From contig JBGAIQ010000011.1 in the NCBI GenBank assembly GCA_044225365.1, positions 64,001 through 128,000 of the forward strand: DNA of 64,000 nt, written 5' to 3'. This document shows, in pieces, positions 1 to 64,000 of this stretch. The DNA comes from Planctomycetota bacterium (lineage in GTDB: Bacteria; Planctomycetota; B15-G4; JADJEK01). The notes under the pieces were generated by a model. It was given only the letters and a program-made list of their open reading frames with translations. It was not told the DNA's origin and searched no databases. The stretch's first letter is position 1, and each line of letters opens with the position of its first letter. The position numbers and the translations under genes were made by a program.

Positions 1-207
1 GACCGCAATCAGCGCGTACGAGACGACGACCGCAGGGCCCGCCTTTCCCGCCGCCGCGCCGATCGACGTGAAGATGCCGGCGCCGACGATGGCCCCGATC
101 CCGAGGAAGACGACGTCCTTCGCGCCGAGCACGCGCGAGAGCTTGTGCTGCTCGACGTCCGCGCTGTTCTTGATTTCGTCGATCGTCTTGATGCGGAAGA
201 GGTTCAA
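1..207 (-). CDS. APC-family amino acid permease, N-terminal part (runs off window start)
   Basis: Manual minus-strand translation from TTG at 207 (AGGAG RBS upstream): MNLFRIKTIDEIKNSADVEQHKLSRVLGAKDVVFLGIGAIVGAGIFTSIGAAAGKAGPAVVVSY. GIGAIVGAGIF and AGPAVVVSY are typical cationic amino acid permease TM1/TM2 motifs. Not in the ORF track because it is truncated. Confidence 0.85.
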   Translation of the reverse strand, partial: MNLFRIKTIDEIKNSADVEQHKLSRVLGAKDVVFLGIGAIVGAGIFTSIGAAAGKAGPAVVVSYALIAV

Positions 208-308
208 GGGGCTCTCCTACCAGGGCCGGCAAGGTGCATCGCGGAGCGCGGAAGCAGCGGATGATACCGAGCGAAGCGCGGCATGGGGAGATTCGCGCTG
301 CGCCCGAA

Positions 309-566
309 TGGTGGCGACGGATCGCAGCCGCCGCCGCCGCGGTGGTCACGGATCGCAGCCGCCGCCGCCGCGGTGGTGGTCACGGATCGCAGCCGCCGCC
401 GCGGTGGTCACGGATCGCAGCCGCCGCCGCCGCGGTGGTCACGGATCGCAGCCGCCGCCACCGCGGTGGTCACGGATCGCAGCCGCCGCCGCGGTGGTCA
501 CGGATCGCAGCCGCCGCCGCCGCGGTGGTCACGGATCGCAGCCGCCGCCGCGCAGCCGCCGCCGCC
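309..566. repeat. Tandem REP-like array A upstream of RAYT (8 copies of core ACGGATCGCAGCC)
   Basis: Cores start at 317, 348, 382, 410, 441, 472, 500 and 531. Periods are 28/31/34 bp, differing by GCC or GGT triplets. Each unit is an imperfect hairpin. Confidence 0.95.
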
Positions 567-649
567 GAATCGAGCGAATCGCAGTTCAATCGGTAATCGA
601 TCTGTCACCGAGGTCTGATGCGTGCGTTCAGCAAGTCGGGAGATTCCCA

Positions 650-1684
650 ATGAATCCAATGCGCTTCGATGAGCCGGACAGTTGGCATCACGTAATGAAC
701 CGCGCCCTAGGCCGAAAGTCGATGTTCGACTCCGAGAACGACTTTCAGCGTTTCATCGCTTGCATCGCCGATGTCGTCCAGCGGGGTCTGATCGAAATCC
801 ATGCTTATTGCTTCATGAGCACCCACTTTCATCTGTTGGTGCGAAGCCCGGTCGGCATGCTCGCCGCCGCCATGCGTGCGATTCAGTCTCCGTACGTGAT
901 GGACTACAATCAAGAGCGGGACCGAGATGGGCCGCTCGTTCGGGGCAGATATCGATCTCGATTGGTGGACTCGATCGTGTACCGAAGGGTCGTCGTGCGA
1001 TACATCGATCACAACCCGGTGGCCGCCGGAATGTCTCGAGTCGTCGGCGAGTACCCGCATTGCAGTGCCGCCGACTACGTGCGTCGGACTGGGCCCACAT
1101 GGCTCTCACGGGGTTGGATCGAAGCAGAGGTTCGGGAAGACTCGCGAACCGCGGAGTACGATCCCTCCCACTATCTCGCGGCCTTCGGGGCGGCTTCAAT
1201 GAGCGAACTGGTCGAGTTCGTCGATCAAAGGCTCGCCTGCCGAGGGACTCGCCACGATCCCCTCGATCGGATGTTGGAGTTGGGACCGCCTTTCGTCGCG
1301 AAATGGCTCGCGGAGAGAGCTCAGCTCGCAGACGCAATCGAGCCCTATGCGCCCGTGGCCTCAAATTCATCCGTCGATGCCGAGATCTCGAACCTTCGAG
1401 CGCGAGAAGGTGAATGGACGATTCACTCGAAGGGAGGAACGTACGACGCCTGGACGGTCTTGCGGGTGGGTCTGTCGCATGAGCTCGCGCGCACACGCAA
1501 GCGCGAGATCGCAAGATCGCTCGGATTGGCCGAAACCAAGGTCCATCGACTCCTCGGACTTCATCGAGTGTGGGCGTGTGCGAATCCCCACTACTCCACG
1601 CGCGCCGCCGCGGTCGCATCGCGCGCGGTCGAGCGCTCGGTAGTGGGGCGGCGTTTGATCATTCCAGAGCTGACGATGGCGTAA
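650..1684 (+). mobile_element. REP-associated tyrosine transposase (RAYT, Y1 HUH / IS200-like) with C-terminal extension
   Basis: ATG 650 with GGGAG RBS. WHHVMNR N-terminal motif, AYCFMSTHFHLL HUH motif, RYIDHNPVAAG catalytic Tyr motif. C-terminal HTH-like segment (REIARSLGLAETKVHRLL). Flanked by repeat arrays in inverted orientation. Confidence 0.88.
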
Positions 1685-1690
1685 AACGCT

Positions 1691-1866
1691 GGCGGCGGTG
1701 GCTGCGATCCGTATCCGCCGGATCTCGGCGGCGGTGGCTGCGATCCGTATCCGCCGGATCTCGGCGGCGGTGGCTGCGATCCGTATCCGCCGGATCTCGG
1801 CGGCGGTGGCTGCGATCCGTATCCGCCGGATGCGGCGGCGGTGGCTGCGATCCGCAACCGCCGGAA
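1691..1866. repeat. Tandem REP-like array B downstream of RAYT (5 copies, 36-bp unit)
   Basis: Unit GGCGGCGGTGGCTGCGATCCGTATCCGCCGGATCTC starts at 1691, 1727, 1763, 1799 and 1834 (last copy divergent). Core GGCTGCGATCCG is the reverse complement of the array A core. Confidence 0.95.
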
Positions 1867-1875
1867 TGCGAAACC

Positions 1876-4503
1876 TCAGTTCTCCCAATCCTTCGCGGCC
1901 TTGCGGCGGTCGTCGAGCGACGCGTCGGGTTCGTACCCGCGGCGGGAGCCGTAGCGGGCCTCCAGCGCGTCGATCGCGGTGCTCCGCGCGTCCGCGTCGG
2001 ACGACAAGAGGAGCTGCACCAGATCGACCTTCGCCGCATTGTCGCCGAGGAGCAGCCGCGCGCGAGCGGAGTGCGCGAGCGCCACCTCGGGGCTGCCCGC
2101 CGACGCCGGGAACTTCCCCTGCGCGACGAGCGACCGGACGCGATCCCCATGACGCCGCAGGGCGGGGACGGCCTCCGGATCCCCGATCTCCCCGAGCGCG
2201 AACGCGGCCCACGACGCGACGGACACGACCGGATCGCGCAGCGCCGAGATCAGGGCCGGGACCGCGTCCGGGTCCTTCGTCTCCGCGAGCAACGAGCACA
2301 ACAGCCGACGCTTCTCCGCGAACCCGGGCGGGTACTTCAGCCCGAGCACGAGGGCGGGGACCGCGTCGGCGCCCATCCCGCGCAGCGTCTCGCACGTCTT
2401 CTCGTCGGGCGGCGCGGCTGCCTCAGGATCCGCGAGGCCCTCGACGAGCTTCCATGCCGCCGCGTTCTTCATCGGGTCGACCTTTCGCGGATGGCGCAAC
2501 TTCTCCGCCCCATGCGCCGCGCTCTCGGCCCACCACTGTCGCAATCGCATCAACGATGCGAGTCGCTCGTCCCGCGGCGCGAGCGGCTCGTATCCCATGT
2601 GTTGTCCCGCGACGGCGAAGAACGCCTCGAAGAAACTCTCCCGCACGAGATCGTCCTCGTAGTCGAGTCCATCGAGCAACGTGTCCATCCCGCTCGGATC
2701 CCCGAGGATCGCGAGGACCTTGGCGAGATCGCGCCGCGTCTCCGGGAACGAAACGCGCGCGAGCGCGGCCTGGACCTCCGAAACGGCCGCCGCGTCCTTC
2801 AGCTTCCCGAGCGCGAGCGCGGCCGAACGAACGACGTCGGCATCGAGGTCGACGAGCAACTTGCGCAACGCCCCGCTCGCGCCCTTCATTCCCGCTGCCC
2901 CGGCGAGGTCCGCTGCGCTCATGCGATCGATTGCGTTCTCAGCACCGAGCGCAGTGATCGTCACCGCCTCGGCTGCGGCATCGCCGCCCTTCCATCCCAT
3001 CTTCACGAGCAGCGCCCGCGCATGGAACCGCACGTAGAGCGCGTCGCTTCCGTCCTTGTTCTTCTCGAGCGCGAGGGCCTTCACCACCGCGGGGATCGCC
3101 TTCTCGCCCATGTTCTGCAGCGCTTGCATCGACTGATTGAACGTCTTGTTGTCCCACGAACCGAGGCCTTCGATGAGCGCCGGAATCGCCTTCTCGCCGA
3201 GCGCCGTGAGCCGCGCGACCGCCTTGCGGTTCGCCTCGGGCACCGGGAAATGAAGGAGGTCCATCAGCTTCTGGATCGACTCGGCGTCTTCACCCTGCGG
3301 GATGTCGACATCGACCTTGCCGATCGGCGGCCGCGCATAGTCGACGAGATTCGCCGGACCCGCGACCTCGGGCGATACCGAATCGGGCGTCGAGACCTTC
3401 ACCTCGGGCTCCGACTCGACCGTCTTGTCCGAGGGCGTGATGCCGTCGAACACGAGACTGCGCGACTCGAGCAGCCGCGCGAGCTCCGGATGGAAGTCCT
3501 CGATCGGGTAGTACAGCTTGTAGTGCAGCTCGGTGCGAACCGTTCCATTCGGCGTCTTCAGCGGGACGCGATGCTCCCGGGTCTCTCCGGGCTTGATCTG
3601 CGTGTTGATCGGCAGGTTCAGCCCGTAAGGTCGCTTGTAGGGGTCGCGGAAGACCATTCGGGACCGGGCGATCTCCTTGCCGTCGGCGTCGAGGACGACG
3701 ACGAGGGACTCGACCGCCCGCTGCTTCAGCTCGGTCGGGAAATGGTGACCGGCTCCTTTGTTCGTAACGTGGATTACGGCCTCGTTACCCTCGATGGTGG
3801 CTTCGTACGAGTACGCCCGCTTCAGCTGCGACTCGCTGCGCGACGCCGGAAACGCATGGGTGTGCCCCTGCCGCACCGGCCCATCCTTCGCGATGGGCCG
3901 CATCACGGACTCCATGTGGCAGTCGGTGCACACGAGCCCCGCGAGCTTGCCCGTCGGCGCGATCTCCCACTGATACGGCGTGCCGTGGTTGCGATGGCAC
4001 GACGCGCACGCCTCCACCTCGCCCACCCGCGGATCGAACGCCTTCACGCAATCCGCGCCGCCCTCGAACTTCGCGTAGTCCACCCCCTGCTTCCAATGGC
4101 AGGTCATGCAGGTGTTGCCTTCTTCGAGATCGTGAAAGCGCCGCAGCGGGTTCATTCCCATGCCCGTTTCGAAGATCGGGCGCGGCGTATGACAACGGAT
4201 GCAGTCGCCGTGGTCGAAGCGTCCCGTCGCGAGTCGAACTTCTTCGTCCGTGAACGCTCGCCCGTGCGTGTTCTGCGCGTGCTCGGCGAAGATCGCCGTG
4301 TGGCATTTGCCGCAGAACTCGCTCGTCATCACACGATCGTAGTGCGCCTGCTTCATCTCGATCGCCTCGACCGCGAGCTTGCTGCCCGAGTCGACGAGCT
4401 GTGGCTTCGCTCCTCCTTCTTGGTTGCTCGTGAGATCGCACGCGACGAACGCCGCGACGCCGATGAGACCGATGAACGAGAGGGCTGGACGAATGCGCGA
4501 CAT
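1876..4503 (-). CDS. Pentaheme c-type cytochrome lipoprotein fused to HEAT/PBS-lyase repeats
   Basis: Likely start MSRIRPALS (ATG 4503, AGAGGA RBS). Lipobox-like AAFVAC. Five CxxCH motifs (CGKCH, CIRCH, CMTCH, CASCH, CTDCH). GAGHHFPT motif. C-terminal HEAT repeats (AIPALIEGL, VRSAALALGKL, AVPALISALRD). Confidence 0.85.
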   Translation of the reverse strand: MSRIRPALSFIGLIGVAAFVACDLTSNQEGGAKPQLVDSGSKLAVEAIEMKQAHYDRVMTSEFCGKCHTAIFAEHAQNTHGRAFTDEEVRLATGRFDHGDCIRCHTPRPIFETGMGMNPLRRFHDLEEGNTCMTCHWKQGVDYAKFEGGADCVKAFDPRVGEVEACASCHRNHGTPYQWEIAPTGKLAGLVCTDCHMESVMRPIAKDGPVRQGHTHAFPASRSESQLKRAYSYEATIEGNEAVIHVTNKGAGHHFPTELKQRAVESLVVVLDADGKEIARSRMVFRDPYKRPYGLNLPINTQIKPGETREHRVPLKTPNGTVRTELHYKLYYPIEDFHPELARLLESRSLVFDGITPSDKTVESEPEVKVSTPDSVSPEVAGPANLVDYARPPIGKVDVDIPQGEDAESIQKLMDLLHFPVPEANRKAVARLTALGEKAIPALIEGLGSWDNKTFNQSMQALQNMGEKAIPAVVKALALEKNKDGSDALYVRFHARALLVKMGWKGGDAAAEAVTITALGAENAIDRMSAADLAGAAGMKGASGALRKLLVDLDADVVRSAALALGKLKDAAAVSEVQAALARVSFPETRRDLAKVLAILGDPSGMDTLLDGLDYEDDLVRESFFEAFFAVAGQHMGYEPLAPRDERLASLMRLRQWWAESAAHGAEKLRHPRKVDPMKNAAAWKLVEGLADPEAAAPPDEKTCETLRGMGADAVPALVLGLKYPPGFAEKRRLLCSLLAETKDPDAVPALISALRDPVVSVASWAAFALGEIGDPEAVPALRRHGDRVRSLVAQGKFPASAGSPEVALAHSARARLLLGDNAAKVDLVQLLLSSDADARSTAIDALEARYGSRRGYEPDASLDDRRKAAKDWEN

Positions 4504-4621
4504 ACGAGTCCTCTTGCGGGAGAGGCGGGTAGATGGGGCAACGGAAGGAGTCGCGACCCTTGCAACGTCCATGCCGCGTGAGATTCGAGTTCGTTTCGCT
4601 ATGCTGACCGCGAGAATGCGC

Positions 4622-5383
4622 ATGCCCACGTCCATCTCGGCGATTCGATGGAGCCTCGGCTTCTGCGCCCTTGCGCTGGCGTGCGAATTCGCGTGCTCGT
4701 CGCGCACCCCGCAAGAATCGGGGGAATGCACCGACGCTACGAAATCCGCCGATCGTCACCGCGAGCTGATCGTGGTGATCCATGGTTTCGGGCCGACCGA
4801 AGAACTCTGCGAACCCCTCGCGCAAAAGCTCGCGGCCGAAGGATACGAGACGTTGGTGTTCGAATACCCGAGCACCACGACGTCGGTCGAAACCGGGCGC
4901 GATGACCTGCTCGATCTCTTCGACGAGCTCGACTCCGATCGATCGATCCCGCGCTTCCATCTCGTGACGCACAGCATGGGCGGCATCGTCACGCGCGCAG
5001 CCCTTGCGGAATCCCGCCCTCGGAAACTCGGACGCATCGTGATGATCGCGCCGCCGAATCGCGGTTCACCGGTCGCCGACTTCTTCGCGCCGCTGTTCTC
5101 ATGGTGCCTTCCGCCTTTGGCGGAACTCGGCACCGACGCGTCGTGCCTCGTCAATCGTCTGCCCGCGATCGATTCCGTCGACGTCGGCATCCTCGCGGGC
5201 GCCAACGACTGGACGGTGCCGGCTCCCTACACGCGTCTCGACGGCGCCACCGATCTCATCGTGCTCGAGGACCGCGGCTTCGCATCGACGCACAACGGCC
5301 TCATCCTCACGAACGACGAGACGGAGCGGCAGGTGCTCACGTTCTTGCAGCGCGGCGCATTCGACCACGCGACCTTGCGCTGA
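4622..5383 (+). CDS. Alpha/beta hydrolase (lipase/esterase-like), probable lipoprotein
   Basis: VVIHGF oxyanion motif, THSMGG nucleophile elbow, APPNRGS, C-terminal His (THNGL). Hydrophobic N-terminus with Cys. Start uncertain (4601 or 4622). Confidence 0.8.
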   Translation: MPTSISAIRWSLGFCALALACEFACSSRTPQESGECTDATKSADRHRELIVVIHGFGPTEELCEPLAQKLAAEGYETLVFEYPSTTTSVETGRDDLLDLFDELDSDRSIPRFHLVTHSMGGIVTRAALAESRPRKLGRIVMIAPPNRGSPVADFFAPLFSWCLPPLAELGTDASCLVNRLPAIDSVDVGILAGANDWTVPAPYTRLDGATDLIVLEDRGFASTHNGLILTNDETERQVLTFLQRGAFDHATLR

Positions 5384-5395
5384 TCGTCCGCTCGC

Positions 5396-6877
5396 TCACG
5401 CCAGCAGCTCGTTCACCACGTTCCCGGCGACATCCGTGAGCCGGAAATCGCGACCCTGGAAGCGGTACGTCAGCTTCTCGTGATCGATGCCGAGGCAATG
5501 CAGCACGGTCGCGTTGAAGTCGTGCACGTGAACCGGCTTCTTCACGATGTTGTAGCCGAAGTCGTCGGTCTCGCCGTGGACCACGCCGCCCTTCACGCCG
5601 CCGCCCGCCATCCACACTGTGAAGCAACGCGGATGATGATCGCGCCCGTAGTTCTCGTGCGTGAGTCGACCCTGACAGTAGATCGTGCGCCCGAATTCGG
5701 TCGCCCAGACGACGAGCGTGTCGTCGAGCATTCCGCGCTGCTTCAGATCGGTGATGAGCGCGGCGCACGGTTGATCGACATCGCGGCACTGCAGCGGCAG
5801 ATCGCCCGTGAGGTTTTCATGCTGATCCCAGTTGCGATGGAACAACTGGACGAACCGCACGTCGCGCTCGGCGAGGCGACGCGCGAGCAACGCATTGCGC
5901 GCGAACGATCCTGGACGTTCGACATCGGGTCCATAGAGATCGAGGACGCTCTTCGGCTCATTGCGAAGATCGACGAGGTCCGGTACGGAGCGCTGCATTC
6001 GGAACGCCATCTCGTACTGCGTGATCCGCGTGAGCGTCTCCGGGTCGCCGACTTGTTCATGCTCCTTCGCGTTCAGCTTCGCCAAACCGTCGAGCATTCG
6101 GCGTCGTGTCTTCGTGTCGATTCCCGCGGGATCCGTGAGATAGAGCACGGGATCGCCCTGCGATCGCAGCGCGACGCCCTGATGCACCGTCGGCAGGAAT
6201 CCCGACCCCCACAACTTCGAGAACAACGCCTGCGCATCGCGCTTCGCGCTGCCCATCGAGGTGAGAACGACGAACGCCGGAAGATCGCGATTCTCACTGC
6301 CGAGTCCATACGACATCCACGCACCGAGACTCGGTCGCCCGGGGATCTCGCTGCCCGTCGTCATGAACGTGATCGCCGGATCGTGATTGATCGCGTTCGT
6401 GTTCAGAGACTTCACGATGCACAGATCGTCGGCGACGCGCGACAGATGCGGCAGGAGCTCCGAGATCTCCGCACCCGATTCGCCGTATCGCTGGAACGAA
6501 TATCGCGTGGGAGCGATCGCGAAGCGCGATTGTCCCGACGTCATCGTCGTGATGCGTTGCCCGTTCCGAATCGACTCCGGAAGGTCCTTGTCGAACCAGT
6601 CCGCCATCTTCGGCTTGTAGTCGAAGAGATCGAGCTGCGATGGGCCGTCGGCCATGAACAGATAGATGACTCGTTTCGCTCGCGGGCGGATGTGAGTGCG
6701 GCCGTCGAGCGCGCCGAGTCGCGGGCCGTTGGCGGTCGCCCCTGCGGCGGGAGCGAGGAGAGAAGCCAGCGCCGCCGAGCCGATGCCCGTCGCCGTGCGG
6801 CCGAAGAACATCCGGCGGGTGAGGAGCTCTTGGCGCTCACGGAGCGGATCGTGCGGTGCGTCGTTCATCGCTCTCAT
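5396..6877 (-). CDS. DUF1501 domain protein (planctomycete type, Tat-like signal)
   Basis: TRRMFF twin-Arg-like motif. [37 protein letters not shown] and [11 protein letters not shown] motifs. ATGA overlap with the upstream gene at 6874-6877. Confidence 0.88.
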
Positions 6878-9720
6878 CCTCTCGTGATCGCCGCGTCGAG
6901 ATTGAGCAACAGGCTCGCCACGATCGTCCACGCCGCTTCCTCGCTCGCGTCCAGCGCGGGATCGCCCGCTTTCTCTCCGACCGTCAGGAGCTGTTTCGCC
7001 GCCTCCCCGTTCTTCCGATACTCGATGCGCTGCGCGTCGAGTACTTCACGAAGGATCGCGACGTCCGCCGCGTCGGCGGAGAGCGACGTCGTGAGCTGGT
7101 AGCCGAACGCGAGTCGCTCGTCGTCCGTCGCTCCTCCTTCCTTCAGAAGGCGCTGCGCGAGGAAACGCGAAGCTTCGACGTACTGCACGTCGTTCATGAG
7201 CGCGAGCGCCTGGAGCGGCGTATTGGTGTTCGAACGCTGGACGCAGCAACGTTCACGCGACGGCGCGTCGAATGCCGTGAGCGACGGCGGCGGCGCCGTC
7301 CGCTTCCAGAACGTGTAGAGACCGCGGCGATAGAGCGCCTCGCCCTTGTCCTGCGTGTAGTGCGACGTGTTGCTCGTCGGATACGCGACGGCCTGCCAGA
7401 TACCATCGGGCTGATAGGGCTTGACGCTCGGGCCACCGACGCGTTCGACGAGCAATCCCGAAACGAAGAGCGCGGTGTCGCGGATCTCCTCGGCATCGAG
7501 TCGGAAGCGCGCGCCGCGCCCGAACAGGCGATTCTTGGGATCGCGCTCGATCTGGTCCTTCGTTGCGTGCGAGGACTCGCGATAGGTCGACGAGTTCACG
7601 ATGAGCCGGATCATGTGGCGTAGATCCCATCCGCTCTCGACGAATTCGACCGCGAGCCAATCGAGCAACTCGGGATGCGAGGGCGGCGCGCTACGCAGGC
7701 CGAAATCCTCGACCGTTTCGACGAGGCCGATGCCGAAGAACCGCTGCCACAGTCGATTCATCGTGACGCGCGCGAGTAGCGGATTCCTGGGATCGACGAC
7801 CCACGCGGCGAGAGTGAGACGATTCGGTTGCGCGCCGGCTTTGTCCGCGAGCGCCGGCAGCGGCGGGAGAATCGCAGGCGTGCGCGGTTCGACGGGATCG
7901 CCCTTCCGGTCGTACTGCCCTCGGTTCAGGAAGTACGCCTGGCGGCGCATCGACGACTCGGCGGCCACGAGAGTGTCGGGAATCGCGGCCTCGACCGCCG
8001 CGCGCTCGGCTTCGAGCTTCTTCCGTCGCGCGTCGAGTTCGGCGTACCGTGCGTCGGTCGCGGCACGGAAGTATCGGCGAATCGCGGTGCGATCCTGCGC
8101 ATCGCGTGCGTCCTCGGATTTCGCGAAGAGCGCTGCGACTTCGTCGGGAACGGCCTCGCTCGACGTCGAGATCCGGAACAGTCCCATCGCGTGGCGGGCG
8201 AACACCGAGTGGAACACGAGGGTCGCTCGTACCCGCGTGCCGCCTTCGTAACCGAACGGGGCTTTGGCCGCGAAGCGCGCGACGCGAGCCTCGGGCTTGT
8301 ACTCGATCGCCCAACCCGTGTTCGTCGGATCGCCGTCGATCGCATTCTCGACCGGAAACCCCGGCTGTGAGAAATCCGCCTTCGCCGAAGCAAGGGCGAT
8401 GGGCGCGAAGGGGGTCGAGCCATCGAGCGGCGCCGCCTCCACCTTCAGATCGGTCAGTACGAAGTTCGAGTTGTCGGCCCTGCCGATTCCGTTCTGAGCG
8501 CAGCTCTCGTGCTTCAGGCACTCGACGCGCAGCGCATGGATCGCCCTCTCCTTCGTCTCGAACTCGACGATGTATGAGTCCTTGTCCGGGTTCTTGCCCG
8601 AAGGAAGGATCGAGCCGTCCGGCTGCGCGGTGAGCGTCGAGCCTCCTTCCGTCTCGAGGCGGGTCGGTGTCGCGACCTTCCACTGCGCCTTCAGGCGGTC
8701 TCCCCAATCCTTCTCGAAAGCCGTTTGCGCGGCCTCGAGCAGAGGATCGTCCTTGTCCTCCTCCGCCCGCACGCTCGTCAGCTTCCCATCGAGATCGGCG
8801 AGAGCGGCCTCTTGTTCCCGCGTTGGAGCCTTGATGTAGGGCGGCGGGTTGTGGATGTTCTCGTCCGTGCCCTTCTCGGCGAGGTTGTTGAAGAACGCGT
8901 AGAGCTGATAGAACTCTTTCTGCGTGAACGGGTCGTACTTGTGATCGTGGCACTGCGCGCAACCGAGCGTGCTCCCGAGCCAGATCGTCGAGAACGTCTC
9001 CGTGCGATCGATCGCGTACTTGACGAGGTATTCCTCCTCGATCAAGCCGCCCTCGGCGGTCGTCGGATTGCAGCGCAAGAATCCCGTCGCGATGCGTTGA
9101 TCGAGCGTGGGCTTCGGCAACAGATCGCCCGCGAGCTGCTCGGTCGTGAAGCGGTCGAAGGGCATGTTCTGCGCGAACGCGTCGATGACCCAATCGCGAT
9201 AACGCCAGATGCTGCGCTCGTTGTCGAGGTGATACCCGTGCGTGTCGCCGAAGCGCGCGACGTCGAGCCAGTCCTTCGCCATGCGCTCGGCGTGACGTGG
9301 CGACTTCAGGAGCCGCTCCACGACGTTCGAGTAGGCGTCCTTCGAGTCGTCGTTCCGATACGCGTCGATCTCCGCGGGCGTCGGCGGCAGTCCCGTGAGG
9401 TCGAACGTGACCTTTCGCAGCTCTTCTTCCTTCGTCGCCGGAGGATTCGGCGCGATGCCTTCCGACTCCAGCTTGCGCAACACGAACGCATCGATGGGCG
9501 TCGCCACGAACGACGGAACCGCGACCGCCGGCACTTCCGGCCGGCGCGGGGCGACGTAGGCCCAGTGCGTGCGCTTTGCGAGGTCTTTCGCTTCTTGGTC
9601 GCGTTCGAGTCGAGCGCTGTCGATCGCCGACTCCGCTCGCGGCGGGTCCGCGGCGAACCCGCGCGTCGCGACGGTCAGCAGCGACAGCGTTGCGACGGCG
9701 CGCAGGGCGAAGCTTCGCAT
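6874..9720 (-). CDS. DUF1549/DUF1553 (PSCyt2/PSD1) planctomycete cytochrome-like secreted protein
   Basis: Signal peptide. [68 protein letters not shown] and NTPLQAL motifs. Confidence 0.9.
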
Positions 9721-9810
9721 CCGATCGACTCCGGGTGGGAGGAACGCAGACCCCAGAGTCTAACCGCGGAACGGTATGCCGGCGAGCGGGCGCGGGCTCG
9801 AACGCCTCGT

Positions 9811-11235
9811 TCAGGTCGCGATCTTGGGTGCGGCTTCTTGCCCATCGAAGCCGCGTTCGCCCAGAACGAGGTTCAGGATCGGCGAGGCCATGAACGTCGT
9901 CGCGAGGGCCATGAGCACCATCATCGCGAAGATCTTCGGAGTGATGACGCCGAGATCAAGTCCGAGATTGAGGGCGATCAGCTCCATGAGTCCGCGCGTG
10001 TTCATGAGGATTCCGACCGCCGAGGCGTCACGCCACGACATGCCCACGAGTCGGCCCGCGGCCGTGCTTCCTCCGAACTTCCCGATCACGGCGACGAGGA
10101 TGATCGAGAGGCAGATCGCCCAGTCCTGCGCACCTTGAATCAGTCCGATCTGGGTACGCATTCCCGTGAACGCGAAGAACGCGGGCAGGAGGAGGATGAC
10201 GACGACGTCCCCGAGCCCCTTCCTCAACTGCTCCGCGAGGTGCCCCTCGTGGGGCATCAATGCGCCGAGCAGGAAAGCGCCGAAGAGACCGTGGATCCCG
10301 ATCGCCTCGGTCGCGAAGGCGGAGAGGAGGAGCAATCCGAACGTCACCGCGAGCGCTGTGCGCCGTGGCGCTTCGCCGCGCGCGTCTTCACGAGCGACGA
10401 GGGCTCGCAGGAGCGGCCGCACGATCGCGAACATCGCGACGATGTAGATCGTCACGTAGACGACGGTGCGCATCGCGTCGCCCTCCTCCGCGGAGACGAA
10501 CCCCACGATGAGAGCGAGCAACGTCCACGCCGTCACGTCGTCGAACGCCGCGCAGCCGAGCGCCATCGTTCCGAGCGGGGTCTTCAGCGCGCCGCGATCG
10601 GCGAGAATGCGCGCGAGCACCGGAAACGCGGTGATCGACATCGAGACCCCGAGGAAAAGCGAGAACGCGGTGAACCCGACATCTTCCGTCGAGTATTGGG
10701 TGTAGAGCAGAAGGGCGAGCGAAGATCCGAGCAGGAACGGAACGACGATGCTCGCGTGCGAGATGACGAGCGTCGCGTGAGAGTTGCGGCGCAGCAGTTT
10801 CCCATCCACCTCGAGTCCGACGAGGAACATGAACAGGACGACCCCGACCTTCGCGAGGATTCCTAGGAACGGCGCCGCCGAGGCGGGAAGGAGGAACTCG
10901 TACGCGCCGGGTGCGATCGCACCGAGCACCGACGGCCCGAGCACCAAGCCCGCCGCGATCTCTCCGATCACCGCGGGTTGATGGAGGAAGCGCTGCAGCA
11001 ATCCGCCGAGCAACCGAGCGAAGAGGCAGATGACGGCGAGCGCGAGCAGGACATGCTCGAGCGGCTCGGACCGTCCCGAGACCGATCTTTGAAGAGGAGT
11101 ATCGCGCGGCGCGGGGAGCGGGAGGTTCGAGCCCGTGTGGCGGATGGCGAGATACGCCGCGATGGCGCCGACGACCATCAAACTGTATCCGAGAGTCGTA
11201 CGGCGTTGCCTTGCTGCATCTTGCTGCGCGAGCAT
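9811..11235 (-). CDS. Cation:proton antiporter (CPA2 / Na+/H+ exchanger family)
   Basis: About 12 hydrophobic segments. QPAVIGEIAAGLVLGPS, SITAFPVLARIL, AAFDDV, MNTRGLMELI. Confidence 0.92.
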   Translation of the reverse strand: MLAQQDAARQRRTTLGYSLMVVGAIAAYLAIRHTGSNLPLPAPRDTPLQRSVSGRSEPLEHVLLALAVICLFARLLGGLLQRFLHQPAVIGEIAAGLVLGPSVLGAIAPGAYEFLLPASAAPFLGILAKVGVVLFMFLVGLEVDGKLLRRNSHATLVISHASIVVPFLLGSSLALLLYTQYSTEDVGFTAFSLFLGVSMSITAFPVLARILADRGALKTPLGTMALGCAAFDDVTAWTLLALIVGFVSAEEGDAMRTVVYVTIYIVAMFAIVRPLLRALVAREDARGEAPRRTALAVTFGLLLLSAFATEAIGIHGLFGAFLLGALMPHEGHLAEQLRKGLGDVVVILLLPAFFAFTGMRTQIGLIQGAQDWAICLSIILVAVIGKFGGSTAAGRLVGMSWRDASAVGILMNTRGLMELIALNLGLDLGVITPKIFAMMVLMALATTFMASPILNLVLGERGFDGQEAAPKIAT

Positions 11236-11464
11236 CGAGTGGCCTTCTCCGGGTCGTCACCTTCGACCGAGCGCGTCCCGATCGAATCGCGCCAAGGATA
11301 GCATCGAAGCGAGATTCGTCGACGAAGGGGGGAGCGTCCGAGCGCCTCGCTCGTATCAGCTTCTTGCGGTACGCGACCCGCTTCGATTTCGGAGGTGCGA
11401 TTTCGCACTCCTTGCGGATCCGAACCGCTCCCGCCCGCTGCGCCTCCCTTCGTCTGGACCGACC

Positions 11465-12061
11465 ATGAGATCCTCCTACTTCTTCGCCCTCGCGCTCGGT
11501 ATGAGCGCGATCTTTGCCGTTGCATCGCACTCGAATGCAGTGCAGCAGGCGGGCCCCTACATCTACCCCGAAGTGCGCGGCGCCGTCCGCTGCGTGAACT
11601 TCACGAACGCCGGAATCGGCGGGTCCTACTCGATCGACTATGGCACACCCGAGTGGAAGGCGGACTACGACCAGAAATTCGACGACCTCACGCTCGGCAA
11701 GCGAATCCGTTTCGGTCAGAACCGCTGGACCGAGCTCGATACCAATACGACGCTGATGATCAACGACAAGGAAGTGAAGCCTGGTCTCTACTACCTCGCG
11801 TTCGAACGCAACAAGAAGGGCGACTTCGCGATCGTACTGCTCGACTCGAACGACATTCGGAAATCGCGAGTCGACCCCGCGGTGACCGAGCAGACGAAGG
11901 GCGGCGTTGTCATTCCGTTCAAGTCGGAGAAGAACGAATCGAGCACGGCGAAGCTCACGCTCGAGCTGAAACAAGAAGGCAAGAGCGCCGTCGATCAATC
12001 GCTCACGATCCTCTGGGGACCCCACAAGCTCACGGGGTCCATCAAGCTGAAGGGCGGCTGA
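11465..12061 (+). CDS. DUF2911-like secreted protein
   Basis: Signal peptide from ATG 11465. SIDYGTP, RFGQNRWTEL, INDKEVKPGLY and LTILWG resemble DUF2911 motifs. Confidence 0.65.
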   Translation: MRSSYFFALALGMSAIFAVASHSNAVQQAGPYIYPEVRGAVRCVNFTNAGIGGSYSIDYGTPEWKADYDQKFDDLTLGKRIRFGQNRWTELDTNTTLMINDKEVKPGLYYLAFERNKKGDFAIVLLDSNDIRKSRVDPAVTEQTKGGVVIPFKSEKNESSTAKLTLELKQEGKSAVDQSLTILWGPHKLTGSIKLKGG

Positions 12062-12067
12062 ACGGCC

Positions 12068-12103
12068 CGCGGGAGCGCCAGGCACGAAGCCCGCGCTCCC
12101 GCG
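12068..12103. terminator. GC-rich hairpin between convergent genes (terminator or REP-derived)
   Basis: CGCGGGAGCGC (12068-12078) and GCGCTCCCGCG (12093-12103) form a perfect 11-bp inverted repeat. No strong U-tract. Confidence 0.5.
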
Positions 12104-12113
12104 ATCACTCCCA

Positions 12114-12650
12114 TCAGCCGGTGGCGAGCGCGTCCTCGGTCGTGAGCGTCGCGCCCACGGCGTGGATGACGGAGGCGATTCGGATCGCCGCCTGGATCGC
12201 CTCCGGAGTCACTGCGGCCTTCGAGAGCATCTGCTCGTGCGAGTCGATGCACATCCCGCAGCCGTTGATCGCCGAAACCGCGAGACAGAACAGTTCGAAG
12301 TCCTTCTTCTCGATTCCGGGATTTCCGATCGCCTGCATTCGGAGCTGAGCCGGCATCTTCGCGTACGCCTTGTTCGAGGCGAGGTGCAGGAACCGGTAGT
12401 AGATGTTGTTCATTGCCATCAGCGCCGCCGCCGTGAATGCGGCGCGCCGAGTGGCGTCGTCGAGTCGATCGCGCGACGACGCCTCGACGGCACACAGGAG
12501 CGCTCCGTTCTTGGTCGCCGCAGCGCATGCGAGCATCACGCCGAACACGAGGCGAGGTTCGAGCGATTCGCTCTTCTCGATCGCGGAGAGGTTGAGGCGA
12601 AGGTCCTTCGCGTAGTCGGGGATCTTCGACTTGATGTCTTCGAGGGTCAT
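12114..12650 (-). CDS. ahpD: Alkyl hydroperoxide reductase AhpD
   Basis: IPDYAKDLRLNL, MAMNNIYYRF and AVSAINGCGMCIDSHE (CxxC + His). Directly downstream of ahpC. Confidence 0.95.
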   Translation of the reverse strand: MTLEDIKSKIPDYAKDLRLNLSAIEKSESLEPRLVFGVMLACAAATKNGALLCAVEASSRDRLDDATRRAAFTAAALMAMNNIYYRFLHLASNKAYAKMPAQLRMQAIGNPGIEKKDFELFCLAVSAINGCGMCIDSHEQMLSKAAVTPEAIQAAIRIASVIHAVGATLTTEDALATG

Positions 12651-12717
12651 GTGGATTCCTTTCTTGAAATGCGGTCGCTGCGCTGCGCGCCCATCTTCGA
12701 GCGGAACGCGAGATCCG

Positions 12718-13257
12718 TCAGGAGACCTTCAGCGTGTCCTCGCCCTTCTGCCAGTTGCAGGGGCAGAGCTCGTCGGTCTGCAGCGCGTCGAGGACGCGCA
12801 GGACTTCCTGCGGATTGCGGCCCACGTTCATGTCCGTGACGGCCACGAAGCGGATCCGATGGTGCGGATCGACGATGAACGTCGCGCGCTGAGCGACGCC
12901 CGCATCCTTGTCGAGGATGCCGAGGGCGCTCGACAATTCGCGCTTCACGTCCGCGAGCATCGGGAACGGCAGATCGTTCAGATCCTTGTGATTGCGCCGC
13001 CACGCGAGGTGTACGAACTCGCTGTCGATCGAGAGCCCGAGTACCTGCGCGTCGCGATCGGCGAACTCACGATTCAGGTCACCGAATGCCTTGATCTCGG
13101 TCGGGCAGACGAACGTGAAGTCCTTGGGCCAGGCGAACAGCACGAGCCACTTGCCCTTGTAGGTGTCCGTCGAGATGTCGACGAATGCCTTCTCGGTCTC
13201 GTTCGAGACGACGCCGGTCAGCGCGAAGGACGGGAAATGATCGCCTACGGTCAACAT
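12718..13257 (-). CDS. ahpC: Peroxiredoxin AhpC
   Basis: WPKDFTFVCPTE peroxidatic Cys, VGRNPQEVLR, DELCPCNW (three-Cys type). Confidence 0.96.
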   Translation of the reverse strand: MLTVGDHFPSFALTGVVSNETEKAFVDISTDTYKGKWLVLFAWPKDFTFVCPTEIKAFGDLNREFADRDAQVLGLSIDSEFVHLAWRRNHKDLNDLPFPMLADVKRELSSALGILDKDAGVAQRATFIVDPHHRIRFVAVTDMNVGRNPQEVLRVLDALQTDELCPCNWQKGEDTLKVS

Positions 13258-13354
13258 GGGAAACTCCTTGATTCGTTCTGGTCTGAAAGAGGGTTCGAAA
13301 GATCGATGTCCACGGGTCTCTCACCCGCGTGGAGAATCATCGCCCCTGGACTCG

Positions 13355-13402
13355 GATAACGCGAATCGATAGAACTTGATTTATGGATAACTTTGTCTTA
13401 TC
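13355..13402. promoter_or_regulatory. Putative OxyR operator between divergent ahpC and oxyR
   Basis: ATAA-N7-CGAT (13356-13370) and perfect GATAA-N7-TTATC (13386-13402) in an AT-rich island. Both resemble the OxyR ATAG-N7-CTAT repeat. Confidence 0.65.
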
Positions 13403-14312
13403 GGACCGTCCGACCGTCCGGCAGCTCGAATACGCGACGACCGTCGCGCGGGTCCGCCACTTCTCGAAGGCGGCGGCGGCTTGCGGCGTTTCGCAACCCG
13501 CGCTGTCGGCCCAGCTCCTCGCGCTCGAACGCACGCTCGGCATCACGTTGTTCGAGCGCTCGCGCAGCGGCGTACTTCTCACCCAGGAGGGCTCGCAGCT
13601 CTTGCCGATCATGTCGAGGGTGCTCGATGACCTCGACCGCTTGGGCGCGCTCGCGCGCGCGACGCGCGATCCGCTCGCGGGCGACGTCCGCCTCGGCGTC
13701 ATCCCGACCGTCGCCCCGTACTTCCTGCCGCACGCGATGCCCGCCGTGCGGAAGACCTATCCCCGATTGCGACTTCTGCTCCTCGAAGAGAAGACCGAAA
13801 CGCTCATCGCGCGGCTACGGAGCGGAGATATCGAGGCAGCGATCCTCGCTCTGCCCACTCGCGAGGACGGTTTCGTCGAGCGCGAACTCTTCGTCGAACC
13901 GTTCGTCGTGGCGCTGCGTCGTGACGATCCGCTCGCGAAGAAGAAGGCCTTGAAGTCGTCCGACCTCGCGGAGTCGCACGTCCTGCTGCTCGCGGACGGG
14001 CATTGCCTGCGCGATCAGGCGCTCTCGGTCTGTGAACGCATCGGTACAGAGGTCGTGGAGGGTCTCAGCGCGACGAGTCTCCCGACCCTGGTGCAGATGG
14101 TGGCGAGTGGGATCGGGACCACACTCCTGCCCCAGCTCGCAGCCGATGTGCTGATTCGAGGAAACGAACTCGTTTCCCGCCCGTTCCACCACAAGGCGCC
14201 AGGGCGGACCGTGGGACTCGTGTGGCGCAAGAACGCGTCACGCAGCGTCACCCTGCGGCGCATCGCGGAGGTGCTCGCCGAATCCGGGGTACGGGCGCTC
14301 GCACGTTCGTGA
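13383..14312 (+). CDS. oxyR: LysR-type peroxide sensor OxyR
   Basis: LysR HTH (HFSKAAAACGVSQPALSAQ), LGVIPTVAPY, LLADGHCLRDQALSVC redox Cys pair. Divergent from ahpCD. Confidence 0.93.
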   Translation: MDNFVLSDRPTVRQLEYATTVARVRHFSKAAAACGVSQPALSAQLLALERTLGITLFERSRSGVLLTQEGSQLLPIMSRVLDDLDRLGALARATRDPLAGDVRLGVIPTVAPYFLPHAMPAVRKTYPRLRLLLLEEKTETLIARLRSGDIEAAILALPTREDGFVERELFVEPFVVALRRDDPLAKKKALKSSDLAESHVLLLADGHCLRDQALSVCERIGTEVVEGLSATSLPTLVQMVASGIGTTLLPQLAADVLIRGNELVSRPFHHKAPGRTVGLVWRKNASRSVTLRRIAEVLAESGVRALARS

Positions 14313-14379
14313 GATCGCGTCCAGCGTCCTCGCCGTCGAGAGGTTATGCTGACCCCACGCACTCCCCCCTCTTCGACGC

Positions 14380-15015
14380 ATGCCTCCACCCACCCCATCG
14401 CGCGACCCCGAATCGACCGCCGCGAATCCGTCTGCGGAGGATCCGTCGCGAGCCTGGCTGCATCGGTGGCAGGATCATGGCGACCGCGAAGCGCTCGACT
14501 CCTTGCTGCAGGTCGAAGTCGCGGAACTGAAGAGGCGCTTGCGGTCGAAGGGGCGCACGTTGATGAGCGAAAGCTGCAGCGCGTCCGACGTGGCGAACGA
14601 CGCGATTCTGAAGTTCTTGCGCCGGGCCGAGCCTCCTCACTTCCAGGACGCGACGCAACTGCGCGTTTACTTGTGGAAGGCCGCGTGGCGCCTCATGATC
14701 GACCGGGTGCGGCGGCCCAAGCTTGGGCGCGTGCCGAACGACTCTTCTTCGAACCTGCGCATCTCGCAACTCGCCGCGAAACTCGGCACGCACAGCGCGG
14801 AACGGCGCGAAGCGAAGAATGCCGTCACCTTCGCGATGCAACTGTTGCCCGAAGTCGACCGTCAAGTACTCGAACTCACGTACTTCAGCGGATTCGACCT
14901 CGGACAGGTCGGTGATCGCATCGGGATCTCCCGCGAAGCCGTAGCGATGCGTCTCGTCCGCGCGCGTCGCAAGCTGTCGTCGAAACTCCGCGCCTGGCAG
15001 GATCTCATTGGGTGA
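14380..15015 (+). CDS. ECF sigma factor (kinase-associated type)
   Basis: GDREALDSLL sigma2 start and region-4 LPEVDRQVLELTYF...GISREAVAMRLVRARRKL. Immediately upstream of a Ser/Thr kinase. Confidence 0.85.
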   Translation: MPPPTPSRDPESTAANPSAEDPSRAWLHRWQDHGDREALDSLLQVEVAELKRRLRSKGRTLMSESCSASDVANDAILKFLRRAEPPHFQDATQLRVYLWKAAWRLMIDRVRRPKLGRVPNDSSSNLRISQLAAKLGTHSAERREAKNAVTFAMQLLPEVDRQVLELTYFSGFDLGQVGDRIGISREAVAMRLVRARRKLSSKLRAWQDLIG

Positions 15016-15048
15016 ATCGAACCGCGAGGCGAACGAGAACCTTCGCAC

Positions 15049-17985
15049 ATGACCGACCCTTCGCTCGAAGCCCTCGTCGAGGAGTACCTGCAACGCCGCG
15101 AGCTCGGCACTGCGGAAGGTCTCGAAGAGTTTCTCGCGAAGTACCCGACGAAGCGGTCGGAACTCGCGCGCATCCTCGCGGAGGACGAAGAAGTGGCGGG
15201 CGCCCTCACCCGCGATCGGACCTATCCGAAGGCAGGCGAGTCGTTCGGGCGATACCGACTGCTCGATGAGATCGGTCGGGGCGGAATGGGCGTGCTCTTC
15301 GAAGCCGAGAACGAAGACGGCGAGCGCGTCGCCCTGAAGCTCCTCTCGCCGACGCTCGCTCTCTCCGATTCCGCGGCCGACCGGTTCCATCGCGAATGCA
15401 GTACGACGGCAAGGCTGCAGCATCCTGGCATCGTTCGTGTGATCGAGATCGGAAAGGAGAGAGGCGTCGACTTCCTCGCGATGGAGATTCTCCACGGTGG
15501 CGGGCTCGATCGCTTCGTGGCACAGAAGAAGGCGGCGACGAAGAACAGCGTCGCGAGCTGGGTCTCTCATTTTCGCGACGTCGTGGCGATCGTCGCGAGG
15601 GTCGCGGACGCCCTCGAGCACGCGCATCGCGCCGGGGTGATCCACCGCGACATCAAGCCCTCGAACATCCTGCTGCGCGAGGACGGCACGCCGGTGCTCA
15701 CCGATTTCGGTCTCGCTCGCGAGCATGGCCTCCCGTCGCTGACCTCGACCGGCGATTTCGCCGGGACGCCCTACTACGTCTCGCCGGAGCAGGCGCTCGG
15801 GGGACGCGCGCGAATCGACGAGCGATCCGACGTTTATTCGCTCGGCGTCACGCTCTACGAACTGCTGACGCTCGAGCCGCCCTTCCCCGGATCATCGGCG
15901 CCCGAAGTGTTCGCGAAGGTCGTCACGAAGGACGCGCCGGATCCGCGCATTCGCAATCCTGCGATCGATCGAAAGCTCGTGCAGATCACCTTGAAGGCGC
16001 TCGAACGCGATCCCGATCGGCGCTACGCGACCGCCGCGGACTTCGGCTCCGACCTGCGGGCCTGGATCGAGGGACGGGAGACGCTCGCAAAACCACCCAC
16101 GCTTCTCGACCGTTGGAACCGCTTTCGTCGGGCGCAGCCCGCAAAGTCGGCACTGCTGGCGGCGGGAGCGATTCTATTCGTCATGGCCTCGTTCGGAGCC
16201 GCTGTCTACGTCCCGCGCGTGCGCGAGGCGGAGCGAATGAGGAGCCACCAACAATTCCGTCGCGATCTCGACGATGCGTTCGTCACTCTCGTCGGCCTGC
16301 GGCCCGATCTTGCTCAACGGCGCTTCGAGGCGCTCGATCGCGTCGCGTCGGGAGATCCCGAGGTGCTCGTCGGACGCGTGCTCGCCATTGCGTTCGAAGG
16401 CAATCGCACGGCAGCCAAGGAACTCGCCGAAAGAGCGGCCGGCGCGCCTGGGGCGCCTCCCATTTGGCGGCACATCCTCCTCGCGCTCGATCGCGGGAAC
16501 AGCGCGGATGCGCTCATCCACGACGAACACGCCGACGACAGCGCCTTCCGGCATTTCGTCGATGGTGCGTTCCTCTTGGTTCAAGGTACGGAAGGGACGT
16601 CATCCCTGCTGAGGGAAGCGTGCGACGCCTTTGGCCGCGCGACCGTCCGCGCGACGACGCCCCGCCTCAGTTACGTATTCGGTCGGGCGCAAGCCGCCTA
16701 CTACGTTCGCAACGAGAGCGTCGCGGGCGAGTGTGCGGCGACGGCGCGCACGTTGTGGCCCGATTCCGTTGCGGCGGCATGGTGCCAGGTGTGGGATCTC
16801 AGTCTGCGCGATCCGAAAGCAGCGATCGCGCGCGCGAAACTTCTGCTGCGCGACTCCGGACTCGCCAACTCCGACATCGAACTCGACCTCCTCTATTCGA
16901 TCGCGCGCAGCGGTGATCGCGCGTTCGTCCGGACGATCGCGAGCGAATTCGATCCAGGCGGCGGCAAGGAGAGCAAGTACGCGTTCGTCATCGGGACGTG
17001 CCTGCTGCGCGCCGGTGACACGTTGCTCGGGATCGAATTCCTGAAACGCGCCGTGCTGCTCGAACCCACGAATATCGTCACTCAGCGAACTCTCGGGCAG
17101 GCGCTGCTCGGCGCGGGCGATCTCGACGGCGCCGTTCGCCATCTCCTCATCGCATTCCGCATGGATCCCTGTCACGCCCCGACTCTCGCACATCTCGGTT
17201 CCGCGCTCGCGCAGAACGGAGATCTCTCGACCGGGCGGGCAATGTGCGAACAGGCACTGCTGCTCGCGCCGCAGATCGCTGACGTCTTCTTTCCCCTGTG
17301 CACGGTGTTCGCGATCGAGGGCGACGAGCAGTCCTGCGCCGACTTCGCCAAACTGGCGATCGAGCGCTCGCCGAACATCGCGCGAGGTTATGCGCTGCGT
17401 GCCGCCGCATGCCTCGCTCTCGGCGACAAGGTGGAAGCGGATGCGATGATCCACTCGGCGCAACTGCTCGCCGAACCTTCGGCGCGGATCTTCCAACTCC
17501 AAGGCGAACTGCTCGCGTTGCGGGGTGAGCGCGAATCCGCGCTCGCGGCGTATCGAAAGGCCCTCGAACTCGAACCCGAGAACGGAACGATCGTGACCGC
17601 TTTCGCTCAGCTCGCGGCGAAGTACGGGCACGCCGCAGAGGGACAGCACGCCGCCGAAGAGTACGCGCGCATCGTCGATTCCGCCGGCGCGTGGAACGAT
17701 TGCGCGTGGACCTTCGTCGATCCCACATTGCCCGATTCGGCCCGCGATCCGGAGCTAGCACACGAATACGCGAGCGTTGCCGTTTCACTCGATCCGGATC
17801 TCGCACCCGCGGTCGATACTTTGGCGTGGGCCTTGTTCTTCCTCGGGCGTTACGACGAAGCGAAGGACCGCTCGGACCGCGCGCTCGCGCTCGCCCGGAA
17901 GCTGCCGCGCTGGGCAACGAGCCTCCCCGCGTTCGAGCAATCGCACTCCGACCTCGCGGCCTCGATCGACGCCGCGAGGCGTTGA
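15049..17985 (+). CDS. Ser/Thr protein kinase with TM segment and TPR repeats
   Basis: GRGGMG, VALK, HRDIKPSN, DFG and GTPYYVSPEQ motifs. Hydrophobic segment after the kinase, then a TPR-like C-terminal region. Confidence 0.92.
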   Translation: MTDPSLEALVEEYLQRRELGTAEGLEEFLAKYPTKRSELARILAEDEEVAGALTRDRTYPKAGESFGRYRLLDEIGRGGMGVLFEAENEDGERVALKLLSPTLALSDSAADRFHRECSTTARLQHPGIVRVIEIGKERGVDFLAMEILHGGGLDRFVAQKKAATKNSVASWVSHFRDVVAIVARVADALEHAHRAGVIHRDIKPSNILLREDGTPVLTDFGLAREHGLPSLTSTGDFAGTPYYVSPEQALGGRARIDERSDVYSLGVTLYELLTLEPPFPGSSAPEVFAKVVTKDAPDPRIRNPAIDRKLVQITLKALERDPDRRYATAADFGSDLRAWIEGRETLAKPPTLLDRWNRFRRAQPAKSALLAAGAILFVMASFGAAVYVPRVREAERMRSHQQFRRDLDDAFVTLVGLRPDLAQRRFEALDRVASGDPEVLVGRVLAIAFEGNRTAAKELAERAAGAPGAPPIWRHILLALDRGNSADALIHDEHADDSAFRHFVDGAFLLVQGTEGTSSLLREACDAFGRATVRATTPRLSYVFGRAQAAYYVRNESVAGECAATARTLWPDSVAAAWCQVWDLSLRDPKAAIARAKLLLRDSGLANSDIELDLLYSIARSGDRAFVRTIASEFDPGGGKESKYAFVIGTCLLRAGDTLLGIEFLKRAVLLEPTNIVTQRTLGQALLGAGDLDGAVRHLLIAFRMDPCHAPTLAHLGSALAQNGDLSTGRAMCEQALLLAPQIADVFFPLCTVFAIEGDEQSCADFAKLAIERSPNIARGYALRAAACLALGDKVEADAMIHSAQLLAEPSARIFQLQGELLALRGERESALAAYRKALELEPENGTIVTAFAQLAAKYGHAAEGQHAAEEYARIVDSAGAWNDCAWTFVDPTLPDSARDPELAHEYASVAVSLDPDLAPAVDTLAWALFFLGRYDEAKDRSDRALALARKLPRWATSLPAFEQSHSDLAASIDAARR

Positions 17986-18000
17986 GCGTGCGTCCCGCCC

Positions 18001-18999
18001 TCAGAACGACGCGTCGAGCGCGACTTCGCCGGTGATGCCGACCTGATAGGCCGACACGCGGCGCTCGAAGAAGTTCGTGATCTCCTGGACGTCCTGGAGA
18101 TCCATGAACGGGAATGGGTTCTTCGAGCCGTACTTCTTCGTCATGCCGAGCGCGACGAGGCGCTGATCGGCGACGTACTCGAGATACTGGCGCATGTCGC
18201 GCAGCGAGAGACCGACGACGCCACCCGAGAGCAGGTCCTGCGCGAACTGCACTTCGCAGGTCACGGCCTCCTCGATCATGTCGACGATCTTCCGTTCGAG
18301 TTCCGGCGTCCAGAGACCGGGATCCTCTTCGCGGGCGATGCGCACGACCTCGAAAGCGAACGCCATGTGCGCGCTCTCGTCGCGGAAGACCCAGTTCGTT
18401 CCGGCGGCGAGACCATGCAGCAGCCCGCGCGAACGCAGGTAGTAGACGTAGGCGAACGCCGCGAAGAAGAAGAGCCCCTCGATCGTGGCGGCGTAGCAGA
18501 TGAGGTTCTGCAGGAATTGGCGGCGATGCTCGATGGTCTCGAGCCGCTGCAGCTCGTTGATCGAGTCCATCCACTTCATGCAGTAACGCGCCTTCTGCGC
18601 GATCGACGGGATGTTCTCGACTGCGGCGAACGCCGCCGCGCGCTCCTTGTCGTCGGGCACGTAGGTGTCGAGGAGCGTCAGGTAGAACTGGACGTGGAGC
18701 GCTTCCTCGTAGAGCTGCCGCGACATGTACATTCGCGCTTCCGGCGCGTTGATGTGTCGATACAAGTTGAGCACGAGGTTGTTCGAGACGATCGAATCGC
18801 CCGTCGCGAAGAAGGCGACGAGACGGCGGATCAGGTGCCGATCGGCCGACGTCATCTTGTTGCGCAGATCGCCCGTATCCATCGAGAAGTCGACTTCCTC
18901 GACGGTCCACGTGTTCTTGATCGCCGACTTGTACATCTCGAAGAAGTCGGGATACCGCATCGGGCGGAGGGTGAGGCTGAGGCCGGGATCGAGCAGCAT
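18001..18999 (-). CDS. nrdB: Class Ia ribonucleotide reductase beta subunit
   Basis: Start MLLDPGLSLTLRPM (ATG 18999). FFATGDSIV, EEALHVQFY (radical Tyr), IEGLFF, RDESAH and NFFERRVSAY motifs. Confidence 0.95.
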   Translation of the reverse strand: MLLDPGLSLTLRPMRYPDFFEMYKSAIKNTWTVEEVDFSMDTGDLRNKMTSADRHLIRRLVAFFATGDSIVSNNLVLNLYRHINAPEARMYMSRQLYEEALHVQFYLTLLDTYVPDDKERAAAFAAVENIPSIAQKARYCMKWMDSINELQRLETIEHRRQFLQNLICYAATIEGLFFFAAFAYVYYLRSRGLLHGLAAGTNWVFRDESAHMAFAFEVVRIAREEDPGLWTPELERKIVDMIEEAVTCEVQFAQDLLSGGVVGLSLRDMRQYLEYVADQRLVALGMTKKYGSKNPFPFMDLQDVQEITNFFERRVSAYQVGITGEVALDASF

Positions 19000-19035
19000 G
19001 GGAGGACTCACGAGAGGTGACGCGGTCGGGAGTTC

Positions 19036-19132
19036 AGACGGGCGCACAGCCGGGGGAGGATGGGACGTGCAGATGGGCGAAGAAGGAAACGAGAAGAGAA
19101 GTCAAGACGGGCGCACAGCCGTGCGCCCCTAC
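19036..19132 (-). repeat. GTAG-type REP hairpin plus partial copy in the nrdA-nrdB spacer
   Basis: Minus strand 19132-19107 reads GTAGGGGCGCACGGCTGTGCGCCCGT (stem GGGCGCAC/GTGCGCCC). Direct copy AGACGGGCGCACAGCCG at 19036-19052 and 19105-19121. Confidence 0.7.
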
Positions 19133-21570
19133 TGGCAGGATTCGCAGACGATGGGGTTCTCGAGCAACTTCTTGCGGGCTTCTTCCGCAGGGGTCGGATG
19201 CGACACCGCCGCGGCCGTCACCGTCGTCTTGGCGATCTTCGTCGCGGGACGCGAACGCAGGTAGTAGGTGGTCTTCAGACCCTTCTTCCAGGCGTAGAAG
19301 TACATCGACGAGAGCGCGGCGATGTTGGGGTTCTCGATGAACAGATTCAGCGATTGGCTCTGGTCGATGAATGCGCCGCGGTCCGCCGCCATGTCGATCA
19401 TCGAGCGCTGCGGAATCTCCCAGACCGTGCGGAAGACCTGCTTCAACTCGGCCGGGATCTCCGCGATGTTCTGGATCGAGCCGTCCGCCAGCTTGATCTG
19501 GTTGCGGATGTTCTCGTTCCAGAGTCCGCGCTCCTTCAGCTCGCGCACCAGGTAGCGGTTGATCTGGAGGAAGTCGCCGGACAGCGTCTCGCGCTTGAAG
19601 AGGTTGCTGATCTGCGGCTCGATGCACTCGTAGCAGCCTGCGATCGAGGCGATCGTCGCCGTCGGGGCGATCGCGATGAGGAGCGAATTGCGCAGCCCGT
19701 GCTTCTTGATGCGTTCGCGAAGTTCGGACCAACGGCCCGCTTCCTCGGGAACGACGTTCCACGCGTCGAACTGGAGTTCGCCCTGCGCCGCACGAGTCTG
19801 CGGAAACGCAACGTGCGGACCCTTCTCGATCGCGAGTTCACAGCTCGTCGACAAGGCCTGGAAGTAGATCTCTTCGCTGATCTTCTTCGAGAGCTCCGCG
19901 GCGCCGTCGCTGTCGAACGGCAATCCGAGCATGAAGAACACGTCCTGCAGACCCATGAGGCCGAGGCCGACCGGCCGCCATTTCCGGTTCGAGGTCTCTG
20001 CCGTGTCGATCGGATAGAAGTTGAGGTCGATCACGCGATCGAGTTGCCGGATCGCGACGTCGACGGTCTTCTTCAACTTCTCGAAGTTGAAGAGACCCTG
20101 CGAAGTCATGTGCCGCCCAAGGTTGATCGAGCCGAGGTTGCAGACGGCGGTCTCGTCGTCGTTCGTCACCTCGAGGATCTCGGTGCACAGGTTCGACAGG
20201 TGAATGACGTTGCCCTTCGCGGCGGTCTGATTGCTCGCGCGATTCGACTTGTCCTTGAACGTCATCCAGCCGTTGCCGGTCTGCGCGAGCGTGCGCATCA
20301 TCTTGGCGTAGAGATCGCGCGCCTTCAGCTTGCGCTTCGCGAGCCCCTTCTCCTCGGCCTCGACGTAGAAGTGCTCGAATTCCTCCCCGAAGGAGTCGAT
20401 GAGCTGCGGCACTTCCTTCGGATCGAAGAGCGACCAGTCCGCGTCCGATTCGACCCGCTTCATGAACAGGTCGGAGACCCAGTTCGCGAGATTGAGGTTG
20501 TGCGTGCGGCGGACGGCGTCACCCGTGTTGTCACGCAGTTCGAGGAACTCCTCGATGTCGGCGTGCCACGTCTCGAGGTACACGCAGCAGGCGCCTTTGC
20601 GCTTGCCGCCCTGATTGACGGCCGCGACCGAAGCATCGAGCGTGTGGAGCCACGGCACGATGCCATTCGAGAGCCCATTCGTCGACTCGATGAGCGAGCC
20701 GCGGCTGCGAACGCGGTGATACGCGATGCCGATGCCACCCGCGAACTTCGAGAGCAGTGCGACGTCGGTGTACTTCTTGTAGATCGCCTCGAGGTGGTCC
20801 GTCGGCGAGTCGAGCAGGAAGCACGAGCTGAGCTGTTCGTGACGCGTGCCGGCGTTGAACAGGGTCGGCGACGAGGGAACGTAGTCGAGTGAGGAGAAGA
20901 GGCGATACAGCTCGATCGCCTCGTGGACATTCTCCGACAACGCGCATGCGACGCGCATGAAGAACTGCTGGGGCGACTCGATCACGAGGCGCGACGAAGG
21001 GTTCTTCAGCAAGTAGCGGTCGTAGAGCGTGCGGAGCCCGAAGTACTCGAAGAGGTGATTGCGCTGGGGATCGATCGCGTCGTTCAGCTTGCGGCTGTTC
21101 GCCTGCACGAAGTGCAACACGCGATCGTTGATCAATCGGAAGCGATGCCCGGTCGCGATCGACTGGGAGAAGGAGTGGATCTCCTGGTTCTGGACTTCCT
21201 TGTCGATGAAGGTCGCGAGCAGCCGCGCCGCGAGCAGTGAATACTCATGCTCCTCGGCGATCAGCGACGCCGCGGTCTGGATGGAGAGCTGGTCCAGCTC
21301 CTTGGTCGTGGCGCCGTCGTAGATGCCGGAGATCGTCTTCGTGGCGACTCGGATCGAGTCGACGTGCGTGAGTCCAACGCACGAGCGGCTCACGGCCCGA
21401 ACGATCTTGTTGAGGTCGACCTTCTCGAGCGTGCCGTTGCGCTTGCGCACGCACATCGAGGTCTGCGCGTCGCCCTCTGCGCCGCCCATTCCGTCATTCA
21501 GATCCAGCGAACCGGGCTCGATGACGTGCTCGGGCTCGCGAACGCGAACCGCTTCGCTTCCGCTCTCCAT
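19129..21570 (-). CDS. nrdA: Class Ia ribonucleotide reductase alpha subunit with ATP cone
   Basis: ATP cone (VRKRNGT...), SPTLFNAG, LSSCF, SNLCTEI, CNLGSINL, IAPTATIA, GLKTTYYLR and C-terminal CESCQ. Likely start ATG 21570. Confidence 0.96.
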   Translation of the reverse strand: MESGSEAVRVREPEHVIEPGSLDLNDGMGGAEGDAQTSMCVRKRNGTLEKVDLNKIVRAVSRSCVGLTHVDSIRVATKTISGIYDGATTKELDQLSIQTAASLIAEEHEYSLLAARLLATFIDKEVQNQEIHSFSQSIATGHRFRLINDRVLHFVQANSRKLNDAIDPQRNHLFEYFGLRTLYDRYLLKNPSSRLVIESPQQFFMRVACALSENVHEAIELYRLFSSLDYVPSSPTLFNAGTRHEQLSSCFLLDSPTDHLEAIYKKYTDVALLSKFAGGIGIAYHRVRSRGSLIESTNGLSNGIVPWLHTLDASVAAVNQGGKRKGACCVYLETWHADIEEFLELRDNTGDAVRRTHNLNLANWVSDLFMKRVESDADWSLFDPKEVPQLIDSFGEEFEHFYVEAEEKGLAKRKLKARDLYAKMMRTLAQTGNGWMTFKDKSNRASNQTAAKGNVIHLSNLCTEILEVTNDDETAVCNLGSINLGRHMTSQGLFNFEKLKKTVDVAIRQLDRVIDLNFYPIDTAETSNRKWRPVGLGLMGLQDVFFMLGLPFDSDGAAELSKKISEEIYFQALSTSCELAIEKGPHVAFPQTRAAQGELQFDAWNVVPEEAGRWSELRERIKKHGLRNSLLIAIAPTATIASIAGCYECIEPQISNLFKRETLSGDFLQINRYLVRELKERGLWNENIRNQIKLADGSIQNIAEIPAELKQVFRTVWEIPQRSMIDMAADRGAFIDQSQSLNLFIENPNIAALSSMYFYAWKKGLKTTYYLRSRPATKIAKTTVTAAAVSHPTPAEEARKKLLENPIVCESCQ

Positions 21571-21648
21571 GATCCACTCCAGCGCTGATGATCGACTTCT
21601 GTCGCCTCGCCGCCGGGAACCACGATCCCGACGCCTCCAGAAGCGGGG

Positions 21649-21696
21649 GCCCGTTATATAGGGGCCGGGGCGGAGTGGAAGCACAAAATGTAGGGG
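21649..21696 (-). promoter_or_regulatory. Tandem NrdR boxes upstream of nrdAB
   Basis: Minus strand CCCCTACATTTTGTGC (21681-21696) and CCCCTATATAACGGGC (21649-21664), 32 bp apart. Both match the NrdR consensus acaCwAtATaTwGtgt and the usual tandem spacing. Confidence 0.75.
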
Positions 21697-21776
21697 TTCG
21701 AGCCTACGCCCCCCTCCATCGTGTCGCAGGTCGTCTGGACCCCTTTTCGCGGGACCAACTTGGGAACGAAATGAGG

Positions 21777-21829
21777 ACCGCCGGGCTCTGCCAGGCATGG
21801 ATGGAAGATGCCGGGCGGAGCCCGGCGGT
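21777..21829. repeat. Inverted REP doublet (family 2)
   Basis: ACCGCCGGGCTCTGCCAGGCAT (21777-21798) and ATGCCGGGCGGAGCCCGGCGGT (21808-21829) are reverse complements with 2 mismatches. Related to the repeat at 45575-45706. Confidence 0.75.
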
Positions 21830-21846
21830 TCAGTGCGGTCCGATCC

Positions 21847-23094
21847 CTAGATGAAGCCGAGATCCTGAGGCACGTAGCCCCCGAAGAGCTGGGTCGCGGT
21901 GGCTTGCGATTCGCCGAGCCACTTCATCACGAGGGTGCCGAGGACATCGCGGTAGTCGAGGTTGAGAGAGATCTCACCGGTGGGATCGAGCTGGGCGGGG
22001 TCGAGGGAGGGGTGCGGGTTCAGGAAGCCACCGTGAACGGTGTCGCCGAGGACGAATACGGGGTTGACGGTGCCGTGGTCGGTACCGCCCGAAGCGTTCT
22101 CGCGGAGCGTACGGCCGAACTCGGAGGTGACGACGATCAAGGTGTTGCTCCCGAGTCCAAGAGCCCCGAGATCCGTGCGGAATGCGGCGAGGCCCTGCGA
22201 GATCAGCGCGAGCATGTTGGAATGGAAGCCGTCCTTGTTCTGGTCGGCGTGCGTGTCGAAGTTGCCGTACTGTACGCGGAAGAACCGCAGGCCCAGGTTT
22301 GCGCTCAGGAGGCGCAATACGATCTGCATCGCGAGGGAGAAGCTGCCGGCCGGATACGCGCCCTGGAACTGGACCTGCGGGACGGTCTTCAGCGTGTCGA
22401 CGAGCTCGAGGAGCTGGTCGCTCGTAGCACCGATGGACTGCAGCATCCCGCTCGTCGCGAGCGACGCGGCGACCATCGATTCGTAGGCCTTTCGACGATT
22501 CGGCCCGTCTTCGGGATGGGCGTAGTCGAACGGGAAATTGAAGGCCTCGATCACGCCGATCGCCGGGATCTCGCCCGCCGCTCCCGCGGTCAGCAGTGTC
22601 GTCGTATCGCCGATCTCCGTCGCGAAGGGGAATGACGGCTTCGGATACAGCGAGAGATAACGGCCGAGCCAGCCCGTGGTGCCAGGAGCGGAGGGCAACC
22701 CTGAGCGCCAGATACGCGCCGAGTAGTCGTGTGACAGATTCGGATTGGGATATCCGACGCCCTGCATCACGGCGAGGCGTCCCGTGAGGTAGAGGTCGCG
22801 CATCTCCTTCCACGACGGATGGAATCCGTAGGGCTTGCCCGCGATCTTGAGCACCTGGCTCTCGGGAACGCCGAGATTCGGGCGGTAGAGGTCGTAGTAC
22901 GCGCCTCCGTTCACCCCGAATGGGACGATCGTATTGAGGCCGTCGTTCCCGCCCTGCAGCTCGACGAACACGATGTTGCGAGCCGGCGCGCCCGGCGCGC
23001 CGAAAGCGGTACTCACTCCGAGGGAGCGCAAGGCCAAGAGCGCGGGGATCGCACTCGCGCCCTTCTTCATCAGATCGCGGCGAGAGAGGCTCAT
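21847..23094 (-). CDS. DUF1501 family protein (DUF1800-associated, Tat signal)
   Basis: MSLSRRDLMK Tat motif. LQGGNDGLNT, GYPNPNLSH, FDTHADQ and SEFGRTLRENASGGTDHG motifs. ATGA overlap with the DUF1800 gene. Confidence 0.9.
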   Translation of the reverse strand: MSLSRRDLMKKGASAIPALLALRSLGVSTAFGAPGAPARNIVFVELQGGNDGLNTIVPFGVNGGAYYDLYRPNLGVPESQVLKIAGKPYGFHPSWKEMRDLYLTGRLAVMQGVGYPNPNLSHDYSARIWRSGLPSAPGTTGWLGRYLSLYPKPSFPFATEIGDTTTLLTAGAAGEIPAIGVIEAFNFPFDYAHPEDGPNRRKAYESMVAASLATSGMLQSIGATSDQLLELVDTLKTVPQVQFQGAYPAGSFSLAMQIVLRLLSANLGLRFFRVQYGNFDTHADQNKDGFHSNMLALISQGLAAFRTDLGALGLGSNTLIVVTSEFGRTLRENASGGTDHGTVNPVFVLGDTVHGGFLNPHPSLDPAQLDPTGEISLNLDYRDVLGTLVMKWLGESQATATQLFGGYVPQDLGFI

Positions 23095-24458
23095 GCGAAC
23101 TGGTACTCCGGACTCGCGAGGATGAGCGCGACGAGGCCCCGGACTTTCACTTCCGCTGTCGCGTCGTCGAGTACGAACGGGACGATGTCTCCATGGGGAG
23201 ACTGCTGCATGTACTTCACGAGCGCGTTGAACGTCGCGTTCGATACGTTTCCCACGTTGAGTTGCGCGAGGGCTCGCAGCACCACGGTAGGTGCGTCGAG
23301 CAACGGCCAGCTCTCGACCGGGCCGAGCAGTTTCTCGAGCTTCCAGGTCACGATCGGCTTGATCTCGACTCGTGCCGTCGCGAGCTGATCTGCGATGCGA
23401 GCGCGCTGCATCATCGTGTTCGTCGTGATCCAGGCCTTGCCTTCGTCCCAACCGAAGACCGAGGGCGGATTGAACAGGACTTGGCCGAGTAGATTGAGGA
23501 GCCACGCGATCTTTGGGCTGTCGATCTTCTTCTTCGAGAACTTTCCGCGCAGCATTCGCAGCGATCCGACGAGGAACTCGATCGGGCTCTTGATGCGCGC
23601 GTACTTCGTCGAGGGCGCGTAGAACTCGTCCATGCGGAAGATGGTCTCGACCATCGTGCGGATGGAACCTCCGCTCTGCTGATACGCCACGACGATCGGC
23701 TGCAGGAGTGGATCGTCGAGCGCAACCGGTCGCGCGAAGAACGAGAACAACTTCCAGGCAATTCGCCGCGCGGTGACCAGATCGGCGACGACGATTTGCA
23801 CGATCTGCTCCCCATCGAGATTGCCCGTGATCCCGCGGAAGGTCTTCGATCCGTAATCGTGCAGCTCGGGCTTGAAGGCGAAGACTCCGTGCTCGAGCGA
23901 CCAACCGGTGAACGCGCGCGCGCCTTCCTTCACGTCGTTCTCGGTGTAATTCGCCTTACCGTTCGCGGCGTAGACGCCACAGGTGAAGATCTCCATCAGC
24001 TCGCGCGCGAAGTTGAGGTTTGGCGCCCCCTTCACGTTGCTGACGGTATCGAGCCACACGAGCATCGCGGGATCGCGCGCCATCGCGAGCGTGAGGTCGT
24101 AGAACTTCCCCGCGCAGTGCTTTCGCAGCGTGACGTTCTGCTTGAACATCGCGAGCGGGTCGACGACTTTGGAAATGCCGGTCGCGAAATGGTTGTGCCA
24201 GAAGAGCGTCAGCTTCTCGATGAGCGGCGACTTGGTCTTCAGCATCCGCGCCAGCCACCAGGTCTGCAGGCGGTCGGGCGGCGCAGGCTTCGCCAGCGTC
24301 CCCATGTAGATCTGCTTCGCCTTGTCCGGCTTGAAGAGTTGCTCGATCGTCGCATCGAGCCCTGCCTTCACGGCGGCGTCGACTTCTGCGAGCGTGGGGC
24401 CGAAACCCGCGCGACGGAGCAGATGTGCGGCATTCTCGGGATCGAAGGAAACGGTCAT
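23091..24458 (-). CDS. DUF1800 family protein
   Basis: HLLRRAGFG, EKLTLFWHNHF, DPAMLVWLD, NFARELMEIFT, ARAFTGW, PPSVFGW and SPEYQ motifs. Confidence 0.92.
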   Translation of the reverse strand: MTVSFDPENAAHLLRRAGFGPTLAEVDAAVKAGLDATIEQLFKPDKAKQIYMGTLAKPAPPDRLQTWWLARMLKTKSPLIEKLTLFWHNHFATGISKVVDPLAMFKQNVTLRKHCAGKFYDLTLAMARDPAMLVWLDTVSNVKGAPNLNFARELMEIFTCGVYAANGKANYTENDVKEGARAFTGWSLEHGVFAFKPELHDYGSKTFRGITGNLDGEQIVQIVVADLVTARRIAWKLFSFFARPVALDDPLLQPIVVAYQQSGGSIRTMVETIFRMDEFYAPSTKYARIKSPIEFLVGSLRMLRGKFSKKKIDSPKIAWLLNLLGQVLFNPPSVFGWDEGKAWITTNTMMQRARIADQLATARVEIKPIVTWKLEKLLGPVESWPLLDAPTVVLRALAQLNVGNVSNATFNALVKYMQQSPHGDIVPFVLDDATAEVKVRGLVALILASPEYQFA

Positions 24459-24637
24459 GGGTCGTCTGGGGGTGCTCGAACTCTCGAGGACTCGTAGAAC
24501 GCGAGCATCTTGCCATGCGAACGCATCGCAATATGTAACGGCAACGTGATTCGATCGCGGCAGGCGGATGCGAATGCGGTAGAGTGGTCGCCCCCCTCAT
24601 CGATCCTTCACGGCACCCGAGCCCCGGGTGAGAATCG

Positions 24638-26734
24638 ATGTCCTCCAGCAATCACGTCCCTCCTGGACTCCCCTTCTTCCAATGGGTCGCGAACGAACTC
24701 GCGGCTCGGTTCGATCTCGTTTACACGCACATCGCCGAACCGGTGGGAGATACGTGGGAGAAGATGCGGATCCTCGGCGGCGTCTGCCGCGGCGATGTCG
24801 TGCTACCTCACGACGACGACCTGCTGGGAACTCCCTGCGAGCGACCCTTCCTCGAAGCCGATTGCGAATTCCCCTCCGGCGTCGCCTCGCGATTCCCGAA
24901 TCGGACCATTTTATCGCAAATCGGTGCCGAAGGTTACTACGGAACGCGGATCGTCGACACGAATGGCAACGCGCTCGGAATCGTGAGCGCGATCACTTCG
25001 CGTCCGGTAAGTGATTTCGAGGACTTGAAGCGCTTCCTCGCGCCGATGAGGCCGCGACTCTTCGCCGAGTTCGCGACGCGAGCGGCGATGCGCGAGCGCG
25101 AGGCCCTGATCCAGGGAACGACGCTGCCGTCGTCGGGAAACGTGTTCGCCGCCCTCGCGATGACCATCGCACGGGCGATGCGCGTGAAGACGGCCTTCAT
25201 CTGCGAGTCGATCCCGGGCGACCCGACGCACGCGCAGACGCTCGGCTTCGTGTTCGACGGCAAGATTCTGCCGAACGAGAAGATCCACCTCACGAACGGA
25301 CCGTGCTCGGACGCCTACGGCAAGAACTGCATGGGCAACGCCGTTTTCGTCGTACCGCACGGAATCCAGCAGCACTATCCGAAGTGCGAGATCCTGAAGA
25401 CCTGGCACGCCGAAGCCTACATGGCTGCTGCAATTCGGGACTCGGCAGGCCGCATGGTGGGCCACATCGCCATCATCCACGATCATCCGATCCAGGATCG
25501 TGCGGGTAGTCACGACCTCCTGCGCATGATCGCGATTCGCGCCGGATTCGAACTCGAACGTCATCGGGTCATCGAAGAGCGCGTCGCGATCGAGCGCCGT
25601 CTGCTCGAGACCCAGCGCCTCGAGAGCCTCGGTCTCCTGGCGGGCGGCGTCGCGCACGACTTCAACAACCTCCTCGTCGGCATCATCGGGAACACGAGCC
25701 TCGCTCTCTCCGAGATCGAGCCGGCATCCCCGATCCGACCGTATCTCCAGGCGATCGAGCTCGCGGGACAGCAGGCCTCGGACCTCGCGCGGCAGATGCT
25801 CGCGTATTCGGGGAAAGGTCGCTTCGACGCACGGCGAATCGACCTGAACGACGTCGTTAGAGACACGATCTCCCTGACGCAGCGTTCGATCCCGCGGTGC
25901 GTGCGGGTCGAGATCGAGGTGACGCGCGATCCGCTCGTCGTCCTCGCGGACGTGTCGCAACTGCGACAGGTCGTGATGAACCTCGTCCTCAACGCGGCCG
26001 AAGCGATCGGAGACGCCGACGGGACCGTCATGATCACGACGCGTCGCTCGATCCTGACGGGCGCTGAATCGGACCCGCTCCCGCCGGGAGAGTACGCTGC
26101 GATCGAAGTGCGCGATACGGGTTGTGGGATGGACGATGCCACGGCACGCCGCATCTTCGAACCCTTCTTCTCGACGAAGTTCACGGGTCGCGGCCTCGGC
26201 CTCGCGGCGGTCTCCGGGATCCTGCGCAGACACGGCGCGTCGATCGATGTGAAGAGCAAGAAGGACCACGGCAGCACGTTCCGGGTGCTCGTGCCGGTCG
26301 CCGCGGGTGCGACGGAATCGAATGCCCCAACGTCGCAAGCCTCCAATCTCGTCGCCGAGAAGGGCGCGGTCCTCGTGATCGACGACGAAGAGGTCGTGCG
26401 CAACACGACCGCGAACATCGTTCGTCACTGCGGGCTCGCGTGCATTCCGGCCGTCGACGGCGCAGCCGGTATCGAGGCGTTCCATTCGCATCGACCGCAC
26501 ATCCGCGCGGTGCTGCTCGATCTCACGATGCCTGGAATGAATGGCGTCGAAGTCCTCTCCGAGCTGCGCAGACTCGATCCCCAGGTGCGAGTGATCCTAA
26601 TGACGGGATTCGACGAATCCGACGCACTCCTGCGTTTCGAGGAGAGCGCCATCGATGGGCCCGCGGCGTTCCTCGGCAAACCGTTTCGGACCGAGGACCT
26701 TGCCGAGAAGTTGCGCCAACTCATCGGGGTCTGA
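24638..26734 (+). CDS. Cytoplasmic hybrid histidine kinase / response regulator with GAF-like input
   Basis: H-box GGVAHDFNNLL, N-box NLVLNAAEA, DTGCGM, FEPFFSTK and GRGLGL. Receiver LVIDDE...LLDLTMPGMNG...KPF. Two GAF-like N-terminal repeats and no TM. Confidence 0.92.
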   Translation: MSSSNHVPPGLPFFQWVANELAARFDLVYTHIAEPVGDTWEKMRILGGVCRGDVVLPHDDDLLGTPCERPFLEADCEFPSGVASRFPNRTILSQIGAEGYYGTRIVDTNGNALGIVSAITSRPVSDFEDLKRFLAPMRPRLFAEFATRAAMREREALIQGTTLPSSGNVFAALAMTIARAMRVKTAFICESIPGDPTHAQTLGFVFDGKILPNEKIHLTNGPCSDAYGKNCMGNAVFVVPHGIQQHYPKCEILKTWHAEAYMAAAIRDSAGRMVGHIAIIHDHPIQDRAGSHDLLRMIAIRAGFELERHRVIEERVAIERRLLETQRLESLGLLAGGVAHDFNNLLVGIIGNTSLALSEIEPASPIRPYLQAIELAGQQASDLARQMLAYSGKGRFDARRIDLNDVVRDTISLTQRSIPRCVRVEIEVTRDPLVVLADVSQLRQVVMNLVLNAAEAIGDADGTVMITTRRSILTGAESDPLPPGEYAAIEVRDTGCGMDDATARRIFEPFFSTKFTGRGLGLAAVSGILRRHGASIDVKSKKDHGSTFRVLVPVAAGATESNAPTSQASNLVAEKGAVLVIDDEEVVRNTTANIVRHCGLACIPAVDGAAGIEAFHSHRPHIRAVLLDLTMPGMNGVEVLSELRRLDPQVRVILMTGFDESDALLRFEESAIDGPAAFLGKPFRTEDLAEKLRQLIGV

Positions 26735-26741
26735 AGGCGGG

Positions 26742-28064
26742 ATGAGAGTACGGCGTCGCTTCTTCGTCATCGTGAGCCTCGTGAGTGCCCTGGCCGCTGC
26801 GAGTCCAGAAACGGATCTCCTCGCACGGCAGCTCGCGAGCTGGCTGTCCCTCGCTACGAAGAGCGCGTTCAAGACGCCGCCGAAAGCGGAACTCGCCAGC
26901 GCCGAGTCGATGCGCAATGCCTGCCGAACGATCCTGAACGCGACCTTCTCCGAAGCGGGATGGAAGGCGCGCGCGGAACTCGCGAGAGCCTTTGGCGCTT
27001 TCCCACCAATGCCGAACGCCGCCTTCGACATCGACGATTACTTCATCGAATCGAAGTTACAGCTCGGCACGCAATGCGAGCTCGCCGGTGCCCGAGCATT
27101 GCTCGCGAACACGTTCACCGAGGCGAATGCCGTCACGCTTGCGAGTGAGTTCGGGTTCCTGCTCTTCGACCAGAACGTCGGCGCTCTCTCGTTCCTTTCG
27201 ACGGGGGACGACGACGAACGCGTCGCCCGCCGAATGGTCCTCCTCGGTCTCGCCCGTTTCTTCGCACATCGTGCCGTCACTCTGCACGCGAGTGAGCTCG
27301 GCGCGACCGTGAAGGACGCGGATGCGAAATCGTTCCCCCCGAGAACGCTGCGTAGGACCATGGCCGCGATGGCTGCGCCGCAGTACGTCATCGAGCGATT
27401 CGCGCTGGAGGAGGAGCGCGGCTTGGAATGCGTCGAGCGCGTGTACGCGGAGGGTGGTGCGGATGCGTTGCGCTCCCTGCTCGCCAGCCCGCCGACGGAA
27501 TCGGCCGACGTGCTGCATCCCGAGCGTTTCCTTGCGAAGCCGAAGGCTCGTTCCGCGCCCTTGAAACTCCTTTTCGCGCCGTCGGATCTCGGAAAGGGAT
27601 GGACCGCGACGTACGAAGGGCGAATTGGCGAATTCGAATCGGAGTTGATCCTGCGACTCGGCGGCGACGCGGTGCGCGCGCGATTGGCGGCCGATGGGAT
27701 CGGCCTCGACGCCATCTCGATCTTCTCGCACGACGGCGAATCCGAGCGGCTCTATTCGTGGTCGATCGAAGCCGAATCCGCGAAGGACGCCGCCGAAGTG
27801 ATCGATGCCTTGAAGAAGCTGTTCGATCGCTTCGATACCACGAAAGCGGCGAACAAGGCGACCGGAAAGCCGCTCGACGCCGTGACGACCGTCACGGTCG
27901 ATCCCGCGCGCACGAGCATCCTCGTGCGATTCGGGGACGCCACGCCCAGCGACGCACAGGACGCGGGACGATTGATCGCGGTCGCGAAACGCGTGAACGA
28001 CCGCGTCGATGTCGTTCTGTATCGCGGCAGCCGGATCGCGCTCGAATCGTTGCTTCCGCTTTGA
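26742..28064 (+). CDS. Secreted hypothetical protein resembling a putative metallopeptidase family but lacking HExxH
   Basis: Signal peptide from ATG 26742. PPTESADVLHPERFL, GRIGEF and AADGIGLD resemble PPxSTEQxLHPExY / AAxGWGGD motifs. Confidence 0.6.
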   Translation: MRVRRRFFVIVSLVSALAAASPETDLLARQLASWLSLATKSAFKTPPKAELASAESMRNACRTILNATFSEAGWKARAELARAFGAFPPMPNAAFDIDDYFIESKLQLGTQCELAGARALLANTFTEANAVTLASEFGFLLFDQNVGALSFLSTGDDDERVARRMVLLGLARFFAHRAVTLHASELGATVKDADAKSFPPRTLRRTMAAMAAPQYVIERFALEEERGLECVERVYAEGGADALRSLLASPPTESADVLHPERFLAKPKARSAPLKLLFAPSDLGKGWTATYEGRIGEFESELILRLGGDAVRARLAADGIGLDAISIFSHDGESERLYSWSIEAESAKDAAEVIDALKKLFDRFDTTKAANKATGKPLDAVTTVTVDPARTSILVRFGDATPSDAQDAGRLIAVAKRVNDRVDVVLYRGSRIALESLLPL

Positions 28065-28134
28065 GCGGAGCCCGATCGTCCCTCGGAATTCGTTATCCTC
28101 TCAACGGGTCTCGCTCGTTTGCTACGGGGGTCTC

Positions 28135-29841
28135 ATGCGATCGCATCGATTCGAAGTCGTCTCGCTCTCCGCCGTCGCCCTCCTCATCCCCAGCGCGATC
28201 GCCGGCGACCGCATCACGGGTCGCTCGTTCGCCACGCGTTCCGAGGTCATCGCGCGGCACGGCATGGTGGCGACGAGTCAGCCGCTCGCGACGCAAGCCG
28301 CGCTCGACGTCCTGAAGGCCGGCGGTAGCGCCGTGGACGCCGCGATCGCTGCGGATGCGATGCTCGGACTCACCGAACCCGTGAGCAGCGGCATTGGCGG
28401 CGACATCATGGCGATGGTCTGGGACGCGAAGAAGCAGGAGCTCGTCGGATTGCTCGGCATCGGGCGTTCGCCGCGCTCGCTCACGCTCGACGAATTCGAG
28501 AAGCGCGGATTGAAGAAGATCCCGAGCTACGGGCCCCTGCCCGTCAGCGTGCCGGGCTGCGTCGATGGCTGGTTCCAGCTCCACGAACGCTACGGGAAGC
28601 TCCCGATGAAGGACGTGCTCGCGCCGGCGATTCGCTACGCACGTGAAGGATTTCCGGTCAGCGAACTCATCGCCTACTACTGGGGACGAAACGTGAAGTC
28701 GCTCGGGAAGTACGAAGGCGTCAACGACACCTATCTCATCGACGGACATCCCCCGGCGAAGGGTGACGTGTTCAAGAACCCGCGTCTCGCCGCGACGCTC
28801 GAGAAGATCGCCGCGGGCGGTCGCGATGCGTTCTACAAGGGCGAGATCGCGGAGAAGATCGCGGCGTACATGAAGCGTCAGGGTGGCTTCCTCACTACGG
28901 AGGACCTCGCGTCGCACACTTCGGAGTGGGTGAAGCCGATCACGTCGAACTACCGCGGGTACGACGTCGCGGAGCTTCCGCCGCCTACGCAGGGGATCAC
29001 CGCACTGCAGATCCTGAATCTCCTGAAGGGCTACGACTTGAAGTCGATGGGCTTCTTCAGCGCCGATCACATTCACGCATTCGTCGAAGCGAAGAAGCTC
29101 TCGTTCGAGGATCGAGCTGCGTTGTACGACGATCCCGAGTTCACGAAGGTGCCCGTCGAAGGGCTCGTATCGGACTCGTACGCGAACAAGCGCCGCGCGT
29201 TGATCGACATGAACCGGGCCGCGCAGCGCTACGACGTCGGCAATCCCGCACTCGAGCACGGAGACACGGTCTATCTCACGGCCGCCGACGAGGCGGGGAA
29301 CATGGTCTCGTTCGTGCAGTCGAACTATCGCGGAATGGGTTCGGGCATGTGTCCCGAGGATCTCGGGTTCATCCTGCAAGATCGCGGCGAACTCTTCGAT
29401 CTCACGCCCGGACGCGCGAACACCTATGCGCCGAGCAAACGCCCGTTCCACACGATCATCGCGGCTTTCATCATGAAGGACGGGAAGCCGTGGGTGTCGT
29501 TCGGCGTGATGGGCGGCGCGACCCAGCCGCAGGTGCACGCGCAGATCGTCTCGAACCTGATCGACTTCGGGATGAACCTGCAGGAGGCAGGCGATGCGCC
29601 ACGCATCCTGCACAGCGGATCCTCCGAACCGACGGGCGAGCGCATGGAGGACGGCGGTGTCGTCTCACTGGAGTCCGGCGCAACGATGGAGACGCAGCGC
29701 GAGTTGATGCGGCGCGGGCACAAGCTGCAAGGCAACGTCGGCGACTTCGGCGGATATCAAGCGATCCTGTGGGATGCGAAGCGGGGCGTCTACTTCGGCG
29801 CGTCGGAGTCCCGCAAGGACGGCCAGGCCGCCGGCTGGTAG
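28135..29841 (+). CDS. ggt: Gamma-glutamyltransferase
   Basis: Signal peptide. GGSAVDAAIA, SGIGGD, VSVPG, GDTVYL (catalytic Thr), KRPFHTI, GVMGG and SESRKDG motifs. Confidence 0.95.
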   Translation: MRSHRFEVVSLSAVALLIPSAIAGDRITGRSFATRSEVIARHGMVATSQPLATQAALDVLKAGGSAVDAAIAADAMLGLTEPVSSGIGGDIMAMVWDAKKQELVGLLGIGRSPRSLTLDEFEKRGLKKIPSYGPLPVSVPGCVDGWFQLHERYGKLPMKDVLAPAIRYAREGFPVSELIAYYWGRNVKSLGKYEGVNDTYLIDGHPPAKGDVFKNPRLAATLEKIAAGGRDAFYKGEIAEKIAAYMKRQGGFLTTEDLASHTSEWVKPITSNYRGYDVAELPPPTQGITALQILNLLKGYDLKSMGFFSADHIHAFVEAKKLSFEDRAALYDDPEFTKVPVEGLVSDSYANKRRALIDMNRAAQRYDVGNPALEHGDTVYLTAADEAGNMVSFVQSNYRGMGSGMCPEDLGFILQDRGELFDLTPGRANTYAPSKRPFHTIIAAFIMKDGKPWVSFGVMGGATQPQVHAQIVSNLIDFGMNLQEAGDAPRILHSGSSEPTGERMEDGGVVSLESGATMETQRELMRRGHKLQGNVGDFGGYQAILWDAKRGVYFGASESRKDGQAAGW

Positions 29842-29998
29842 CAACACGTCGAGCGTGCCGATTCGGCACAGCCCGAATTTCATCTCGCAGACCGTTCGAT
29901 CGCGTCGTTCTCAGGGACGAAGTCGCGGAACCAATTGCACGGCGCGCACGTTCCCCGACACCGGCACTCTTCTTGCGCACGCTCCGTCGGAGGATCCC

Positions 29999-30871
29999 AT
30001 GCTCACCATTCGCGACCTCGTGAAGGTCTACCCCGGTCCCGTCGCCGCACTCCAAGGCGTACACCTCGAAGTCGAGAAGGGCATGTTCGGACTTCTCGGT
30101 CCGAATGGCGCCGGCAAGTCGACGCTCATGAAGATCGTCGCGGGTCTGCTCGAATCGACCTCGGGCACCGCAATGCTCGACGACGTCGATATCGTGAAAG
30201 AGCCCGAGAAGCTGCGCAATCGGCTCGGCTACCTGCCGCAGGAGTTCGGTTTCTACCCGCATCTCAATGGGCTCGAGATGCTGACGCACCTCCTGAAATT
30301 GAAGGGCGTGAGCGGCGACGGCGGGCCGCGCGGACTCGCCAAGACATTGCTCGAACAGGTCGGACTCGGCGATGCGATGACGCGCAAGGTGAAGGGATAC
30401 TCGGGCGGCATGCGTCAGCGCCTCGGGATCGCGCAAGCCGTCGCGGGCGACCCACGCCTCATCATCGTCGACGAACCGACAGCGGGCCTCGATCCCGAGG
30501 AGCGCCTGCGGTTCTATCGCATCCTCGCGGAGCTCGCCGAGCGGTGCATCGTCGTGCTCTCGACCCACATCGTCGAGGACGTCGCGACGCTCTGCCCGCG
30601 CTTCGCCCTGCTCTCTCACGGCCGCATCGTCGCCGACACGTCGCCCACGCAGGCACGCGAATCGCTCGTTGGCAAGATCTTCGAAGGCTCCGTCTCCGCG
30701 AGCGACGCCGCCGATCTCACCGCGCGCCACGCCGTGACGCAGGCCGTGCTCGTCGAGGGCAAGAACCGCGTACGAGTGCATGAACCCTCGGGCCGTGCTC
30801 CGGTCGGATTCATCGCGGTCGAACCGACGCTCGAAGACGCCTACTTCGTGCTCATGCGTCAGGCGGCGTGA
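29999..30871 (+). CDS. ABC transporter ATP-binding protein
   Basis: GPNGAGKST, YSGGMRQR, IIVDEPTAGLDP and LSTH motifs. GGAGG RBS before ATG 29999. Confidence 0.95.
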   Translation: MLTIRDLVKVYPGPVAALQGVHLEVEKGMFGLLGPNGAGKSTLMKIVAGLLESTSGTAMLDDVDIVKEPEKLRNRLGYLPQEFGFYPHLNGLEMLTHLLKLKGVSGDGGPRGLAKTLLEQVGLGDAMTRKVKGYSGGMRQRLGIAQAVAGDPRLIIVDEPTAGLDPEERLRFYRILAELAERCIVVLSTHIVEDVATLCPRFALLSHGRIVADTSPTQARESLVGKIFEGSVSASDAADLTARHAVTQAVLVEGKNRVRVHEPSGRAPVGFIAVEPTLEDAYFVLMRQAA

Positions 30872-33800
30872 AAGAGCGTGATGCGATGAACTTCTCACGA
30901 GTCCTCGAGATCGCACGCGTCGAGCTTCGCTTCAATCTGAAGCGACCGTTGTTCTGGTTCCTCTCCGTTCTGATCACCTTGTTCGCCTTCGGCATGTCGT
31001 CGGGAAATCTCCGGGTCACCGCGGGCGACTCGACGACGGGCGGCAAGAAGCAGCTCATCACTTCGATGTTCAAGGCGGCGGAGATCTTCTCCGTGATCGA
31101 TCTCGTCCTGTTCTCGCTCTTCCTCGCGATCGTCGCGGGAATGCCGATCCTGCGCGACGAGGAACTGAAGACTTCCGAACTCCTGCGGTCCACACCGCTG
31201 AAGCCGAAGGAGTACGTCTTCGGAAAGTACCTTGGCGTGATCCTCGTCTACGTGGCCGCGATGGTCGTGCAGGTCGGCGTGACGATGTTGTTCAATCACG
31301 CATTCGCGGGCGCCGCCGACGCCGAGTTCCTCGGTCCGCTGAAGGTGCAGAACTACGTCGTTCCCGAGATCGCGTTCGTCCTGCCGATGTGCCTGTTCTT
31401 CGCGGCGGTCTCGTTCTCGATCGGCTCGCTCACGAAACGGCCGGCGCTCGTCTTCCTGTCGCCGATCGTGCTCCTCGTCGCCGTCATCGTGTTCGTGTTC
31501 GACAAGGAATCCGCGACGACCCGGCCCTGGGTGAACGAGTTGCTCTTGTTCCTCGATCCGTCGGGATATCGCTGGCTCAACGAGACGTGGCTGCGCGTCG
31601 ATCCCGGCGTCGACTTCCTCAACAACGAGGCGATCGGTTTCGATTCGAAGTTCGTGCTCTCGAGATTGGGGCTCGTCGCGATCTCGCTCGGGCTCGTCTA
31701 CTTCACGGCGTTCCGTTTCGAAGCGCGGGAACGAAGGAAGGGAAGAGCGACGGCATCACCGCTTCTTCTTCCGACCCGGGAACGCATCGAGATCGAGGAA
31801 ACGAAGCCCATCCCGGCGATGACCGCTCGGGCGCCGAGTTCGATCGCGCAATTCCTCGCCGTACTGCGACTCGAGGCCGGCGCGATGCTGAAGCATCCCG
31901 CACTGTGGCTCTTCGTGCCGCTCTTCGCACTCGAGATCGAGGGCAACATCCAGGAGAGACACACATTCCTCGAGGCTTCGACGCTGATCACGCCCGGCAT
32001 CGCGGCCGTCGGATCGCTCTCGATCCTCGCGTGGATGGGCGCGTTGCTGCTCCTCTTCTTCATGGTGGAGTCGCTGCATCGCGAGGCGAGCGAGCGGCTC
32101 TCGGGCATCGTCTACGCGACGCCCGTCGGCACTCGCGCCATGCTGTTCGCAAAGGTGGTCGCGAGTTCGTCCGTCGCGATCGCTGTCTTCGTCGGATGTT
32201 TCCTTGCGTTCGCGATCGCCATCCTGGTGAAGGGTCGAGTACCCCTCTCGATCGGACCCTTCGTCTTCTACTGGGGGATCCTCCTGCTCCCCACCTATTT
32301 GCTCTGGTCGGCGTTCGTCGCAGCGATGTTTGGGCTGACGGGCACGAGGATCGGCGCGTACGCGCTCAGCCTCTTCGCGATCGCATTCACGTTCGTCGAG
32401 GCGCTCTTCTTCGGCCACATGTCGTGGGTGTTCAACTGGATCTTCGCGTTGAGCCCGATCACGTGGTCGGACTTCGGCGCGCTCGAATTGAATCGCGACG
32501 CACTGATCCAGAATCGCGTCCTCGTCCTGATCGCCGCCGTTCTCTTCACGTCCCTCGCCGTGCTGTGGTTCCCCCGAACCGAGCGAGACTCGACGCGCAC
32601 GCTGCTGCGACTTCGACCGAAGCCCCTGCTCATGGGAATGCTACGACTCTCCTACGCGATCGTCCCGCTCCTCGTGCTCGGCGGTTATCTCCACCATCAG
32701 ATCCAGCGCGGATTCCAGGGGAGCGTCGCACAGAAGGCTGCAAAGGACTACTGGCGGCGCAACGTGCAGACCTATACGGACGACGTGACGCCGGACCTCG
32801 AGCACGTCGACATCGCGGTCGATCTGTTTCCCGAGCGTCGCGAACTCACGAGCAAGGGGCGACTCGACCTCGTGAACAACGAGAAGGAGCCGATGCGCGA
32901 GATCCTGATGACGCCGGGCTTCGACTGGCGCGATCTCGAGTGGACGCTGAACGGTGCGAAGGCCGCGCCCGAGAATCGCGCGGGCCTTCACATCCTCCAT
33001 CTCGACAAGCCGCTCGCTCCGGGCGAGAGGGCGAGCGTCGGGTTCTCGTTCTCCGCGCAGATCCCGCACGGGTTCACCAAGAACGGCGGCGGCGACATGG
33101 AGTTCATCACTCCGTCGTCGGTCGTGCTCACGGCCTTCTCGACCAACTTGATTCCCCGGCTCGGCTTCGTCGAAGGAGCGGGAGTCGACGAGGACAACAA
33201 GTCGGATTCGAAGGAGTATCCCGACGACTTCTACAAGCAGCTCCTGCGCTCGGGATTCGGCAGTGGCGTTCCGATGACCGTGAAGACCGTGATCTCGGGG
33301 CCTGCCGATTTCGTGTTGAACGGCGTCGGAGTGAAGACGTCCGACATCGCGAATGGCGATCGGCACACGGCTACGTGGGAGACCGAAGAGCCCGTTCGAT
33401 TCTTCAACGTCGTCGCGGGGAAGGATCTCGTTGAGACCAAGGGCGAGGGCGTCGCGCTGTGGCATCGCAAGGATCACGAGTACAACCTGAAGGAGATGAT
33501 GGACGCGCTGAACGGTGCGCGGAAGTACTTCTCCGAGTGGTTCTATCCGTACCCTTGGAAGGAGTTGAAGGTCACCGAGTTCGCGGGCCACGCGAGCTAC
33601 GCGCAGGGTTTCCCGAGCAACATCTCGTTCTCCGAAGCGATCGGCTTCACGCTCGACAGTTCACCGGAGTCGAATCTCGCGTTCCTCGTCACCGCCCATG
33701 AATCCGCTCACCAATGGTGGGGCAACCTCCTCACGCCGGGGCAGGGGCCCGGCACCGACATCCTTTCCGAAGGGATGGCTCACTTCTCGACGGCGCTGCT

Positions 33801-34467
33801 GATCGGGCAGGTGAAGGGCGACTACGAGCGGATGGAGTTCCTGAAGCGCATCGAGCAGAAGTACGCCGATGATCGGCAGGTCGACTCCGAGCGCCCGATG
33901 GTCAAGATCGACGGCAGCAAACCGGGCGACACCACCTGTACCTACGACAAGCCCGGTTTCGTGATGTACATGCTGATGGAGCTGATCGGTCGCGAGGCGA
34001 TGCTCCAGGGCTGCCACGACTTCATCGCGAAGAACCGCACGAGCCGTGACTATCCCGCGCTCCAGGATTTCATCGAGCACATGCGAGGGTATGCCAACGA
34101 TGTCGCGGCGTATGACGCGTTCGCCGATCAGTGGTTCTTCCATGTCGTCGTGCCGCGACTCAAGGTGCTCGACGCGCAGAAGGCGCCGCCGTCGGATGGA
34201 CCGTGGATGGTGAAGGGCACGCTCGAGAATCGCGGGACCGGACGCATGAAGGTCGCGCTCGCGGCCACGACCGGCGAGCGGTGGGACGACAAGCGAGCCC
34301 AGAAGCCCGAGTACAAGGACGCCCGCAAGGTCGTCGAAATCGGCGCGGGTGAGAAGGTCGCCTTCGAGATCCCGTGCGACTTCGAACCGAGCGAGATCGT
34401 CGTCGACCCCGACGTGAAGCAGCTCATGCTGTTCCGCAAGGAAGCGCGGGCCAAGCTCGGGCGGTGA
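30868..34467 (+). CDS. ABC-2 type permease fused to M1-family (gluzincin) aminopeptidase
   Basis: Two multi-TM permease halves, then a soluble domain with AHESAHQWWG...LSEGMA (HExxH + downstream Glu) and YDKP. Overlaps the ATPase stop. Confidence 0.9.
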   Translation: MKERDAMNFSRVLEIARVELRFNLKRPLFWFLSVLITLFAFGMSSGNLRVTAGDSTTGGKKQLITSMFKAAEIFSVIDLVLFSLFLAIVAGMPILRDEELKTSELLRSTPLKPKEYVFGKYLGVILVYVAAMVVQVGVTMLFNHAFAGAADAEFLGPLKVQNYVVPEIAFVLPMCLFFAAVSFSIGSLTKRPALVFLSPIVLLVAVIVFVFDKESATTRPWVNELLLFLDPSGYRWLNETWLRVDPGVDFLNNEAIGFDSKFVLSRLGLVAISLGLVYFTAFRFEARERRKGRATASPLLLPTRERIEIEETKPIPAMTARAPSSIAQFLAVLRLEAGAMLKHPALWLFVPLFALEIEGNIQERHTFLEASTLITPGIAAVGSLSILAWMGALLLLFFMVESLHREASERLSGIVYATPVGTRAMLFAKVVASSSVAIAVFVGCFLAFAIAILVKGRVPLSIGPFVFYWGILLLPTYLLWSAFVAAMFGLTGTRIGAYALSLFAIAFTFVEALFFGHMSWVFNWIFALSPITWSDFGALELNRDALIQNRVLVLIAAVLFTSLAVLWFPRTERDSTRTLLRLRPKPLLMGMLRLSYAIVPLLVLGGYLHHQIQRGFQGSVAQKAAKDYWRRNVQTYTDDVTPDLEHVDIAVDLFPERRELTSKGRLDLVNNEKEPMREILMTPGFDWRDLEWTLNGAKAAPENRAGLHILHLDKPLAPGERASVGFSFSAQIPHGFTKNGGGDMEFITPSSVVLTAFSTNLIPRLGFVEGAGVDEDNKSDSKEYPDDFYKQLLRSGFGSGVPMTVKTVISGPADFVLNGVGVKTSDIANGDRHTATWETEEPVRFFNVVAGKDLVETKGEGVALWHRKDHEYNLKEMMDALNGARKYFSEWFYPYPWKELKVTEFAGHASYAQGFPSNISFSEAIGFTLDSSPESNLAFLVTAHESAHQWWGNLLTPGQGPGTDILSEGMAHFSTALLIGQVKGDYERMEFLKRIEQKYADDRQVDSERPMVKIDGSKPGDTTCTYDKPGFVMYMLMELIGREAMLQGCHDFIAKNRTSRDYPALQDFIEHMRGYANDVAAYDAFADQWFFHVVVPRLKVLDAQKAPPSDGPWMVKGTLENRGTGRMKVALAATTGERWDDKRAQKPEYKDARKVVEIGAGEKVAFEIPCDFEPSEIVVDPDVKQLMLFRKEARAKLGR

Positions 34468-34487
34468 GTCGGGAGAAAGGCGAAGCG

Positions 34488-34928
34488 ATGGGTTCGTACC
34501 TTGCCCGTGGGACGGTGCTGTCATGCATCCTCGCGTTCGTCATCGGCTGTTCGACATGGGACGATCGCCGCGAGCGCGAAGAGGCGAACTACTCGGACGC
34601 CATGGATTCGTACGGGTCCGGTAGCGACCGTGACGACGTCCTATTGCGCTTCCCGAAGACGAGTGGATTTTTCGATGGGATGCGGCTCTACGGGGTCGGC
34701 AGGCCCGAGGGCGGCTGGGAAGCCGATCTACCGCTCGACCGCGGCAGCATCGCGTTTCGTTACGAACGGAAGTATGGCGTCGTCATTCGCGCGATCGATG
34801 TCATCGAGCGTCCGCGATTTCGCAAGCCGTACTGGTTCGCGGACATCACTCCCGGGATCTGGTGGGATTACCTGCTCTTCGATGACGAGCTGACCCTGCG
34901 CTACGTCCACCGCCGATTCATCGATTGA
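34488..34928 (+). CDS. Hypothetical lipoprotein
   Basis: ATG 34488 with upstream GGAG. Lipobox-like FVIGC. Non-repetitive 146-aa sequence. Confidence 0.65.
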   Translation: MGSYLARGTVLSCILAFVIGCSTWDDRREREEANYSDAMDSYGSGSDRDDVLLRFPKTSGFFDGMRLYGVGRPEGGWEADLPLDRGSIAFRYERKYGVVIRAIDVIERPRFRKPYWFADITPGIWWDYLLFDDELTLRYVHRRFID

Positions 34929-34932
34929 GATT

Positions 34933-35402
34933 CCGGCGGTCACGGCTGCGATCCGCCGCCGCCGGTTTGGCGGTTGCGGCTGCGATCCGCCGCCGCCGGT
35001 TCGCGCCGGGCTGGATCACGGCTTGGCGGTCACGGCTGCGATCCGCCGCCGCCGGTTTCGGCGGTCACGGCTGCGATCCGCCGCCGCCGGTTTCGGCGGT
35101 TACGGCTGCGATCCGCCGCCACCGGTTTCGGCGGTCACGGCTGCGATCCGCCGCCGCCGGTTTCGGCGGTCACGGCTGCGATCCGCCGCCGCCGGTTTCG
35201 GCGGTCACGGCTGCGATCCGCCGCCGCCGGTTTCGGCGGTCACGGCTGCGATCCGCCGCCGCCGGTTTCGGCGGTCACGGCTGCGATCCGCCGCCGCCGG
35301 TTTCGGCGGTCACGGCTGCGATCCGCCGCCGCCGGTTTGGCGGTTACGGCTGCGATCCGCCGCCACCGGTTTCGGCGGTTACGGACGCGGTCCGTGTCCA
35401 CC
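34933..35402. repeat. Tandem REP-like array C (12 copies of a 35-bp unit plus one degenerate copy)
   Basis: Unit GGCGGTCACGGCTGCGATCCGCCGCCGCCGGTTTC. Cores at 34945, 34979, 35035, 35070, 35105, 35140, 35175, 35210, 35245, 35280, 35315 and 35349. Same GGCTGCGATCCG core as the RAYT-flanking arrays. Confidence 0.95.
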
Positions 35403-35485
35403 AGGGGCGTGGAGGTTGGAGGCGGAAACGAAACGACCGCGCCGCGGCGAGGGCCGGGCGCGGTCGAAGGGAGGGAGTCGAGCGA

Positions 35486-38400
35486 TCAGTTCCGGTTGGC
35501 GCCGGTTGCCGTGTTCGTTGCGGCGGCCGGGGTGGCTGGCGAGGGAGCGGAGGTCTTGCTCACGTCGCCGGGAAGGGCCTTCTCGTCGAGGAACGAGAAG
35601 ATCCGCTCGAGCAGAGCACGCCGGTCATCCGCACTCTTCACGTCCGCGAGGTAGAAGCCGAGCACCACCGCGCGGTAGTCCTTGCCGGTCTCCTTGTCGG
35701 TCCGCGCGATCGTCGCACCCACCCAGCGGCCGTCGTCGAGCACGCAGAGCGGCTCGGCACCCTCGACGCCCACCATCGCCTCGAACACCATGATCGACTC
35801 ACCCTTTCGAGCGGGCTCGATCTCGACCGACTTGCTGCCGAGCTTCTGCGAGCCAATCGTCTTGAAGGTGTACGAGTAGTTCCAACGGAAACCGTACTGC
35901 AGGCCGAGCGTGTCGCGATACAGCGGCGTCTCCCACACCTCTCGGGCGACATCGGGCGTCGTGAGGAGCATGCGGCCACCGTTCTTCAGGTAGCGCATGA
36001 GCGTGCGACCGTCCGGACCGATCGAGGTCGGCGCCGAGGCGCCGCTCGCGACGTAGGCGTAGGGGTTGCCGCCATTCGCGGCTCCCGAGTGATTGTCGAC
36101 GACGATGATCCCGCTCTGCCAGTTCTTGACGAGACCGAACCAGTCCTCGCCGTACGGGCGGGGATCGGTGATGACGTCGAACTTCTTCGAGAGCGCGCCG
36201 AGATCGGCTCGCCAGTTCTTCGCGAAATCCCACTTCAGCATGCGATCGCGGAACTCGTCCTTGACGACGACCTTGCCGAGATCCTCCCGATCGCCCTTCG
36301 TGACGTGATTCACGCCGAGCAGCGCGATCGGCTGCGGATTCTCGAGCTTCTTCAGTGGGAACTTCTGACACAGACCGGCCCACGCCGAGTCCTGCGAGAA
36401 CCGCAGCTTGAGATACTCCTTGTCGAAACCGAGGTACGCCGGGAAGTACAGCGACACGCCATGCGAACGGTTGTTGCTGACCATGTGGCCTTCGGCGACG
36501 ACCGGACCATTCTCGACGAAGTCCGTGGTGATGAACGTATTGTCGAAGTCCTTGAAGACCCGTTTCTCCTGCTCGTCCTCGAAACGATAATCGATCTGCG
36601 AAACCGCCACCATCTTCCCCGTCTTCTGATCCTTCAGCATCGGCGGGAATTGGATGTGAGCGACGTAGTTGCCCTTCTCATCCGGCCCGGTCAGCGGCGT
36701 CTTCGCCCACTTCGATTTGAAGACGAACGGCGCGAGATTCCGCGGTGGCGATTGCCAATCATTGAAGCCCCACACGACCGCTCCGGGCGATCGACGCTTC
36801 ACGACGAATTCGTTGATGAGCTTGTACTGGTCGACGGGATAACCGATGAGGTCGGTGACCGCGGTGCAGGCCGCCTTCAATTCGGCGTCGTCCTTCGCCT
36901 TCGCGGCGAGACGCGTCGCGAAGTCCTGAACGTCGATGAGACGGCCGAACTTTCGCGTGTCGCGGACGATCTCCTCCGTGACTTCACCGAACAATTGCGG
37001 GCGCTTCTCCATTTGCTTCGCGAGGTTCTCGACGGCCGTGCGCAAGTCGCCCATGCGATCGAGGCGGATCGCGGACTTCGTTTCCGCGAACATCGACATG
37101 TCGCCAAAGGTCTGTGAACCCTTTGGCGCGTAGCTCTTCACGTAGTTCTCGACCATCGACTTCGCGAACGAGAGCGGCGTCGACTCCGGGTACTTGACGA
37201 GGAATTGTAGATACTCGTCGTACGGCATGCCGTCGCCGGGCTCGGTCTCCTGCGATGCGACGAGGTAATCGACGACGTCCTTCAACTCGTAGCCGACTTC
37301 GGCCGTGGCCATGAGGCACGCGTCGAAGTCGAGGATGTCGATCTTCTTCTTACCATTGTCGAGCTTCGAGACGATTTGCTCGATGCCCTCGCGGACCTGC
37401 GGCAGGTCCATTCCGTGCTTCGAATTGTCGTCGTAGGAAACGCCCGACCAACCCGCGCCGTGATTCCAGATCACGAGCGCGTAGTTCTCGGCGGGATAAT
37501 GTTCGACGGCCCACTTGCCGAAATCCGCGAGGCTCTCCTTGCGACCGCCATCGGCCGGTCCCGCGTTGGCCTTCACGACGGACTGCACGCGCACCATGTC
37601 GTCGTCCTTCAAGACGTAATAACGCGCGTTGCCCGGATCGTTGTCGAGTCCGAAATAGAACTGCGTCTCGCGTTCCTGATAGGGATTCATGAAGTAGCCG
37701 CCGTTCGACTTCGGCTTCTTCTCGATGCCGTGATAGCGAACGAGTTCGACGACGAGATTCATGTCGCGCGTGGAGCCGACCTTCTCCATCTCGTTGACGT
37801 CCTCGATGCCTGCGGGCTCGAGATTGTTCGCGGCGTTGAGGAACACCATGACGGTCCACTTCTTCTTCTTGCTGACGTGGCTCGCCACGGTCAACGACTG
37901 AAGCGGACTCACGAGCTGCGCGGGAATCGCTTTGACGAGCCGCAGTTCCTCCGGACCCTGATACGTGTACTTCTTTCCGTATTCGAGGATCGCGTCGGCG
38001 ATCTCCGATTCGATGTTCGGAATCGTGAGCAATTCCTCACGCGTCGTCTTGTTGAGATCGACGACCGGATAGGGCGGCGATGGCGGGACCTCGCCGAATT
38101 CATAGGAAATCGGACCGGACGACGGATCGAACCAGTACGCCGGGAATTGATCCGGCGGTACGTCCTTCCAAGTTTGCTTCGCGAGATCGAGCGCCTCATG
38201 TCCGGCCGTACCGTCGATCCGTGTCGTCTCGTCGGCAAGACGCTTCGCGAGATCCTTTGCGAACTCCGCGTCCGAGATGAGCCCCTTTCGCATCGCGAAT
38301 CGGTAATTCATTTCGAGCGTGTTCAGCAGATTGGAATATGCAGCCGACGCCGGGAACTTCTTGTCCTTCACGACCTCGAGGACGTCCTCGATGCCCTGGA

Positions 38401-38851
38401 AGCTGTCGGCGCGCAGGCGATGCAGGAGACGTGCCTCGCAGTTCTTGATCTTCTCGACATAGTGATATTCGAGATTCGTATACGTCGACGTGTCGTCGAG
38501 AAGTTGATTGATCTGGGCGGTCGAAGCCGGATCGAGGTCCTTCAGCGCCGCATCGCGGGCCGGCTTCTCGTTCTTCAGATACAGCAACGCGAGTCGTCGC
38601 TTGAAGACCTCCTCCAGCGTCGCGAGCTCCGTCTTGATCTTCACTTCCTTCGAGGTCTTCTGCAGATCCTCCGCCTTCTCGGCCCCGGGGGCAGGAGTCG
38701 CCGTCGCGGGAGCGTTCGTAGCAGGGGCGGGCGCGGGCGCGGGACTCGGCGGAGTCTGCGGCGCCTGGGCGAGGCAAAGACCGGGCAGGAAAAAAGTGAT
38801 CCCGGCGAACAGACCGACGGCGGTCAGCGAGTGCGTGGGGGCAGGCCGCAT
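35486..38851 (-). CDS. Secreted clostripain-family (C11) peptidase with ComEA-like helix-hairpin-helix domain
   Basis: Signal peptide. VVDLNKTTREELLTIPNI...ILEY HhH motif. KWTVMVFLNAANNLE, WNHGAGW (His), LDFDACLM (Cys), ASQETEPGDG and GVSLYFP motifs. Confidence 0.85.
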   Translation of the reverse strand: MRPAPTHSLTAVGLFAGITFFLPGLCLAQAPQTPPSPAPAPAPATNAPATATPAPGAEKAEDLQKTSKEVKIKTELATLEEVFKRRLALLYLKNEKPARDAALKDLDPASTAQINQLLDDTSTYTNLEYHYVEKIKNCEARLLHRLRADSFQGIEDVLEVVKDKKFPASAAYSNLLNTLEMNYRFAMRKGLISDAEFAKDLAKRLADETTRIDGTAGHEALDLAKQTWKDVPPDQFPAYWFDPSSGPISYEFGEVPPSPPYPVVDLNKTTREELLTIPNIESEIADAILEYGKKYTYQGPEELRLVKAIPAQLVSPLQSLTVASHVSKKKKWTVMVFLNAANNLEPAGIEDVNEMEKVGSTRDMNLVVELVRYHGIEKKPKSNGGYFMNPYQERETQFYFGLDNDPGNARYYVLKDDDMVRVQSVVKANAGPADGGRKESLADFGKWAVEHYPAENYALVIWNHGAGWSGVSYDDNSKHGMDLPQVREGIEQIVSKLDNGKKKIDILDFDACLMATAEVGYELKDVVDYLVASQETEPGDGMPYDEYLQFLVKYPESTPLSFAKSMVENYVKSYAPKGSQTFGDMSMFAETKSAIRLDRMGDLRTAVENLAKQMEKRPQLFGEVTEEIVRDTRKFGRLIDVQDFATRLAAKAKDDAELKAACTAVTDLIGYPVDQYKLINEFVVKRRSPGAVVWGFNDWQSPPRNLAPFVFKSKWAKTPLTGPDEKGNYVAHIQFPPMLKDQKTGKMVAVSQIDYRFEDEQEKRVFKDFDNTFITTDFVENGPVVAEGHMVSNNRSHGVSLYFPAYLGFDKEYLKLRFSQDSAWAGLCQKFPLKKLENPQPIALLGVNHVTKGDREDLGKVVVKDEFRDRMLKWDFAKNWRADLGALSKKFDVITDPRPYGEDWFGLVKNWQSGIIVVDNHSGAANGGNPYAYVASGASAPTSIGPDGRTLMRYLKNGGRMLLTTPDVAREVWETPLYRDTLGLQYGFRWNYSYTFKTIGSQKLGSKSVEIEPARKGESIMVFEAMVGVEGAEPLCVLDDGRWVGATIARTDKETGKDYRAVVLGFYLADVKSADDRRALLERIFSFLDEKALPGDVSKTSAPSPATPAAATNTATGANRN

Positions 38852-38998
38852 GGGGGTTCCTTCTTGGTTTCTGCTGCGAGCGCGGAGAGTCTACCGCAAG
38901 CGCCGAATCTCCGAAACGGGGGGAATCGGGCGCGGCTCGTCCGTCTACGCACCGCAAGAGGAATCGTTGGATCGCGACGGGATGCGGCGGAAGCGTGG

Positions 38999-40288
38999 TC
39001 AGCGCTTAACGAAGAAGATGTCGGGATTCGAATCCTGATCGGCGCCGATCTGCGCGGACGCAGAGCCGAAGACCAGGTACTTCGCATTCGCCGACATGTG
39101 GACGCCGTTGTTGACCCCTCCGTCCGCGTTGAACCCGGCCGTCGTGCGACTCACGAGGATGGTCTCGCCGTGGACGACATCGAGGAGTCCGATCGAGTCG
39201 TCGCCCCCGTCGGCCGGGAACTCGGACGTGAAGTAGCTGATGAACTTCGCGTTCTTCGAGACCGTGAGACCGCTGTAGCCCGCTTCGACGACGCCGGGAA
39301 CGTGCGGATCGAAGCGCTTCATCGACGCCGTCGCTGTGTCGAAGAGATAGAGATCCTCTCCCGATCCGTTCGGGTCGTTCGGAACGAGGTTCGTGCTGGT
39401 CGACGAGAATGCGACGTAGCGCCCCTCGGGTGAGATCGCGATTCCGACCGTGTCGCCGTCGACCGGCGCCGACGTCGTATGCGACTTCGAGATCAACGTA
39501 TTCGTGGCGGTGATCGTGTCGTGGAGCCAGACGGTCTCGCGACCGAGCACCGATTGCGCATCGCCAAGATTGCCGCCCAAGGTGTCGAAGACGATCTTCG
39601 TTCCGTCCGCGCTGAGATGCGAGACGAAGCAGTTGTCGTTCGCCGATTGGGATTGGGCATTGGCGGAGACGATCGTGGTGGTCGGCACCGACAGATCCCG
39701 CAGGAAGATCTGCTTCTTGCCGTTCGCGAAGGTCCCCAGGTTGTTCGCCGCGGTACTGAACGTGAGACGATCGCCCTTCGCGGAAATATCCGCGTTGTGG
39801 CAGTCCGCGTTGGCGGAGACCCCGAGGGCATTCACCGAGACGAGCAGCGTCGTCTTCGTCACGCGGTCGTAGCGATAGATGTCGACGTCCGCGTTTCCGT
39901 CGGAGCTCGCGATGTCGGTCGCTGCCGTCTCGAAGACCACGTAGCGGCCGTTCGCCGAGATCCGGGGAAACAAACAGTCCCCGTTCACCACGCCTCCGCT
40001 CGCAGTCCGACTCGCGAGCTCGAACTGCTTCGTCTTGCGATCGAGGAGCAGGATCTGGAGCTTGTTGTTCGGGGTCGCCCCGGCGAGGTCGGCCGAACGG
40101 GACTCGAACGCGACGAATCGACCGTTCTTGCTGACGACGGGGTCGTAGCTGTACCCGGCGGCCGGGGTGCCATCCGAGTATTTCGTGACGAGGGCTGGCG
40201 CACTCTTCGTCGCGTGAGCCGTGTGGACGAGGGCGGCCGACGAGATCAGCCCGAAGAGCACAATGCGACGTGGGATCGTAGTGAACAT
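38999..40288 (-). CDS. Secreted TolB-like (PD40/WD40) beta-propeller protein
   Basis: Start MFTTIPRR (ATG 40288, GGAGG RBS). Signal peptide. Repeated ISANGRYVVF / ISPEGRYVAFSS / SADGTKIVF motifs. Confidence 0.85.
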   Translation of the reverse strand: MFTTIPRRIVLFGLISSAALVHTAHATKSAPALVTKYSDGTPAAGYSYDPVVSKNGRFVAFESRSADLAGATPNNKLQILLLDRKTKQFELASRTASGGVVNGDCLFPRISANGRYVVFETAATDIASSDGNADVDIYRYDRVTKTTLLVSVNALGVSANADCHNADISAKGDRLTFSTAANNLGTFANGKKQIFLRDLSVPTTTIVSANAQSQSANDNCFVSHLSADGTKIVFDTLGGNLGDAQSVLGRETVWLHDTITATNTLISKSHTTSAPVDGDTVGIAISPEGRYVAFSSTSTNLVPNDPNGSGEDLYLFDTATASMKRFDPHVPGVVEAGYSGLTVSKNAKFISYFTSEFPADGGDDSIGLLDVVHGETILVSRTTAGFNADGGVNNGVHMSANAKYLVFGSASAQIGADQDSNPDIFFVKR

Positions 40289-40432
40289 GACGCCTCCCCT
40301 CTTGGAATCCGGGCGAGACGACTTTCGTCTCGCCACGATCGGCCCCGATTCCCGTCGGTAGGCTGTTTTCCCGGAACTCGCCCTCTCGCCTCCAGTCTGC
40401 GAGGGCCCGGCAGAAACTCGAAGGTGTGAACC

Positions 40433-42535
40433 ATGAGACTCGTTCCGTACGTCCTCGCCCTGCCCATCGCCCTGTCCAGCGCCGCCCTCGCCGTGGACAC
40501 CACGCTCCCGATCCAACGCGTCGTCCTCTACAAGCACGGAGTCGGCTACTTCGAGCGTCAGGGAACGGTGAACGGGAACACCAACGCGACCTTGCGCTTC
40601 AAGCAGAACGAGATGGGCGACGTGCTGAAGTCGCTGACGGTGCTCGACAAGAGCGGCGGACGAGTGTCGTCGATCGCATACGACTCGCAGAAGCCCGCGA
40701 ACGAGATCCTCGCGGAATTCGCCTTCGACCTGCGGAAGAACGACATCCAGCTCGAGATGTTGAAGCAACTCCGTGGCGCTCGCGTCGCGGTCGACGTGGC
40801 GGGCCGCGGCCGCATCACGGGAGCCGTTCTCGGCGTCGACGAACGACTCCATGCCGAAGTGAAGGCGGTGCGCAAGGTGCCCATCCTCTCGCTGTTCGCG
40901 GACAGCGGCGAAGTGGTCAGCGTCGATCTCTTCGATCTCACCAGTCTCGAATTCACGGACCCGGCTCTCGCCTCGGATCTGCAACGATATCTCTCGACCC
41001 TCCGCTCGGCGCAGCGGCGAGACGAGAAGAACGTTCAGTTGGAATGCGAGGGGACGGGCGATCGCTCGATCTTCGCCTCCTACGCGATCGAGCAGCCGGT
41101 GTGGAAGGCCACCTATCGGCTCGTGCTCCTCGACGACGGCAAGAAGCCGCTGCTCCAAGGGTGGGCGATCGTCGACAACACTTCGGACGAGGACTGGACC
41201 GACGTCGATCTCTCCCTCATCGCGGGACTGCCGGTTTCCTTCCGGCACGACCTCTACACGCCGCGCCACGTCGAGCGGCCCTTCTTGCAGATCAAGGAGC
41301 AGGCCGTCGCCGCCCTCGGAACGACCGGCTTCCTAACGGGCGCATCGAAAGAGAAAGGTGCGATGGCGGGAGGTGCGATGGCGGCCGGAAAGAAGCTACG
41401 CTTCGCGGGCCGCGGCGGAGGCGGTCCGGGAAGCGGGAAGGACGACGATGCCGGGCTGGCGAAACCCGGTCTTGCCACCCTGGCCGAGCCCACCTCTCCG
41501 GCCCCCATGGGATTCGAGGAAGCGTTCGACGCCCAGCGCGCGGAGAGCGTGACGCGAGAGATCGGCGATCTCCTCGAGTACGAGATCGATCACAAGGTCT
41601 CGATCCCCCGCAATCGCTCGGCATTGCTCCCGATCGTGAAGTCGGACGTCGAAGGCGAACGCGTCGCTCTGTATCGCGAGAGTGCCCGCGCCGGGAACCC
41701 ACTTTCGGCGATCCGCATGAAGAACACTTCGGGCCTCGCGCTCGAAGCGGGACCGTTCACCGTCCTCGAAGGTTCGACGTACGCTGGCGAAGCCTACGTC
41801 GATTCCCTGAAGCCGCTGGAATTGCGTTACATCCCGTTCGCGGTCGAGCTCGGCATCAAGGCCGAATCGAAGCTCGAGAGCCGGCGCGAGCGAGTGCGTC
41901 GCGTCGAGATCAAGCAAGGGGTGATGCGATCGCGCTACGACCTGCGCGACTCGAAGGTCTATACCTTCACGAGCCATGAGAAAGAACCGCGCCGGGTCAT
42001 CATCGAGCATCCACGGCGTGAAGGCTTCCAGCTCCAGGAGCCGAAGCCGTTCGAGCAGGAACTCACGGTCCAACGTTTCGTCCTGGAACTGAAGCCCGAC
42101 GAAACCGCGAGCGTCACCGTGATCGAGAATCTCGCACAAGAGGACACGTTTTCGATCTCTGACTTCACCGCGGATTCGATCCTGGCGTTCGAGAGCCAGG
42201 GCATCCTCAACGAAGCGTCGAAGTCGTTCTTGAATGTCGTCCTCGCGGCGAAGGCCGAGCTGATCGACCTGCAGCGAAGCGTTCAAGGCAAGGAAACCGA
42301 ACTGAAGGCGATCGACACGGATCAAGGGCGCGTGCGCGGCAACCTTCGCGCGCTGCGGTCGTCTGCGGAGGAGAAGGATCTTCGCAAGACCTACCTGGAT
42401 CAGTTGAAGAAGGACGAGGAGCGTTTGCGCACTCTGCGCACGGAACTCGCGACCACGCGCGCCGCGGCCGACGCGAAGAGCGTCGAGATCCAGAACCTGC
42501 TCTCCAATTTCTCGCTCGAGTACGAAGTCAAGTGA
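40433..42535 (+). CDS. DUF4139-like secreted protein (paralog 1)
   Basis: Signal peptide. VVLYKHGVGYFERQG, DVLKSLTVLD, PVWKATYRL, LQGWAIVDNTSDEDW and IPRNRSALLP motifs. C-terminal coiled coil. Confidence 0.8.
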   Translation: MRLVPYVLALPIALSSAALAVDTTLPIQRVVLYKHGVGYFERQGTVNGNTNATLRFKQNEMGDVLKSLTVLDKSGGRVSSIAYDSQKPANEILAEFAFDLRKNDIQLEMLKQLRGARVAVDVAGRGRITGAVLGVDERLHAEVKAVRKVPILSLFADSGEVVSVDLFDLTSLEFTDPALASDLQRYLSTLRSAQRRDEKNVQLECEGTGDRSIFASYAIEQPVWKATYRLVLLDDGKKPLLQGWAIVDNTSDEDWTDVDLSLIAGLPVSFRHDLYTPRHVERPFLQIKEQAVAALGTTGFLTGASKEKGAMAGGAMAAGKKLRFAGRGGGGPGSGKDDDAGLAKPGLATLAEPTSPAPMGFEEAFDAQRAESVTREIGDLLEYEIDHKVSIPRNRSALLPIVKSDVEGERVALYRESARAGNPLSAIRMKNTSGLALEAGPFTVLEGSTYAGEAYVDSLKPLELRYIPFAVELGIKAESKLESRRERVRRVEIKQGVMRSRYDLRDSKVYTFTSHEKEPRRVIIEHPRREGFQLQEPKPFEQELTVQRFVLELKPDETASVTVIENLAQEDTFSISDFTADSILAFESQGILNEASKSFLNVVLAAKAELIDLQRSVQGKETELKAIDTDQGRVRGNLRALRSSAEEKDLRKTYLDQLKKDEERLRTLRTELATTRAAADAKSVEIQNLLSNFSLEYEVK

Positions 42536-42564
42536 AGCGCGGCGACGCAAACCGGAATATCCCT

Positions 42565-44643
42565 ATGAAGACCCTCACGACGAGTCTCTGCCTCCTTGCC
42601 GCCGGCCTCTCCGCTTCCGCAGAGGACGAGGCCGCCAAGGCCACCGCGCCCGCGACATTCTCGGACAAGCTGCCGATCACCCGCGTCGTGCTCTACAAGC
42701 ACGGCATCGGCTACTTCGAGCGCCAGGGCACGGTGAACGACGAAGCCCGCATCGCGCTCCGTTTCAAGCAATCCGAGATGAGCGACGTCCTCAAATCGCT
42801 CACGGTGCTCGACCGCAGCGGGGGCGCGATCGAGGCCATCGCCTACGACTCGCAGAAACCGCCCGAGATGCTGCTGTCCGAGTTCGCGTTCGACCTGCGC
42901 ACGGACGATCCACAGCAATCGATGCTGTCGCAATTGCGCGGCGCGAACGTCAGCGTCGATTTCGCGGGCCGCGGAGTCGTCGCGGGATCGGTGCTCGGCA
43001 TCGATTCGCGCTCGGATCGCGTCGATGGCGCCGAGATCAAGAAGCCGCGCCTGTCGTTGCTCACCTCCACAGGTCAGATCGTCAGCGGTGAACTCGACGA
43101 CATCCGTTCCTTCAAGTTCGACGACGCGAAGCTCGCCTCCGAGATCTCCCGGTTCCTCGAAGTGCTGCGCTCGACGCATCGTCGCGATCAGCGCTCACTC
43201 GACCTCCTCTGCCAAGGTTCGGGACAGCGCTCGGTCTTCGCGTCGTATGCCGTCGACCAGCCGGTGTGGAAGGCGACCTATCGCCTCGTGCTCGATGCCG
43301 GCGAGACGACGAAGAAGCCGTACCTCCAAGGTTGGGCGGTGGTCGACAACACGTCGGACGAGGACTGGACGAATGTGAAGTTGTCACTGATCGCAGGCCT
43401 TCCCGTCTCGTTCCGGCAGGATCTCTATACGCCCGAGTTCCGCAATCGCCCCACTCTCGATATCCAGGAGATCGCCGTCGCGAAGGTCCTGTTCGATTCG
43501 GAGTCGGAGGAAGACGGCGAAGAGAGGGCGAAGGACGCCCGGAAGGACGTGAAGTTCAAAGCGGGGGCATATCGGGGCGCCGGCGACGTCCAGGCTCCGG
43601 TCGGTGGCGTGGACAAGGCGTTCGGCGCGGCGTTCGAAGAAGTTCAGTCGCAATCCGTGACGCGGGAGATCGGCGATCTCTTGGAGTACTCGATCGATCA
43701 TCCGGTGACGATCCCGCGCAATCGCTCGGCGCTGTTGCCGATCGTTTCGGGCGCGGTCGAAGGCAGCAAGGTGGCGCTCTACAGCGAGCCCGCGCGCGGA
43801 TCGAATCCGTTCAGTGCGATCCGTGTGAAGAACACGACCGGGCTCTCCCTCGAGAGCGGGCCGCTCACCGTCCTCGAAGGAGAGACCTATGCCGGAGAGG
43901 CCATGCTGGCCTCCCTCAAGCCGAACGAACTGCGTTACATCCCGTACGCCGTCGATCTCGGGGTGAAGGCGACGACGAAGCTCGATTCGAAGACTGAGAA
44001 CGTGTTCAAGGTCGCGTTCTCGAACGGAATCATGATCGCGAGTCGCTACGCGATCGAAACCAAGACCTACTCCTTCGACAACAAGAACTCGCAGGCGCGA
44101 ACGGTCGTCGTCGAGCACGCTCGCCGGATGGGCCTCGAACTTCGCTCACCGAAGGCGACCGAGACCGAACTCGACCGCTACCGATTCGAAATCGCGATTC
44201 CCGCGCTCGAGACGAAGGCGATCTCCGTGGTCGAAGCCTGGCCGACGAACGAGCAGTTCTCGATCGGATCGGTCTCCGAGGAACAGCTCAGTCTCTTCGT
44301 CGATCGCAAGATGCTGAACGACGCAACGCTCGCGTTCTTGAAGGAAGTGGTCGCGGCGCGTGTGGCAATCTCGAAGCTCGACGCAGCCGTCGCCCTGCAC
44401 GACAAGGAACTCGCCGAGATCCACTCCGACGAGGACCGCCTACGCAAGAACCGCGAGGCTCTCGGCGACTCCCAGGAAGAGAAGGAGCTGGTAAAGCTGT
44501 ACGTCGACCAGCTTCGAGCCAACGAAGCTCGGGTTCAGGCCCTGTCGAAGCAACTCGTCGAGCTTCGCCAATCTCGGACGGACGCACAGAACGCTCTCGA
44601 CAAGAAGGTTCGCGAGTTCGCGATCGAGTACGTCCTGCCCTGA
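42565..44643 (+). CDS. DUF4139-like secreted protein (paralog 2)
   Basis: Same motifs as the upstream paralog. Signal peptide from ATG 42565. Confidence 0.8.
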   Translation: MKTLTTSLCLLAAGLSASAEDEAAKATAPATFSDKLPITRVVLYKHGIGYFERQGTVNDEARIALRFKQSEMSDVLKSLTVLDRSGGAIEAIAYDSQKPPEMLLSEFAFDLRTDDPQQSMLSQLRGANVSVDFAGRGVVAGSVLGIDSRSDRVDGAEIKKPRLSLLTSTGQIVSGELDDIRSFKFDDAKLASEISRFLEVLRSTHRRDQRSLDLLCQGSGQRSVFASYAVDQPVWKATYRLVLDAGETTKKPYLQGWAVVDNTSDEDWTNVKLSLIAGLPVSFRQDLYTPEFRNRPTLDIQEIAVAKVLFDSESEEDGEERAKDARKDVKFKAGAYRGAGDVQAPVGGVDKAFGAAFEEVQSQSVTREIGDLLEYSIDHPVTIPRNRSALLPIVSGAVEGSKVALYSEPARGSNPFSAIRVKNTTGLSLESGPLTVLEGETYAGEAMLASLKPNELRYIPYAVDLGVKATTKLDSKTENVFKVAFSNGIMIASRYAIETKTYSFDNKNSQARTVVVEHARRMGLELRSPKATETELDRYRFEIAIPALETKAISVVEAWPTNEQFSIGSVSEEQLSLFVDRKMLNDATLAFLKEVVAARVAISKLDAAVALHDKELAEIHSDEDRLRKNREALGDSQEEKELVKLYVDQLRANEARVQALSKQLVELRQSRTDAQNALDKKVREFAIEYVLP

Positions 44644-44650
44644 GCGACGG

Positions 44651-45181
44651 TCAGCGCGGTTCCGTGAAAGGCGCGAAGGCGACGCTGTCCTTCGTCTTCG
44701 CGTAATGCTCGAGCGACCACTTCACGGTCGGGAAGGCGAGATCATCCCACGGAATGCAGTCCCAGTCGAACAGCTCGACAGCCTGGCTCTCGATTCCGGC
44801 TGCGAATTCCGGTTTCGCGAGATGCGCGCGATAGATCAGGTGGACTTGGTTGAGACGCGCGATCGAGTAGATGCCGAGCAAGGCCTCGATCGTGATCTCG
44901 GCGCCGGCTTCTTCGAGTGCTTCGCGCCTTGCGCCGTCGTCCGCGCTCTCGCCGGCTTCCATGAAGCCCGCCGGCATCGTCCAGTAACCGCGACGCGGCT
45001 CGATGTCGCGGCGACACAGGAGCAGCTTGCCTTCGTGATGGACGACTGCGCCGACGACGATCACCGGATTGACGTAGTGGACCCAACCGCAATCGGTGCA
45101 GACGAGCCGTTCCTTGTCGTCGCCCGCCGGCACCTGACGCAGGAAGCGGAATCTTCCGCCATCGTGGGGGTCATTGCTCAT
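44651..45181 (-). CDS. NUDIX hydrolase
   Basis: Nudix box [23 protein letters not shown]-terminal [15 protein letters not shown] and IPWDDLAF motifs. Confidence 0.93.
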
Positions 45182-45371
45182 GGCACGTCATCTTCGCACG
45201 GGCCTCGATCGTTCGCTGTCCACGCCGATGAGAAAGAAATAGCTCCGTCCGGCGGAATTCCCGGATCGCCGATTGCGGGAGCGGTGTCTCAGCGCCCGAA
45301 GTGCAGTTAGTATGAACCGTCGCTGCGGGCTCCATTTCCCGCAGCTGCGAATGCGATCCAAGGAGTTTCCC

Positions 45372-45569
45372 ATGAAGCGCTCGATCTTCGTCCTCGCAGG
45401 TGTTCTCGCTCTCGTCGCAACCGGCTGCACGAACAAAGCGGTCACCAAGGCGGATCAGGCCGCTCCCACGGCGACCGCCGACGGCAAGGCACCGTGCTGC
45501 GAAACCGGCAAGGACGCTGCCTGCTGCGCCGAAGGTAAGGAAGGCGCCTGCTGCGACGAGAAGAAGTGA
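45372..45569 (+). CDS. Small Cys-rich lipoprotein (65 aa)
   Basis: AAGGAG RBS. MKRSIFVLAGVLALVATGC lipoprotein signal. Three GK-x2-3-CC repeats. Confidence 0.8.
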   Translation: MKRSIFVLAGVLALVATGCTNKAVTKADQAAPTATADGKAPCCETGKDAACCAEGKEGACCDEKK

Positions 45570-45574
45570 TCCGC

Positions 45575-45706
45575 ACTGGGACCGCCGCGCTCATGTGACT
45601 GGGAGCGCCGGGCTCATGTGACTGGGAGCGCCGGGCTCCAGCCCGGCATCGGGATGGATGCTGTCCTAAAGCAGCGTGTTCTATCCTACTTGAAGTGCCG
45701 GGCTGG
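45575..45706. repeat. REP-like family 2: three 23-bp tandem units ending in a full hairpin, plus inverted partial partner
   Basis: Units at 45575, 45598 and 45621 (ACTGGGA[C/G]CGCCG[C/G]GCTC). The third continues GCCGGGCT-CC-AGCCCGGC. TGCCGGGCTGG at 45696-45706 is the inverse of 45638-45648. Confidence 0.8.
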
Positions 45707-45715
45707 CCCCCGCCC

Positions 45716-46348
45716 TCACGACCCCGGGATGGCTTCCGCCGCGAAGGCCTGCTTCTGGCCCGCGTAGCTCGGTTCCTTGTAGGCCTTCACGATTTCCGCG
45801 GCGGCGAGCCGCCACGCCGTGAGCGGGCCCGCGTGATCACCGTTCACCACGGACGCGCCGGTCTTCACCGCGCCCGTCCAGAGCACCCGTCCATTCTTCG
45901 GGTCGATCGCGCGACAGGTCACGAGCAGCCCGCTCTCACCCTTCACGCCGCCTGGCGCGGGCGCGAGCGTCGTCGAGGACTCGACGAGCGCGCCGACGAT
46001 CAGGACACGCGCGAGGGTCACCGACCCGAGATCGCTCCTCAGCGTGTTGAGATCGAGTTCTTCGGAGTTGCGCGCGCCGATCTCACGTTCGTCGATTGCC
46101 GCACGAAGCGTCGATCGCTCGACGGCGTGGATCTTCGCCTTCATGAACTCCTGAGCGAGCAGATCCGAGAATGCGGGACCGCCCATGCCTTCGAAGTCGA
46201 GGACGGCGATGCGGTCGGTCGGGCCGACGGGCGCGACGCCCGATGACGTGAAGCTCGACTGGATGCCCGCGAGGTCCGCGGCGCACGAGAAACCGAAGGC
46301 GGGGATCAAGACGAGGAGACCGCGGAGGAAACCGTTCGATCGAATCAT
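45716..46348 (-). CDS. CsgG/HfaB-like lipoprotein
   Basis: ATG 46348 with AAGGAG RBS. FGFSC lipobox-like motif. RIAVLDF, VERSTLRAAIDE and RAIDPKNGRVLW motifs. Confidence 0.7.
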   Translation of the reverse strand: MIRSNGFLRGLLVLIPAFGFSCAADLAGIQSSFTSSGVAPVGPTDRIAVLDFEGMGGPAFSDLLAQEFMKAKIHAVERSTLRAAIDEREIGARNSEELDLNTLRSDLGSVTLARVLIVGALVESSTTLAPAPGGVKGESGLLVTCRAIDPKNGRVLWTGAVKTGASVVNGDHAGPLTAWRLAAAEIVKAYKEPSYAGQKQAFAAEAIPGS

Positions 46349-46361
46349 GTTCGAATCTCCT

Positions 46362-47288
46362 TCAGCGCGCCTTCGATCCTGCGATCGAATCGACGAGTTG
46401 ATTCGCGAGCGATGAGACTTCGGCGAGCTCGGAGATCGCCGCCCCGCCATTCTCCGACTCGAGCAATCCGGTGAGCCCGGACGGATGATCGGAACAGCCG
46501 TACGCGTTCCCGATCCACACGATCTCGCCCGTCTTCACGTCGATCACGCGCACCGAGAGGCCGAGCGCGACTCGAACGTGCACGTCGTGCCACACGGGAT
46601 TCGCGATCGAAAGCGTCCCGCGCTCCCTTGCCGTGATGAGTTCCGAACTCTCGTTCGCGAGCAGAACGATCGGTGCGATGAGGACGCACAGCGGAAGAGT
46701 CGCTGGCTTCACTGAGAAGTCGTAATCGACGGCGTCGACGATCGGATTCCCCACGACGACGTAGTCGCACGGGAGCATCTCCACCCCGAACTGCTCCTTG
46801 CGGCGTTCGGCGTTGAGGAGTGGATCGTCTTCGCCGTTGAGGCGTTGTTCCCCGAGCACGCGAGCAATGCGCTCGCGCTCGACGACTTCGACCTTGTGGG
46901 CGAGCAACGCCGCCGCGAACGCGTGGTGGAACAGTTCGGAGCGCGCCGCGCGAATATCCGCCGAACTCGATCGCGCATCCGCGTCGAGGAGATCACCGAG
47001 CCTGCGGAAATCCGCAAGGCGCCGCTGCTCGGCCGCTCTCTGCGTCTCGCCCGCTGCGGGCGGGGTCGGCCGCAAGGCAAGCGCATCGGGGAGGCGATAC
47101 GCGACGGAATCGTCGAAGGACAGGATCGCTACGCGCTTGCCCTTCACCCCCTCGAAACCTGCCGCGACGTACGATGTCGCGCCGTCCGCCTTGGGTTGGG
47201 GGCTCGCGTTCTGGCACCCTGCGAGCAGGGTCGCCGCGCCGATCGCGAGAGCGGTCGCCGCGATGCCGCGGCTCCGAGGTGGTCTCAT
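46362..47288 (-). CDS. CsgG/HfaB-like lipoprotein
   Basis: LLAGC lipobox. KRVAILSF, VVERERIARVLGEQ and RVIDVKTGEIVW motifs. Start ATG 47288 or GTG 47327 (GTGA overlap with the upstream stop). Confidence 0.72.
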   Translation of the reverse strand: MRPPRSRGIAATALAIGAATLLAGCQNASPQPKADGATSYVAAGFEGVKGKRVAILSFDDSVAYRLPDALALRPTPPAAGETQRAAEQRRLADFRRLGDLLDADARSSSADIRAARSELFHHAFAAALLAHKVEVVERERIARVLGEQRLNGEDDPLLNAERRKEQFGVEMLPCDYVVVGNPIVDAVDYDFSVKPATLPLCVLIAPIVLLANESSELITARERGTLSIANPVWHDVHVRVALGLSVRVIDVKTGEIVWIGNAYGCSDHPSGLTGLLESENGGAAISELAEVSSLANQLVDSIAGSKAR

Positions 47289-47323
47289 CGTCCTACTCTT
47301 CTCCGAGGGTCCAATCGCCGCGG

Positions 47324-50300
47324 TCACGGTGTGACCACGACGCGAAATCCGATCGTATCCGGGTATTCGCTGCGCAGAACCGAAGTGCGAGTCGCGCAGC
47401 TCGTCGCGTCCGGATTCGACTTCCAGTGCCCGCCACGGACGACGCGTGATTCGGGATCGACTCCGTCGCCTCCCGTCACGAGCGGATCGCGGAACGCGTC
47501 GGCGCCGGCGAACGGATTCGCCGAATAGGCGTCGGCGCACCACTCGGCGGCGTTGCCCACGGTGTCGAACAGCAGGTTCGCGTTGAAGCCGTACTTCTTG
47601 AAGGTCCCGACCGGTGCGAGGTACGTGATTCCGTCATCGAAGTCGAAGGCGCCATACATGAGCTCGCGACGTACTGCCTTCGTCGCCGGCCCGAGCACGT
47701 TCTCGCGATCCTTCAGATCCGAACGAGCATCGCCCCACCAGTACGGACCCGGCGAGCCCGCGCGCGCGGCGAATTCCCACTCGGCCTCGGTCGGCAGGCG
47801 AATGCCGTCGCCGGCCCACTTGCAGAATCGCTCGGCCTGCTCAGCGCGCACGCGCACGACGGGATACGAATCGCCGTACTCGATTCCCTTGCCGAACGGA
47901 CTCGCGAGGGGGAACTCGTCGCCCTCGGCATGGAACGGATCGTCTTTCGCCTCGACGAAGCGACGGAACTGTCCGACGGTCGTCTCGTAGCGCGCGATGT
48001 AGAACGACTTCGAGATCGTGACGCGAGGAGTCGTCGCGTTGGGAGCCGCGAGGCTCGGGACGAACGAGCCGGGCTCGATCAGTGCGAATTCGATTCCGGA
48101 CTTCTGGTGCCGCACGACCTTCGCGAGGCCCGAAACACCGCGACGCGGAACGATCACCTCGAAACCCTCGGGGCAACCCGGCGCGAAGCTCGCTCGGCGT
48201 TCGAGCGCGTGCCGGCGCGGATTGTTCGGAGCGATCTCGGCGAGCACGGTGAGCGCGGTCGTCACCACTTTCTGCGAGTAACCCGGCGAAGGGCCGTCGA
48301 TCCGGGCGACGAGTTCGTCCTCGAGACTGCGCTCCGCGGTTTCGATCGCCGCATGCGCCGCTCCGGATGCTCGAATCGCCGCGCTCGGCCGTCGTGCCGC
48401 GAGCGCCGCGTCGGCCATCGAAAGATCCTCGCGTGCCGAGTCGATCCTGCCCTTCACGACGTCGGGCAGCGGGAACGCGGCGGCAACGAGGCCGATTCGT
48501 TGTTCGAGGGCCTTGAACGCGTCGTGGGCTTCGTTCGCCGCGCGAGCTGCGTCGGCCTCGCTCTTGCTCTGGTTGCCACGAAGGGCGTCGAGCTGCTCCG
48601 CTTGGAGACCGAGCGATTCGAGCAGCGCGAATCGCCGATCGGAGAGTTCACCGGCGTGCTCGGCGTCGGATTGCGAGGCGAGCACGATCGCTTCCCGCAG
48701 GTCGTTCGCGAGCGCGACGGCTTCGTTCGCGAGTGAGTCGAAATCGTTGCGTCCGTCGCCCTTCATCGAAGGCAGATCCGAGTGCAGCTTCTCCAGTCGG
48801 CTGCGGTGCGCTTTCATGCGTTGCTCGAGCGCCTGGAACGTTTCGGACTCGACGAGCCCCTTCGCCGCGGTGAGCTTCTGTTCGCTCGAAGCCAGGGTCC
48901 CCTCCGCGCTGCGGCGTGCCGCGAACAACGGCCCGCTCTCGGAGAGCGTCGTTTCGAGCGCCGACAGTTTCGCCTTCACCGTTTCGATCGAACGATCGAC
49001 TTCGAGAAGCTCGTCCTTCGTCGTCGTACGATCGATCGTGCGGCGCGTCGTTTCGATCTCCGAATCGACCGCGTCGAGCGCCGCCTTCACCTGCGCCGTG
49101 CGCTCCGCCTCGGCCGAATGCGAGGCTTCCTTGAACGACCCGAGGGCGGTGCGCAGGCTCTCGCTCTGGCGGGCGAGTTCTTCGATCGGGACCCGTCGCG
49201 CGTTCTGCTCGCGATTGAACTCTTCGACGAGTTTGCTGGCGTCGGCGAGATTGATCGTCGGCGCGCTCGTGCCGTCGCTGTTTCGAACCGGAGCGACCGG
49301 GCTCTTCAGTCCGAGCCAGTTCTCCACGCGATCGCGCTGCCACCATGCCGCGCCGCCGGCCGCGAGGACGAGGAAGAGGATCGTCGCGAGGACCTTCGCG
49401 AGGCCGCTCGAGCCCTGCGCCATCGAGGTCGGCTCGATCTGCGCGAGCATCTCCTCGACGGATTGGTAGCGCTTGCTCGGCTCTTCCTCGAGACACCGCA
49501 GGATGACTGGGCGGATCTCCTGCGGAATCTTCTCGGGATCGATCGCGACGGGTTTCATGCCCGTGAGCAGGTGGTATAGCGTCTTGCCGAGCGAGAAGAT
49601 GTCGGAGCGCTGATCCGCAGCATGCGCATCGACCCACTGCTCGGGCGCCATGTAGAGCAGCGTGCCGGCGGCTCCGCGCGTCGACGAGACCGAATGCTCG
49701 TCCGTCGCGCGCACGAGTCCGAAGTCCGCGAGCTTCGGCTCGCCGCCTTCCGTGAGGAGGATGTTGTGCGGCTTGATGTCGCGATGCACCACACCCTTGC
49801 TGTGCGCGTAGCCGAGCGCGGCGCCGATCTTGCGCGCGACGTTCAACGTCTCGTAGACGCTGAGCTTGCCCGTCGCCTTCACCTTGTCCATGAGCGAGCC
49901 GCCCGCGGCCCACTCGAGCACGAGGTAATCGCCCTCGTCGTCGCGCGCCGGCTGCAAGAGCTGCAGGATGTGCGGGTGCGAGAGCTTCGCGATCGACATC
50001 GCTTCGCGATGGAAGCGAACGATCACGTTGGGATCGAGTTGCTGCTGGGCGTGGATGCGCTTGATCGCGACGTAACGCCCGGTCGCGCGTTCGACCGCTT
50101 TGTGCACGCTGCCCATGCCGCCCATCATCGGATCGCCGACGATCTCGTAGAGTTCGTCCGCGGGGCGGAACGGGAAGCTCGCGCTGCGCGATTCGCCGAG
50201 GCTCCCCGAGCCAGAGCCGGTTCGCCCCGCCTTGCTGCTTCGCCCGGGATCGAGGCCGTCGCCGTTCGATCGCGGAGTCGACGGCGGAAGCGTTCCGGAC

Positions 50301-51286
50301 GCGCTCCCCTCGGGCGTCGAATCGATCGCGCCCGGCGCCGACAGCTCGTTCGAGAGATCGAGTTCGTCGCCGCTTCTCGTGGACGTGCCGCCCCGGACCA
50401 CGGGCCTTGGCGGCCGCGACACACCCGGAGAGAGCGTGGGCAGCGTTGCGCTCCTGTCGCGAGACGGATCGCCGAAGACCTGCGATTCCGAGATCGTGAT
50501 GTCGCCGCCGGGAACGGCGCGTCGCAGTGCGGCGATCACCTCGTCGAACGACTTCATTCGCTGCGAACGCTTCAACGCGATGCAGTCGCGGATCACGTCG
50601 CGGAACGACTGCGGCACGAGACCGAGTGCGACCGAGAACGGCGCCTCCCCCGTGACCATGTGATACATCACTCCGCCGAACGCGAAGATGTCGGGGCTCG
50701 GATCGAACTTGCCCTTCTCGACGAGCTCGCCGCCGAGATCGTAGGGATCGGGACGAATCGACGGACCGGGGAGTGAACCGAGTTCATCCATTCCGAAACC
50801 GGCGAGTCGGGCACTCCCATCCTCGCCAAAGACGATGTTGCTCGGTCGCACGTGACCATGCAGCACGTTCTTGCTATGCGCGAAGCTGAGCGCCTGCGCG
50901 ACCGAGAGCGCGACCCGGAACGCATCCCGCTCGCCGAGCGGACCTTGCTCGAGGCGATGCGAGAGCGTGCCGTATTCGGGCCACTCGATCACGCAGTACG
51001 TCGACTGCGCATCGCGGGCGATGTCGAAGACGCGAACGATCGATGGATGAACGAGGGCTCGGGCCCGCGCGGCGTCGTTGCGAAAGCGCGCGATCGCCGT
51101 GGTGTCGTGGCTGACCTCGCCGCGCAATCGCTGGATCGCGACCTTCTTGCCGGAGCGACGATCTCGCGCCGGGAAGATCTCCGTCTGTTGACTGGCAATC
51201 TCCTCCCCGAGGAGTTCGAACGACTCCTCGAGAGGAGCAAACGGCAGATCATCGGCTTGCGGCATCGATCGCTTCTTCTCACTCAC
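47324..51286 (-). CDS. Pseudokinase + Ser/Thr kinase + TM + coiled coil + FGE-sulfatase (SUMF1-like) domain protein
   Basis: Domain 1 has VAIQ / HGHVRPSN / AGFG (degenerate). Domain 2 has GGMG, VAIK, HRDIKPHN, DFG and YMAPEQ. TM segment. C-terminal RYETTVGQF, RLPTEAEWEFAARAG, GNAAEWC and IGFRVV. Confidence 0.9.
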   Translation of the reverse strand: MSEKKRSMPQADDLPFAPLEESFELLGEEIASQQTEIFPARDRRSGKKVAIQRLRGEVSHDTTAIARFRNDAARARALVHPSIVRVFDIARDAQSTYCVIEWPEYGTLSHRLEQGPLGERDAFRVALSVAQALSFAHSKNVLHGHVRPSNIVFGEDGSARLAGFGMDELGSLPGPSIRPDPYDLGGELVEKGKFDPSPDIFAFGGVMYHMVTGEAPFSVALGLVPQSFRDVIRDCIALKRSQRMKSFDEVIAALRRAVPGGDITISESQVFGDPSRDRSATLPTLSPGVSRPPRPVVRGGTSTRSGDELDLSNELSAPGAIDSTPEGSASGTLPPSTPRSNGDGLDPGRSSKAGRTGSGSGSLGESRSASFPFRPADELYEIVGDPMMGGMGSVHKAVERATGRYVAIKRIHAQQQLDPNVIVRFHREAMSIAKLSHPHILQLLQPARDDEGDYLVLEWAAGGSLMDKVKATGKLSVYETLNVARKIGAALGYAHSKGVVHRDIKPHNILLTEGGEPKLADFGLVRATDEHSVSSTRGAAGTLLYMAPEQWVDAHAADQRSDIFSLGKTLYHLLTGMKPVAIDPEKIPQEIRPVILRCLEEEPSKRYQSVEEMLAQIEPTSMAQGSSGLAKVLATILFLVLAAGGAAWWQRDRVENWLGLKSPVAPVRNSDGTSAPTINLADASKLVEEFNREQNARRVPIEELARQSESLRTALGSFKEASHSAEAERTAQVKAALDAVDSEIETTRRTIDRTTTKDELLEVDRSIETVKAKLSALETTLSESGPLFAARRSAEGTLASSEQKLTAAKGLVESETFQALEQRMKAHRSRLEKLHSDLPSMKGDGRNDFDSLANEAVALANDLREAIVLASQSDAEHAGELSDRRFALLESLGLQAEQLDALRGNQSKSEADAARAANEAHDAFKALEQRIGLVAAAFPLPDVVKGRIDSAREDLSMADAALAARRPSAAIRASGAAHAAIETAERSLEDELVARIDGPSPGYSQKVVTTALTVLAEIAPNNPRRHALERRASFAPGCPEGFEVIVPRRGVSGLAKVVRHQKSGIEFALIEPGSFVPSLAAPNATTPRVTISKSFYIARYETTVGQFRRFVEAKDDPFHAEGDEFPLASPFGKGIEYGDSYPVVRVRAEQAERFCKWAGDGIRLPTEAEWEFAARAGSPGPYWWGDARSDLKDRENVLGPATKAVRRELMYGAFDFDDGITYLAPVGTFKKYGFNANLLFDTVGNAAEWCADAYSANPFAGADAFRDPLVTGGDGVDPESRVVRGGHWKSNPDATSCATRTSVLRSEYPDTIGFRVVVTP

Positions 51287-51478
51287 GAACCGAGCGCGGT
51301 AATCGAAGTCAACGGACGAGATTCGACGAAGAGCTTAGGGACCCTCGCTGAATCCGCAACGCGAGCCCGACGTCTCGGTCCGCCGTCCCGATGCGCGGCG
51401 TAGAATCTCCCACTCGCCGCGTCGCCGAAGCGCCGGGCGGACTTCACACTTCGCCCCCCGCTTGCCAGGTCGACGTCG

Positions 51479-53134
51479 TTGCGCCGCATCCTCGGAATCG
51501 CTCTGGTCCTTGCGATACTGTTCGTGTTGCGCACGCCGCGCATCACGGCAGATGGCCTCCAGTACTGCCTCGACTCGCGCAGCGGAGCCGATTTCTTCCA
51601 TCCTCATCACCTGCTCACGACACCCGCCATCCACTTCGTTCACGCGGTCCTGAACGCGGTCGGCATCGCAGCGGACGAGATCCTCGCCGGGCGAATCCAC
51701 AGCCTGTTCTTTACAGCGGTCCTCGGCCTTTCCTTCCTCGCCCTCCTGCGCTCCGTGTTCGGCAAGGACGCCGTATCGCCCTTCGAGCCCCTGGCCCTCG
51801 TTTTCACGTACGGCGTCGCCACGTTCGCATCGCAACCGGAGTCGTACACGGCTTCGCTCGCCTGCCTCGTCCTCGCGTTCTACGTCGTGAGCCAAGAAGG
51901 TCGCCTGCGCCACGGGCTCGTCGCGGCGCTCCTTCTCGCGCTCGCCGTGCTCTATCACCAACTCGCGGTGCTCTCCGGTTTGCCGCTCCTCGGCTACGGA
52001 CTGTTTCGGCGCGAGAGGCGGGGCGTCGTGCTGGTATGCCTCACCGTGTCGGCCTCGCTCGTGCTGCTGGCCTACGTCGCAGCCCATCGCGCGAGTTCCT
52101 CGCCGCAATCGCTCGTCGAGTTCGCATTGCACTACTCCAAGAACGGTCTTCCCGGGTGGGGCGAGGAAGCGAACTTCGGGAGCCGCGGGATCGCGAGCTT
52201 CGGGAACTCGATCCTGCACAGCGTCACGGGAGCGCTCCCCAACGGCGAATCGCGTGGACGGGGCATCGTCGTCGTGCTCGTGCTCGCTTTGCTGATCGGT
52301 GCGAACGCGATCGAGTTCCTGCGGCGCCGCGAGCGCAATGCGGTCGCCGACCCTGCGATGCGCGGCGCGAGCATCGTCGCCGTGATCGTCTACTCGATCT
52401 TCCTCGTGTGGTGGATCCCGGCGCTCAGCAAGTACGAGCTGTATCTCCTGCCGCATCTCTATCTGCTCGCGCGCTTCCTCGCGATCGACCACGCGTCGCC
52501 GGAGCCTTTGCGACGTCGGGTTCCGTTCGCAGTGCTCGCATTCGCGGGAACGATCGTCCTCGCACGACTCCTCCCCGAACATCTCGAACCGCATGTTCCG
52601 AGGGAGCGCGCCGCACGACTTGCGCGCGTGGGCGGCCCCGGGACGATTCGGATCTGCGATTTCGAGACCGCGAATTTCCTCCGCTACGACCACGGCGACG
52701 CTCTGGTGATGCCCGCGCAGGTCATCCTCTACTGCGCCTACAACGGGACGTTCGAGCGCGTGAAGGGCCGCATCGCCGATCCGCTCAGTAACGCTTCGAC
52801 GATCGTGATCCCGCTCTCGGAACTGGCTCCGACCTATGAAGCCTATGGTCGCAACGCCGACTCGAATCCCGCGGCATGGCGGCAATTCGCGCTCTGGCTC
52901 TTCGATCTGCGCGCCGGTGGGTCACCGCAGGGTGCGGGCACCCGGCGGGCGTTCGAGGTCGAATCCCTCGAGGGCGGCGAGTTCGTCGTCGTGATGAGTC
53001 AGGACCGCGTCGCCACGAAAGGGCTCGCGGAAGTCTTCGAGGCGCTCGACGCCAAGATCGCCGCGCGATCGGCCGATCCATCGCTCGTGCGCTTTCGGGT
53101 GTGGGACGAGCGCGTCCGCATGGCGCGGCACTGA
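51479..53134 (+). CDS. Polytopic membrane protein, possibly GT-C glycosyltransferase-like
   Basis: About 10 hydrophobic segments. FHPHHLL loop, QPESY and LYHQ motifs. Soluble C-terminal domain. Function inferred only. Confidence 0.6.
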   Translation: MRRILGIALVLAILFVLRTPRITADGLQYCLDSRSGADFFHPHHLLTTPAIHFVHAVLNAVGIAADEILAGRIHSLFFTAVLGLSFLALLRSVFGKDAVSPFEPLALVFTYGVATFASQPESYTASLACLVLAFYVVSQEGRLRHGLVAALLLALAVLYHQLAVLSGLPLLGYGLFRRERRGVVLVCLTVSASLVLLAYVAAHRASSSPQSLVEFALHYSKNGLPGWGEEANFGSRGIASFGNSILHSVTGALPNGESRGRGIVVVLVLALLIGANAIEFLRRRERNAVADPAMRGASIVAVIVYSIFLVWWIPALSKYELYLLPHLYLLARFLAIDHASPEPLRRRVPFAVLAFAGTIVLARLLPEHLEPHVPRERAARLARVGGPGTIRICDFETANFLRYDHGDALVMPAQVILYCAYNGTFERVKGRIADPLSNASTIVIPLSELAPTYEAYGRNADSNPAAWRQFALWLFDLRAGGSPQGAGTRRAFEVESLEGGEFVVVMSQDRVATKGLAEVFEALDAKIAARSADPSLVRFRVWDERVRMARH

Positions 53135-53139
53135 GCGCT

Positions 53140-53988
53140 TCAGATGTCGCTCGTCCGTACGAAGTCGAACGTCGAGTCGAGTTCGCCGAACGTGACGACG
53201 CTTGCACTCGCGCTGGGCTCGATTCCTCGCGCTCTCAATTCGAGGGCGAGCGGGCTCCCGCGTGGCACGCAGAACATGTGCACCGCATCCGACGAGAACG
53301 CCGGGGTCGAGTGCGGTCCGTTCGCGCCATCGCCGTACCGAAGGTGCAGCAGGTGCATGGGCCGACCCGTGCTCCGTAGCACGATGTCCTTCTTGCCGCG
53401 GAGATCGATGAGCGTGAGCGAGCCGAGATGCGATTCGAGGAGAGATGATTGGGCCTCGATCTGCGGGCCGGATAGCGAGAACAGATCGAGGGTCGCTGGG
53501 GTCTTGGGCGCAGGTGAGACGAAGCGCGAGAGATACGGGACGAGCCGATTCGCGCCCGTGGCGTCGTTCATCGAGATCGCGTAAGCCGCGTTCGCCGAAG
53601 CAGCGGCATCGCTGCGAAAAGCGTTCACGAGGGGCAATGCGATGCGGTGGCGCAGCGCGTTGCGATTCGCCTTGAGATCGCACAGATACCACGCGAGGCG
53701 AGTTCCGCCGTCGCGAAGGGGAACGCGCCGCAGCACCGCCGCGAGCACGCCGAGGATCGTGTCGCCGTCGAGCGCGACGTAGGAACGCAAGGGCTCGAGC
53801 GATCCGTGCTCTATCGTCACTGCAAGGCGGCGGAAGAACGCGAAGTAGTCGGCGCCGCCTCGCCCGTGATCGATCTCGAATCGATCGTCGCCGAGCGGAT
53901 ACGTGATGCCCCGTTCGAGCGCGGCGATGCGACGGCCGAAACCGTCGAGTTCCGCGGATTCGAGGCGCCGTACGACGAGACCCGTCAT
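53140..53988 (-). CDS. GNAT-like acyltransferase-fold protein
   Basis: ATGA-coupled start MTGLVVRRL. ILGVLAAVLR and AWYLCDLKANRNALRHRIA resemble GNAT beta4 / motif A. Confidence 0.65.
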   Translation of the reverse strand: MTGLVVRRLESAELDGFGRRIAALERGITYPLGDDRFEIDHGRGGADYFAFFRRLAVTIEHGSLEPLRSYVALDGDTILGVLAAVLRRVPLRDGGTRLAWYLCDLKANRNALRHRIALPLVNAFRSDAAASANAAYAISMNDATGANRLVPYLSRFVSPAPKTPATLDLFSLSGPQIEAQSSLLESHLGSLTLIDLRGKKDIVLRSTGRPMHLLHLRYGDGANGPHSTPAFSSDAVHMFCVPRGSPLALELRARGIEPSASASVVTFGELDSTFDFVRTSDI

Positions 53989-54731
53989 GTCGCCCTCGTA
54001 TGGAGCCCCGCTCGACCATGGCCCCGTGACGACGCTCGACGCCCCCGCGACCGATACAAGTCGCGATAGAGACGGTCGAAGACGTACGCACCTTGACGCA
54101 AGCCCTGTTCGACGTAGTAGCGACCTTCGTCCGACGCTTCGTAGGACGGCCGCAGCACCGCGAAGAAGTCGTCGGAGTGACGCCAATCGAGTTTCTCGTG
54201 GAGCGAGTAGTGAATCATCTCCTCCTGCTTCAGGAACCCGCGCGCGACGATCGCCTGACCGATCCACGTCGAGATGTCGGCGAACATCCGCTCGATGATT
54301 CCCATCGTGCCCGCGCTCACGGCGAACTCGTCCATCAGCGATGCGCCGACGAGCGTGGTGTTGAACGCGCGGACCTCCGGCCACAACGCGCGCGCGTCGA
54401 TATCGATGGGCGAGATCCCCGCCATTCGCCGCAGCAACTCCTGGAACGTCTCGCCGTGCATCAGCGATGCATCGCCCTCGCCGTGCTCTTCCCACACGTT
54501 GCGGAGAACTTCGAGGCGCTGGCGCGGAAAGGGGATCTTGGCCGCGACGGCCGCCATCGGACGACTGAAGAAGATGACGGCGAAATAGAACTGGATCTGG
54601 GTCTCGACGAAATCGTCCTTCGTGAACGAGCCGTCGCGCAGTGCTGCGAAATAGGGATTGTCGCGATAACCCGACTCTTCGAGGACGCGCGCGACGAGGG
54701 CGTCGAACGATAGGGACTCCGTAGTCGTCAT
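53985..54731 (-). CDS. Heme-oxygenase-like diiron oxidase (CADD/PqqC/TenA-like iron-containing redox enzyme)
   Basis: Ligand pattern NVWEEHG...MHGETF...IIE...YSLHEKLDWRH (E, H, E, HxxxDxxH). All-helical, 248 aa. ATGA overlap with the upstream gene. Confidence 0.82.
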   Translation of the reverse strand: MTTTESLSFDALVARVLEESGYRDNPYFAALRDGSFTKDDFVETQIQFYFAVIFFSRPMAAVAAKIPFPRQRLEVLRNVWEEHGEGDASLMHGETFQELLRRMAGISPIDIDARALWPEVRAFNTTLVGASLMDEFAVSAGTMGIIERMFADISTWIGQAIVARGFLKQEEMIHYSLHEKLDWRHSDDFFAVLRPSYEASDEGRYYVEQGLRQGAYVFDRLYRDLYRSRGRRASSRGHGRAGLHTRAT

Positions 54732-55729
54732 GAGCGATCTCCCATTCCGGCGCGGCGGACGCCGACGTGCAGACTCGAGTAGAACAGGCTGCGATCGGCG
54801 GCGAGTAACGGCCGCGTGAAGTCGGCGTCGAACTCGAATGCTGCGCGGAAGCGTGCTTCGTGGTCGGCCATGTTGTTCAACTGGCGGTAGACGATCACGG
54901 TGCCGGGCCGAGTCGTCGTGACGAGCCTTGTCGCGAGACGATCGATCTCCGCAGGATCCATCCAGTCGAGCACGTTCGACAAGTCGATGAGGTCGAAGCG
55001 GAAGAAGTCCTCGAGGTCCTCCAGTCGCGCATTCGTCGTCTCGATTCCATGCACGGGCGGAAGGACGCGCAGGTAGTCGGGCCAGCTCGCGGGATCCTCG
55101 CGGTAGGCCCCGAGGAAGACGTGGTGGAGGAAGTAGTTCGTGGCGGCGTCGTCGCGCAGCAGGCCGCGTTCGAAGCGCTCGCGGAAGTACTTCGGATAAC
55201 TGCCCGGCTCGGCGTATCGCGTCGCGGCCGCCGTGAACATCGTCTCGAGCAGTTCGTTCGAGAAGAACAACTCGAACGCGACCTTCCAGTAGGGCGAGGC
55301 GAACCAAGTTCGCAGCGATTCGTGATCGCGGGCACCGCCATCGAAGAACGCCCGGAACTCCGCGTCGCTCGCGACGAACTCGTTCAGGAAGGAGCGCAGT
55401 TGCGCGAAGAGGGATTCGAAGTTGCCCCGTTGCGTCAGGCCTTTGGGCATTGGATGACCGATCCCGAACATCTGTTGGAGGTCCGCGGGGTCGGCATCGT
55501 TCGCGGAACGCGCGAGCACCTCGATCTTCCGCCTCACGAGTTCGAGTTGCGCCGGATTGGGGTCGACGAGGACGAGGTCGATGCGGGGATGCGTCGCGCG
55601 CAGCGAGAACGCCGTGCAGCCGCCCGAGGCCACGAGCAAGACGTGTCTCGCCCCGTACTTAGCGACGATCGCCTGTTCGATCCGCGGGTCCTCACGAACG
55701 ACGGCGAACTGGATCGGCGGGTTCCTCAT
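54728..55729 (-). CDS. DUF3419 / BtaA-like SAM-dependent transferase
   Basis: [27 protein letters not shown] and LSNVLDWM match BtaA/DUF3419 motifs (EDP, ASGGCN, DLNPAH, DWM). Confidence 0.8.
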
Positions 55730-55907
55730 CGGCGGCCTCTTGGAAGATCGAGCGGGTAGGACGGCGCGGCCGCGCCCATTCGGTTCGTTCGCTCACGCCT
55801 TCTGTAGTTGCAACCCACGGACCGCGCGGCTTCAATCGTCGGTGCGGCGCATTTGGTTGCGGCGCACGAGTCGAACCGTCATCCAACCTCACACCCAAAG
55901 CCCTCTC

Positions 55908-56891
55908 ATGTCGAAGCCCATCCGTGTCGCGATCACTGGCGCCGCAGGTCAGATCGGTTACTCCCTCCTCTACCCCATCGCGCAGGGCGCCATGCTCGGC
56001 GCGGATCAGCCGGTCATCCTGCAACTCCTCGAATTGCCCGTCGCCGCGAAGGCGCTCGACGGCGTCGCGATGGAGCTCGTCGACTGCGGATATCCGCTGC
56101 TCCACGGGATCGAGACCTCGACCGAGCCGATGAAGGCGTTCAAGGACGCGGACGTAATCATGCTCGTCGGCAGCAAGCCGCGCGGACCGGGTCAATCGCG
56201 CGCCGACCTCATCCGCGACAACGGACCGATCTTCGTCGGCCAAGGCCAGGCGATCGATCAGGTCGCGTCGAAGGACGCGAAGATCATCGTCGTCGGCAAT
56301 CCGTGCAATACGAACTGCCTCATCGCCGCGGCGCAGAGCAAGCGCATCCCGCGCCAGAACTTCACCGCGATGACACGCCTCGACCACAATCGCGCGCTCG
56401 GTCAGATCGCGAGCAAGGCCGGCACGACCTCGAACGCGATCAAGAACGTCATCATCTGGGGCAACCACTCCGACACGATGGTTCCCGACCTCGAGCACGC
56501 GACGGTCAGCGGCAAGCCCGCGCTCTCGACGCTCGACGGCGAATGGCTGAAGGGCGCGTTCGACACCACGGTTCGCACGCGCGGCAAGCAGATCATCGAC
56601 GCGCGCGGGAAGTCGTCGGCGGCCTCCGCGGCGCAATCGGCGATGGACCACATCCACGATTGGGCAAAGGGCACGGGTCACAACGACTACACGTCGATGG
56701 CCGTTCCGAGCGACGGCAGCTACGGGGTGCCCGAAGGTCTCATCTTCTCGTTCCCCTGCCGCGTGAAGTCGCCATGGCAGTACGAGATCGTGAAGGACCT
56801 GAAGGTCAGCGACGACATCAAGTCCCGCATGAAGAAGACGATCGACGAGCTCGTCTCCGAGCGCGAGACGGTGAGGGACCTGCTCGTCTGA
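55908..56891 (+). CDS. mdh: Malate dehydrogenase
   Basis: [35 protein letters not shown] and SSAASAA motifs. Confidence 0.96.
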
Positions 56892-57092
56892 TCTCCGATG
56901 TTCGGTCGCCGCTCGTCCCTGACGTGCGGCTAACTGGAAGTTTGCCTCGACCCGCCTCCCGTGTCGTTCGACGCGAGGAGGCGGCGTCGTTGCATAGGGT
57001 GACGAACAACGGAACTCGTCGGGATCGAACGCCGAACCCATCGCAGAAGAGACCACCGCGGCACGGCACCCAGAGAATGATCGAGAGATCGC

Positions 57093-57119
57093 TGTCGAAA
57101 TTCAGCGCGGTCGATCGTC
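57093..57119 (+). promoter_or_regulatory. Putative ECF42-type promoter TGTCGA-N17-CGTC
   Basis: TGTCGA at 57093-57098 and CGTC at 57116-57119, upstream of the YciI-ECF operon. Same architecture recurs at 58856. Confidence 0.7.
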
Positions 57120-57177
57120 TTTTCCTCCCGACAGGTTCCCGGATCCCTGCGTATTCCCGTTTTCGAAAGGACGCACC

Positions 57178-57543
57178 ATGCCGAAGTTCATGCTCATCCT
57201 GCGCGATGATCCCGCAACGTACTCCGATTACAGTCCGCAGCAGTTCGAGGACTTGCTCGCCAAGTACCAAACGTGGACGGCTCGCCTCGCTGCCGAGGGT
57301 CGTATCGATCTCGGCCGTAAGCTCACGGACGACAGCGGCAAGATCCTGCGCAAGAAGGACGGAAAACTCGTCGTGAAGGACGGTCCGTTCAACGAGACGA
57401 AGGAAGTCGTCGGGGGCTTCTACATCATCAAGGCAGACGACTACGCCCACGCTGTAGAACTCTGCGCCGAACACCCCGCCTATGCGACGGCGGGCAGCGT
57501 CGAGATCCGCCAAGTCGATTTCATGGGCGGTCCCGAGGAGTGA
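57178..57543 (+). CDS. YciI / DGPF-domain protein
   Basis: MPKFMLIL, KDGPFNETKEVVGGFYII and SVEIRQV motifs. AAGGA RBS. Confidence 0.92.
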   Translation: MPKFMLILRDDPATYSDYSPQQFEDLLAKYQTWTARLAAEGRIDLGRKLTDDSGKILRKKDGKLVVKDGPFNETKEVVGGFYIIKADDYAHAVELCAEHPAYATAGSVEIRQVDFMGGPEE

Positions 57544-57544
57544 G

Positions 57545-58849
57545 GTGACGGAGCCTCGCACGATCTCGTACGATCCATCGCCGTCGAGGCGGATCGAGCA
57601 TGTGTTCCGACATCAGTACGGTCAGGTAGTCGCCGCGCTCCTGAGGAGCTTCGGCCCGTCGCGGCTCGCGCTCGTCGAGGATGTCGTTCAGGAAGCCCTG
57701 GTCCAAGCGCTACGCACTTGGCCGTTCCAGGGCATTCCGAAACACCCGGACTCCTGGCTCATCCAGGTCGCTCGGAATCGCGCGCTCGATGTCGTTCGCC
57801 GCGAACGGCTTGGGGACAGGAAGCTCCTCGAACTCGCCACGTGGGGAGCGGTCAGCCGCGATGAGGACGCCGTCAAGCCTTCGGAGACGGGCCTCATCGC
57901 GGACGACACATTGAGACTCATCTTCATGTCGTGCCATCCGCAGCTCGCTCCGGAAGTCCGAATTGCTCTGACGCTGAAGATCGTCTGTGGATTCGGAGTT
58001 GCCGAGGTAGCGCGGGCTCTCCTCGCGAAGGAGACCGCAATCTCGCAACGCCTCGTTCGCGCGAAGTCCTGGCTCGCAGAGCACGACGTCCCTTTCGACG
58101 TACCCTCACCGACAGCGTTTCCGGACCGCCTCGATTCGGTGCTCGAGGTCCTCTACCTGATGTTCAATGAGGGCTACTCGACTCATCACGGTCAGACTCT
58201 CGTTCGAGTCGAGCTCGTCGAAGAGGCGCTGAGACTCGTCGACCTCGCGCTCGAACATCCGGATCTGCAACGCCCGAAAGTTCACGCGCTGCGCGCGATC
58301 TTCCTGCTCCAGGGCTCGCGACTCGCCGCACGGCAAGCCGACGGGGGCGAGTTGCTCACGCTCGCGAATCAAGATCGCTCGCTCTGGAATCGCAGTTGGA
58401 TCGCCGCGGGACTCACCGAGTTCGATCGCTCGATCGTCGGTGACGAGTTGTCGCCGTTCCATGTCGAAGCGGCGATTGCGGCCCTGCATGCCAGCGCCCG
58501 TACTTACGCCGATACGGACTGGAGAGCGATCCTCCTCCACTACGACACTCTGCAGCGTCTCGTCGATTCGCCGATCGTGACGCTCAACCGCGCGGTGGCA
58601 GTAGCGAAAGTCCGTGGATTCGCCGCGGCTCTTCGAGAACTCGACTCGATTTCCAATCGGCCCCAGCTTGCGCGTTATCACCTCTTCGCCGCGGTGCGCG
58701 GGCTCCTTCTATGGACGATCGGAGATCCCGAGGCGGCGGCCGTGGAGTTCGAGAGAGCCGCGAACGAGGCGGGGGCCGAACCGGAACGCACGTTCCTCGA
58801 GCGGCGCGCCGAACTCTGCCGGAGCGGAGCGCCGCCCCCGGAATTCTGA
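57545..58849 (+). CDS. ECF sigma factor with C-terminal TPR-like extension (ECF42-like)
   Basis: EDVVQEALVQALRTWP, DDTLRLIFMSCHPQL, QRLVRAK, YLMFNEGY, QDRSLWN, TDWRAILLHY and LNRAVA motifs. Follows a DGPF gene. Confidence 0.9.
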   Translation: MTEPRTISYDPSPSRRIEHVFRHQYGQVVAALLRSFGPSRLALVEDVVQEALVQALRTWPFQGIPKHPDSWLIQVARNRALDVVRRERLGDRKLLELATWGAVSRDEDAVKPSETGLIADDTLRLIFMSCHPQLAPEVRIALTLKIVCGFGVAEVARALLAKETAISQRLVRAKSWLAEHDVPFDVPSPTAFPDRLDSVLEVLYLMFNEGYSTHHGQTLVRVELVEEALRLVDLALEHPDLQRPKVHALRAIFLLQGSRLAARQADGGELLTLANQDRSLWNRSWIAAGLTEFDRSIVGDELSPFHVEAAIAALHASARTYADTDWRAILLHYDTLQRLVDSPIVTLNRAVAVAKVRGFAAALRELDSISNRPQLARYHLFAAVRGLLLWTIGDPEAAAVEFERAANEAGAEPERTFLERRAELCRSGAPPPEF

Positions 58850-58855
58850 AACGAC

Positions 58856-58882
58856 TGTCGAATCGACGAGTCGCCAATCGTC
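58856..58882 (+). promoter_or_regulatory. Second putative ECF42-type promoter TGTCGA-N17-CGTC
   Basis: TGTCGA at 58856-58861 and CGTC at 58879-58882, upstream of the VOC gene. Confidence 0.68.
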
Positions 58883-58923
58883 CTCGACGAGCCGCCCAAT
58901 CACCCCTCGATTAGGATCCCTCC

Positions 58924-59391
58924 GTGTTGCGAAAAACCATGTTGTTCACCGGCGTCGCATTGCTCGTTCCGTTCCTGGTTCTCGCGTCCGACGGCAAGAA
59001 AGACGAGAAGCCTCCCATGCGATGGGAGGGCAGTTTGATCGTCTCCCTCGAGGTCAAGGATCTAGCGGCGGCGAAGAAGTGGTATGCCGAGACCCTCGGC
59101 GCGACGGTTCATTACGAGCTCGCGGAACAGGGTTGGTGCGAGATGACGACGCCCGTCGCAAACACTCTGATCGGGTTGTCTCAGATGGCGGCCGGCGCCA
59201 AGGCGCGCGGGCGAGGTGCGGTCACCGTGATCTTCGGTGTCACCAACATCGAGGACTCGCGCGCCTTCCTGGTGAAGCGGGGTGTGAAGGTCGCCGAGAT
59301 CTACGAAATCCCGCAGGTCGTCAAACTGCTCGCGTTCGAGGATCCGGACGGAAATCTGCTCGAGTTCCACCAACCGTATGTTGCCAAGTGA
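58924..59391 (+). CDS. VOC (glyoxalase/bleomycin-resistance) family protein with signal peptide
   Basis: VKDLAAAKKWYAETLG, FGVTNIE and FEDPDGNLLEF motifs. N-terminal hydrophobic signal. Start may be ATG 58939. Confidence 0.85.
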   Translation: MLRKTMLFTGVALLVPFLVLASDGKKDEKPPMRWEGSLIVSLEVKDLAAAKKWYAETLGATVHYELAEQGWCEMTTPVANTLIGLSQMAAGAKARGRGAVTVIFGVTNIEDSRAFLVKRGVKVAEIYEIPQVVKLLAFEDPDGNLLEFHQPYVAK

Positions 59392-59439
59392 CGCTTCCGC
59401 AGCGGAGTCCCTAAAGGGTAGATGATCCCGGTGATCCCG

Positions 59440-59601
59440 TGGATGGACCGACGATCGCAGCAAGCGATTCGCGGTTCGAACGGAGCCCGGGAAGACCTAC
59501 TCCCGAAACGCGCCCCGGGCCCTACTGGTGGAAAGCGTGCTGTGGCACCCCCGCGTCGAGATCTTCGAGGCAGACCCGAACCCGAGACGACGGAGCATCC
59601 A
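59440..59601 (+). ncRNA. Candidate structured ncRNA, 6S RNA-like
   Basis: Intergenic. Ends pair (TGGATGGACCG with CGGAGCATCCA). Internal GGAGCC...GGCACCC pairing recalls the 6S motif. Followed by a hairpin with a T-tract. Strand and identity unconfirmed. Confidence 0.4.
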
Positions 59602-59611
59602 ATCGCGTTCG

Positions 59612-59650
59612 AAAACGGCGGTCACGGACCGCGTCCGCCGCCGCCGTTTT
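59612..59650. terminator. Bidirectional hairpin (REP-related) between convergent units
   Basis: AAAACGGCGG...CCGCCGTTTT 10-bp outer stem with inner CGGAC-CGC-GTCCG stem. Overlaps the L,D-transpeptidase stop. Confidence 0.7.
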
Positions 59651-60551
59651 AGTAGATCCGGACGCGCGTCCCGACTCGCGCGACGTTGAAGACGCGGTCG
59701 ATGTCCTCGGCGAGCAGTCGGATGCAGCCGTGCGAGACGGGTTTCCCGATCCAGTTCTTCGGCGGCGATCCGCTGTAGCCGTGGATTCCGACGCCGCCCT
59801 GGCCGAGTAGCTTCTTGTCGAGCCCGAGCCAGTAGCCGCCGAGCACGTTCTTCTTGTCGTTCGGGCCGTAGACCTTCTTCGTCTTCGGGTCGCGCCAGGA
59901 AGGATGACGCACTCGCACCGCGATCCGAGTCGAGCCGGTCGGGGTCGGTGAGGCATGCGATCCACATGCGATCGGGAAATAACCCATGAGCACGTGCTGC
60001 GTCGTCGCCATCTCGGCCGGATCATGGGGCTCGTCGAACGTCTCGCCCGGAACACGCACGGAGATCCAGAGCGCGAGCCGGAAGTGCTTGCGATCGACGA
60101 CGATCCTCAAGCTGCCGTTGCTGAGATCGACCACCTTCAGTCGCTTGCCCGCTCCGACTCGCCGGGGATCGAGCTGCGGATTGAGCGCGAGCAGCATCTC
60201 CGGGGCGATGCGATATCGACTCGCGATCCCGGACGGCAATTGCCCCGCCTTCACTTTGTGACGCAGGATGCCGAGCCGCTCCATCCCCGGGATCACTTCG
60301 CCCGAGAAGAACGCCCGCTTCACGAAGGGTTGCAACCGCGCCGCGATCGCATGCCCCTCGTCCGTGGGTCGCTCGGAGATCGCTCGACTCGCCTCGAGGA
60401 TCAGCGGCACGATCGCGGCGGGATCGCTCTTGGCGTCGGCGAATCGCTCGTCGAGCGAGATCGACGGAGCCGCGACCGCCACTCCCCCGCATGCAAGCAG
60501 CGAGACGAGCCACAACACGATCGACTTCGAGAGATCCCAACCGGGCGCCAT
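59649..60551 (-). CDS. L,D-transpeptidase (YkuD) with LysM domain
   Basis: Signal peptide. LysM-like HKVKAGQLPSGIASRY...LNPQLDPRRVGAGKRL. GIHG...SHGCIRL catalytic motif. Start approximate. Confidence 0.9.
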   Translation of the reverse strand: MAPGWDLSKSIVLWLVSLLACGGVAVAAPSISLDERFADAKSDPAAIVPLILEASRAISERPTDEGHAIAARLQPFVKRAFFSGEVIPGMERLGILRHKVKAGQLPSGIASRYRIAPEMLLALNPQLDPRRVGAGKRLKVVDLSNGSLRIVVDRKHFRLALWISVRVPGETFDEPHDPAEMATTQHVLMGYFPIACGSHASPTPTGSTRIAVRVRHPSWRDPKTKKVYGPNDKKNVLGGYWLGLDKKLLGQGGVGIHGYSGSPPKNWIGKPVSHGCIRLLAEDIDRVFNVARVGTRVRIY

Positions 60552-60678
60552 GCCGCTCGCGATCGTCGCACAGCCCCACCCAAGCTGCAAGCGAACGTCG
60601 CGGAATCCGCCATCCCGTCCTCTCGCCGTCGTTTGATAGATTGGATCCTCGCGACCATGAATGCCCGGAGTGAGCCTC

Positions 60679-62010
60679 ATGAAGACCTCGTTCGACCGCG
60701 CCACCCTTGATCGGCTGTATCGCGACCACATCGCTTCGCTCACCAGGTCGTACGCGAACGCCCTCGCGGGCACGGGCTACGACGGAGTCGTCATCCACTC
60801 CGGAACACCCGCGAAGCGAAGCATCTTCGACGACCAGTTCTGGCCGCAGCGCGCCGTGCCGCACTTCCAGCATTGGCTGCCCCTCGTGACCCCGCATTCC
60901 GCGCTCGTGATCGAAGCGGGCAAGAAACCGCTCTTCGTCTACTTCAACATCGTCGACTTCTGGGAGCAGCCCCCGCAGCCCGAGAGCGACCACTTCTGGT
61001 CGTCGTTCGACGTGAAGGAAGTGAACGACCTCGCGAAGATGAAGGACGCGCTTCCCAAGGGCAAGAAGCTCGCGTTCATCGGCGAGGATCGCGCCGACGC
61101 CGCAACGTTCGGATTCGCCGACGCCGACATCACACCCGAAAAGGTCGTCGCGAAGCTCGACCAGCTCCGCATCCACAAGACGGCCTACGAAGAACTCTGC
61201 CTGCGCGAGGCCAACCTCCGCGCGGCCGCAGGTCACAAGAAAGTCGCCGAAGCCTTCATGAAGGGCGAGTACAGCGAACTGCAGCTCCACCTCATGTACC
61301 TCGAGGCAACGGAACTCGACGACCCCGAAACGCCGTACAAGAACATCGTCGCCCTCGGCGAACACGCCGCGACCTTGCACCACGTCGGGTACTCGCGGCA
61401 GCCGCAGGCCGCGCAATCCCTCCTCCTCGACGCCGGAGCGCGCTGCCTCGGCTACGACAGCGACATCACGCGCACCTACGTGAAGGGCAAGGGCGCGACC
61501 GTATCCGTCTTCGCGGGGATGATCGAGAAGATGAACGCGCTACAGCTCGAGCTGTGCCGCCGCGTGAAGCTCGGCCTCCCTTACGAACAACTGCACAATC
61601 AATCCCACGAGTTGCTCGCGCCGATGCTGCGCGACCTCGGGATCGCCAAGGGCAGCGACGCCGAACTCGTCGACACCGGCGTCACGCGCAAGTTCCTCCC
61701 CCACGGCCTCGGCCACTCGCTCGGTCTGCAGACCCACGACGTCGGCTGTCGCAACACGCAACCCGAGGCGCGCAATCCGTGGCTGCGCAACACGACGAAG
61801 GTCGAGACCGGCCAGGTCTTCACGATCGAACCCGGCTGCTACTTCATCGACTCGCTCCTGAAGGAACTCGAAAGCAGCCCACAAGGTCGCATGATCGACT
61901 GGAAGCTCGTTCACGAGCTGCGCGCGTTCGGCGGCGTCCGAGTCGAGGACGACCTCGCCGTGACCACGGGCGGCTCGACGAACTTCACCCGCGAGTTCCT
62001 GCCGAAGTGA
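60679..62010 (+). CDS. pepQ: Xaa-Pro dipeptidase (prolidase)
   Basis: PHFQHWLP, YKNIVALGEHAATLH, DAGA..GYDSDITRT, PHGLGHSLGLQTHD, TIEPG and GVRVEDD motifs. Confidence 0.93.
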   Translation: MKTSFDRATLDRLYRDHIASLTRSYANALAGTGYDGVVIHSGTPAKRSIFDDQFWPQRAVPHFQHWLPLVTPHSALVIEAGKKPLFVYFNIVDFWEQPPQPESDHFWSSFDVKEVNDLAKMKDALPKGKKLAFIGEDRADAATFGFADADITPEKVVAKLDQLRIHKTAYEELCLREANLRAAAGHKKVAEAFMKGEYSELQLHLMYLEATELDDPETPYKNIVALGEHAATLHHVGYSRQPQAAQSLLLDAGARCLGYDSDITRTYVKGKGATVSVFAGMIEKMNALQLELCRRVKLGLPYEQLHNQSHELLAPMLRDLGIAKGSDAELVDTGVTRKFLPHGLGHSLGLQTHDVGCRNTQPEARNPWLRNTTKVETGQVFTIEPGCYFIDSLLKELESSPQGRMIDWKLVHELRAFGGVRVEDDLAVTTGGSTNFTREFLPK

Positions 62011-63158
62011 CGGCGTCCGCCACGGTCCACGTCCTCGCGCTCAACGTCGGAAGCTCGTCGCTCAAGTACGAACTCGCGCTCGTCACGAAGGGCCATGTCG
62101 TCGCTCGTCCGCTCTCCGGGGAGATCGCCCGCTTCGGCCCACGCGCCGAGGTGATCGAATCGAGCGCAGGCGCGGCGAACGCCCGCCTGAAAGTCCGACG
62201 GGGCAGCCTCGGGACGCTCGAAGACACCGTCGTCTTCGCGATCGATCGCGCCCGCGCGACGGCGACGGAATTGCGAAAACCGATCGATTGCGTCGCGCAT
62301 CGCATCGTCCACGGGGGAACGCGATTCACGGTTCCGACGAAACTTGGCAAACGCGAGCTCCTCCAACTCGACGAGCTGTCACCCTGCGCGCCGCTGCACC
62401 AGCCTGCCGCCCTGCGCGCAGTCCGAACCGCGATGCGCGCGCTGACGCCGCGCACTCCGCACATCGGCGTCTTCGACACGGCGTTCCACGCGACGCTGCC
62501 CGAGGCCGCCTGGCGCTACCCGATCGACAAGGCCCTCGCAGATCGACATGGCATCCGCAAGTTCGGCTTCCATGGCCTCGCCTTCGAGTCCGTGATGCGA
62601 CAGTTGCCCGACCTCATCGGCAAGCCGCGCCGGCGCATCGCCGCCGTCCTGCTCCATCTCGGCTCGGGTTGTTCCGCAGCGGCGGTGAAAAACGGCGAGT
62701 GCATCGACACCACGATGGGACTCACGCCGCTCGAAGGGCTGATGATGCGCACGCGCTGCGGCGACATCGACCCCGCCGTCCCACTGCATCTCTCGAGCGC
62801 GGCGGGACTGTCGCGAAGCGAAGTCATGAAGCTGCTCTGGCGGCGCTCCGGCCTTTCTGGGATCGCAGGCGGCGAGGGAGACATGCGGACGCTACTTACT
62901 CGCGAACGCACGGATCCGAGTGCGCGCCTCGCGCTCGAAATGTTCGTCCTGCGCGCCAAGAAGCAGCTCGGCGCGTATCTCGCGCTGCTCGGGCGCGCCG
63001 ATGCGATCGTGTTCTCCGGCGGGGTCGGCGAGCATGCGGTGACGATCCGCCATCGAATCGTGCGCGGCATCGAGACGAAAGCCCGTGTGCTCGTCGTGAA
63101 ATCGAACGAAGGCGACGTCATCGCGGTGCTTGCCGCGAATACCTTGACCCGGCGTTGA
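62007..63158 (+). CDS. ackA: Acetate/propionate kinase
   Basis: GTGA-coupled to pepQ. LALNVGSSSLK, HRIVHGG, APLHQP, VFDTAFH, KFGFHG, HLGSGCS, DTTMGLTPLEGL and GGVGE motifs. Confidence 0.92.
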   Translation: MTASATVHVLALNVGSSSLKYELALVTKGHVVARPLSGEIARFGPRAEVIESSAGAANARLKVRRGSLGTLEDTVVFAIDRARATATELRKPIDCVAHRIVHGGTRFTVPTKLGKRELLQLDELSPCAPLHQPAALRAVRTAMRALTPRTPHIGVFDTAFHATLPEAAWRYPIDKALADRHGIRKFGFHGLAFESVMRQLPDLIGKPRRRIAAVLLHLGSGCSAAAVKNGECIDTTMGLTPLEGLMMRTRCGDIDPAVPLHLSSAAGLSRSEVMKLLWRRSGLSGIAGGEGDMRTLLTRERTDPSARLALEMFVLRAKKQLGAYLALLGRADAIVFSGGVGEHAVTIRHRIVRGIETKARVLVVKSNEGDVIAVLAANTLTRR

Positions 63159-63236
63159 CGTGCGGTTTCGGATCCGACGCGAACTGGGCAAGCGATTCGC
63201 GTTGCGTCGCACCCGCACTTCGCATGGAATCGAACC

Positions 63237-64000
63237 GTGAAGAAGCCGACACTACGCAAGAAGTCCGATCCGCTCGAACTCTACCTCCGCGCCGCGGACT
63301 ACCTCGCCGCCGCGCAGATCTACCTGCAGGGGAATGAACTCCTCGAAGAGCCGCTCCAACCCGCGCACATCAAGGAGCGCCTGCTCGGGCACTTCGGAAC
63401 GGCGCCTGGCATCAATCGAATCTGCGCGCATCTCAATCGACTGATCCAGAGGACGGGAGCGCACACGCTCCTCCTCACGGGTCCGGGCCACGGCGCGGCC
63501 GCGAACTACGCGAACCTCTTCCTCGAAGGAACGCTCTCCGAATTCTTCCCCAAGATCACGCACGATCGCGCAGGCATTCGTGAACTACTGCGGCAGTTCT
63601 CCTGGCCCTACGGCTTGCCGAGTCACCTCAGTCCGAGCGTCCCTGGAGTGATCCATGAGGGCGGCGAACTCGGCTACGCACTCTCGACAGCCTTTGGCGC
63701 CGCCCTCGACGCGCCGGGCAAACTCGTGGTGTGCATCCTCGGCGACGGCGAAGCCGAGACCGGTCCGACGGCGACGGCGTGGCATGGCTCCAAGTTCATG
63801 AACCCCCGCACCGATGGTGCCGTGCTGCCGATCCTCCTGCTCAACGGCTACAAGATCGCGAACCCGTCGCTCTCGGCTTCGATGAGCGATGACGAACTCG
63901 TCGCGCTCTATCGCGGCCTCGGTTGGGATCCGCGGATCGTCGTCTACGAGCGCTTCTTCGAGCCGCAGATGGATGCCGCGCTGCTGTCGGCTCACACGCG
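63237..64000 (+). CDS. xfp: Phosphoketolase (Xfp), N-terminal part (runs off window end)
   Basis: Manual translation from GTG 63237: RAADYLAAAQIYL, KERLLGHFGT, GPGHG, HEGGELGY, GDGEAETGP and LNGYKIANP. Confidence 0.93.
   Translation, partial: MKKPTLRKKSDPLELYLRAADYLAAAQIYLQGNELLEEPLQPAHIKERLLGHFGTAPGINRICAHLNRLIQRTGAHTLLLTGPGHGAAANYANLFLEGTLSEFFPKITHDRAGIRELLRQFSWPYGLPSHLSPSVPGVIHEGGELGYALSTAFGAALDAPGKLVVCILGDGEAETGPTATAWHGSKFMNPRTDGAVLPILLLNGYKIANPSLSASMSDDELVALYRGLGWDPRIVVYERFFEPQMDAALLSAHT

Follow-up and report, generated by a model that had tools for sequence, protein, structure and literature searches.

The enzyme families met in the locus described here are best known from a few systems. 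BtaA/BTA1 transfers the 3-amino-3-carboxypropyl group of S-adenosylmethionine (SAM) to diacylglycerol with release of MTA, diacylglycerol is the substrate of the DUF3419 members of known function, and to our knowledge aminocarboxypropyl transfer is so far the sole reaction of characterised DUF3419 enzymes. In microcin C maturation by MccD/MccE, aminocarboxypropyl transfer from SAM is followed by decarboxylation, and a GNAT domain is present in the same system. Among the heme-oxygenase-like diiron oxidases (HDOs), every newly solved member that we know of has shown new chemistry. Here we describe a compact locus in which a DUF3419 enzyme, an HDO and a tandem GNAT protein are encoded side by side, in a 64,000-nt window of Planctomycetota DNA (coordinates throughout are positions within that whole window):

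54728..55729, minus strand: gene A, a soluble DUF3419/BtaA-family SAM-dependent transferase of 333 aa (Pfam PF11899 match, structure model).
53985..54731, minus strand: gene B, a heme-oxygenase-like diiron oxidase (PF14518 match, six metal ligands).
53140..53988, minus strand: gene C, a tandem-GNAT acyltransferase of 282 aa, its start codon sharing ATGA with the stop of B (structure model, PF00583 matches of relatives).
55730..55910, no strand assigned: intergenic region of ~180 bp between A and a divergent malate dehydrogenase gene, presumed from the sequence to be the cassette promoter region.
51479-53134, convergent with C: membrane ORF with seven hydrophobic windows.

An earlier sequence-only reading had placed three minus-strand genes with two ATGA overlaps here, and this is what we found: the A/B and B/C junctions read ...TCATGACG... 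and ...ACATGACG..., so that at 54728-54731 and 53985-53988 a TGA stop and the following start share ATGA. The assignments made in that reading (BtaA-like, HO-like diiron and GNAT-like) also stand, through Pfam matches for A and B and through the structure model and relatives for C. Antisense ORFs across the triad, picked by a GC3-based heuristic, were rejected since the minus-strand genes carry family matches and have homologues. None of the three proteins has a predicted membrane segment and all three are predicted to be soluble; a complex prediction for B with C scored 0.00, which gives no verdict either way. The membrane ORF ends only 5 bp from the stop of C, but was rejected as a cassette partner since no relative examined has this gene adjoining the triad, in line with the earlier suspicion that it is unrelated. 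No Rfam family matched in ten triad loci (the window locus and nine related ones), and no PADLOC defence model matched A, B, C or the membrane neighbour.

Co-occurrence of the three families in other genomes had been set beforehand as a test of the cassette. The triad is adjacent in 47 of 53 genome loci spanning nine bacterial phyla, with contig ends cutting five of the six incomplete loci, and is complete in all five giant-virus loci, these genome and viral counts having been made with HMMs built partly from the same loci; in a metagenome scan made with the closer B alignment A2, it is complete in 60 of 80 loci. Such adjacency, repeated for these three families across dozens of unrelated genomes, goes far beyond chance. 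Bacterial gene orders are ABC (32 loci), ACB (10) and BAC (5). The ACB and virus groups form clans in the A, B and C trees alike, the ABC and BAC groups do not do so in every tree, and phyla are mixed within clades of the gene trees. ATGA coupling recurs among relatives, and neighbouring genes are also found fused, as A-B (P0125, P0148, P0152, P0186, P0232, P0263 and P0222), as B-C (P0124 and P0127) and as C-B (P0126 and P0256). The triad is thus a conserved and horizontally mobile module. It is not an obligatory one: B apparently occurs without A and C in L165 and L183 and probably also in L141 and L180, A-B occurs without C in L159 and probably in L127, and L053 is without B. On Streptomyces plasmids B adjoins an EF-hand gene, and the PLSDB gene tables, which are incomplete, annotate neither A nor C in its vicinity. 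In the giant viruses the genes around the triad include those for a poly(A) polymerase, TFIIS and ankyrin proteins.

Gene A scores 70.6 bits on the DUF3419 profile (PF11899; cut-off 28.2), with matching segments at profile positions 12-91 and 128-382, and is the sole DUF3419 gene of its source genome. Its structure model (pLDDT 94.5) has a class I SAM-binding Rossmann fold that matches SAM methyltransferases with VIA Z of 12.7-11 over ~160 residues, and a helical insertion of ~160 residues lies within the protein. Eleven columns are invariant across 39 A-family sequences, including E13, D14, G37, Q61, N198, S251, N252 and R282, and an N-terminal R-E-D-P motif is kept family-wide. The A sequence has no meaningful match among solved structures and none in NCBIfam, and its model found no Foldseek match in the PDB at E<=0.001. 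It bears no significant likeness to the aminobutyrate transferases NAS and CntL (E ~4e-3, TM 0.23); MccD (5fcd) is among its structural matches (Z 11.4).

In being a soluble DUF3419 protein with a class I SAM-binding fold A resembles BtaA, whose reaction would also be the first step that we propose, transfer of the SAM aminocarboxypropyl group to a hydroxyl. Unlike BtaA, it reaches only 70.6 bits on the family profile, is ~50 residues shorter than that profile and lacks a BtaB-type N-methyltransferase partner; its constant partners are instead a diiron oxidase and a GNAT, neither of which is used in the synthesis of the betaine lipid DGTS. Among the 37 other window ORFs (picked by a GC3 heuristic, so that a short or missed ORF is possible) no methyltransferase family was matched at E<=1e-5, and the loci scanned in other genomes seldom have a methyltransferase gene with the triad. 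This agrees with the earlier statement that the window holds no BtaB-type methyltransferase and, together with the constant partners, upholds its view that the route is one other than that to DGTS.

An improbable alternative is that A is itself a methyltransferase, in which case the module would methylate, oxidise and acylate a substrate not derived from SAM. A weakly matches Methyltransf_12 and Methyltransf_25, every strong structural match of A is a methyltransferase, and a second, more canonical DUF3419 paralog (without an NCBIfam match) lies downstream of the triad in five Legionella loci and would permit a division of labour. Against this, A stands above the DUF3419 cut-off, neither its R-E-D-P motif nor its helical insertion has a counterpart in the matched methyltransferases, and the one reaction characterised for the family, as far as we know, is aminocarboxypropyl transfer.

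Gene B matches PF14518 (Haem_oxygenas_2) at 61.6 bits (cut-off 28.9). The complete E/H/E/HxxxDxxH diiron ligand set that had been read in the middle protein is present in full as E82, H92, E147, H178, D182 and H185 (H178-x3-D182-x2-H185), and all six residues are invariant in 29 of 29 sequences, four of them viral. By profile, the nearest solved relatives are the CADD-type 4-aminobenzoate synthases 9pj4 (2.6e-9) and 1rcw (1e-7), followed by HrmI (3e-4) and BesC (4e-3). B shares with BesC, UndA, AetD and CADD the seven-helix HDO signature and the six ligands, and differs from them in its low identity (at most ~25-30%), in its coupling and sometimes fusion to a SAM enzyme or a GNAT, and in invariant residues of its own (N78, T95, F96, F123, N124, S154, H174 and Y175).

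These relationships bear on whether the locus simply encodes a described pathway, either DGTS synthesis by BtaA/BtaB or CADD-type p-aminobenzoate synthesis, which we regard as the least probable of the alternatives and highly improbable in itself. In its favour, A does belong to the BtaA family, and CADD-type enzymes head the solved relatives of B. However, B and C are dispensable for DGTS synthesis, no methyltransferase was matched among the window ORFs, and the source genome has no second DUF3419 gene. B itself reaches only 25.7 bits on the NCBIfam CADD family TIGR04305, far below the cut-off of 200, and carries F28 and I157 at what we take to be the sites of the sacrificial Tyr and Lys of CADD, so that it does not appear to keep these residues.

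According to the RohS paper (PMC13133933), the N-oxygenases SznF and RohS (subgroup-1 HDOs) have a seventh ligand, a Glu that lies on auxiliary helix 2 and precedes the first ligand Glu by 26 residues, whereas in HDOs without this Glu (UndA, BesC and AetD) the substrate carboxylate is the seventh ligand. Mapped by spacing and not by structural alignment, the equivalent position in B is 56, 26 residues before E82, and positions 53-59 (IFFSRPM) contain no acidic residue. By the same spacing-based comparison, the ABC- and ACB-type B proteins do not conserve a seventh Glu; at position 53, most BAC-type rows (L041, L042, L066 and L069) and two of four viral rows have a Glu, and the Legionella rows an Asp or Glu. 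B appears to be without the seventh Glu of its N-oxygenating relatives, which suggests that its substrate may supply a carboxylate to complete the metal site. Carboxylate-acting genes found as partners of the triad, AsnB-type amidotransferases (L065 and L071) and an ICMT-like carboxyl methyltransferase (L067), also point to a carboxylate-bearing substrate; the acidic residues at position 53 in the rows named above, and the N-oxygenase HrmI as a sequence relative of B, count against it.

Gene C has no Pfam or NCBIfam match of its own, and PF00583 is matched by 32 of 50 C-family members (E<=0.01). The model of C (pLDDT 91.2) has a GNAT fold, with a full N-terminal domain (~1-173) followed by a partial second GNAT-like domain. 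Its best Foldseek matches in the PDB are the Eis-like GNAT 2i00, N-myristoyltransferases (NMTs) and the tandem GNAT 2wpw of clavulanic acid biosynthesis (E 4e-7 to 6e-6), and VIA gave Z of 14.2 against 4zm6, 13.0 against the NMT 2p6e (225 residues) and 12.9 against 2wpw (220 residues). C shares with these proteins the arrangement of a complete GNAT and a second, partial domain, and differs from tandem GNATs including NMT in being ~100 residues shorter and in having a family-specific N-terminal motif, YPLGxDxFxIDHGxDYFAFF. By VIA its likeness to NMT is as close as that to acetyltransferases; at the level of Pfam, the 50 C-family members match only Acetyltransf_1, 7, 8, 9 and 10, and none matches the N- or C-terminal domain of the NMT family. 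In GNATs the loop that binds the pyrophosphate of acyl-CoA follows strand 4 and reads Q/R-x-x-G-x-G/A; in this region the C-family consensus is R-G-R after DLKV, and C itself has NRNALRHR.

The resemblance of C to N-myristoyltransferase and to N-terminal acetyltransferases would also fit a module whose target is not a small molecule but a macromolecule, for instance the N-terminus of a protein or a base in tRNA or rRNA. Aminocarboxypropyl transfer to RNA and proteins occurs in other enzyme families, triad-bearing giant viruses are rich in translation genes, and in viral loci L091 to L094 the triad lies beside the poly(A) polymerase gene. We nevertheless consider a macromolecular target very improbable, since none of the three proteins showed an RNA- or protein-binding domain, A and B have an acidic pI (5.8) and there is no conserved target gene nearby.

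The neighbours of the triad differ almost everywhere and most are unrelated, which argues for a self-sufficient module. About ten loci, a minority of all, have lipid-acting partners. FA_desaturase-family genes abut the triad on the same strand in L052, L069, L084, L088 and L184, as do genes for a PAP2 protein (L087), a GDSL lipase (L074) and lysophospholipase-type hydrolases (L041 and L042), and on a Mycobacterium riyadhense plasmid an MmpL lipid exporter gene lies 107 bp downstream. For the desaturase-like partners the top-scoring families are the arginine hydroxylase GntB and carotenoid enzymes, but no score comes near its cut-off. In the scanned neighbourhoods no gene for export, regulation or precursor supply recurs, and the transporters seen next to the triad are limited to MmpL and an MFS match that is weak and sub-threshold (L043).

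These neighbours can be set against a further alternative, that the product is a soluble amino-acid-derived metabolite, for example an O- or N-substituted homoserine or a vinylglycine-type antimetabolite or signal, which C acetylates for self-protection or transient protection. Judging by the RohS paper (PMC13133933) and by the solved relatives of B, the substrates of all its characterised relatives are free amino acids, fatty acids or a residue of the protein itself. A, B and C are all predicted to be soluble, C matches resistance acetyltransferases, those for tabtoxin and bialaphos among them, with VIA Z of 11.6-12.5, and some partners (a class III aminotransferase in L059, an M20 deacylase-type peptidase in L074, a DegT aminotransferase in L158 and the AsnB-type amidotransferases) suggest soluble amino-acid chemistry, as does the best score of a desaturase-like partner against arginine hydroxylase. 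Toxin and signal clusters, however, usually include the exporter, regulator or precursor genes that do not recur here, one of the two transporters seen belongs to a lipid-exporter family, and lipid-acting partners accompany about ten loci. We judge a soluble metabolite unlikely, although less so than a methylating module.

The reading that we prefer, tentatively and at somewhat less than an even chance, keeps the transfer, oxidation and acylation scheme of the earlier reading, which the evidence supports: A would load a common acceptor, probably a lipid, with an amino-acid group taken from SAM, B would oxidise this group and C would N-acylate it. The module would turn SAM, acyl- or acetyl-CoA, O2 and the common acceptor into one product. 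By analogy with BtaA/BTA1, its only characterised relatives, A would take the 3-amino-3-carboxypropyl group from SAM and place it on an abundant acceptor, at a hydroxyl (or amine), with release of MTA. This acceptor would most probably be a membrane lipid or other lipid, as suggested by the lipid-type partners, by the use of diacylglycerol in the DUF3419 family and by the likeness of C to N-myristoyltransferase, and would thereby gain a homoserine-type amino-acid head group. B may then bind the head group through its free alpha-carboxylate as seventh metal ligand, in the manner of the substrate-triggered HDOs BesC and UndA, and carry out its oxidative decarboxylation, desaturation or hydroxylation, after which C would N-acylate the alpha-amine. 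The predicted product is a lipid or lipo-amino acid of homoserine type, N-acylated and oxidised, and not DGTS. The gene families, folds, diiron ligands, conservation, fusions and mobility are shown by the data; we infer the transferred group, the acceptor, the order of the steps and the reaction of B, and count against this lipid reading the methyltransferase-like fold of A (Z ~12), the small number of lipid partners and the lack of a membrane segment in all three proteins.

The steps so proposed have a parallel in MccD/MccE, where a class I-fold SAM aminocarboxypropyl transferase is likewise combined with a decarboxylating step and a GNAT. MccD, unlike A, lies outside DUF3419; decarboxylation there is the work of a PLP-dependent enzyme, not of an O2-dependent diiron one, and no peptide-nucleotide genes lie near the triad. 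Our literature search, in which most subscription journals were outside coverage, found no description of the triad, and a chlorosphaerolactylate paper and a CroV lipidome preprint had no bearing on it. RefSeq gives the triad genes only generic names. With NCBIfam silent for A and C and CADD sub-threshold for B, no described pathway was found to which the cassette maps, as had been supposed from sequence alone.

If the proposed chemistry is correct, it would place two enzyme families under active study in a new reaction context and would point to an unrecognised lipid or metabolite of Planctomycetota, Myxococcota, predatory and amoeba-associated bacteria, cyanobacteria and giant viruses. With three small soluble genes and ubiquitous co-substrates, the question is directly testable. 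The presence of the triad in giant viruses suggests that the product may matter during protist infection. In its fullest form, which we think rather doubtful, bacteria of at least nine phyla and mimivirus-like giant viruses would share an undescribed route to a new class of lipid with an amino-acid head, a homoserine ether that is N-acylated and oxidatively trimmed and is related to the precursors of betaine lipids. In this route a fused or coupled SAM aminocarboxypropyl transferase would feed a diiron oxidase, and the viruses would be equipped to make a membrane lipid or a host-directed lipo-amino acid themselves.

The three genes, which we call A (a DUF3419/BtaA-family SAM enzyme), B (an HDO, a diiron oxidase of the heme-oxygenase-like kind) and C (a tandem-GNAT acyltransferase), lie in a window of 64% G+C belonging to a 6.5-Mb, 94%-complete genome, and a membrane gene converges on them:

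54728-55729, minus strand: A, 333 aa
53985-54731, minus strand: B, 248 aa
53140-53988, minus strand: C, 282 aa
51479-53134, plus strand: convergent multi-pass membrane ORF, 551 aa, about seven hydrophobic segments, 5 bp from the C stop

At each of the two junctions, A to B and B to C, the stop of the first gene overlaps the start of the next in an ATGA; both of these overlaps, by which the sequence-only reading had the genes joined, were read in the sequence. Three ORFs antisense to the triad (146, 140 and 206 aa, at 53144-54713, plus strand) match no family; they are artefacts that the high G+C produces, with a GC3 bias strong enough to mislead a simple gene picker. The membrane ORF matches PMT_2 and a cell-surface glycopolymer family weakly (E about 0.008) and was never seen beside the triad in relatives (41 related genomes, the window's own among them), in keeping with the earlier suggestion that it may be unrelated. 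Upstream of A, after a gap of ~180 bp, is a divergent malate dehydrogenase gene. Its longest ORF (55557-56891, plus strand) has a TTG start and overlaps gene A; because the Ldh domain starts only at residue 123, the true start is probably an ATG near 55911. Elsewhere in the window, strong Pfam matches mark a DUF1501 gene paired with one for PSCyt2/PSD1 (DUF1549/DUF1553) (5396-9720, minus strand) and a separate DUF1800 gene (23091-24458, minus strand). There are also an IS200-like transposase domain (68-1684) and a 1320-aa protein (47324-51286, minus strand) that combines two Ser/Thr kinase domains with an FGE-sulfatase (SUMF1-like) domain at its C-terminus.

Protein A scores above the Pfam DUF3419 cut-off (70.6 bits), and its predicted structure (pLDDT 94.5) has the class I SAM-binding fold, interrupted between strands 2 and 3 by a helical insertion ~160 residues long. 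By VIA it aligns with many SAM methyltransferases (Z 12.7-11 over ~160 residues). A Foldseek search with the A model gave no significant match, and its weak top rows, nicotianamine synthase and CntL among them (E about 4e-3, TM 0.23), are not counted as evidence. Protein C itself has no Pfam match, although 32 of 50 aligned relatives match PF00583; in its predicted structure (pLDDT 91.2) one full GNAT domain precedes a second, partial one. Foldseek matches of this model are an Eis-like GNAT, N-myristoyltransferases and the clavulanic-acid tandem GNAT, with VIA Z scores of 14.2 to 4zm6, 13.0 to NMT and 12.9 to 2wpw, and the C family has more than 503 members from many phyla in a 5.8-billion-protein set. 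No membrane segments were found in A, B or C.

Protein B exceeds the PF14518 cut-off (61.6 bits). The full diiron ligand set previously claimed for it is borne out by 29 sequences representing every gene-order type and including four viral ones, in which E82, H92, E147, H178, D182 and H185 are all invariant, as are N78, T95, F96, F123, N124, S154, H174 and Y175. Cluster representatives of the family number 518 at E<=1e-3, 291 at 1e-10 and 76 at 1e-30. By profile, the solved structures nearest to it are those of CADD-type 4-aminobenzoate synthases, 9pj4 (2.6e-9) and 1rcw (1e-7), followed by HrmI and then BesC. CADD-type pABA synthesis is nevertheless rejected: B reaches 25.7 bits against a cut-off of 200, and it has F28 and I157 at the positions of the sacrificial Tyr and Lys of CADD. 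A known defence system was also rejected as an identity for the triad. Synthesis of the betaine lipid DGTS, the pathway in which BtaA proteins are at home, had been doubted from the start, and we reject it as well, since no BtaB-type or other methyltransferase occurs among 37 other ORFs picked from the window by GC3 (E<=1e-5), the genome has no second DUF3419 gene, and that pathway requires neither B nor C.

Among the 41 genomes of the close-relative survey, B occurs in 10 (8 strong), A in nine and C in seven. The genes are adjacent in the order A-B-C in five of these genomes, and the 4-nt start/stop overlaps are seen again; one further genome has A-B at a contig end and another has A-C, its B lying apart on a contig of 2.9 kb. 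Across the Planctomycetota the distribution of B is patchy (26 of 301 sampled genomes at E<=1e-20). A scan of species-representative genomes yielded 53 loci, and A, B and C stand side by side in 47 of them, the genes having been called with HMMs of our own alignments, which contain sequences from some of these same loci. The co-occurrence of the three families in other genomes, for which the sequence-only reading had asked as a check, is upheld. Contig ends truncate five of the six incomplete loci (L039, L072, L083, L085, L088), and the sixth, L053, has no B within 5.3 kb. Carriers of all three genes belong to Planctomycetota, Pseudomonadota (Burkholderiales, Lysobacterales, five Legionella species, Alcaligenaceae, Foliamicus), Myxococcota, Bdellovibrionota, Acidobacteriota, Cyanobacteriota, Chloroflexota and Latescibacterota, and a plasmid of Mycobacterium riyadhense adds Actinomycetota; RefSeq names its three products only as 'DUF3419 family protein', 'iron-containing redox enzyme family protein' and 'GNAT family N-acetyltransferase'. 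Of 80 metagenome loci chosen by B, 60 have all three genes and, on our reading of the locus table, about 12 more are cut short; neither A nor C accompanies B in L165 and L183 and probably in L141 and L180, and A-B without C is found in L159 and probably L127. Three Streptomyces plasmids (L098, L100, L101) carry, amid IS elements, a B-family gene 38% identical to B and adjoining an EF-hand gene. No A or C is annotated near it in the PLSDB gene tables, which are incomplete and so no proof of absence; this B may be a leftover or may serve another role.

The triad also extends to giant viruses. A protein-atlas look-up led to Nucleocytoviricota, and a scan of IMG/VR gave five loci (L091-L095), four of them distinct (L091 and L092 being almost the same), on contigs that reach 957 kb and have 22-32% G+C. 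All five hold the three genes, either with A divergent, then C and B, or as C-B-A. Around them are genes of mimivirus type for poly(A) polymerase and TFIIS as well as ankyrin genes; in four loci (L091-L094) the triad adjoins the gene for the catalytic subunit of the poly(A) polymerase. Searched against BFVD, the C model likewise matched J3E7D6 (E 6e-17, TM 0.79) and an uncharacterised Megavirus courdo7 protein, H2EBF7 (E 6e-15).

Bacterial loci have the gene orders ABC (32 loci, L047 among them), ACB (10) and BAC (5), and viral loci are ACB-like (4) or CBA (1). Trees were built without duplicates and close kin (L044, L047, L054, L062, L063, L081, L083, L092) and without loci lacking any of the three genes. 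In the maximum-likelihood tree of B (45 rows) the viruses, the BAC type and, with support 99/100, the ACB type each group as a clade; phyla are mixed within clades, and the viral and some BAC sequences have long branches. Quick trees of A and C again gave the ACB type and the viruses as clans; of the other two types, ABC forms a clan for A and not for C, and BAC for neither. Fusions, counted as 50%-identity clusters, join A to B (P0125, P0148, P0152, P0186, P0232, P0263, P0222), B to C (P0124, P0127) and C to B (P0126, P0256), so that A is the commonest fusion partner of B. A, B and C travel as a unit.

Neighbours of the triad are mostly unrelated from locus to locus, which argues for a self-sufficient module; the isolation of the triad in viral genomes agrees with this, and self-sufficiency also implies substrates available in bacteria and eukaryotic cytoplasm alike. 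Counting as partners only genes abutting the triad on the same strand, we found lipid-directed ones in FA_desaturase-family genes (L052, L069, L084, L088, L184), PAP2 (L087), a GDSL lipase (L074), lysophospholipase-type hydrolases (L041, L042) and, on the M. riyadhense plasmid (L099, NZ_OY970457.1, 6915-12576), an MmpL-family transporter gene (677 bits) that follows A-B-C after 107 bp on the same strand. Flanking that locus are PE/PPE genes, along with genes for three tyrosine recombinases. For the desaturase-like partners the best scores are to GntB, an arginine hydroxylase, and to carotenoid enzymes, far below cut-off, so they are not firm lipid evidence. Other partners are carboxylate-directed (AsnB-type amidotransferases in L065 and L071, an ICMT/PEMT-like methyltransferase in L067) or of amino-acid type (class III aminotransferase, L059; M20 peptidase, L074; DegT aminotransferase, L158). 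Legionella anisa, parisiensis, bozemanae, steelei and steigerwaltii, and these alone, have a four-gene operon (L055, L057, L058, L068, L070) in which C is directly followed by a second DUF3419 paralog of more canonical kind (364-418 aa; profile score 120-132 bits; ~21% identical to A). In a single close relative, a Ni-superoxide dismutase gene (L044:6014-6634) shares 4 nt with the end of C, which would suit co-translation with the triad.

According to the RohS paper (PMC13133933), the six ligands are common to all HDOs; SznF and RohS have one more, a seventh-ligand Glu that auxiliary helix 2 carries 26 residues ahead of the first ligand Glu, and form the peroxo intermediate without substrate, while UndA, BesC and AetD lack this Glu and use the substrate carboxylate instead. 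The stretch of B that matches by spacing (positions 53-59, IFFSRPM) has no acidic residue, and B therefore looks substrate-triggered, by a carboxylate-bearing substrate, as judged from spacing alone. Position 53 is Glu in most BAC-type rows and two of four viral rows, and Asp or Glu in the Legionella rows.

The aminocarboxypropyl group transferred by BtaA bears a carboxylate. This, together with the predominance of A among the fusion partners of B, leads us to an A-then-B-then-C reading in which A would put a homoserine-type amino-acid group on a common acceptor, B would oxidise that group and C would N-acylate its amine. That the acceptor is a lipid is the weaker part of this proposal.

Taken together, the original description of the cassette and its cautious interpretation, a route of transfer, oxidation and acylation other than DGTS synthesis, both stand. 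The triad is a real, mobile three-enzyme module, conserved across phyla, neither DGTS- nor CADD-type, and built from known kinds of enzyme.
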